Shown: in pieces, positions 1 to 64,000 of the stretch | Position numbering within the stretch: the first letter of the stretch is position 1 | Layout of the letters: each line of letters opens with the position of its first letter | Source: Podarcis gaigeae | Taxonomy: Eukaryota | Strand: one strand, 5' to 3' | Length of the DNA stretch: 64,000 nucleotides | Assembly: GCA_964106915.2 (NCBI GenBank) | Contig: OZ066921.1 | Made by a program: the position numbers and the translations under genes | The notes under the pieces: model-generated | Databases searched by the model: none | Told to the model about the DNA's origin: nothing | The model's input: only the letters and a program-made list of their open reading frames with translations

Positions 1-107
1 CAAGTGTGGCTGCAACGTCTGCATGGTAAAGGTGCCAGGAAAGCTCTGTTCCAAAGAAGGCTGTCCAGCATCCAGGCCAAGCCAGGTCTTAGCCTACAAA
101 CTGCCAT
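1..107 (-). CDS. PDF: Probable peptide deformylase (mitochondrial), first coding segment; gene runs off the left edge
   Basis: ATG at 107-105 in strong context (caattATGG) opens MAVCRLRPGLAWMLDSLLWNRAFLAPLPCRRCSHT, an Arg-rich, acid-poor mitochondrial-presequence-like peptide. A polypyrimidine/CAG acceptor precedes it at 133-135. It lies directly downstream of COG8 on the same strand, where PDF is in other vertebrates. No catalytic motif is inside the window, so identity rests on synteny. Confidence 0.6.
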   Translation of the reverse strand, partial: MAVCRLRPGLAWMLDSLLWNRAFLAPLPCRRCSHT

Positions 108-942
108 AATTGTGCTTCAGCCACAAAGCCATCTGTCCAAAGAACAAATAAATATAAGATGAGAAAATAAAAACAATGCAAAGACAACAGGTTCAAGCAC
201 TCCCAAGGGTTACTGCTGGAAAGATTCTAGAGTCAAAGGGTGGCCTAGCTAAGATCACTGGGAGGGGAAGGGCTGGAGGCTGGCGCTTGGGCAGAGCATC
301 CGCTTGGCTTTTGTATGGTCCCAAGTTCAATACCCAGCAGTGTCTCCAAGTAAGGGCTGGAAGAGACACACAGAGACCCGATAGGAAACCCTGGAGAGCC
401 ACTGCCCATCAGCATAGCCCGTACTGAGCTAGATGGACAAAGGATCTTTCTACTCCGTATGGCATTTTCCTGTGACTCTGCAGAGATGGAAAAAGCGGGC
501 TTCTCTGCAAAAGAAATACAGAAAGATTCTAAGATTTGCAGCAGCAAATCTAACATTTGCAGCAGCAAAATTAGGAGGCGGAATGTTCTGTACCCCTTCC
601 AATTAAATTTTGGATACCTCTCTTGTATATATTATCATCATCTATTTATTTCCCTCCAAGCAGCTCACATGGTTCCTTCCCACCGATATTTTAATTCTCC
701 CAATAACCCGGTGAGGTAGGGATATGCTGCGGGAGAATGAAGGGTCCAAGGTCATCCGGTGAGCATCATAGGAATGAGCGGAGGACTTGAACTCGGCTCT
801 CCCAATGCACTCTTGACCAGCAAAAGGCCAGAACTCTGCTGCTGGGCTTCTACCTGCAGGGAGGCTCGTTCTAATTTATTTTAACATCGAGGAGGGTTTC
901 AAAATGTGGGTCCCCCACCCGCAACCAGGACCTCAGCCCTAC

Positions 943-1050
943 CTGACTCCAAGTCTCAAGTTTCAATGAGGACGCCCAACTTCCTGTCTTGACAAACCAC
1001 GCGGAGAGAGGAAACCGGAAGTGCCCGTGGATGCTGGGAAATGTAGTTCT
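943..1050 (-). promoter_or_regulatory. Housekeeping-type promoter and non-coding first exon of the PDF-like gene
   Basis: ZNF143/SBS motif GAACTACATTTCCCAGCATCC (minus, 1029-1049); ETS/GABPA CCGGAAGTG at 1015-1023 and ACTTCCTG near 979; donor CAG|GTAGGG at 943/942 that can splice to the acceptor at 133. Confidence 0.6.
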
Positions 1051-1644
1051 CAAAACAAAGAACGGCACCACTCCGTGGCAGGCGGGGTCCTTGCAGACGC
1101 TTTAGGTCAGCTTCTTCCATAAGAGGATGCGGTTGTGTAGCAAAGGGGAGAATAAGATCCCTCTTGAAGTGACAGATTTCCCCATCATATCATTGGTGCA
1201 GCTGCCTCAGGCTCATCTGCTTCACCTCAGCCCTGCTGCTAAAGTTAACACCAGCAAGTTTTAACCCTGAATATTTGCTGCATTTCCACAGATGCACCCC
1301 TCAACTACCTGCTAGGGGGGGAAATCCTTCCAACCAATCTAGACAAAAATTGTTCTAGCCTTTTCTGTGCAGAGACTTAATCCAATTAAGACTCCCTCAC
1401 ACTTACCTGCTACCTTTTTAGGACTCCTAGACACAGTCTACCCTTCTCTCCCTGCCTCCTGTCCACTTTGCTTAAAATCCACTCCACCCCGCCAAAAAAT
1501 GAGAATTTTGAAGCATTCAAAATCTCACTCACTTGCTGTCCTGGGCCATTTTAACTTGCCCTGGTGATGGAGCTGTTGTTTTAAATTTGTTTATTTCACA
1601 TCTACTAAAGCTCAGAGAAACTAGGATCTAAACTCTTCTCCTAC

Positions 1645-1842
1645 CTGTGGAATGCCCTCCCTTTAAATGTCAAGGAGATAAAGAACTACAGAACTTTTAG
1701 AAGACATCTGAAAGCAGCCCTGTATCGGGAAGTTTTTAATGTTTGATGTTTTACTATGTTTTATATATGCTACAAGCTGTCCAGAGTGGCTGGGGAAATC
1801 CAGCCAGATGGACAGTGTATAAATAAAATTATTATTATTATT
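1645..1842 (+). mobile_element. LINE (L2-like) 3' end fragment
   Basis: ctgtggaatgccctccc...ccagagtggctgggg...ccagccagatgg...ataaataaaattattattatta. The same tail recurs at about 24670-24778, with related tails at about 24330-24490 (+) and 23790-23945 (-). Confidence 0.6.
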
Positions 1843-2275
1843 TAAACCTCATTTCTTGGACTTCCAACTGCAGATGATCTTGGTCTTGGCTAGCAGGTTT
1901 CCTCTTCCTGTAGCACCAACTAAAGTAATTATCCTCTTCTGAAGGGACAGCTACAACCTAAAGCAGTTGGTAGAACAGTGGGATTCCCGCACTCAGCAAG
2001 TTGGACTTTCCAAAGAAGAAATTCATACCTAGTCTGAGACATCAAGAGAAAACTGGCAGATACACATTTTATTCTGCAGCTTAAGGCATCAGGCAATTCC
2101 AGAGGAGAGGAAGATAAGGATGACACACGAGTGTTTTTGGTGAATGGGGCCCAGAAAAAACTGGTACTGACTGATACCTAAAGCGACTAGCCTCGGGAGA
2201 GAAGATTCAGGGGCCCACTCTCTTCACAGTACAGTATAGTGAGGTACAACACAGAGAACCAAACAAGCAATCAAG

Positions 2276-2281
2276 TTTATT
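2276..2281 (-). terminator. COG8 polyadenylation signal AATAAA
   Basis: tttatt on + strand about 220 nt past the COG8 stop, followed on the minus strand by a GU/U-rich tract (ttgattgcttgtttggttctctgtgttg). Confidence 0.55.
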
Positions 2282-2498
2282 CAAACCCTGATCCACCTTC
2301 ACCAAAATTCCTTCCTCCCAGTGTCCACACCCAACTTCCTTCCCACCAGAGCAATGAAAGCTCAACTCAGTCTGTCCTTGAAGTGCTGAAGTAGAACCCA
2401 AACCCAAGAGCTGTGCCTGCGCATGGCAGGAATGAGTCTCTCCTCAGTCAGGTTCAAGTATCATGGAACCCCGGAAAACAGGCAAAATCCAGTGAAAA

Positions 2499-3955
2499 CT
2501 ATTCTAGAGGAGCACTCAGCAGCAAGGCATCACCAGAAGCTGCACTGCTCTCCTCTGCTTCCAGAACAGGGACTGGGGCACTGGGATCTGCTTCCTGCAT
2601 GGCATCAGGGAGTTTCAAGTCCAATGGAGGAGGTGCTAGGCTTTCTTCAGTCAGCCTTTTCTCCTCAGACAAGGGATAGACAGTCTCTTTCTCCGGCAGG
2701 ACTGAGGCCAGGAGCTCCTGAATCAGCTGCTCATCCACACAGCCAAGACTGCCATATTTGTGCAGCTGTGTTGGGGGAACACCTAGCAGTAAAAAAAGAA
2801 AATATGTTAAAATGAGAAGTTAAAATCTTACATCAACCCTAAGCTAGAGAACATTCCTTGTACTACTGCCAATTCTCTTCTCTCTCTCTCCCTTCCCCTG
2901 GCAGTAGCCTGAGCTGTTGAGAACAGATTTCAATGACTTGAAAGCCTACAAGGACCACCACCAAGCAACCCCACCCCACAAATGTGCTGTTCACAAAGTC
3001 ACAAGCAGAAGCCACTCATCCACCACAGGCCAGGGCTCAGCTGCAAGCTCCTTCCCCACCAAAAGAGTTCAAGCAGCCATACCCAAAGTCTGTGCAATTT
3101 GTGCTGGGGGAAAGAGGAGCTGCAGACAACGGTTGAGGTAGGGCACCAAGTCTTCCAGAAATGCCATGCAGAAGTGAATGAACAGCTCTTGCTCTCGGCT
3201 GCTGAAGGCCACAGCCTCTGCCCGGTGGAAAACCAAAATGACCTTTGTCACCTGCAAAGAGAAAAAGAGAAGCTAGAATTTCTTGGTTTGGTGTCCAAAT
3301 GGAAGGAAGGGACTGCAGTACTACTCAGCATGCTAGCCTCATCAAATGGTCAAAATAAAAGCCCAGCTAATCAGTCTGAGCACTGGAACGCGGGTGGCGC
3401 TGTGGGTAAAAGCCTCAGCGCCTAGGGCTTGCCGATCGAAAGGTCGGCGGTTCGAATCCCCGCGGCGGGGTGCGCTCCCGTTGCTCGGTCCCAGCGCCTG
3501 CCAACCTAGCAGTTCGAAAGCACCCTCGGGTGCAAGTAGATAAATAGGGACCGCTTCCTAGCGGGAAGGTAAACGGCGTTTCCGTGTGCAGCTCTGGCTC
3601 GCCAGAGCAGCGATGTCACGCTGGCCACGTGACCCGGAAGTGTCTTCGGACAGCGCTGGCCCCTGGCCTCTTGAGTGAGATGGGCGCACAACCCCAGAGT
3701 CTGGCAAGACTGGCCCATACGGGCAGGGGTACCTTTACCTTTACCTTTAATCAGTCTGAGACACACCCAGAGGCTGAGTGAAAAGATGTCACATACTACC
3801 TTATAGAGCAGGGACTGAGAACCTTTGATCTCTCAAGTGCCACAGTCTCCTGGCAGGCAATCCAGCAGGGGCCATTTGCTGACAATGGGTGGTTAGAGCT
3901 AGTGGTGAGCAAGTTCAGTAGCAAAAACAGGCGAGGTCAACCACTTTCTCCTTCC

Positions 3956-4003
<48 letters not shown>

Positions 4004-6859
4004 AGCCCACCCAAAGCAGGGACTGATTGCTGTTGTCAGATGCCTGAATTGGTTGCTTGCAAAGGGCTTCTTGAAATAAGGCAGAGGCTCATCCCTGAAC
4101 AAACAGACAGCAGCAACATGAGAGGGAACAAGCATAAACTCACAAACATGACCTGCCAAGTTGCTGAAAAGGGCTAGGAAACTCCAAGGAGTATGACTAA
4201 AGATAAGGCTGCAAGCAGCTAAAACTCTGCTGCTAGCAAATTTCTGTCCTGTCACCTAGACATCTGAAGCATTTTTAATCCAGCCTCTTGGTGCACATGA
4301 GCAACAGAGAGCCCCACCTGGCCAAGTGCATCCTCCAGGGTAGCCGCCACGTCTGGGGCAAGAGCCACAGGGCAGCAGAGGCGCAGGTCGTTGAAGGCTA
4401 CCAGGATGTTGTTGAGGAAGCAGGCGAGTGGTGGGAAATCTAGCAGCACCATGGGGGGCTGCAGGGTGCCTGGCTGGGCAGAAGGAGCCATTGCTACAGG
4501 GATGGTGCTGCTGCTGCTACCCAAGGCAGTCGGCACAGAGATTAGCGTGTAGGAGTTCATCTCCTCCTGGAATTTGTTCACAGCTTCCTGCATGGCTCTC
4601 TTGAAGGTGACCAGTGCCACCCGCTGAAATATGGGAATGAGCAGGCCCCGGAAGTCCGCTCCAACACGGCTGAACGAGAGGCCAAAGTACATGCACTGGC
4701 CCAGCAGGGAGTCCAGGCGGCTGCCCACACCACGCTGCAAGTCACGCTCAAGCACCAGCAGGAACTGGGAGACCTTCTGCAGGACCCACCCATGGAAGAT
4801 GGCACTTTCATTGAGGGTGTCCTGCCCAGGGGGAGGCACCAGCGGGTCCTCGTCAGCAAAAATGGCACGGTACTGCGTGACAATGTCAAAGAGGTGCACG
4901 CGGCAGGCCTCAATGGTCTTGGTAATATGTACATAGGGGTCGTCACCAGGAACAGCAGCAAGGATAGAACGTAGCCAGATGTCCCGTGCCTGCAGGAAAG
5001 TAATTCGTAGCTCAGCCTCAGTGAAGACATCCATGCAGCGAAGGTAGCCAATGATGCGCAAGCAGGCTGGCAGCTGAATGTTGGTGCGAAGCTGCTGGAT
5101 CAGCTGCGTAAGCATGAGCTGTGTGGACTGGCGCACCTCTGCCACTATGCCCTGGGAAGGAGAAGAGAGACAAAATCAACTTCTGTTACTCATGGTTCCC
5201 AAACCATGCTGATCTCAATACTGCACAAACTATTTTATTTTCACTACAGTCCTTATGGATCATCCATGTGATCACTTATGGAGAGGGTCTACAGGTCAGT
5301 GGCAGATTTACCTGCTTGATATAGTAGATACACTCTGGCTGCCAGAGTAGACAATACTGGGCTTAGTGCACAGTCAAACCTGGTATGAGGTAACTGCATT
5401 TTATAATGATGTGTACTTTTGGGAACTTTTAAAGAGGCATAACTTGCTGTCATCCTGAGTTCCTTTAGGAGGAAGAGTGGGATATAAACATGGTAAATTA
5501 ATAAAGTGTTGTGACCTTAACAATGCATTCTTCTTTGCAGATGGAAGAAGGGCTTTATTGGATCAGAACAGGACCTGCCTCATCTCAGCTTTCTGTACAA
5601 GAATCCCTGCAACTAGCAAATTAGACATTAGCCAAGAGTCGTTAGTCAGTGATGGGGTGTGGTCTACCTTCTATCTATCCCTGCTTTACAGATTGCACTT
5701 AAAGAGATCAGTGGCTTGTATCCTGCTCTTGTTGAAAGTCAAAGAAACAGATCCCTACAGCACATGCACAAACCCTGGCTGCAATAAGCAACATAAGCAC
5801 TTAGTCAAGAAAAAAGGCAACAAGAGAAGAAGCCTCAGATCCAGAAATATTCTGGCTTCTACAAACAGAACATGACAGCTCATGATCTGGGCCTTGGGTA
5901 TCACCTGGATCAAACTTAGGAAACCAGCACAGAAGCCACACCACCTCTGCCTCTGTGAGCCATGGCAGAGAAAACAAATGCAAAAGGTTGGAGATGCCTT
6001 TCTTCGCTAAGCTTTTGCTCAGGTCCTGAAACTCTAGTAGCAAATAGTTGGGACCTACTATCACCGTATGGCTTAAGGCAGCTCTGGCACCTGCCAGGCT
6101 CAGAACATGTCTGCACCTGGATGACAGGGATGGTGGCATGCTTCTTCTCCAGGCGGCGGACATAGGACACCAGCTCCAGGGCCTCCTCGTAGTAACTGTT
6201 GCGGACGCAGGTGTCCATCAGCTGGGGGATCTCCAGCACTTCCAGGATCTCTGTGTGGAGGTTCAGAGTCAGGCTGTTCATACGGCGGTTCTGAGCAATC
6301 TGTTCAGCCTCCTGCATGAAGTTCCTGGAGGCAGGAGCAAAAGAAGAAAGCAGGTTAGGCCAGGAAAAGCAAAGGGGGAAGCCCCCCCTAACCCACCCAT
6401 TCCAATGGCAGTGAGTTCCATAAGTTAACGGTGGGGCGCCCCAGGATTATTCCTGCCCCCAAAAGGAGTGTGGCGGCAGCCTTGGCCTCCAACTCCTCCT
6501 GCTCACCGGCAGGCCTCGGCGAAGGGTGGGAGGCGGCCCAAGAGGCGGTCGAGGCCCTGCTCGATGCCACCGAAGCCGCGACGCGTCTCAGCGGTGCATT
6601 CGGCGGAGCGGATGAAGGTCTTATAGTGGGCGAAGGCCAAGGCCCGCGTCTGCGCCCCGAGCTGCGCTCGTTCCTCCGCCAACCGGCCGGGTTCCCTCCG
6701 CAAGGCCTCCAGGCCCAGCCCCGCCAGAGCCGACAGGTAGGCCGCCAGCTCTGCGTCCCCCGCCGCCAGGGGAGGAGGCAGCGGCGAGGTCGCCCCGCGG
6801 AACAGCCATGCCAGCAAGCTCGCTTCCTCTAGGTCCGCCGAAGGCTCTGGGGCCGCCAT
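2499..6859 (-). CDS. COG8: Conserved oligomeric Golgi complex subunit 8 (5 coding exons, about 615 aa)
   Basis: Exons 6859-6507, 6324-6117, 5151-4318, 3251-3083, 2782-2499; all GT-AG, in phase, total 1848 nt. Dor1-family motifs LAFAHYKTFI, LEIPQLMDTCVRNSYYEEALEL, LLGQCMYFGLSFSRVGADFRG, PPMVLLDFPPLA. Confidence 0.97.
3381..3747 (+). mobile_element. Full-length Sauria (Squam1) SINE in COG8 intron 3
   Basis: tRNA-like head with B box GGTTCGAATCC, (ACCTTT)n tail, 13-bp TSD taatcagtctgag at 3368-3380 and 3748-3760. Confidence 0.92.
3961..4000. repeat. (CT)n microsatellite
   Basis: About 20 perfect CT units. Confidence 0.95.
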
Positions 6860-7157
6860 CGGGCCTTCCTCGACGTGGACCAGGAAGTGATCGCTATGGC
6901 AACCGGAGGCTAGTCCTCCGTGGCAGATCCGGGTGCCGCTCTGCCTGAAGCCTCTGTGTTCGTATGACGTGACCGGGAGGTCACGCAACGACGCTCCGAC
7001 ACTTGCACTCTATTATGACCATAGACATTTTTCTGGGTGTCAGCCTAGAGAGGGGAGCCTATTAGTTTGATGTTGTAACTTCCGCTTCGCGTCTTTGATC
7101 CGAGGCTTCCCTGAATTGGAACCACGCGGGTCTCCGGCGTCTGTCTCGGGAGGTGCG
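6860..7157. promoter_or_regulatory. Bidirectional CpG-island promoter of COG8/NIP7
   Basis: The two ATGs are 298 bp apart, head-to-head. CpG-rich, with ETS CAGGAAGTG (about 6881) and ACTTCCG (about 7078), RFX X-box-like TCGCTATGGCAAC (6891-6903) and CRE-like TGACGTGA (about 6965). Confidence 0.8.
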
Positions 7158-9649
7158 ATGCGGCCCCTCACGGAGGAAGAAACGCGCGCGCTCTTCGAGA
7201 AACTATCCAAATAGTAAGCGGGGTGGCGGTGGCGGCACTTGTGTTCTCTGGGTTCATTAGGCTTTATGATTAACCCATGGAACTCACTGACACAAGATAT
7301 TCGGATCCCCACCCAATGGACTTCCAGAGGGAATTAGAGAAATCAGTGAAGGAGGGGAAGTCTGTCTCTTGCTGTTGGCCCAGAAAGTAAAATGGAAGCG
7401 TCATTGAACCATAGCGGTGGAAGATACCGCAAAGGTCCTCTAGCCCACCCCAATGGATGTAGAGACTCACAACATTATAGGCAGGCAGCAACCAATGCTC
7501 TGCTGTGCGGAAGGGGGCACCCACCTTCTCAGACAGACTGTACCAGTGTGGAATAGCTCTTCTTAATCTTCTTGCCACGGAATACCACTAGCTGGGAGAC
7601 AACAGCAGGAGAACTAGATGGGTCGTGTTTAATGCAGAAAAATAATTACAGGGGTTATAGGGAAGTCAGGACAATAGTTTAAAATTGAAGTCTTCATATA
7701 CAGAGGCAGTATGTCTTAGAAATGGCTGCTGTTCTCCACCCCTGCTTGCTGGCTCCCTGCAGGCATTTGACTTGCTTTTGCCAGGAGGAGGAGGCTGAAC
7801 TAATTGGGCATTTGGTCAAATCTAGCATAAGAGGGCTGTTCTCATGTTTTGTGGGGACTGGCTGATAGTGTGTCTCTTTGTTCCAACCTTTTTAAGTATT
7901 GGTGAGAACATCCAGCTCCTGGTTGACCGGCCAGATGGTGCCTACTGCTTCCGCCTGCACAAGGACCGAGTCTATTACCTCAGGTGAGGAGGCCCTAAAT
8001 ACACCCTGGGGCATGTTATTAATGTTAACACCTTCATCCATAACACACATTAAGTAAAAATAAAAGGATGGATCTTTGAACATGTGTAAGGCTTTCTTCC
8101 TCTTCCAGAATGTACCCACGTCTCTGTGGCTGGGGAGAAGAGTAGAGGCATCTATGGGGGAAAGTGCCTGTTTTCTTTTGTAAGATGCTGCTTGTTCTCA
8201 CTACAGAGCTGCAAGGTGCTGGGAAAGAGATCTTGTGTTTTTAGCAGCAGAAGAGCAAAAGATGTAAAAGGAGCAGAACTGAACTAAGGGAAGCTGTACT
8301 CATGGACAGTCTTTCATATGCAAATGAAGGACAGAGAGGAGGGACTTGGTCTCATAATTTAACTCTGAGCTCCCGTCTTGTCTGATCCAGCTTTTGGCAC
8401 ATTTTATCACTTCCAGTGCAAGTGCAACACATTGTATTTGGGGACGAGGAGTGGCTATGAGGTCTTGCTTGTTTTAGGGTTGCTTGGATTAAATCCCCAA
8501 ACCTGCCTTTTCCATCATCAGTATCCCTTATTTGGTTTAGGTACTTTAAAGCTTCCCATCTCCCCTATGGGTGCAGGTACTTGGAGTGTGTCTCAGGCCA
8601 CAGCATGTTTCAGTGATGCTCTTATGATGACTTTGGAGCTTCTGAATCTGGAGACACAGAGTCCTAATGATAAGTCTTTGCTTTCTGTTTCTTAGTGAGA
8701 AGATTCTGAAGCTTGCTACAAACATCCCCCGGGAGAATCTGGTGTCTCTCGGCACCTGCTTTGGAAAGTTCACCAAGAGCCAGAAGTTCCGACTCCACAT
8801 CACTGCCCTCGATTACCTTGCTCCCTACGCCAAGGTAAAGATGGCACAGAGGACCATTTATTTGAGGGGCACTATCCTACCAAAATAGGTACCGCTCTGG
8901 TGGGAAGGTAAATGGCGTTTCCATGCGCTGCTCTGGTTTCGCCAGAAGTGGCTTAGACATGCTGACCACATGACTCGGAAGCTGTACGCCGGCTCCCTTG
9001 GCCAATAAAGCGAGATGAGTACTGCAACCCCAGAGTCGTCTGCAATTGGACCTAACAGTCAGGGGTCCCTTTATCTTTACCTAGCCTACCAAAAATGTCA
9101 AAACACCTGTAGTGCTGTGTGGGGTGGGGACCTGCTAGCTGTTTATTGGGAAGGAGGGTATTTTTTTTCCTTGTGCTAATCTAAGGAGGACAAGAAAGGG
9201 AACCTGTGTAGTGGTACATTTATTGTAACTCAAAGAGGATATCTCTCATTTTTTTCCTCATGCAGTACAAAGTGTGGGTGAAGCCTGGGGCAGAGCAGTC
9301 CTTCCTTTATGGGAACCACATACTGAAGTCTGGCTTGGGGCGCATCACAGAGAGCACTGCCCAGTACCAGGGTGTGGTGGTATATTCCATGGCTGACGTC
9401 CCCCTGGTGAGTGACACTTAGTGGGTAGGTGGGTGGGTGGGTTGGATGGTTGGACCTGAGTGAATTTGAAGTTAAGACAATGCCCCTCCAAGGTCTTAAT
9501 GCCTTCCTTGTTCCAATTGACCTTCTTAGGGCTTTGGAGTGGCAGCCAAGTCCACCCAGGAGTGCCGGAAAGTGGACCCCATGGCGATCGTGGTTTTTCA
9601 CCAAGCGGATATTGGAGAATACATACGGCATGAAGAGACACTGACATAA
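7158..9649 (+). CDS. NIP7: 60S ribosome subunit biogenesis protein NIP7 (5 exons, 180 aa)
   Basis: Exons 7158-7213, 7897-7983, 8696-8834, 9266-9406, 9530-9649 (543 nt). [33 protein letters not shown]...[10 protein letters not shown]...[17 protein letters not shown]...[16 protein letters not shown]. Confidence 0.98.
8888..9081 (+). mobile_element. 5'-truncated, older Sauria SINE in NIP7 intron 3
   Basis: Similar to the 3' half of the SINE at 3381; ends in cctttatctttacc; flanked by an imperfect direct repeat cctaccaaaa. Confidence 0.8.
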
Positions 9650-10504
9650 ATGGCAGGGCAGAAAGCCCCAAAGACTGACTTTCCCACCCTCCTCAGATAG
9701 AAGCTGCAGGCTTTCAACCAGCCTGTGCCCCTTTTCATGCAGACTGTGGATGGCGCAACTGTGTAGGTTGTTAAACTGCCAGCAAAATATCTACCTACCT
9801 CCTGATGGCCACAGGGAGACTGTAGATGAGTCACAAAACTTTGGGATGTAGCTGCAGGCCTGGCATTTCTAGGGACACAGCTACAATTCTGACACAGTAA
9901 AGCTATTTCATTTTTCTCCTTTCATTGTCTTGATTCATCTGATGTTCAGGGAACTGGTTACATTACAGCCTCTTTTATTTTGCCCTGGGCTTTGGGGCTG
10001 GGGAACCAGAGGTGTTTCACAAAGCCATGGAGAACCAAAAGCTAGATGTTCTCTTTTCCTCCCACCTTCCCTGCTGCAGCTGCCTTTGCTTCCAAGCTGG
10101 CTGCCTCTAAAGGAAGAGGAAGGAATCTTGTGTTTGGTTTGTGTGTCTGCATGCGCACCCCCATTTACTAACTATGCCCTTCATGTACCTCTTGCTCAAT
10201 GTAAAAATCTCACATACCTATGCTGTGGTTGCAGCAGGACTCCCGCATTTTGAGTCATTTTATTTTAACTTGGGGCAGTTTTCATTTCAAGTCAACCAAC
10301 CCCCCTGTGGCTCCTCTGGAAGAATACTTGGATTTTTCAGCCAACACCCCTCCCCCCACCAGAAAGGAAGCCGCACCAACAGGTGGACGCGCCCTTGCTC
10401 TCCTTGGCTGCTTGCAGGTATTTAGTCAGTTGGGTGTTAAGAGGGTGGCAAGGAGAGAGCAATTTGGCTTTTCAGCCTGGCATAAATAGCCTTCTGAAGC
10501 AGCC

Positions 10505-14476
<3,972 letters not shown>

Positions 14477-15849
14477 CTACCTGCTGCTTGCCAGACTTCT
14501 TGGACTGCAATTCCCATCAGCCCTAGTCTCAGATGGTTGTGCTGATGTAACCTGTAGTCCAAGAGATCTGGAGGCTAGGGGAGGCAGTGGTAAAGTGTTC
14601 CTTCAAGCACAAGCCTCTTGCAGCAGTTGAGCAGCAGAGCACTAGGCCCTGTACAGGTGAGGCAGCCGAGGGGCAGACAGAACATTGATTCCTCACCTTT
14701 CCTCCTAAGATCTCCAGGTGGCATACCTGGTTCCTCCAACACCATCTTTTTAATAACCACCACCCTGTGAGGTTGAGAGGCTGCCTGGACCAGGCTGACC
14801 CAGGGAGTTTTCCTGCTCAATGCTTTGAAACTGGCTGGAACCAGTCCCTCATAGCCTGACATTCTGGCTAATTCAACCACCACACTGGTATTCTTTGCTG
14901 CAGGTTTCCTGTTGGGGCATTTGGCTGGCCGCTTTGAAAACCAGGTGCTGGACTAGATGGGCCCCTATTTGACCAGATTATTCAGCTGCTGCAGGGCTCT
15001 TCTGATGCCTTTATGCTAAAAGGCAACAGGAAATGGTCATATCTATTCTGTCTCAGACGAAGGCAGGTTACCCAACAGCAAAAAGCACAGAGCAAACAAA
15101 TCTGCTATACTAGAGGGTAAGCAGATCACACTTTCATTACTGCAACTCACACATACTGCATTTTAAGTCCCAAGACTGTAGTTTGATTTAAATAGTATCT
15201 CTTTCCTATTAAAGCCCTTTCTTGGGGAAAACTGCCCTAACTAGTTTGCCCTTTTCTTTGCCCAGAGTGTGGCTGCATTCCATTCCACCCACTTCAGCGC
15301 AAATCTTTCTTGTCTCCTTGTTACTCAAAAGTTCTCCCAAAGCACAAACTCTGCTTGCTTGTACCAGCTGGTGCTTGAAGGACAAAGTGTGTATCGCAGG
15401 AGGAAGTTTTCCCAGCAGCTGAGATAAGAGAGGAGGGCCCCTCTGGGATAAAATCTGCTCATGGGGAAAAAAGCTAACCACTTTCAAGATCTGTGTAGTT
15501 TTGGTGGTGAGGCAGAGGGAAAGCACAGCCACAACCCATTTTGCACTTGTGTCTGGTTCTATCCACGCTACACCATCAACCGCTTCTTGGACTCACAGAA
15601 GCCAGCATGTCCTCCAACACATTTGAAGTTCAAACAGTACCACCAGCTAAAAAAAGGAACAGGAAAAGCAGTGGTGACAGGAACAATCTGCCCCAATAGG
15701 AGAACAACTAGCAACACCTTTGTCCTGCCCCAGAACGCCTGGAATGCTAGTGCCAAACCAAATAGCATGATGGAGATTCCTTTTAATTATCATGGAAGCA
15801 GCGCCTGTTAAAGGAACATGAAATACAGAAGTTGGGGGGAAAACGCACT

Positions 15850-17500
15850 TTGAAACAGGTTCTAATGAAATCCTAAAAAATTGGAACACAAAAGATCAGA
15901 ATTAGAAGTGTTATATATGGAGAGAATAGGCAAATCCATGCTCGTTGTGAGTCAAAAGTTATATGAACATGGTAATAAACATTCCAAATGCTAGCCAGGG
16001 CTCTGAAAGGTAAGCAATTTATTTAAATAATTACTTTAAATATGGAACTTTCACCCATGACTAAAATCAGATTAGCAATATGTTTATAGAGTTTTATAAA
16101 GTGCTATATAACCCAAATAACCCTTTACCTGAAAAAAATTAAGTGAGAAGATGTGTTATCAAACCTTTCATAAAGAAAGCACAACAACATTCTGCAGAAG
16201 AAATTGATCAAGCTATTAAAAAAAACAAATACTGCGTATGAGCCCTTGACCCGATGGGCTTGGCAACACATTTTTTAAAGAAATACAGAGACCTACTCAC
16301 ACTTTATATTTGTCAACTTTATCCATCTGGCAAGAGCAATCAGGCGCTGATACATAGGCACTGATCCAGAATAACTGTCCTTCTAAAGCCAGGCAGAGAT
16401 AAAGCACAGGTGTGCTCATACAGGCCAATTACCTTATTGAATCAGGACCAGATTATCTTCTTCTCAATTTTAGTTGCACATTTAAATCTAATAATTAGGA
16501 ATTTAATCCATACAGACAAAACATACCTCTTGGGCATATCTTGGATCCCATAAGACTGTTCTTCTTGGATTTATGTTTCTTAGTAATTTACAAAGCCTTT
16601 GGTGGTTTGGAATGGTGTTATCTCTTAACATTTTGTGGACATGCCAACAAGGCAATCACCTTATTACAGCAATAGCTAAACTCTACTCAAATAATTCAGC
16701 TACTCTAAGAATTAATAACATGGACTCCTCAGCAATTGCAATCTGGAGAGGGACAAAGGTTGCCACTAGGTAATGGAGGCAAGGAAGTAGTATCAAAATT
16801 TTATGGTTACTTAATACAGAACTAATTTGGGGACTTGTCTAGCCTAAAATAAAGATGGGAATATGATGTAAAAGTAACAATGGAAGACTCAATTTAGAAA
16901 GGCGTGTGCATGAAGAAACCCTTTAAGTGAGTGTCTGCAAATATTAAAGAACTTTCACTCAAAATCTTCCACAGATGGTATAGGACTCCATCCCAACATC
17001 ACATCAACTATAAGCCCCTTATGTTGGCATGGATGTGACACTAAGGGGACAAATATACATTTTTGGTGGACTTGTTTTTGAATACAAGTTGTTTGGTCCC
17101 TGGATCACATAGAACTAACAGCACTAATAAAGGAAACAACTGAATTCACTCCGTAGCTTTTTATTTTAACAATGTTCCAAGGTACAAATAAAAATGTACT
17201 ATCTAAAGAACTCATCACTTTACCAACTGTAGCAAGGCGGTCTATTTTCCAACACTGGAAATATTTTGTGGTTTAAAAACATGTACAACACTGCAATTTC
17301 AGCAAAAATTACATTTAGTTTTCAATTAATTCAAGTTGAGGCACAACCTATGGATTTTGGAGCAGTGTGGTGGGATTTTATATAGTATGTTATTAATACT
17401 AATTGAAGTAACTTGATTCCACAAGTAAATAAGAATGTTTGCCTATCGTGAGACTGTAATATGATGTCATCCTGTTTGTGGATAGAATATATTTTATTCT
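15850..17500 (+). mobile_element. Old, internally deleted L1-clade LINE remnant
   Basis: Degenerate ORF2 motifs: ITVLLKPGRDKAQVCSYRPITLLNQD (about 16372-16450, pre-RT motif), KELSLKIFHRWYRTP and CWHGCDTKGTNIHFWWTC (about 16947-17075, zf-RVT). AT-rich with many stops; boundaries approximate. Confidence 0.75.
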
Positions 17501-17893
17501 ACTGTCTTTTTACTTTAACCTTATTTATAGCATTTGTACTCCAGATGATTATGGCATAATACCAGTTTATTAATATCACAGCAGACCTACAGTGAAAAAT
17601 AACATTTATAAGAAAATACAAAATTGAAATGACATTTTTTATACTGTAAAATGTGCACTTTCCATAGCAATTGTTTACACAAGGTTGAATCTGTTATTTT
17701 CAATATTGAAAAATAAAAGGAAACAAAATGGAGGGAGGGGGAGAGCCTATGTCAGAAAGCAGAGGGAGAAGCCTCCAGTGATGCTAAGAGATTGTGGCCA
17801 TCAGCCTGCTGGTCCAATGCAATACACTGCAAAAGTACCTCTGGCCCACCCTGTGTCCACATAGCGTTGGAGCTCAGGCACTTGCCCCCAGGT

Positions 17894-20800
17894 TCACAAG
17901 AGCCCCAGATTCTTCATCGTCCGCCATCGGTCCTTGATCGCCACAGGAGTGCGGTTCTTAAAGGGGAATGCCTGGGAAATGGCTTTCCACCTCCCTTCCC
18001 CAAACTTCTTCACGCCTTCCTTAATCCACTGAGACTCCTCTGAAGTCCAGATCTAGAAAGAAGAGGGCATAGGCTCTCATGAGCAACCATCAAGTGCTGC
18101 AAGACTTGCCCCTTGTCCCCATGACAGAATGACAGATACCCCACCCTCTGGAGATGGTTCCATGGCTGTTGCTAACAGAGGATTGCCACTGACATGGGAT
18201 GTAGCCCAGTAACTCACAGCAGGCAAATATCCAGCCCATATTTCAAGACATTAAACCCAACTTGGTGGCACACATAGTCCTCCTTCTGCAATATGTGGGT
18301 AATAAAAATAAAATTCTGCCTCCTTAAAGTGTGGTTGAAGAGGCCATCAAAGATAGCAGATATAATGTGCTGAGATTGCCCAGGCTTCTTTGAATCCCCT
18401 GGGTATCTAAGACCCTTGATTATTTATTTAATTAATTAATTAGGAGAGGCCCCTTAGTCCAGTGGTTGAACATGCAGAAGATCCCAGCTTCAAACCTGTG
18501 ACAACTCCAGGTAGAGCCACGAAAGAGACACCTGGCCTGAAACCCTGTAGCACAGACAATACTGAGCTAGATGGACCAGGATTCAGCATATGGCAGCTTC
18601 CTATGTTCCCATTAATGGGGATTTCGACAGTTATTTCATTTGGGAGAGGGGGTCCTCATCAACTGGCCTCCATTTAGAGGGGTCTTGTCAAGGCAGGCCT
18701 ATTTCTCCCCACTGGAGTGCTCAGCTCCAGACTGGGTGTAGGCTTGGTTACCTTCTTTTTCGAACCAAAGAGGGAAGTGTTGATGCTGCTGCTGCCTTCT
18801 TCCTTCGATTCTGAAACACAAATTCATTTACAAACTTTATGGGATGCATGGAACCACTCGGTAAGCTGGTTATTGCTACTGGCTCAGCAGTTGGGAGGTT
18901 TTACCACTACTGCACCTCATCAGAAATCCAGGGTAGTGGTCAAATTCCACCCAGCCCTTGGCATGATGTGTACAGTCTACTACTGATGGAACTATGTTAG
19001 GGTTGCCATACATCCAGGGCATCCCAGACATGTCCTCTTTTGGACAGGCCCACCCAGGGGAATTTTTACATTTTAAAGGAAATGTCCGGGATTGTAGGGA
19101 GGGGTTATTTATTCATTTATTGCTTGGCCAACTCTACACACCACTGCTGCCGCCAGCCCAAGCTGGGAAAAGAAGAATGTAGGTGCACTTCCTTCCCTGG
19201 CTCAGGCTGTCCTCTTTTTGCTCTTCAAGATATGGCAACCCTAAACTATGTGGCAAACAGTCATCCATGTTCACTCACAGTTGCCATCTCATTCTAGCAC
19301 GGTTCACAAAATTTATTACTTTGTTTTGCAAGATGTTTAGCAGGTTTTGAGAGTTTTGCTTTTAGCTAGTCTGGGCATTGCCTAAGCAAGCCTCCTGAAG
19401 GACCGCAGTTAACCGTTCTCTTTGCTTGCCATGCTGGCAATGTTTTTCCCCATGTCATTGCGATGTCACTGGGTAATGCAATGTGAGAAGCCATCAAAAC
19501 TGCACAGCTGCTTTAATTAGAAGAGTGCATGGAGCTACAATTGAGCATCATGCAGAACAAGAAGCCAGTCTGAGGCAAAAGGCAGTAATTTTGTCAGTGC
19601 TGCTGCTGTGCACTTGGGAGTAGGTAGTCCAAATATTTTACTTTTCTGATCCAAGAGCTGTGCCCCCAAATCCCTCTGCTTACTATATACAGGATACTAG
19701 CTGCTTACCAAAAAGTTCATCCTCATCACTCCAGACCTCCTTTTCTTCATCCCGATTTAAACAAATTAGTCTCCTCTTTGCTAATCTGAATGGAACAGAG
19801 AAACACAAGTAAGGAAAGACCTACCCCACAAGGAGATGAGACGGGACTGAGCTGCATCAATTAATGTCGCACACAACCAGGATTATGGAGATGCTGGGTT
19901 AAGTATCAGAAAAGGAGCGAGGTTAATTTCTCACAGCAAACACACCACTGCAGAGACCTATGGCAGCTTAAATATGAGCAAATAGCTGGCGGCAGAAACA
20001 CAAACCCTTATCCTTGGTACAGACGGAAGGAGGGAGGGGGGAGAGAAATAACATTTCTACCTTCTGTCTGGCAACTGAAGCTAACATTCCAGGCATCTGA
20101 CAAAGCAGAGTCCGGCACAGGTGTTTCTGTCACAATAAATTTGTTTAGCAATCTTTAATGGGGCCAGAGACCGTATTGTCAATTCTGCTATCTTTGCAAT
20201 TTGAGTAATAAAAATTAAGACAAGGTATGTGAACCAGATTCTCTCGCAATCTGCTTCTACTAGCTGGGGGAGAAGATGCACAGCGATGCAACCCTACCAC
20301 TGCAAACCACCTTTGCCTTCCTTGGAGCTTCTGGACTGAGGCCTAAGGCCTTCTAATGGATTCCTTGCAAAGGTGAAAGTTGCACCAAATGCCTCATGCT
20401 GTGCCAGATCCCCAGCAGACCCCACAGCAGTCATAGCCTCTTACCTGGGATATCGGGAGGTATCATCAGGCTGGGTGGATTTTTGGGGCTGTGCAGGCCG
20501 GACAACCAAAGTTGCCACAGGCCTCTTGGATGGAACTCGGCAGGAAGTTGGGGGGTTCCAGCTCTCTGACCCCATAACCAATGTGCTTATGGACACTGAG
20601 CGTTCACTGGGGTGCAGCCTGGACGCAGCACGGTTCTTCTCCATTTGGCACTTGGCTGCGTGGAAATCAGAAGCCAAACATGGCTTGGGGAAAGTCCAGT
20701 CCAACTTGTCCAGTTTTGAAAACTCTTCATCTGCATCTGGGGAATTGGACAGGATCTTGAAAGCATCCCTCAGAGTAGAAAACCCATACGAGCCCATCCT

Positions 20801-23800
20801 CTTAGGCGAGCATCTGCAAAATAAAGAAACATCAGAAGGTTGCTCCACAAGTTTTGCCAATTTATGTTGCTGACCTCACCCCCAAGACCTTGCTCCCCTG
20901 GCAGCAGGTGCAATTTGAGTCTGAGTGCTGAGAGCCAGAAGTTGTATGACAAAACAGCTGCCCAGCATGGCAAAGGGAGTCAAAACTGTAAGAGGCCATA
21001 GGCTGCTAACCTGTCAGAGTCACTGGAAACTGCTGAGACAGTGGCAACAGCAACCACAGCAGGCTCTGCAGCTCCACTGGTTTCTTCTTCTGGCTTTGAA
21101 GCTGCCTGGCACTCATCAACCACTTTAGCAAGCTCCAAAACAGCTCGCTTTGCCTCCATCAAAGGCTTTGCAACTGTCTCACGGCCTCCCTCCAGAGACT
21201 TTGGCTGTTCTTCCACTGTATTTCTAGGCCCTGTCTCAGGCCGGGGCTCTTCCAAAGTCTCATCAGATCTTCCCACAGATTCAGGATTATCTGCTGCCGC
21301 CACCTCTGAGGTTTCTTTCACCATTTCCTCTTTGCTGGCCATTTCCAAAGGATTGAGCCTGGTCTCTATCTGATCATCCAAATCCCTTTTTGCCATCTTA
21401 AACAGAGAATGTGAACACAGTTACTAGAGAACACTTCTCAACTTTATTTTCTTTTTTCTAGTTATATACAGCAGCCATGCCCAAGCTGGTGCCCTGAAGA
21501 TGCTTTACCTACAAATCCCCTAATTGTAGGGCCTCACGATGCTGGAGCTGTTGGGAATTGCTAGTCCAAAACATTGTCAGGTTACAAGCTTGATATATGT
21601 CAAATGTGACATTGGAGCCCTGTGCTGTTCTGCTGTGGGGTATATTTCCCAAACACATAATAGTTTGGCCAGGGAGGCTTCTGTCTTAAGCCTCAGGTGC
21701 TGAATGTACCTTTTTTATCACAGTGTTTAGACGGCAAGAGTTCTGCTGTGGCAATGTAGGTGATATTGAAGTGCTCCAGCAACACACAGAAATATATGAA
21801 GAAAGCAAGCTGCCTTTTGCCAAGCCAGACCAATGGTTCATATAGTTTCCTATCACCACATATTGAGTGACAGCTGCTCTCCAGGGTTTCAAGCAGGGGA
21901 CATTCCCAGTCCTACCTAGAGATGCCAGGGATTGACCTTGGGACCTTCTGCATGCAAAGTAGATGTTTGACTACTAAGCTATACTCCCACTACAACACCC
22001 CACATCTCAATCAAGCAGCACTCCACACCCTTGCTTACCTCTAAGAGAAAGGGCTCAGAGTCACTCAAGCAGCTTTCTAAATACAGAAGTATTCTTTGCT
22101 GGAAAGCTTTATAGGAGAAGTTCCAGATGGCTGGATGAGCGAAGTTTTTTTCTCGGATGATGCTCTGGAACATTGACCTCATTTTCTATGCAAGGGGAAA
22201 TGTTTTTCAGTAACTGCAAGCAAATTGCAGCACAGGGCAGAGATAAAAGCAATTTTTGCAGTCATTAGAAGTTTAAACAAAACAAGCCAAACCACCAGAG
22301 CAATCTAGGTAATGTAAAAAATGCATGAAAGTAATGATGACTAGAGATGTGGACCACAATCTGTAGCAACATGGGCTGCTTGTGCATGCATTTTTTCTCA
22401 TTGCATAAGGGGGACAATAAACTCTCAAGTATTTAAGACACTCACTGAATTGGAGAATGTGGGAAGGACAAACCATGACTCTGCTTTGCAGTGAAACGAC
22501 CCTATAAGAGGCACATTTCAACAACAACAGCAGCGACATGAACTCATACCTGCTGAAAGCTCACCTGGGAACTTGGGTCCTTTGACATGTGTTTCCTCAA
22601 GATCCTGCTGGCTTGTTCATATTCTTTGTTTTTTAGACAGATTATAACAGCCTGGAGAAGACAAAATAATGGTTTGCAAGGAAGACTTTGGGAGACTGTT
22701 CCTAATCTAAGAAGATACTGTTCGAGAGATATCCCTCTGGAAATTTTCTAGATCTGCTTCACATTTTCAACCCAGTGTGTTTTCATTGTGTAATATTAGA
22801 CCACTTATTAAAGAATTTAAAAAATCAAGTAAGGCAAGTTACTTAAAAGTCTGTAGGCTAACAACATTGAAATAATGTATGCCTCGGGAGAGTCCAGAAG
22901 CCAGCTTTTCCTGGATTGCCCCCGAAGGAAACAAGTCTTCAAAACATGCTGAGTTCCAATAAACCCAGGCACTTCTGAGGAGACATTTCTCTTTCATTTC
23001 ATCCCAACATATAGGAATCGTGCCTCCTTGCTTCTATTAATTTTTGTGAACTTATTTAAAAGTCCAATTTAAGCATGGAGAAAAATAGGCAAGAGTTAAT
23101 CCTGGCATTGAATTAGCACCTTAATTAAACCCTTTCCTAAATATACTGCATTTTGAAACTCAAGACAGCTGTCCTCATACTAACTAGGCTGAGAAACAGT
23201 AATCAGTGCCTACAGAAGAGGAAATGCTAACACTTACTGCTTCCTTTATTTTATTTCTTATTTCTTCTATTATATCAATGCCTATGTCCAATTCATTCTT
23301 CATCTTATCCAAAAGAACAAGGGCATATTCAAGAGGTGTTAACTTGGTCTTGGTATCAATGGTCCAATCTTCTTCAATCCTAGACAGAAGCTGGATAATC
23401 CGCAGCTGAATGCCAATGCGTTTCTCTAGCACTAGGGGCCTTGCAAGCACAGCTGGAGAAGAACAAGACAGTCAAAACAGCCACCAAGCAAAATCAGATA
23501 GTTCAGCAAACCAGGTGTAACGAGGCTTGGGTAAGGCACCAAAGCCCTGTCCCATATATTGTATCCCTGGCCATATACAGGCAGATAGCTTCATTCCAAC
23601 ATGCCCTTTGGCCCAGGAATCACTTTGCATTTGCTTGTTTTTTTTGTGTGTGATCTACAATATCCTTTAGTATCTATATATACACAAACACACACTTTTT
23701 TTTTAGTGTCTTAATCTTTGTGGTGAGAGATCTTGCTGGAGCTCCAGTTTTGTGGGGCAGAAATGCAGTATGTACAGATTTTATTTATAATAATAATAAA

Positions 23801-25088
23801 TAATAATAATAATTTTTATTTATACCCTGCCCTCCCTAGCCAAGGCTGGGCTCAGGGCGGCTAACAAGCAATAATAAAAACAAGTTGAATGATTACAACT
23901 TAAAAACAAAATTAAAATACAACATTAAAATATTGAAACATTAAAACACTCCAAAGGTGCTAGGCCATTCCTAATGGTTGGCGTCTGGAAACCATCACAC
24001 TCAACTACAAGCCACACCAAAAACTCATTAAACTCAATCTCTTAATACACACATCAACATTCTCCAATTTGAAATAGATTTCATGAAGGCTCTGAAGTTT
24101 TCAGGTACTTAGGGGGCTAAAGACGGCCTGGGGGGGATCCTAACCCTTCTCCTGACCATCTGTGATGGGCTTTAGGAAGTATTCATTTAAGGGGGGATGT
24201 ATGTATCCTAACCATCTTCCTGAGAATCACAGCTGGCTGTTTTCAGACCTTCCTTCTGGGTTCTGTGCTGTTGGTTAGTTGTACTTTGTGCATTTTCTTT
24301 AAAAATCATTATTGGATGAATTTCTCCCCAAATTGATTTTAGAACTTTGAATTTATTGTTATTTACACTTTTATACTGTATTTTATGCTGTTTTTTTGTT
24401 GTATCACAATTGTTTTAAATTTGTTAGCCACCCTGAGCCCGGTTTTCTGAACTGGGAAGGGCGGGGTATAAATAAAAAAATATTATTATTTCCCTTAATG
24501 TCTAAAGGCAAATGACAAACGTTCCAGGGACACAGACTGTATTATATTTTAAGTTGCTTTAGGTTCATTATTTCTTAAATGAAAGCACCTAATGACTATT
24601 AAATGTAATATATGAATGTAAATAAGTAACAATGACATAAGTGGAACCAGGGCAATTACGTGACATATTTTAATGCTTGATGTTTTAGTATGTTCTGATA
24701 TGTGCTGTGAGCCGCCCAGAGTGGCTGAGGAAACCCAGCCAGATGGGCGGCGTATAACTAATAAAATTATTATTATTAGTTATTTACACTCACGTTCCTT
24801 AGCAGGAAATACCTTTACAGTTATTTAACCCAGCGAGAATGTTCCCCAAATGCCCCTTTCGTAAAACAAACTGGTCTCCTCACCGTATATGACGTCGCGC
24901 AGCTGGCGAAAGTCCTGGCTGCGACCGGCCCGGAAAGCCTGAAGGGCCCGGTGGGCGTAGAAGAGGATGGCCCACCGGTTCACCGCCTCCTCCAAGGCCT
25001 TTTCGCGAGCCTCCGCGGCTCCTCCGGGCGATGCAGCAAGAGACGCTCCCGGGCTGCCGCCCGCCATCTTCCCTCTCCCGCGCGCCAT
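17894..25088 (-). CDS. TERF2: Telomeric repeat-binding factor 2 (9 coding exons, about 567 aa)
   Basis: Exons 25088-24884, 23452-23238, 22651-22565, 22185-22039, 21396-21011, 20813-20445, 19785-19709, 18810-18752, 18052-17894 (1704 nt, in phase). TRFH (LEEAVNRW...DFRQLRD; LTPLE; [10 protein letters not shown]), RAP1-binding motif ([11 protein letters not shown]...FSKLD), iDDR-like [13 protein letters not shown], Myb/telobox ([21 protein letters not shown]...IKDRWRTMK). AATAAA (minus) at 17566-17571. Confidence 0.96.
18445..18610 (+). mobile_element. Degenerate tRNA-derived squamate SINE (family not named)
   Basis: Shares ...cacagacaatactgagctagatggacc... and head motifs with copies at about 285-445 (+), 13765-13940 (-), 21800-21985 (-) and 59060-59190 (-). 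Confidence 0.55.
18998..19243. mobile_element. hAT-superfamily MITE in a TERF2 intron
   Basis: TIRs TAGGGTTGCCATA / TATGGCAACCCTA; perfect 8-bp TSD aactatgt at 18990-18997 and 19244-19251. Confidence 0.9.
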
Positions 25089-26304
25089 CCCGCCGGGAAG
25101 GGGGCGTTGGCGTAAGTGACGGGTCCTTCCCCTGACGTAGTCGGTGGGCGGGTCAGGAGGGGGGACCGCGGAGGGCAGCGCTGGCTCAGAGCCTGGGACC
25201 CTGTAGTCTCAGCACCGTCCCGGTCCCAGCGGGGCTCTCTCTGCTCACTCCTCTGCCTGGAGGCCCACAAAGCGCAGAGGGTGGAAGGGAAGGCTATGGG
25301 CAGCTCGCCCCTCGCCGTGGCGCTGCTTGCCCAGGGAAATCAAGGGGGCAGCCGGGCAGGTTCCAACAGACAGAGGCAGAGAAAGCGGACTTGGGGAGGA
25401 TACAGGACGGAGCACGAGGGCCGAGACCGGGACACTGTCTCTGGCAGGGGGTTGCCAGGGTGATGGCTGCTGCTGCTGCAGCTGCGCTGCACGTGCGAAG
25501 CCACCAGAGGGGGGGGTCAAGATGCCCCGGGGTGGGATCATCTGCAGCAGTTGCCAGATGCTCCCGCGTTGTCTCTTGTGCTTCTTCAGCCAATCAAAGG
25601 GAGCCGCTGTTTCTCCCTCTCTCGTTTCATGCTGGCCATCTCCCTTCACGCCTGTGCGACCTGCCTCGCCCCTTCCAGGAAGGCGCCCTACGCCTCTGCC
25701 TCGGGCAGCCTGGGGAACAGGGGTCCCGGAGATCGGTCCTGCTTGGTTGGCTGGAGGAAGGGACTTTGAGATGAAGGTGGTGGGGTAAAGCCCCACCTGC
25801 GATTTCTGGGTCGGGAGACGGGTTGCATATGGGGCTGGGCTCCATAAGGGCTTCTTCGGGCTGCCCATAATTTTTCTTCCGTTGTTGATATCTTTTCTTT
25901 TCGTATCACTCTGCGAAGTCTTAGCACCCGACACAACATTGCGGAAATAAAAACCAATGGGCAACTATTCAAACTAGACCAAAGGGAGTGAAGCTGCATT
26001 AAAAGCGTTTTATTTTGCATGGGAAATGCGAGCGGTTTTTAAATACTATAAAACGCAACTTCTCGGTATGCACACGGCTTTCAGCTGCTCCTGAGGGCTA
26101 GATCTGCAGCCCTGCTGGGATCATTTCGGGGGGGGGGGGAGGCAGAATGTAATCGAGGCTGCCCCTAAACTCGGGAATTGAGAGACTATAAAAGAAGACG
26201 GAAGTTTTGCCTCTTGTGTGTTTATAGTGCAGCGCGCTTCTTTGTAGCTCAGTTTCCGGCTCTCTACCGGAAGTGGAGCCCATGTGCATCCTCCTTTTGC
26301 TGCC
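25089..26304. promoter_or_regulatory. Divergent CpG-island promoter region between TERF2 and DHODH
   Basis: ATGs 1.2 kb apart. TERF2 side: CTGACGTA and GGGCGGG (25132-25152), X-box-like GTTGCCAGGGTGAT (25451-25464). DHODH side: ETS ACCGGAAGTG (about 26266). Confidence 0.7.
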
Positions 26305-29300
26305 ATGGCGGGAGCTGCGGGCGCGTCGCTCTGGGTGAGGAAAGTCGCACAGTGGGCGGGCGCTGGGCTCAAGGGTGGGCCGTAGCTTCGTGCCAGAGCA
26401 GGCATTTTGCAGGTCGAGGTACCCTGTGAAGAAAGTGCCTTTGCTCTGCCGGGGAGAGCCTGGAGGGAGGCCCGCCTTTGCTAGTCAGAGCAGGCGATAC
26501 TCGGTGGGCAAATTATTTGCCTCGGTGGGCAAATTATTTGCCTCCCGCAGTGCTCTGCGCGCGCGGCACACCCACCCACCTGTGTTGCTGGTTTGAAGCA
26601 ACTAATGGGGAAATGCGGAGTGGATTCTTCTGTCTTGAGGCGGGGCTAGATGCGCTGTAGGACGATATGCAGTCTTGCAGTTGTGGTTGCCCAGAAACAG
26701 GATACCAGCCTCGAATTCAAGGGGAAACTTGCAACTCCTTCACTACTGTGACAGCTATAAAAGCGCTTAACTCCTCTTACTGCTTGAAAGGGACTAGGCG
26801 AAGTTTGCAGGGCTGGTATCATGCCTTCGAGAGAGGAAGGAGCCGATGCCGGTCAGGCCTGACCTAGGTGGTCCAAAAATCTGTCGGGGGGCGGGCTGCG
26901 GGAAGCAGCTTCTTGCCATTCCTGAGTGAACCGTGCAGCTTGAACGTGGTTGCTGGGAGGGCTCCAGTGGCCAGCTGTGAGAGCAAATCGTGTGTTGCTC
27001 CTTTGGGGTAGGCTGGAGCAACAGCCAAGGCAAGCAGAGGTTGAGCGGGTGCAGCTTTTGCTGAGCAGCAATGGTTCTCCTGCCTGCCATGCAGCTGCTG
27101 AAGAGCTGGAGGCAGATTCCTCTACCAAAAGGCCTCCTGTCAGATCCGGCCAGTCATTGCCAGGAGACAGTAGTAATTGTAAGCTATGCGTTCCTTGTGT
27201 TTTGGCATCTGAAATCCTCCCCTTTTGCCATCCCAGGTAGTACCAGCAGCTCTTCAGCAGGATTCCTGCTGCGTTTAGCCCTTTCAGAGTGCCCCATGCG
27301 GACCAGCTGCTTTCTCAGTTTTAGGGTCAGTATTTATCCCAACTGGGATGATGAGGCAGGGTAGCTTGGCCAGGCCTAGCCAAAGCCAACTTGGAGCTTT
27401 AACCCAGATATACCAGACAGAGTTCTGTGGGTGTGTTAGGGTGGAGCAGGGTAGTAGACCTTCCTCCTCCCGTTCTCCAGGGGTTGGGTGGGCTGTAGGC
27501 TTGGGGGTGTATCTCACTCTCTTTACTCTCCCAGCGACGCTTTAAGGAGGCAACAGTGATTCTCGGTGGGGGCAGCCTGATCTTCACCTCATACCTGGTG
27601 GTCAAGGGAGATGAGCACTTCTACGCTGCGCAGCTGATGCCACTCCTGCAGAGAGTGGTGGGCCCTGAGACAGCCCACAGGCTGGCTGTGCGCTTTGTGG
27701 CTCTGGGGATCCTGCCCTGCTCAAGCCAAGCTGACTCGAATGCATTGGTGCGTAAACTATGCAGGTGACTGGCGGTAGAGGCTGCTGTGCTCCTGCTTTG
27801 GGCCCTGCCTCTCATCCTACTGCTCCCAATCCCTTCCTGTAGGCCCACCATGCCCTTTCTCTCCTGGGACAGAATGGGGCCTTGCCTGTCTCTTCTGCTG
27901 CCTAAGGCTTTCTGCTGGTTAACAGGTGCTTAATTGGCTCCCCAGGCAGTGGAAGTCTTTGGGCGCCGGTTTCGGAACCCTCTTGGCATGGCTGCTGGTT
28001 TTGACAAGCATGGAGAGGCTGTAGATGGACTCTACAAGATGGGATTTGGCTTTGTGGAGGTGGGGAGTGTCACCCCAGAGCCCCAAGAGGGGAACCCCAG
28101 GCCCCGTGTCTTCCGGCTGCCGGAGGACCAGGCCATTATTAACAGGTAGGAGGCTGGAACAGAGGTGGGTGGTGAGGGTGATCCTTTGACAAGCCTCTCC
28201 TGCAGTGGAGGCTGAGGTGATGTATTGAGGAAGAGAGGGGTGGACTGGTATTCCCCTGAGCTGTATTCACCTGAGCTGTGTCCACCACTTTCTAGGTATG
28301 GGTTCAACAGCCATGGGCATGCAGTGGTGGAGCACAGACTTCGAGCCCGACAAGAAACTCAGCGTCAGCTCAGCTCAGGTGAGGTGGCTTGTGTCCTCCC
28401 TGTCCATGAGCCATGGAAATCCCAGCCCCCTTCTTCCCCCCACCCAATTGCTGCTGTACTAGTACATGCTTGTGGCAGTCAGATCTGGAGAGGAGCTTTC
28501 AGGGAACGTGAAGAGTGGCAAGGAGCAAATAATGTTACAATTGATTAGTGGAGAATTTCTGGATCCTGCCCTGGACCCTTCCCAGAGCATCTCTGGTCAG
28601 GAGCAGTGCCTGCCTGAGTGCCAGTGGCTGCTTTCTTTTACCCAGCCCTAACAGGCCCACTGTGGCCCTGTGCTCTCCCTGGGGAAATCTCTTATGTGTC
28701 TGCCCCCTCATCAGGGATTCCTCATGTAGCAGTCATCTTTGCTCTGGCCTTCCCTGTCTGACTGGCTTCTGTTTGTGCATCCTCTCCCTTCCTAGCGGGG
28801 ATGCCTCTTGGAATAAATCTTGGCAAGAACAAGGCCTCTGTGGATGCAGCAGCCGACTACGTGGCAGGTGTGCGTGTGCTGGGCCCGCTGGCTGATTACC
28901 TGGTGGTGAATGTTTCCAGCCCCAACACACCGGGACTGCGGGCCCTTCAAGGCAAAGCCGAGCTGCGCCTCCTGTTGGCCAAGGTGGGTCTCTTGCCCCA
29001 AGAGCATTTCCTGTCCTCTCGGTCCCCTCCAGTAAGCAGCCAGGGCGCCCTCTGGCACACATTTCAGCGCCTGCTCTCTGGGCCGAGGGCAGCAGCTGCT
29101 TGGAGCAAAGGAGGAGCAGCCTGCTGCTCCCATTTCACATTTATTGAACAGTGCCTGGCAAAAGAAGGCCAGGGCTTTGCTGGTACATTGTTCACAAATC
29201 CTACTGCAGGAGTTGAATGCATGCCTGATTGAGAACCTTGTACAAGTGCGACAGCCTTGCCTCCAGATGTTGGTAGTGGACCAACAGGAGGCTGCTTCTA

Positions 29301-30341
29301 TCTTGCCCTCCTTCCATACCTGCCCTTTGGATCCTGCTGTTGAGCCTCTCCTGCTCTGCAGAGCTCAGCCTCTGTCCCTAGTTCATAGCAGGGGCAGTTC
29401 CCCTCTCCCAGCCGTGTTGTGCTGCGCTCCATGGCTTGTAATCATGTGCCCTTCTGGGCAGTGTGAACGTGATCTTTGGCCAATGGCTGTGTGCTTCTTG
29501 GCAGGTGCTGGCTGAGAGGGACGCCTTGGCATGCAAGCACAAGCCGGCTGTACTGGTGAAAATTGCTCCAGACCTCACGGCCCAAGACAAGAAGGACATT
29601 GCCAGTGTCGTCTCTGAGGTGATGCAGGGGTGGGTGGGCAGGAGTGGTTCTCTCTGGCTGCTGCCTTTTATGCCTTGTTCTAGAGCAGCTCCCTTAAGAG
29701 ATCACCTTGCCCCATGTGGGCCTCTTTGATCACTTCCATCTGTGGAACTTGCACTTTTACACCTGCCACTCTGCACTCCTCGCAAGAGCAATCTCGTGAG
29801 CATAGCAGCACACATGGGAAGGAGGGCAGCACATAGGAGGAGGCTGTGGCTCTGAGGCTTGACTGGGCTCCCTTTTTCCCAGTTAGGCGTTGATGGACTG
29901 GTGGTCACCAACACCACTGTGAGCCGCCCCAGCACCTTGCGTGCAGCTCTTAGTGGTGAGGTAGGGGGTCTCAGCGGAGCTCCCCTGCGAGAGCTCTCCA
30001 CTCAGCTGGTCAGCGAGATGTACTCTCTCACCCAAGGTAAGGAGACAGAGGCTGGAGGGAGGGAGGGAGGAGGGGGTGCAGGTGGGAGGGACTCCAGAAT
30101 CCCTCCCACTAGCAGCCTCTTCTTGCCCCCCAGGACGGGTCCCCATCATAGGTGTAGGTGGAGTCTCCAGCGGGCAAGATGCCTTGGACAAGATCCGTGC
30201 AGGGGCCTCCTTGGTGCAGATGTACACTGCCCTCACCTACCGTGGGCCACCTGTGGTGGGTGCTGTGAAACAGGAGCTGGAGGCTCTGTTAAGGTGAGTG
30301 CCAGGCTGGGCCCAGCTCCCAGCTTCTTGATGGCCCAAACT

Positions 30342-30379
<38 letters not shown>

Positions 30380-31347
30380 TCATGATGTTACTTCAGATTC
30401 AAGCAAAGTTTTGCTGATTAGAAAGCACAGCAGAATGAGATTGCTGCCAGCATGAGATTAGGCTGTAGAGGGAGCTGAGCAGACCACAAAACTGTCTGTC
30501 TTCCACCTAGGTTATCATGCTGGGCTCCTTATTGCATGTATGCTCTCCATTTACACTGCAAGAAGCTGATCCCTGATACTCTTTACATCAGCTTCAAGTA
30601 CCTTGCCCTCCTTGCTTGATGTTCTGTGTCTCTCGCTCTGCCTCTTACACCCATTTCTTCTCTTCCTCCCACATTCTGCTTGCCAGCTAGCCTGCCTTTC
30701 CTCCAGATCTGCTTCCTAGCCCCTGGCACATCTCCTCTTGGAAGCCCCTGCTGCCACCTGTTCTTCCACCTGTACCTTATCTCAAATTACCTTCCACTTC
30801 CACCAAGACAAATTACCTTATCTCCACTACAGTTCCTTTGTGTCATTTTGTGGTCTGTGGAGCCTTGGCGGCTTTGCAGCAATTGTTGTCTGGGACAACA
30901 GTAGTCCCAAAACTAGTAAAAACAGACCTTGCTTTCTATTCTTTATACCTGTGCATCTGTTGTCTTATCCAAACAATCAAATATGTACTACGGAGAGGAT
31001 AAAGTGGTATTGATCCTGTGGGTATTTCACATCCTTGGTTTCCTGTGACTCGCCTGCAGGTCACAAGTCCCCTCCCCACAACGTACAAGGATCTGCTCTT
31101 GCAAGCATAAGCTTTTCTGGTTACCTTTTGTAGCTGGGGAGGGAGATGGGGACCCAAGTAGGGAGCTGGTATCTTAAGCAAATAAGGACTTTGCTTGCGT
31201 TGAGGTTTTATCTTTCTAGGCACCAAGCAAACTGTAGGGCCAGAGACAGCTAGCTGGTCTACTCACTCTGTGCTGTTTTGTCCTTTGTGCAGGGAGCAAG
31301 GATTCCAGAGCGTGCAGGATGCTGTGGGTGCAGATCATGGCCTCTGA
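26305..31347 (+). CDS. DHODH: Dihydroorotate dehydrogenase (quinone), mitochondrial (9 exons, about 398 aa)
   Basis: Exons 26305-26334, 27535-27747, 27946-28145, 28296-28378, 28796-28983, 29505-29618, 29883-30036, 30134-30293, 31293-31347 (1197 nt). Motifs [71 protein letters not shown] at 32002-32007. Exon 1 is the least certain. Confidence 0.97.
30343..30378. repeat. (TG)n microsatellite
   Basis: About 18 TG units in DHODH intron 8. Confidence 0.95.
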
Positions 31348-32213
31348 GGACTCCTGACATGGGCTTAGTGTGAGAGCAAGCACTCTGTGGGCACAGAGAT
31401 GCTTGTTTGCCCAGGTCACCATGGTAGCATCCAGCATGTTTCCAGCATGTTTCTGCTTGTAGTCCTGCTGCCCCCCTTGTCTTCCCCTACATGAGGGCAG
31501 GGGGGCTTCCATCAAGATCAGCTTGATTGTTTTTCCAGCAAGGAACAAAAAAGTGCCTCCCTTAAGAGCTTCACAGTGTACTTCTTAATGCAAACTTTTG
31601 CAGTCCAGCTGGTACTAAATGTCCCTGGAACAGGATGAGCAAACATTGACACAAGTCAAGTAGGCCAGGCTGGGGCTGGCTTATTTCATCAGAAACTATC
31701 AAGCAACACAGAGGGCCAGGATCTGTGTGTATCCTCAGACAAGCCAAAGTCAAGGAATTCCCCTCATCTGCTGAGACCCAACAGAGTCAGGTCTGCAATG
31801 TAATTCAGTCCCTCCCAGATGGGATTAAGTAAAATGGGAGTATGGCAGAAATAATTTCTCTGTTTCATCCCAGAGCCCCACTCTTGATTTTAGGATGCTG
31901 AAGAGGATGGGGGCACGATCAGCATTGCTCTGAGGGGCTGTGGTATTTTATTCCCTGCCTTGCATTTGGCGGGAGGTGGCTCTTTTTCTGGGTGGTCTTT
32001 CAATAAAGCTTTTGTTTATTTGTTTAAACTTGTTTTTATTTTTATTTTTATTAATTATGTTTTTAAATTTGGTATTACAATCCCATATGACAAGTGCATT
32101 TCACTTGTTTTATGATGGAGATCAGCATACAAAAGGTTAAAAAACATTGCCAATGGTGGGTGGGATTTCTCTTCAATTACTAAAAGTAAATCTAAAGGAG
32201 CGCATATTGTTTC

Positions 32214-33628
32214 TTTTTTAAAAAAAATAATATTTATTACTTTCCCAACAATTTAAACACTACAAAGGGAAAAAAAAGTTAAACAATACAATACAATACA
32301 AAAACAAAGACACTACATAACACTAACACTAAAACATTAAACTAACAAAACAAAACAAAATCAATTTAAGACACATTAAACAATTTCAATATCTTTCATT
32401 CACTTGTTTCAACGACCTCATCCCACCTCCTTTTTTGTATTCCACTTCAGTTAACTGTTTCAGCAATTCCTTTCCATCTTCCTCTGTTTTTTGTCCTGTA
32501 ATTATCTTAACATATTCTAACCTTATTTTTTCCCTTTAATACATTAATAATCTATTTGTACTTAGTTCCCTATAACATTTCTACTAAAGCCATATAACTT
32601 CATTCCAACATTTTTCTAACATTCATTGATTTTACAGTATTTCTGTAAATAGTCTTTAAACTTTTTCCAGTCTTCTTCCACCGATTCTCCTCCCTGGTCT
32701 CGGATTCTGCCAGTCATTTCCGCCAGTTCCATATAGTCCATCAACTTCATCTGCCATTCTTCCTGGGTGGGTAAATCTTGTGTCTTCCAATACTTCGCGA
32801 TGAGTATTCTTGCTGCTGTTGTTGCATACATAAAAAAAGTTCTGTCCTTCTTTGGCACCAGTTGGCCAACCATACCCAGGAGAAAGGCCTCTGGTTTCTT
32901 CAGGAAGGTATATTTAAATACTATAATCATTTCATTATAAATCATCTCCCAGAATGTCTTAATCCTTGGGCATGTCCACCAAAGGTGAAAGAATGTACCT
33001 TCAGTCTCATTACATTTCCAACATTTATTGTCAGGTAAATTATACATTTTTGCAAGCTTGACTGGTGTCATGTACCACCTGTAAATCATTTTCATTAAAT
33101 TCTCTCTTAGGGCATTACATGCCATAAATTTCATACCTGTGGTCCATAACTGTTCCCAGTCAGCCATCATTATGTTATGTCCAACGTCGTGTGCCCATTT
33201 TATCGTAGCTGATTTCACCATTTCATCCTGAGTGTTCCATTTCAACAGCAAGTTATACATTCTTGACAAGTTCTTAATTTTTGAATCTAACAATTCTGTT
33301 TCCAATTTTGATTTTTCCACCTGGAAACCAACTTTTTTGCCCAAATTGTATGCCTCCATTATTTGGTAATAATGGAGCCAATCTCGCACTTTGTTTTTCA
33401 ATTTTTCAAAGCTCTGCAGTTTTATTCTGTCTCCATCTTGTTCCAGAATTTCCCAATATTTCGGCCATTTGGCCTCCATATTGAGCTTTTTCTGTGCCTT
33501 CGCTTCCATTGGTGACAACCATCTTGGGGTTTTCTTTTCTAACAAATCCTTGTATCTTATCCAAACATTAAACAATGCTTTTCTAACAATATGGTTTTTG
33601 AACTCTTTATGTGCTTTTACCTTATCAT
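32214..33628 (-). mobile_element. Young 5'-truncated L1-clade LINE (ORF2 C-terminus, 3' UTR, A tail)
   Basis: Uninterrupted ORF2 C-terminal frame 32616-33638 with zf-RVT motif RWYMTP...CWKC...GTFFHLWWTC; AATAAA (minus) near 32233; perfect 18-bp TSD aggagcgcatattgtttc at 32196-32213 and 33629-33646. Confidence 0.93.
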
Positions 33629-33929
33629 AGGAGCGCATATTGTTTCACTTCTATGGCCAAGCACAGGCATCTCCCAAGGGTAGAAGTTCTCTCATGGAGA
33701 AGGCCCCTGCAGCTGCCCTTGGACCCGTGGCTTGAGGAAGAGGTGCCAGCTCCGGGGGTAAATCTGCACAGTCCTGAGAGCTCTGGTGAGGGGAGAGGGG
33801 CAACATTTGAAGACCCAGTTTGTTTGTATTTCAGTGGTAAGGGGGTTGTGCCCTGGCACCTAATGCAGGCTTTGCAGCAGTGACTGGGAGGTTATCCTAG
33901 GAATTGCACCCATGCAGAATAAAAGGGGG

Positions 33930-34300
33930 GCAGCTGGACGCAAAAGGCGTAGACGAACCCAACGCCCAAGGAGTGACTCGCAAGGGCGCAAACAGCGCAA
34001 ATCACCCCACCAGACTCTCCAGCCGCGGGAAGGGGGGCTGATTTGGCTCTGACGTAGGAAGGGCGGGAGGAGACGGACCCAGAGAAGCCCCGCCCCCGGT
34101 CCAAGAGGCTCGTCTGTTGCCGGGGTAACGGGTTATGTCACCCTAGATATAAGAAAGGGCAAGAGCGGCCCTTCTGGTGCGCGGGATTTTCGGGCTCCTG
34201 AAAATCCATCCGGCTGAAATCCGAGCCGCTTTGGGTAGAGAGCGCGGGACTCGCGTTTGCCCCTCTGTGGGCTGCAAGTGTCCTAGACCCGCAGTCTTCA
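33930..34300. promoter_or_regulatory. Orphan CpG-rich promoter-like element upstream of DHX38
   Basis: TGACGT (34050-34055), GC boxes GGGCGGG and GCCCCGCCCC (about 34061-34097), RFX X-box GTTGCCGGGGTAAC (34116-34129). Separated from the DHX38 core promoter by repeat remnants. Confidence 0.55.
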
Positions 34301-34739
34301 ACCTTTTCCGTCTCTGGACCCGTCTTTAACCAAACATGCATTTGGGGACCAATCTTGTAATCGTTTACCACATATTTGCACAGTGGTGGCGCTGCTGTTG
34401 CAACCCATCTCGGATCAGGCCATGACCCACAAGGGGGTCTCGGCCCACCACCACTTGGACTAGATGACCCCCGCGGCCCCTTCCGACTCTACTGCTCCAT
34501 GACCTATGGCTGGAGAACTTCCGGCCCAGCAGAGGATGGGTGGACTACAATTCCCATCCTCGTCTCTGGCCACGCTGGCTGCTGGGAGCTGCGGTGTCTA
34601 ACAGCACCTGGAGGGCCATGAATGTCCCCACACAGCTCCCCATCCCTGCATTAGCCCCGTTCCCGCCCATGATCTCGAACTGCTTCCCCAGCTGTCTGAG
34701 GGAGCGGCACCCCCCTCCTCTTCTGAGGGGAAACTGCTA

Positions 34740-35316
34740 GTTCTGCCGCCTTCCGTTCCAGCTGTGCGGAAGTCCGGAATCTCTTCGCGCAGTTTCCTGT
34801 GGGCGGCTTTTACGTTCCCTCCTCCGGGCGGCGGCAATCCGGAAGTCCCGCCTCCGCACAAGGACTCGGTCGGTCGGTCGGTCTAGGAGCCGCGCTGCTG
34901 CACATTCTATAACGACTCTATGGCACGGGGAGAGGCCGTCGCAGCTGCCGTCGCGGGGCATTGTGGGGCGGGCAATGGCGGCGCCCGGCAAGCGGAGGGT
35001 CAGGCCTTGAAGCGGCGGCCGCGCGGCGGCGGAGGGTGAGGCTGAGGCGGGCAGGACTCTGCCCCCGTCTCTGTCGCGAAGGCGAAGCGAGGCTGGGCCA
35101 GCGGGTTGGGCGGCGCTGCTGCTGCTGCTGCTTCCGCTGCCGCTTTCAGCGCGGTGTGTCGTCCAGTGGCAGCGCGTCCCGCGGGACTCTGAACGGCCGA
35201 GCAGCCCCTCCAACAGCCCGATTTTCCCCGCCGCCGTTAGGCGCCACCCCCCTTGCCGCCCGGTCCCCGTCCCGCTGACTCGCGTGCCTCATTGCCTCCC
35301 CGCAGAGAGCCCTGCA
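34740..35316 (+). promoter_or_regulatory. DHX38 CpG-island promoter and non-coding first exon/intron
   Basis: Multiple ETS sites (GCGGAAGT about 34766, CCGGAAGT about 34839), GC box, donor GAGG|GTGAG near 35035, acceptor cccgcag at 35305. Confidence 0.7.
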
Positions 35317-46742
<11,426 letters not shown>

Positions 46743-47859
46743 CCCCTGCTCTCCCAGCTCTGTACAGAAGACCCTGCTGTGCTTAGTTGGGCAGAGCCCA
46801 CCTTGGATGGACATGGAAAAAATAATTTTATTGTTTATATAAATGTTGCTGCTTCCTGACCTGATTTTGAGCAGTTGCTTTTGTTTGGCCTCTTCCTTGG
46901 TGCAAGGTTGGGGGTGAGGCTGGAGCAAGGTGTGTTTGGGGGGAGCCCTCTCCTCCCTCAGCCCATGAATGGGCTGTAAGACATCCTGCTTTCTGCCACC
47001 TGCCTCCCTTTTGCCTTATACATGCTTACAGCACGACGTGTGATTTTTTGGGGAAAGTGGCTCAGCACGTCCCCATTTATTAGCTTAGTATCTGCACAAG
47101 TTCTTTTTTTCTTTCTTTCTTCTTCTGCGTAAGAAGTCACATGATTAGTCGATCGGCCGGTCCCTGTCCAAATATTCACTGGAGCCTGGCGCGGCAGGCA
47201 CCAAGGTGTGTCCTCTGCTGGGCAGGGAGGGGGCCAGCATGTGTGGCGAAGAATAGGTATCCAGCAGCCATGGCGGGACTAGGACAGGTTCCACTTTGTT
47301 GCCAGCACTTTGCTTTGTTTCCGGCTCAAGCAGTGAGAGCTGCAAATGGTAATAAGGATGATGATTTGGGGTGGGTGGGGGAGGTACAGCAGGAATGGCT
47401 TTCTACATCCATGCTGCTTGACTTGACTAACAATCAGTTTGCTCAGGGAATCTCTACGGGAGACTGAAAATAAGATGGCATCTATTTGAATGCTATTACT
47501 TCATTTTAGACTATTGTACACAGCATTGGTCCTCTTAAGAAAGGGCATGTTTGCACCCACCATAAATGATTGAAAGGGAGTGGAAATGGCTTCTGTACAC
47601 CCAAGGACTAAAGTCAATTCTAGACACAATGTTGGATAAAGAGTTTATATAAATACTTTTCCCTCCCAATATTGGTATGCAACTCCATTAGAGGTCAGTT
47701 GGGGAATTGTGGCCTGGTCTGCTATCGGCCCCTGGCTTTAAGCATGTGGCCCTCTGGATGATGATAGATTCCATGAGCCCCAACCACAATAGCCAGAGGG
47801 CTACAAGCTCCCCACCCTTGCAGGAAAGCTGTGGGGCGGGGATTTGCCCAGGGCCCATC

Positions 47860-50800
47860 TCACTGGCTGCTGGAAAAAGATTGCTGTATAACAGAATCCC
47901 ATAGTCTGCTATACCAGGCAGTTCCTTACAGAGGCTTCACCACACGGCTTTTCAGGGGTTTCTGGTGCTTTGTGTAGGGTGCTATGATGCCCCAGCCTGC
48001 ATGTGTGAGCCGAGAAAATAACTTTTTAAGCCAAGCTTGTGCAAAGTGCCTTCCTGCCATCAGAAGCATTCTACATTGCCTCAAAAGATTGGTCCAGGCA
48101 GTCCCTGGCTTGGAAGTTAACTCACGTCACTGAAGGAGGTTGTGAGTCAGCAAGTCCCCTGAAGGCAGGGAAGCTCCTTGGTGCTGCCATTGTCCAAGGA
48201 GAGGAGTGGGGGGAGAACAGAAGCACTTACTCATCTGCTGGGAACGTAGGCCAAGGCTGTGGTAGTACAGCACCTGGGTCCAAATCACTGCTGTGGAAAG
48301 CCTGCAACGAGAAAGAGGAGACTTTGTGTGTGTGTTATTTCCCTTAAGATTTCATTAAGGCTTTTTTTTGTAATACAATACAATACAAAATGAACAGAAA
48401 CGAAAAGACAGTAGAGTAGAGGACAACAATGTCTCAGAGTAAAGGGCATCAAGGAAAACAAAAGGAAAAAAGAGGAAGGAATATAAAAGGAAAAGAGATG
48501 TGAAAGGGACTTCCGATTTTCTGTCTTTGCCAACTCAGGATGTCCATGGCTTCATTCCATTCCTTCAACATCATAACTCGTGCCATTTGGGTGTTTCATT
48601 CCTCTAGACACTGGTGCGAAGGACTTCTCCATTTCATTGTCTGCTACCTCCAACTCTACCATTTCACTCTCCTGTTCTGGAAATCCTTTTTTGATATTGT
48701 TCTCCAAAGTCTCTGTGCTCTCTTTAATACCATTTTCCATTTCATCCTTCTCTGGTCCATTTTCATTCACCATTTCATCAATCTCAGCTCTGATCTCTCT
48801 TAACTGCTCATGCAATATTTGCTGTAAGATGCCAACAATCAATGGAGTGTCCAACAATGTATTTGCCATACTGAGTGTTCTTAATCTTATTAACAGTTCA
48901 ATACGCATCTTAAAAACTTAAGACCTTAAGGTCTTCACAGCATTCCTTATAAAACCACATACTTTCAGTTTGAAGTCAACACTTTTGTCAAAAAACAGAA
49001 TTAAAAATAAAAGATTTCTAACAATCCGAACACCCTTGATCGTTAAATGATAAACTCTTCTTAAGAAGGTAGTTCACACACCAGATGTAAATTTCAACTG
49101 GCAGACAGAGAACCTCTCAGGTGTAATTTATAGCAGTCTTGAAGGTCATTAGAGAAAGGGAGGCTTTGCTGACCTTATGCCCTGAGGGCTGTTACGTGGC
49201 TTGGGGGCAGGATGAAAATTCTTCTCTAAGTTACTCACCTCCATCTGGGTTCTCAGCTGCTCATTCTCCAGACATGGAAAGCAGCTATTTTCCCAAAATA
49301 AATTCAGTAGCTAAGATTTATGGCTTTGGCTATCATGAATCACTACGTAATCATCTCTGTTGGTGAACCATCCGCCGTTCCTCCAGCAGTCCAAGGATCT
49401 GTGTTTTCAAGGAGTGGATTTGCCCAACACACAGGCTCTGTGGTCACTACCAGGCACTCCTTGTGGGTTGGATGCTGGAAGCCTACTTCTCTGTGCTCTT
49501 GCTGCAGAACTGCAAAAGCTTCCACAACAGCACTTGTTCAATGCCTTCTCATTAAATGATGTGGGTGGTCTGGGGAATCCTTGGGGCTGTCCTATCTTCT
49601 GCCACGTCTCCTGTTATGGCAATATTGGCCCACTCTGCATTTGTGGGTTTAGGGTTCCAGAAGTAAAGGTAAAGGTACCCCTGCCCGTACGGGCCAGTCT
49701 TGACAGACTCTGGGGTTGTGCACCCATCTCACTCAAGAGGCCGGGGGCCAGCGCTGTCCGGAGACACTTCCGGGTCACGTGGCCAGCGTGACATCGCTGC
49801 TCTGGCCAGAGCCAGAGCCAGAGCCGCACACGGAAACACCGTTTACCTTCCCGCTAGAAAGCGGTCCCTATTTATCTACTTGCACCCGGAGGTGCTTTCG
49901 AACTGCTAGGTTGGCAGGCGCTGGGACCGAGCAGCGGGAGCGCACCCCGCCGCGGGGATTCGAACCGCCGACCTTTCGATCAGCAAGTCCTAGGCGCTGA
50001 GGCTTTAACCCACAGCGCCACCTGCGTCCCTTTTGTTCCAGAAGTACTTTACCTCAAATAATAAATGCCTGCCTTGCAGGCTAACAGAACACCTTGCCAC
50101 TCACTCATTACCTTCCCTGCTGGGAAACGGAGGCAGCCTACTGAGAGTGCCATCTGGACCCCTGGGATTATTGGCCCTTCACTACCGAGCCTTCCACTCA
50201 CCTTGAGGCGCTCACACTCAATACGCCGCTCATCCACTTCACTTTTCAAGCGTTTATTCTCTTGCTGGAGTCTCTCCATTAGCCCATGGAGGTGGCTGTG
50301 GAAAGAAGCTGCCTTAACAAAGGGGAACAAACAGCCATGCAGCAGCCTTTGGACTTACACATGAGGATAACAGGACAAGGAAAGGAGGAGCGCCTGAATT
50401 TTAAAAACACCTCTTGTCCTGCACAATATTTGGAGATATGGGGTGGAGGCAGGGGAAGTTGGGACCAGCAGGTGAGCCTACTGCCCACCCCTTGAGGAAG
50501 AGCAGAAGTGTGGGAGGCCTGAAGGAGGGACCCCCCCCCGCCCATGTCAGCCTGCTGCACTTACTCCCTCTCGCCCGTCAGCTGAGCGATTTGCTTGATC
50601 TGGTCCCGGATCTTGTCGCCCAACTTCTCGTTCACCTGCCTGCAACGAGACACCAGTTGGGAGGAAGTAACAAGGGGCAAGGAAAGGTGGTAAGCAGCAC
50701 TGCTAGAGCCCATTCCCACCCACGCCAGGAGGAGGAGGCTGCCACGGCCAGGTGGCACAAACTCACTTCTGCTCCTTCACCCACTGGCTGACGTTGGACA

Positions 50801-53800
50801 CCACCAACTCACTCTCATGATGCAGGCGGTAGCTGTCGGCCCGTGCTGTCTCCAGGGAGGTCTGCAGGGATTCCACCTGCCAGGTAAGAAGAGGGTAGTC
50901 TAGGAAGGCCACCCTGGCATGGTTCCAGAAGTGCAAAGCAACCTCCACTGGCCCCTCCACTCTCTTGCCCCTAAACTATTCTGAAAGGGCCAAAGAATGA
51001 AGAGCAGAGCCAGAGGCAAACAAGACTCCCAAATGGCAACCACAAGGTCTCTGGTGAGCCACAGACCAAGAGCCCTGCTGCAGCAGGCTCAGAGCTCCAT
51101 CTGGTGTGGCATCTGGGGATCCAAACCAGGTGCTGCCAGGAAACCCAAAGGCAGAGGATCAGGTTTAGAACGTTCCCCAGTGCCTGGTATTCACAGGTAG
51201 ATTGCCTCTGGACAAGGAGGTTCCACAGAGCTATCATGGCCAACACCTATTGGCACATCTCTTTGTCTTGAGGTTATCTACTCCCCCATTTAAACCATTC
51301 TAATTGGCAGCCGTCGGCACACCCTGTGGCAGTGGGTGCCATCAAGGAGTTCTACGCTGTGTGAAAAGGAACCTTCTTTGGTCTTCCGCAAATTCATTTG
51401 CTTGCCCCTGAATCTCAGTGGGTGGTCTCGCTGTGCCAGCAGCAAAACCTCAACCTTGGACAAGTTCCACTTGAGAACAGCACCAGACCTTAGAGAGGAT
51501 GTGGACAAGTGGAAGAGGATGCAAAGGAGAGTATCAGAGATGCTCAAGAACTTGGCAGGGCAACCGGCCCTGAGGAAAGGCTGGAGGAGAGCAGCAGCAG
51601 GTGAAGGAAGGAACAAGACAAAGCTGGAGGAAGCTGAGAAACAAAGAGAAGGAAAGGAGAGAAAGAACGAGGTCAGCTGAGCTCTAACTCTGGAGAGAAG
51701 AACAAACCAAGGCTTATAGGGGCTGAAGGGTGGGAAGGGGAGGGAGAGTATTTGCTGGGCAACCTCAATGCATGGGGTGCAACCAGCTCTGGCTTTGAGG
51801 CTAGACAGGCTTGTTGCTTTCACAACTCCCTGAGGAAGCCAGGCCAGCCTGTTGTGACCTTTGTTGTCACCTCAGCTTGTGAATGTGCCACCCAGAAGCC
51901 ATGGGAACTCTCTTTGGATGCTTTGCTTGGGGCCTTCTTCCCCAATGACGGGATCTGCTTTCTTCCTAGGGGCAGCAGAGGTGAATGGTGCCCCTGGGGA
52001 GTCCGGGGGATGAGATTCCTCCCCAAGCTTTACTTACGTCCCGGCTGGAAACCACAAACTTCTGCCGGAGGACGTTGACTTCGTTCTGCAGCTCTTCTCT
52101 CTGCCAAAGCAGCCCCAGGAGAGGACCAGAGGAAAAGCATCAGCCACCTGAGGAGGACTTGGCTGTGTATCCCTCCACCCTGCAGGGAGCCCCTCGTCAC
52201 CTCCTCTGTCGCCTGGTGACATTTCTCCTCCAGCGAGGCCAGCTCCACCTTCATCACCACCAGCTCCTCGTCCTTTTCGGCCAGAGCCTGCTCGGCCACC
52301 CGGTGCTCCTGCTGCCAGTGCTGCACTTGGCTGGCCAGGGCGCTCAGCTGCTCCTCGGAGGCACAGGCCTGTGAAGACAGAGGAGTTGCCCACTGGGTGA
52401 GCTTGGGCTGAGCAAGAAGGCCCCTCCAGCCCTCCCTCCCTGGGCCAGGGATGCTCACCTCCTTCTCCCTCTCCCTCTGCATGGCCAGCAGCTGCTGCAG
52501 CTGCTCTCGGGAGCCGCTCAGTTCTTCCTCCAGATGGTCTGCCCTGTGCTGGGCAAGCTGCAGCTCCGCCTGCAGGCAGGACACCTCCCGGGTTCTCTGC
52601 TCCAGCTGCCAAGAAGGGAGGGTAGAGGTCATCTCCCTGGCTGGCTGGCCTCCAAAAGGTGCCCAGGTTTGACTTGGCCTTACCTGCTCCACCGCCTCCC
52701 TTTGGCTGGCCTGGCAGGACGTGGCCTGCAGCCGGAGGTCCTGGGCAATGTTCTTGGCTGCAGCCAGGGACTGGTTGCTCTGGCGCTCCTTCTCCTGGGC
52801 AGTGTGCAGCTCAGTGTGGAGCTGGGAGAGGGTGGCCTCCTGGCGCAACACCTGTGGAGTGGGGTGGGGGAGGCAAGCCTGGTCAACCTGCAGGAAGGCA
52901 GGCAAGGGCGGGGGAAGGTGACAATGGCAGCACTCACCTCTGCTGTCTCCTGCTGCAGCTGCAACTGGGCGTGTTCATACTTTCTGCGGAGCACCTCCAG
53001 CTCCGTCTTCTGCTGCTTCAGCTGCTCACGCAGAACACGGCTCTCTGTCTCCCGCTCTGTGGCGCAGGTGTGCAGGCTCTGGGCTTTCCACTCTTCCTCC
53101 TGCAACTGCAAGGCCAGGGGGCTGTCAGCTCCTGGGAGACTTGGGACACGCCTCCTCCCTGCAGCCCTGCCCAGTGGCTCACCCTGCACTGGCTGCTCTG
53201 GAGCTGATGCTGCAGCTCCTTGCACTGCTGTACCAGCTGGCTCTCCTGCTCCTTGGCCCTTCGCAGCTGCCGCTGCAGCTCCTCCTCCTGGCGCTTCTGC
53301 TGGCCCAGCTCTGCCTGCAACTCATCCAGCACCGACTGGTTCCCTTGCACCTGTGGGCGGCACATACCAGAAGGCTTCAGGCTGCCACCAGCTGAGCTCT
53401 CCCGCAGGCAGAAGCAATTGGCTTGGCTGAGATGGCAGTTGCCCTTCAAGCCCTCCCACTTTCCCCTTCCCCACCTTCAGCTGCAGGCTCTTCAGCCCTT
53501 CCCGGCTGCTCTGTAGCTTCTGCTGCAGCCGAGATGCCTCCTTCTGGTGCTGCTGGGACTCTTGCATGGCTGCCTGGTGCTGCTGCTTTGACTGGCTCAG
53601 CTCTCCCATCAGTTGCTCCAACAGCTCTCTGAGGGAGGCAGAATCAGCAGCAAGAATAAAAACTCTGGGTCAAAGTGGTCCCATCTAGACCAGCCTCCTC
53701 TTGCTGACAGCAGGCAGCCCATCACGATGCCCCAAGAGAAGCCCCAAGCAGGACCTGAGGACAACAGCTCCCTTCCCACCCCTCTTTGATCCTTCACATC

Positions 53801-56800
53801 TAGTAGCCACGGAAGGCGCCCTTCCCCTTCTGCAACCCTTTCCCCCCAGAGAGACTCATGTCAGGGCCTAAGGAGACCCCCAGCCCCTGCCATTTGCCAC
53901 TGCAGCTGCTACCTTTTCTGCTCCAGCTCTGCTTCAGCAACGGAGAGCCTTTCGTTGAGAACCCGGAGCTCTGCCTCCAGCCGGCGGCCAGCCTGTGTCT
54001 GATGTGTGAGCTCTGTGAGCCGCTCACTCAGCTGCTCCTGGGCATTGTGCAGGCTGCTCTGGGCCAGCAGCACCTGCTCTTCCTGCTGCGCCAGCTCCTG
54101 GGCTGTGGGGTGGAGGGAGGGTCTGAGATGCTGGCAGGAGCCCCAAAGGGGAGCAGAAGAAACCAGCAGGTGGGCTGGCTGAAGCATCCCACAAGGCTCT
54201 GGGGAGGTGGGAGAGGGGATGGGTCCTCGGCTTGCTTCTCACTCCCACCTTTGCTGCTTTGCTCCAACTGTTGCCACTGCCCAGTAATCTAGTCTCAATG
54301 TTACCGACGGGAATTTCTGGCCTCCAGCCTCATATGTCCTGGCCCCACTCACCAGTTTTCTGGTGCTGCTCCTGGCTCTCGTGCAAGCTCCGCCGCAGGG
54401 CCTGTGCCTCGGCACACAATGTGGCACACTCTGCTCTGCTGTGCTCCAGCTCCCGCTGGGCCTTCTGCAGGCTGGCCTCCAGGTGATGGGCACGGGCACG
54501 CTGCTGCTCCACTTCCTGCCCCTTCTCCTGCAGGGTGCTGCAGGCGTGCACCATCTCCGCCTGGGACTTCCGCAGGATTGCATCTCGCTTCTGGATGGCC
54601 TGTGGGAGGGAGGGAGGGAGTGCAGAGAGGGAGTCAGCCACAGACAAGGACCCACACACCCCAGCAAGCCTCCCAGCAAATCAGGCAGAGGTGCTCACCT
54701 GCTCCCTTTGAGCAAGCAGCTTGCGGCTTTGTTTAAGCTCCATCTGTAGCTGCTGGACCTGCTGCTGCTGCTTGTCCCTCTCAGCTGCTGCCTCCTCATA
54801 CAGGCTTTGCAAGTTCAGCTCCAGGTGAGCCAAGTCTGGGGAAAAAGGTGGCCTCTTGCTCAGCATTAGCTGAGCCCCGCCCGACGTCTGCTCAGGCCAA
54901 GAGTGGGACCTGGCCTATGTCCTTGCTATTTCCACTCATTCCTACCGTTCAGAGCGCTGCTCTTCTGCTCAGTGACCCTCACCAGCTCCAGTTTTAAATC
55001 CTGCACCAGGCCCTGGTACTCCTCAGCGTGCCGCTGGTGCTTAGAGCTCTCCTCTTCCTCTTTCAGCAGCTTCTGCTCAGAACAAAGAGAACCGCGACTC
55101 AGCCTGGAGCCCTACATCTCCAGGGCTCCCCCAGCACCCCCCAACAAGTGTTGTGGCCCGGGAGCAGGGCCTACCTGCCTGAGGGTCTCTGCGGCGACTA
55201 TCTGGCTTTCATAGCTGCCGTTGGAGCAGCTGTGAGTTGCTTTGTAAGAAGCGAAGTCCCTGTGCAACGTGGCCAGCGCCGCCTCTTGGTCTAGGAGCTG
55301 AAGAGCACACAGCAGTCAGTCAGAGGTGGCTCCCTCTTCCGCTGCCCGTGGGGTTGGGGGCCGAGGCCAGGCTCACCTGGACACGGTTGGCTGCCAACTG
55401 CTCCTGCAGCGCCTGGATGGTCTCTTCAGAATGGCAGGCGAGCTGCCGGCTCTGGGCCAGCTCCACCTGGGTGTCGCGCAGCTCCCGCATCAGCTGCTCA
55501 GCGGTGTCTTCTGCCCGGCTGGCCTGCCAGCATTTGCCCTTCAGCTCCTCCTGCAGGATTTGCTGCTCTGCTTGCAACCTACAGAGGGCCTCGTCCTTTT
55601 CCTTGGCCTGCAGCAACAGGGCAAGCGCAGCTTAGGGCCAGGAAAGCAGCCAGGCCCCCATTGCCATCGCCTTCCCCTCTGAACCGGGGCCCCTACCTGG
55701 CAGGCGGCTTCCTCCTCCAGGCGCTGCAACTGGCACTCCAGCTCCCCGGCTCTGCTCAGCGAGGCCTGGAACTTCTTCTTGTAGAGCTCCAGGCTGCCCT
55801 CCAGGAGGGTGCTGCTGCTCTCCACCTGGCCCAGCTGCTCATGCAGGTGCCGCTCTCGCTCGCTCTGGCAGGACAGCTCCCGCTCCTGCTTCTGGGTCAC
55901 TTCCTCATAGTAAAGGAGCTGCGGGGGGAAAGGGAGGTAGGCAACTCTGGGTGGGAAGGTAGGAGTGGGGTGTGGGGTGCAGCCAGCTGGCTGGGCTCAC
56001 CTGCTCCTTGAGGACCTGGCACTGCTGAAGCAGCATCTCCAGGTCCAGCGTCTGCTTCTCAATCCGGCACTCGCGGGACTGCAGCTTGCTGAGGTTCTCC
56101 TGGTTGCGCCCCTTGCAGATATCCAGCTCCTGCTGCAGGCGCTGCAGCTTGTCTTGCAGCTGGTCCATGTTGGCCTGGTGGTCCTGCCGGGCAGAGAGCT
56201 GTTCACCCCGCAGCTGCTCCAGGGCGGCGGCCTTGCTCTGGCTCTGCAAACAGCACAGCGGGGGGGGGGGGGGGTTGGTCACGTGAGTAAGAGGAGGGGT
56301 GCCTTGGAGCTTGGTCTCCTCTCTTCCCCACGTAGCAAGGAATGGATCTCGCCCCAAATTGGCTCCTTCCCCCTGCAGTCAGGGGTTCTGGGTGAGCACC
56401 TGGAGGAGAGGCAGCCCACAAGGATGCAGGGAGGCTGAAGACCGTTGAAGGGAAGGGAGTCAAACTTTAGGGGGTGGCAGGAAACTGAGATCAGCTGGTA
56501 GGGAAATGGGGGCCAAACTGAGTTTGCAACCACTCTCCCCCCCAAAGGGCACGGACCTTGCTGAGGGAGGACTCCTTCTCGTGCTGGAGCTGGCAGATGA
56601 GCCGAGTCTGCTCCACTATTGCCTTCTCCTGCTCAGTGCAAGAGTCTCGCAGGCTCCTCAGCTCATCCTGCAGGTGGTGGAGCTGTCCCCTGAGGTGGTT
56701 CACTTCGGCCTCTTTACCTGCAAGCTGGCAGTGCCAGGGGACAGATGAGCATCCTCAGGAGGCTGCTGGGCAATCCACACATTCAGACCACCTCATCCTG

Positions 56801-59800
56801 CCCCCTCTCTCCCTCCCCTGGCTTGGCTCTTTCCCTCTGTGCTATGTGAGGCAAAGCCCTCCGGACCCTCATCCTTGCACTACGGCCCCAACTGCTGCTT
56901 GTCAAGATAGATCCTGAGCTGGGAAACACACTGGACAGGCAGTTTTCCCAAAGCTTGTGTGTCCTCAGCAGGTTGTTTGGAAACAAGCAGGCAAATCGCA
57001 GGGCAACGCAGTTCTCTGGGCTCTCATCTGGGCTCTCATCTGTTCCAGAAGCTGGATTGACTATAAGTCAGCAGCTCAGGATCTATCACTTCGCCTCTTT
57101 ACATTTACACAAGCACCTCCTGTGACCTGCCCTTTGGTGATTGATCCTCTGGGGGGAAAGTCTGCTGTCCTTGGGACTCTTCCCCTGCTCAGAGAACACT
57201 GGGGAGGGAGGGAGAAGGGCCTGGCTGCTGGTCTCCTTGGGAGCTCCACCCTTTGTGGGGTACTTTTTCAAGACTGCTACAAGGAGGCTCTCCGTCCCCA
57301 AAATGTCACCTCATCCTTCCCTTGCACCCGCTCCTCCTCAGCTGCTTTCAGACATCTCTGAAGTTTCACAATCGTCTGGTCACGGAGATCGACCTGGGGG
57401 AAGAAGGGCCTGACTAAGAACTGGCAGCTTGGGGGGGGGGGGGATTCCAGAGACAATGCCTAGAACTTGGAACCTTCCTTGGGTGCTGCTGCAGCAATCT
57501 TCTCCCTCTGGCAGAAAGAGCAGCAGGAGGCTGCTGGGCCAGGAAGAGTCTTGCCTGGGAGGCCTGCAGCAACTAGCCAGCCTACCTCTCGCTTGGAGGC
57601 TTCCTGCTGCTCCACCAGCGCTGCCATGCTCTGGGCCAGTTGTTGGTGCTCTGCGTGGGCGTCAGACAGCCGCTCCTGGCATCGGGAGAGCTCGTCCTGT
57701 GCTGCTTGGAAGTCAGCCTCCTTCTGCTCCGTCTGCTCTTCGCTCTGCTGCAGCTGCATCCAAGGCCAGGCAAAACACCTCGTGAGAGGATGTGGAGGGA
57801 AGGAGGCCGCAGAGAGGCGCACCAGGGAGAGGTCCCACCACACACAGAAGCCCCAGTTTAGAGCTGGAAGAAACTGGGGCAAGCTGGGCTGGGATTTGGA
57901 ACAGAGTCTCTCTGGGCTTGGAGTGAGAGAGGAGCAGGAGGAAGAAGAGGAAGGCTCACCTGAGTCTGGCAGGTGGAAAGCTGCTCTTGCAAGGAGGCCA
58001 GCTGCTCCTTGGTCCTCTGGGCCTGGCAAGAACGAGAGAGAAGGGCTGAGCAGAGGCCTCAACCCCCTGAGCACTTGGCAGGGACTCTGAGCTTCAGTTG
58101 CCCAACCGTCTCCCTCCAGTGTGCCTCTTGCTCACACACAACCTTCTGCAGGGCACTTAGCTCCTGGTCTGTCTGTCTGCAGAGGATGTGGGAGGCGTGC
58201 TGCTGTGTGCTCAGCGTCTCCTTCTGCTGACCCACCTGGTCCCAGGAAAAAAGGGCAAGGCCAAAAAGACATCCTTAGCTCCTGAGTGGGTGGGTTTCTC
58301 TGGCCCCTCCCAATTCACACGGGGCTGTACCTCACTCTGCAGCATCCTCAGCTGGTGACGTGCCAAGGCCTCTTTCTGCTGAAGGTCCTGGATCTCCTCC
58401 TCCCTGCTGCGGACTCTGGACTCAGAGGCAGCCTGGGAAGCCCGAGAGGCTGCCAAATCTCCCTGCAGCTGGTGGATAATGTCCTTGTACTGCTGCACCT
58501 GCCATGGCAACAGTGTTTGAAACAAGGTAAGCACAGAAGAACCCTGCAAAGAGGCTTTGCTGCTCCGTTAACCCCAGAATTCCCCCTCCTCCAAAAAGTA
58601 GCAGTGGCAAAGGATTTGAGACCTGCCATTCCCGCCCCCCAACCCGTATCAGTTTTTAGATGAAGGTTTTGGAGGGTATTTGGGAATTACTGAGCCTTTT
58701 TTTTTTTTTAACAGGCATTACTTTTCTTGATTTCCTGGCTTTAAAATTATTTAATGGGTTATTATTGTTTGCTAATAAGGTCAGAAGGGTCCTGCTGGAT
58801 CAGCCCCACTAAAAAGCTACCTTATACAGTGGTACCTCAGGTTACAAACTTAATTCGTCCCAGAGGTCCGTTCTTAACCCGAAACCGTTCTTAACCTGAG
58901 GTGCGCTTTCGCTAATGGGGCCTCCCGCGTTGCGATTTCCGTTCTCATCCTGGGGCAAAGTTTGCAACCCAAGGTAACTACTTCCAGGTTAGCGAAGTTT
59001 GTAACCCGAAGTGTTTGTAACCCGAAGCATTTGTAACCCGAGGTACCATTGTAATGAGTAAGGTCAATGGTCCATCTAGCTCAAGACTGACACAGACTGG
59101 CAGCAACCAGTAGGAAATCTCTCCCGGCGCCACCTAGTGATTCCACCAGGAATTGAACCTGTGTCACCCGAGCATACAAAAGCATATGGCCTTGCCCAGC
59201 CCAGCCCCATCTGGTCCTCAGTGGCCAACAGGATACCCCCAAAGGGAAGCCCACAAACAGGGCGAGAATACATTAGCTTTGCTCCTCACTTGTGATTCCC
59301 AGCAACTGGGATCCAGAAGTTTTACTAATTCTGAGGCCAGAATACAGCCATCTTTGTCCTTCCTAGAGTGTGTATCTGGAGACAACAGTTTCCCTCTGGA
59401 TCTTTCCCTTCCACCAGGTTTTGGTTTTGCCCACAATATCTATGCTCGCCTCTAAGACAAAGAGCTCCAACTTATCCATCTTGTCTCAGAGGTTTCTAGC
59501 ATTACATCGTTATCACTGGGAGCCTCTGGGAGGAACGCAGGGATGGAAGCATTTAAAAGAAATCAAAAGAGCCCAAATGCCCAGAGACTGCAGGGAAGAG
59601 AAGGGCATGTGGTCCTCTTGGGACAAACCTCCTTCCCTCAAGCACCTTGGACTAGGGCCAGGAGAGGGACACATGGTACCTGCTGCTCTGCTGCTTGGCT
59701 ATCAGCTGCTGCTCTTGCCAGCTTCGCCATTTGCTGCTTTTGCTGCCAGATCTGGAAGACAAATTGGGCACCTGCAGCTCTTTCGTGGCAGCCATGGCCT

Positions 59801-60392
59801 GAAAGCGAGCATCTAGTGCAGGGGATCCTCAGGCAGGCCAGCCAGTCATGAGGGTTTTCAGACAGGGAAAGCAAGGTGTGAATGCCAGAAGCCATCAATG
59901 GGCTCCCAGGAGGTCTTTCCAAGCCTTCCGTCCTGCTCACTTGGCTCTCTGCTCTCTCTAGCACCAGGCCTGCCTCCTCCACTAGGGCTTGCTACATTTC
60001 CAACTCTTGCACAGCCTGCCGGCGTTCAGATGCCTGGGGGCAAGGAGCGTAGGCTTGGGTGAGGCCCCCAGCATGGCTCTGTGGGATGGGATGGCAGCTC
60101 ACAGGGGCTGGCAATAAAACAAGCTCTGTGGCTCCCACTGCCTGCCACTCTACCAGGTTTCTGCCTGCCCCCAAGTCCTTCATTCTTGGGATGGGGGGGA
60201 CGACTCCCATGCACCCCCGTGTCCAGGTGGTCCAGCACTCTATACCTGCTCCCTGGTTCCCTGCAGGTCCTCCTGCTGCTCCTGGACTTGGATCTCCAGC
60301 TGGCAGATGAGGCCTTCCTGTTCGGTCATTTGCTGCTGGAGGGCACTGTGGGTCTCCTGGAGTCTGAGCAGTGCCTCGCTCTGCTCCGCAGC
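47860..60392 (-). CDS. PMFBP1: Polyamine-modulated factor 1-binding protein 1-like long coiled-coil protein (about 29 small exons; 5' end unresolved)
   Basis: Series of short, mostly phase-0 GT-AG exons encoding Q/E/L-rich heptads: 60392-60246, 60033-59941, 59751-59680, 58498-58331, then about 21 exons between 58235 and 50565 (e.g. LLEGSLELYKKKFQASL), then about 50294-50202, 48301-48231 and a terminal C AGC CAG TGA at 47869-47860. Tail-to-tail with DHX38, as PMFBP1 is in mammals; the name rests mainly on synteny. Confidence 0.78.
48340..49185 (-). mobile_element. Non-autonomous LINE-like insertion with an acidic coiled-coil ORF1-like reading frame
   Basis: T tract and (ATACA)n at about 48362-48390 like the L1 tail at 32280; AT-rich; minus ORF 48552-48908 (QQILHEQLREIRAEIDEMVNEN...). 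Boundaries approximate, no TSD found. Confidence 0.5.
49666..50034 (-). mobile_element. Full-length Sauria (Squam1) SINE
   Basis: Reverse complement closely matches the SINE at 3381-3747; 12-bp TSD gttccagaagta at 49654-49665 and 50035-50046. Confidence 0.92.
58827..59051. mobile_element. Tc1/mariner (Tigger/pogo-like) MITE, same family as 13110-13324
   Basis: TIRs CAGTGGTACCTCAGGTTAC / GTAACCCGAGGTACCATTG, TA flanks, shared internal gctaatggggcctccc. Confidence 0.9.
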
Positions 60393-63019
60393 CTGGAAGG
60401 GAACACAACGGCATGAGGGCCTCCTCCCACTCCCTCTGAGTCTTTGGCAGGGCTAGGAGCTCCCTGCCTCAGCCCTGAACCTGACTACTTCACTGGGCAA
60501 ACCTGGCACCCTTCCAGGTCAAATGCAGGACTGCCTCTTCAAACAGAAATTGGACTCAGATGTGGAGGGGCTGGAGGAGAAAGGGGCGCCCACTTGCAGA
60601 ATGCCCTCTGCAGGGAAGCTTGCCTGGGGCCACATCTGATGTCTTTCTGGTGCCAAGCAGAGACCTTTTTTAAAAAATTTGCCCAGCACACCATCAAGTT
60701 GGTCTCAACCTAGCATTTTAAAAAATGATGTTATTTTTTCTGTTCTGAAGAGCCACCTCCTCACTCATGAAGTGCTGGGAACTCTGACTGCGTATCTCAG
60801 TGCAATATTCAAATGAAGGTCAGTGAGAGGCAACCCCACTGGAAAGAAGCACAGACCTCTTGATGGGGATGCTTCCTCGCCTTAATTGGGAGCATCCATG
60901 AGGAAGCAGGAAAGGTACTCCCAGCCCACAGTCACTCTTGCATTCACACACATGCCTCTCGGGGGGAGTTCTCATGACCTACAAGTAGAGGAGGCTTGGG
61001 TCAGCCATGAACTCCTGTGCAAAATGAATACAGTCATTCTGGAGGAAGGGCAAGGAGGCCATAGGGGCCGAGAAGGCAGGGATGATGGCAATCTCCTGGG
61101 CAAAGGCCAGAAATGCAGATGGAGGCCACCCACTTTCAGCGGTCGGAGGACCACCTGTCCTGGCAGAAGCCTCTTGGTCTGCCAGGGAGGTGGCTAGAAT
61201 AGATGCAATCCAAACAGCCTTTAGAGGAAATGGACCTGTTGTGGCTCTTGGAAGCACTAACCTTCTTTGCCAGATGCAAGACAGGCCGACCGCTTTCCAC
61301 TGGGGCCCTCCCTGCTCCTCTGCCACTCCAGAAACAGAGGAGGAAGCTGCCTTGGCTCCCCTTTTGTGGCCCTCCTGCTCTCTCTGCTCAGCCACCAAAG
61401 AAGAAGTTGTCGGCAGTGAGGTTTTAATACCTTCCTCCTTGCCAGCTGCAGGCCCAGCAGAGGATCAATAGTGTTTAGACAGCCAAGGAGATCCCTTTCC
61501 CTCCTAAAGCACCCGATCAATAGCAGCCTTTCCCCTCCTTTTCCCCTCCCTCCACGCACGAAAGAACAAGCGTCAAAGAACCGGCGCCTTTGGGCTGATT
61601 GGGATGCCCAAAGGCAAGGAGTGGTTGCTGGCCATATGCGCCCACTGGGAATCACAGCGCAAGTCCTGGCTGCTTCAGACCCAGCGGGTCCAAAGAGACA
61701 TGAGGTCTCATTTCTGGGCCAGATCCTGAGTCCAGAGTGCTCCTGAGAGCTGCAAGAGTTACTTCATCTTCTGGACTTTTCCGAACTGCAGCATGTGGGA
61801 TGGGTAGCTAAGCCTACTCAGGAAGAGGCAGAACAACATCCTCCTCATCACGTCCTTCCACAGGGAGGGCTCCAAGCCCCAGGCATCTTATTCCCTGGTT
61901 CTCATGCTTTGTATGGCTGGACCAGTCCAAGGTAAAGGACAGGCAATGTTGTGTGAGGCTGGTGTGTCACCTGGGAGCACTGGCACTGCACCTTGTGGAG
62001 AAGGATGCTGAAAGCAGGAGGCACCTGGAGGAGCCTGCAGCGCCAAGCGAGAGGCACGTCCCACCCACCCCCTTGCTGTGGAGCGACTCAGGCAACGGCA
62101 AGAAGCCACCGAGGAAATCCCGCCTCCCTTTAATTGCTGCCTTCATGTTATTCTTTTCAAGGCTGTGTTAATTGAAATTAAACAGCTGCCACGTTCTGGC
62201 TGGGACAAAAGCTGTCTCTGCTCTGCTCCTTTGTGATTTAATGAAGACTGACACGCGGTGAGAAAACAACAACGGCTCACATCTTCCCAGATGCCAACAA
62301 AGCGTGGGGAGGGAGGAGGGGGCCGGCCCTCCCCACCCCAAAGAACCGCATCCCTCGGTTGGAACCGCACCTCCAGGGCACAGACCACATTGCCTCTGAG
62401 TTCTTAACACACCGCCAGCCTTAAGGAAAGACGTGGGTGTATCAGGTGGCAACTGCCAGGTGCCCTGTGCTTGCCATGCCAGGCACAGACCTGTGAACTT
62501 CATCCTCAGGTGTGCTGCTGCTGGCTTGTGCCATCGCTCCCTGGCGTGTCCTCTTGGGAGGATGGAGCCTGTGTGGTTCACTCATTGCCTGACCTTGAGT
62601 GCTCTTCACATCCCCAGTCAACCCCAATCTGGGCCTCTTCTTTTCTACTAGAAGGGGTTCCCCTGTTGGCACTTAGCCAGCATATTGGGCAAGTGGGGTG
62701 GTGTCTAACCTAGGCAAGAGGGAGTCCCCTGACTTGGCCTTGGTCTGAGAGGTTGCTGCTGCTCTGTTTGGTCTGGGCAGTCCCACCCTGAGTTGTTGGC
62801 TCGGTGGGCCCCGCTTGGCACCACAGGGGCACAGGGAGCACTTTCATGTCTGCCATGGGCATCTGTTGCTTCTGGGCCAAAGCACATAAGGAAGGTCTTC
62901 AAGGGCCTGCTGACAGGATCACAACTTTGCTACTCCTCGAATCTTTAAAAATGGGAAGGAGAACCCCTTCTCCTCCACAAACGGGCCTGGCAGGCACAGC
63001 ACTGTTCAGCACAGCAAAA

Positions 63020-63360
63020 TATGCAAAATGACGCATGAGCACAGACCTCATTAACACCCGCCTCCAACATCATTAAGATGTTTCCAAGAAAATTAATTGA
63101 GAGACTCATTAAAAATAAATTAAGAAAAATGTGTTGCAGAGCGCTTGCTCTGAGCTCGTAAATCACAGCTCGAAGCTCCGGGCTGCTGTGCAGACAATTA
63201 ACGCCGGCCAATTTGTTTTACCCTGACTGTGAAAATTAGAAAGCAGACGTGGAGATTAGATTAGGGGTGTCTGTCGAGCGGAACTCAGAGTGCATATTTT
63301 AGGATACAAAATGGAAATTAGGAAAACAACAAAGGCGGGCCAGATTTTAGTCCATCCGAG
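63020..63360. promoter_or_regulatory. Putative conserved non-coding element / developmental enhancer
   Basis: Non-repetitive AT-rich island in GC-rich surroundings, dense in TAAT/ATTA homeodomain cores, CTCGTAAA (posterior Hox/Cdx-like) and AACAAAG (Sox-like). Conservation cannot be shown without alignment. Confidence 0.45.
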
Positions 63361-64000
63361 GGGCTGATGGGCAGAGATGGGGAAGGGCAGCAAGAGTCAG
63401 GCTTGGCTGGTGGAGGGCAGTCCCCCCCCCGCAAAATGGTAGATACCAGGGGCCGATTTGAGCAGAGATACCAGCTGCCCACCACACAGCATGGAGGGAA
63501 GGGGGTTCCCAGCCCTTTGGGCTGCAAGACATGTTCCAATTCCCCCAGCAACATGAACAGAAAGAGTCTCTGTCCTGCACTCAGGCCCCTCCCAGCTCTC
63601 CTGGAAGTCAGTTACTGGAAGATCTGTAAAACAAGTCTCAGAGGTCTCCAACCCCAAAGACTGCTTGATGGAGGAAGCGGGAGACCAGCCCTGGTACAGC
63701 AACTCCCACGAAGTCTGGAGAAGCACATGATCCTCTGGGCACCCCATGGGCCTTGAGACAGCACACCATGAAGTTGTTGGCTGACTTGGTATGCAAGTCA
63801 GAGAAGAAGGAAGGGAGGCAACTTGTCCTTAAGCTCAACCCTACACTCTGGCCCTTGGCCATAGCCCTTGCATAGGCTGGAGGAGGCATTTTCTTGCCCA
63901 TCTGGGGACTGCAGCCTGACCTGAGGTTTTCAGAGGCTCTTGCAAAGTTTAAAGAATTCAGGAAGTATCAGCACAAGGAGGAGCAAGCTGCTTGTGCCAG

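What the first reader, a model, noticed from the sequence alone, without database searches (positions are those of the whole stretch)
23238..23452. TRF2 TRFH peptide-docking loop remodelled: 4-aa deletion and F120-equivalent changed to Ile
Seen: the exon translates ...[24 protein letters not shown]. Known (recalled human TRF2): [26 protein letters not shown]. GENL is missing and D-C-S-F120-D reads D-W-T-I-D. F120 and this loop (L34) form the TRFH pocket that binds [Y/F/H]xLxP motifs of Apollo/SNM1B, SLX4, NBS1 and MCPH1; F120A abolishes such binding in mammals. Inference: this lizard TRF2 may have lost or rewired accessory-factor recruitment while keeping RAP1, TIN2, iDDR and Myb elements, which would be a lineage-specific variant of shelterin end processing.
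Basis: partly seen in the sequence, partly recalled or inferred. Interest (0 to 1): 0.75.

Follow-up and report, generated by a model that had tools for sequence, protein, structure and literature searches.

The report
Squamate TRF2 lost its docking phenylalanine
In every lizard and snake sampled, but not in tuatara, turtles, crocodiles, birds or mammals, the telomere protein TRF2 lacks four residues and the key phenylalanine of the site that recruits the end-trimming nuclease Apollo, so squamates likely recruit telomere helpers more weakly or differently than other land vertebrates, which is untested.

Summary
The window holds an intact, spliced TERF2 gene of a Podarcis-like lacertid. GENL is missing, C118 is Trp and F120 is non-aromatic in 31 of 31 squamate species, geckos to snakes. 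Tuatara, turtles, crocodilians, birds and mammals keep the long loop and Phe, and so does squamate TRF1. The change therefore dates to the squamate stem, where helices 2-5 also changed about five times more than the rest of the domain. The four lost residues are exactly the end of ancestral exon 2. In this lizard the intron behind them is also gone, fusing two exons. Tyr/Leu-pocket residues are largely kept, the Pro-stacking Phe is not, and the loop is relaxed except for the fixed Trp. Docking is most likely weakened or respecified rather than dead; full compensation by Trp is not excluded. SLX4, NBS1 and MCPH1 are irrelevant because their motifs are mammalian; only Apollo and PNUTS matter, and I could not obtain their squamate sequences. 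Nine literature searches and two scan look-ups found no earlier report.

The parts
24884..25088 (-). TERF2 coding exon 1 (N-terminus, TRFH helix 1 and start of helix 2)
   Evidence: 3' end confirmed by the RNA-type joint 23452>24884
23238..23452 (-). TERF2 exon 2 of this lizard = ancestral exons 2+3 fused (84+131 nt); TRFH helices 2-5 and the docking loop
   Evidence: ancestral boundary from exon-skipping models of turtles (P0272, P0275) and Phrynosoma (P0048)
23368..23369 (-). Junction inside the Asp codon (human D117) where the four codons for GENL and the ancestral phase-1 intron are missing
   Evidence: boundary inferred from gene models of other species
23364..23366 (-). TGG, Trp at the human C118 position; invariant in 31 of 31 squamate orthologues
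23358..23360 (-). ATT, Ile at the human F120 position (squamates: I 23, T 5, V 2, M 1 of 31)
22565..22651 (-). TERF2 exon 3 (87 nt, TRFH)
22039..22185 (-). TERF2 exon 4 (147 nt, end of TRFH)
21011..21396 (-). TERF2 exon 5 (hinge)
   Evidence: boundaries by GT-AG and match to P0002, no reads laid
20445..20813 (-). TERF2 exon 6: RAP1-binding motif and TIN2-binding motif
   Evidence: PF16772 E=2.7e-16
19709..19785 (-). TERF2 exon 7: acidic Trp motif of the iDDR
   Evidence: motif description in PMC8653790
18752..18810 (-). TERF2 exon 8
17894..18052 (-). TERF2 exon 9: Myb domain with KDRWR, and stop codon
   Evidence: PF00249 E=7e-15

Best explanation
This is the ordinary, intact TRF2 gene of a wall lizard, and it carries a squamate-wide change: the docking loop is four residues shorter, Cys118 is a fixed Trp and Phe120 is non-aromatic, which likely weakens or respecifies binding of Apollo-type YxLxP motifs without abolishing the groove. 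Shown: the distribution (all squamates sampled, no other amniote), the exon fusion in this genome, and retention of D81, L101, R102, R109, E111/E112, RBM, iDDR and Myb. Inferred steps: (1) on the squamate stem the last 12 nt of exon 2 were lost from the mRNA, more likely (about 60:40) because the Gly-Glu codons became a new GT donor than by a 12-nt genomic deletion; (2) C118W and F120I, each reachable by one base change, and many changes in helices 2-5 were fixed on the same branch; (3) the Trp likely repacks the shortened loop against the helices, the peptide's Tyr and Leu can still enter the groove, but its Pro loses the aromatic ring it stacks on; (4) weaker Apollo docking would be tolerable because RAP1-dependent block of NHEJ is a parallel protection in mammals and the RAP1-binding motif is kept; (5) later, in the lacertid line, the intron itself was lost precisely.
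For: Distribution. Outside squamate TRF2, 104 of 110 other TRFH segments have Phe or Tyr at this place and 2 of 110 have the gap. Contacts in human TRF2-MCPH1: D81, E94, S98, L101, R102, R109, F120 (PMC7672075). In 31 squamates D81, L101, R102, R109 are 31/31 and E94 28/31, but S98 is replaced (R/L/H/G/Q and others), F120 is 0/31, and M83, Q84, M104 (32-33 of 33 in other amniotes) are largely replaced. Stem branch 1.02 changes/site over residues 77-160 (bootstrap 0.53-1.66) against 0.21 (0.11-0.35) in the rest of TRFH and 0.27 (0.06-0.57) in Myb. The three 15-column windows spanning 111-139 have the highest squamate/non-squamate rate ratio, 4.1-6.8, against at most 3.4 in the other 33: the special constraint on the loop has gone. 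F120A abolishes SLX4 and MCPH1 binding; the partner's P-to-A change weakens MCPH1 binding 100-fold. Fold kept: TM 0.83-0.86 over human TRF2 TRFH chains in the top three hits, loop pLDDT about 82. Redundancy of Apollo and RAP1: PMC12221994.
Against: The invariant Trp could replace F120 fully. PMC8653790 says the motif is present in amniote Apollo and PNUTS, and Pogona was the squamate in those alignments (figure not seen). L101, R102 and R109 may be kept for the fold, so they do not prove a working groove. A simple count of lost invariant positions in 77-160 against the rest of TRFH was not significant (Fisher p=0.065, or 0.15 with the gap as one event). The loop ratio rests on 15 columns (bootstrap 2.2-64). 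The AF2 alignment held 9 bird/mammal rows among 32, and coordinates were not returned, so where the Trp lies is not known. Intron positions in other squamates come from protein models only.
Confidence: 0.5

Rival explanations
1. Compensated site: the new Trp takes over stacking on the peptide Pro, squamate Apollo and PNUTS keep YxLxP and bind with about normal affinity; the change is a structural substitution with little effect on telomere processing.
For: Trp 31 of 31 in orthologues while its neighbours drift; it changes to Phe in a fast-evolving second copy (P0013); most Tyr/Leu-pocket residues kept; motif reported for amniote Apollo/PNUTS in alignments that included Pogona.
Against: By descent Trp is C118, not F120 (exon 3 is collinear, D-W-T-I-D against D-C-T-F-D). 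S98, Q84, M83, M104 also changed. A fixed Trp can equally be a packing residue replacing the lost invariant L116.
Confidence: 0.3
2. Dead site: squamate TRF2 no longer binds YxLxP motifs; Apollo and PNUTS reach telomeres by another route (for example TRF1, whose loop and Phe are intact) or not at all, and leading-end telomeres rely on RAP1 or another nuclease.
For: F120A abolishes binding in human TRF2; geckos have Thr there (5 of 31); loop constraint relaxed; squamate TRF1 keeps the four residues and Phe in 4 of 4 records; RBM kept.
Against: Reported persistence of the Apollo motif in amniotes; iDDR is kept, and in mouse F120A with an intact iDDR gives short overhangs and leading-end fusions (PMC10497418); Ile is a milder change than Ala.
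Confidence: 0.17
3. Artefact, decaying copy or a quirk of one lizard.
For: Lacertids do carry a second, diverged TERF2 copy.
Against: This copy has an unbroken 567-codon frame, 545 of 567 identical to P. lilfordi TRF2, with GT-AG introns; it lies next to COG8, NIP7 and TMED6-type genes; independent DNA and RNA-type contigs confirm it; the trait is in 31 of 31 squamate species.
Confidence: 0.02

Closest known systems
Human/mouse TRF2 (TERF2) TRFH docking site, PDB 3BUA, 4M7C, 5WQD, 7C5D
   Same: Same fold (TM 0.81-0.86), same domain order, D81/E94/L101/R102/R109 contacts and ORC-binding E111/E112 largely kept.
   Different: G113-L116 absent, C118W, F120 non-aromatic, S98/Q84/M83/M104 replaced; exons 2 and 3 fused in this lizard.
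Tuatara, turtle, crocodilian and bird TRF2
   Same: Orthologues; outside residues 77-160 tuatara is about as close to squamates as to birds (0.58-0.60 against 0.60-0.69; Myb 0.71 against 0.75).
   Different: All keep GENLDC[ST]F; in 77-127 and 128-160 tuatara-squamate identity is 0.50 and 0.33 against 0.76 and 0.64 to birds.
Engineered TRF2-F120A separation-of-function allele
   Same: Loses the aromatic ring at 120 while RAP1, TIN2, iDDR and Myb elements stay.
   Different: Natural, fixed for the whole order, Ile/Thr/Val/Met rather than Ala, with a shortened loop and a new Trp that may compensate.
Batoid (ray/skate) TRF2 lacking the F162 region
   Same: Another vertebrate TRF2 without the docking loop: Mobula P0111; Amblyraja was noted as a possible annotation error in PMC8653790 supplement.
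   Different: Whole loop missing, independent event, and in a group whose Apollo is reported to predate the motif.

Membership tests
Vertebrate TRF2 (TERF2) | TRFH domain | tested here: met
   phmmer to PDB; PF08558 on the 96%-identical P0002; AF2 model plus Foldseek
Vertebrate TRF2 (TERF2) | C-terminal telobox Myb with K-D-R-W-R | tested here: met
Vertebrate TRF2 (TERF2) | RAP1-binding motif, TIN2-binding motif and iDDR in the hinge | tested here: met
   PF16772; alignment with turtle, bird, mammal. Sequence only; the TIN2 motif is the least similar.
Vertebrate TRF2 (TERF2) | Closer to TRF2 than to TRF1; conserved neighbourhood | tested here: met
   50-54% identity to TRF2 chains against 24-28% to TRF1; COG8/NIP7/TMED6-type neighbours (human synteny recalled)
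Vertebrate TRF2 (TERF2) | TRFH homodimerisation and telomere binding | not testable with these tools
   Complex prediction not available
Canonical TRFH [Y/F/H]xLxP docking site | Aromatic residue at F120 (TRF2) / F142 (TRF1) stacking on the motif Pro | tested here: not met
   0 of 31 squamates
Canonical TRFH [Y/F/H]xLxP docking site | Full-length loop between helices 3 and 4 (G-x-x-L-D-x-x-F) | tested here: not met
   0 of 49 squamate TRF2 records
Canonical TRFH [Y/F/H]xLxP docking site | Tyr cleft and backbone contacts (E94, S98, L101, R102, R109, D81) | tested here: inconclusive
   five of six kept, S98 replaced
Canonical TRFH [Y/F/H]xLxP docking site | Cognate motif in same-species Apollo/PNUTS and measurable binding | not testable with these tools

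The most novel reading that the evidence does not exclude
Lizards and snakes, over 11,000 species, abandoned the TRF2-Apollo docking that is thought universal in amniotes: a splice-donor shift and a burst of substitutions closed the site on the squamate stem, and their leading-strand telomeres are now processed or protected by another route (Apollo handed to TRF1, a new Trp-based partner code, or RAP1-only protection of blunt ends).
Probability: 0.25. Interest if true: 0.8.

Novelty: new variant of a known kind. Interest (0 to 1): 0.55.

Why it matters
The TRF2 F120 site is treated as a vertebrate constant and Apollo docking as amniote-wide (PMC8653790). A whole amniote order with the site rebuilt is a natural separation-of-function experiment. 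It makes directly testable whether TRF2-tethered Apollo is needed to make telomeric overhangs, or whether RAP1-dependent protection (PMC12221994) can carry the load. If the Trp compensates, it shows a second way to build the pocket. The four-residue gap is also a clean molecular character for Squamata, and the fused exon an apparently precise intron loss in a vertebrate.

Tried and rejected
Whole genome: none held, so Apollo, PNUTS and RAP1 of this species could not be read. Complex prediction: not available; no dimer or peptide model. Run search: no RNA holder listed on record; the two runs with splice joints are RNA by guess only. Fisher test on lost invariant positions: not significant. The Myb row is invalid (run failed, stale values); repeated properly. 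One search had three exon boundaries off by one base; corrected. Alternative alignment placing Trp on F120: rejected, because exon 3 is collinear and D121 and T119 line up. Lizard-only, pseudogene and assembly-error readings: rejected. Literature searches found no paper describing the squamate loop; the library lacks most subscription papers, and Fig. S2A of PMC8653790 (a picture I could not see) probably shows the gap in at least one squamate without comment in the text. PMC5309834 and PMC3315331 passages held nothing on lizards. Scan look-ups gave nothing relevant. Dibamids were not sampled.

Full report
What is there. The minus strand at 23452-23238 is a 215-nt exon of TERF2. With eight other exons (25088-17894, all GT-AG) it gives an unbroken 567-codon frame, 545 of 567 identical to Podarcis lilfordi TRF2 (P0002), so the window is from a Podarcis-like lacertid. 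Neighbours are COG8-, NIP7- and TMED6-type genes on one side and DHODH and a DEAH helicase on the other (Pfam hits; gene names partly recalled). Against human TRFH chains in the PDB the exon shows the four-residue gap after RIEE and D-W-T-I-D opposite D-C-S-F-D. I laid 4 of the 24 listed runs: DNA contigs of X3 and X12 cross the exon unbroken with 0 and 1 differences, and X15 and X17 (RNA by guess) join the exon to its neighbours at the modelled splice sites.

How widespread. Three homologue searches (the last listed the best 120 of 420) and one profile search gave the panel. Of 49 squamate TRF2 records none has the long loop with Phe, 45 have the short loop, and 4 are deviant gene models discussed below (P0022, a fragment, and P0086, which lacks the region, were left out). 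With one orthologue for each of 31 species (geckos, skinks, cordylid, teiid, amphisbaenian, lacertids, anguimorphs, iguanians, snakes; second copies and mis-spliced models left out) the gap is 31/31, Trp at 118 is 31/31, and position 120 is I 23, T 5, V 2, M 1. Tuatara 2 of 2, turtles 36 of 38, crocodilians 4 of 4, birds 81 of 82 and mammals 25 of 25 records have the long loop with Phe; the three exceptions are splice variants that keep the Phe. Among 110 further TRFH segments from the profile search (mostly unnamed; those looked up were bird, turtle, amphibian, lungfish, coelacanth and ray TRF2 and frog and lizard TRF1) 97 have Phe, 7 Tyr, and 2 have the gap. Squamate TRF1 keeps loop and Phe in 4 of 4 records. 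The change is thus a shared derived trait of Squamata that arose after the split from tuatara. Dibamids were not sampled.

How the four residues were lost. I recalled an intron inside the D117 codon in human TERF2; the session's proteins support it independently. Two turtle isoforms jump from RDVMQ to DCTF, skipping 32 residues that end in GENL. A manakin model inserts 16 residues right after GENL. In squamates, the Phrynosoma model jumps from RDVIY to DWTID, and two Varanus models continue RIEE with G-E-C-G-E-P, which the window's DNA cannot give in any frame and which looks like read-through of a GT-GAG donor. So these squamates appear still to have the intron, with the donor 12 nt earlier. 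Ancestral Gly113-Glu114 codons can spell G/GTGAG, so a donor shift explains the exact loss; a 12-nt deletion at the exon end is the alternative. One unnamed fish-like TRF2 (P0139) lacks the same four residues but keeps Phe, which hints at a latent donor. In the window the intron is absent: 84+131 = 215 nt (131 is recalled and fits by subtraction). A second, roughly 90% identical copy seen in the reads also crosses the exon without a gap (X12 record 4), so the intron loss likely predates the lacertid duplication. These intron inferences rest on protein models, not on genomic DNA of those species. One Anolis-like model (P0023) has four other residues at the gap; I cannot explain it beyond a probable alternative acceptor.

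What changed around the pocket. In the human TRF2-MCPH1 structure the motif's Tyr sits against L101 and R102 and bonds to S98 and E94, its Leu is buried between helices 2 and 3, its Pro stacks on F120, and R109 and D81 make polar contacts (PMC7672075, passages). SLX4 and Apollo bind the same way and F120A abolishes SLX4 binding (PMC4334113, passages). In squamates D81, L101, R102, Q105, R109 are invariant, E94 is 28/31, and the ORC-binding E111/E112 (PMC8643664, passages) are 30/31 and 31/31. S98 is replaced, and M83, Q84, M104, nearly invariant in 33 other amniotes, are mostly replaced. On a fixed species tree of 26 sequences the squamate stem is 1.02 changes per site for residues 77-160 (100 bootstraps, 0.53-1.66), 0.21 (0.11-0.35) for the rest of TRFH and 0.27 (0.06-0.57) for Myb. 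Within squamates helices 2-3 stay constrained, but the loop no longer is: the three windows over 111-139 have rate ratios of 4.1-6.8, the other 33 at most 3.4. Against this, a plain count of lost invariant sites was not significant (p=0.065 or 0.15), and the loop estimate has wide bounds (2.2-64). The AF2 model of P0002 keeps the TRFH fold (TM 0.81-0.86 to TRF2 chains), with an ordered loop at residues 96-107, pLDDT about 82; coordinates were not returned, so the position of the Trp is unknown.

Which partners matter. PMC8653790 (section 7 in full, other passages, and the supplement's text; figures not visible) places the motif in amniote Apollo and PNUTS, placental NBS1, primate MCPH1 and haplorrhine SLX4. 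Pogona was the squamate in the Apollo and PNUTS alignments, and the text notes no exception; if the motif is indeed intact there, something still selects for it. The same paper lists Anolis, Pogona, Gekko, Python and Crotalus TRF2 among its accessions and remarks only on the skate's missing F162 region. In mouse, F120A with an intact iDDR gives short overhangs and leading-end fusions (PMC10497418, passages), but RAP1 and Apollo protect against classical NHEJ in parallel, and the RAP1 route is proposed to be older (PMC12221994, passages). Squamates keep RBM and iDDR. Chen et al. 2008 I did not read; the loop name L34 is recalled.

Verdict. Real, clade-wide and apparently unremarked in the nine searches made (species count from a search listing of PMC10379679). 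It is a TRF2 by every sequence feature tested, but its docking site fails two defining features of the canonical site. I put weakened or respecified docking at 0.5, full compensation by Trp at 0.3, a dead site with rerouting at 0.17, artefact at 0.02. The novel case (0.25) covers the dead site plus the strongly rewired end of the best explanation. Function is inferred only; the Apollo motif survey and one ITC series would decide it.

Noticed in passing
window 23238-23452: Exon is ancestral exons 2+3 fused: apparently precise loss of TERF2 intron 2 in lacertids, while Varanus and Phrynosoma gene models imply the intron is still present.
   Followed up: partly
P0155, P0013, P0086; reads over window 23072-23471: Lacertids carry a second, fast-evolving TERF2 copy on 47-51 Mb contigs (a size I recall for the lacertid Z chromosome, not checked). 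It nests among lacertid TRF2s, has W-to-F (Zootoca) or R109K (Podarcis), and a ~90% copy is spliced in RNA-type runs.
   Followed up: partly
   Followed up: no
P0111, P0228, P0229: TRF2 of Mobula rays lacks the whole docking loop (P0111 read; the other two are cluster members), suggesting the missing F162 region of the skate Amblyraja, called a possible annotation error in PMC8653790, is a real batoid loss.
   Followed up: partly
P0139: An unnamed fish-like TRF2 lacks exactly the same four residues but keeps Phe: possible independent use of the same latent donor.
   Followed up: no
P0023: An Anolis-like gene model has four different residues (DENK) filling the gap; probably an alternative acceptor, unexplained.
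   Followed up: no
P0272, P0275, P0048: In-frame skipping of ancestral exon 2 appears in turtle isoforms and a Phrynosoma model; exon fusion makes that isoform impossible in lacertids.
   Followed up: no
window 32619-33644 minus: 342-codon open frame between DHODH and the helicase gene that looks like the C-terminal part of a LINE ORF2 (recalled likeness; no Pfam hit).
   Followed up: no
window 24307-24490: A 181-183 nt repeat insertion in TERF2 intron 1 is absent from some contigs of all four runs laid: polymorphic, or specific to one of the two gene copies.
   Followed up: no
P0024: A Sceloporus record fuses TERF2 with the downstream TMED6 (PF01105), as expected from read-through between adjacent same-strand genes, an arrangement also seen in this window.
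   Followed up: no
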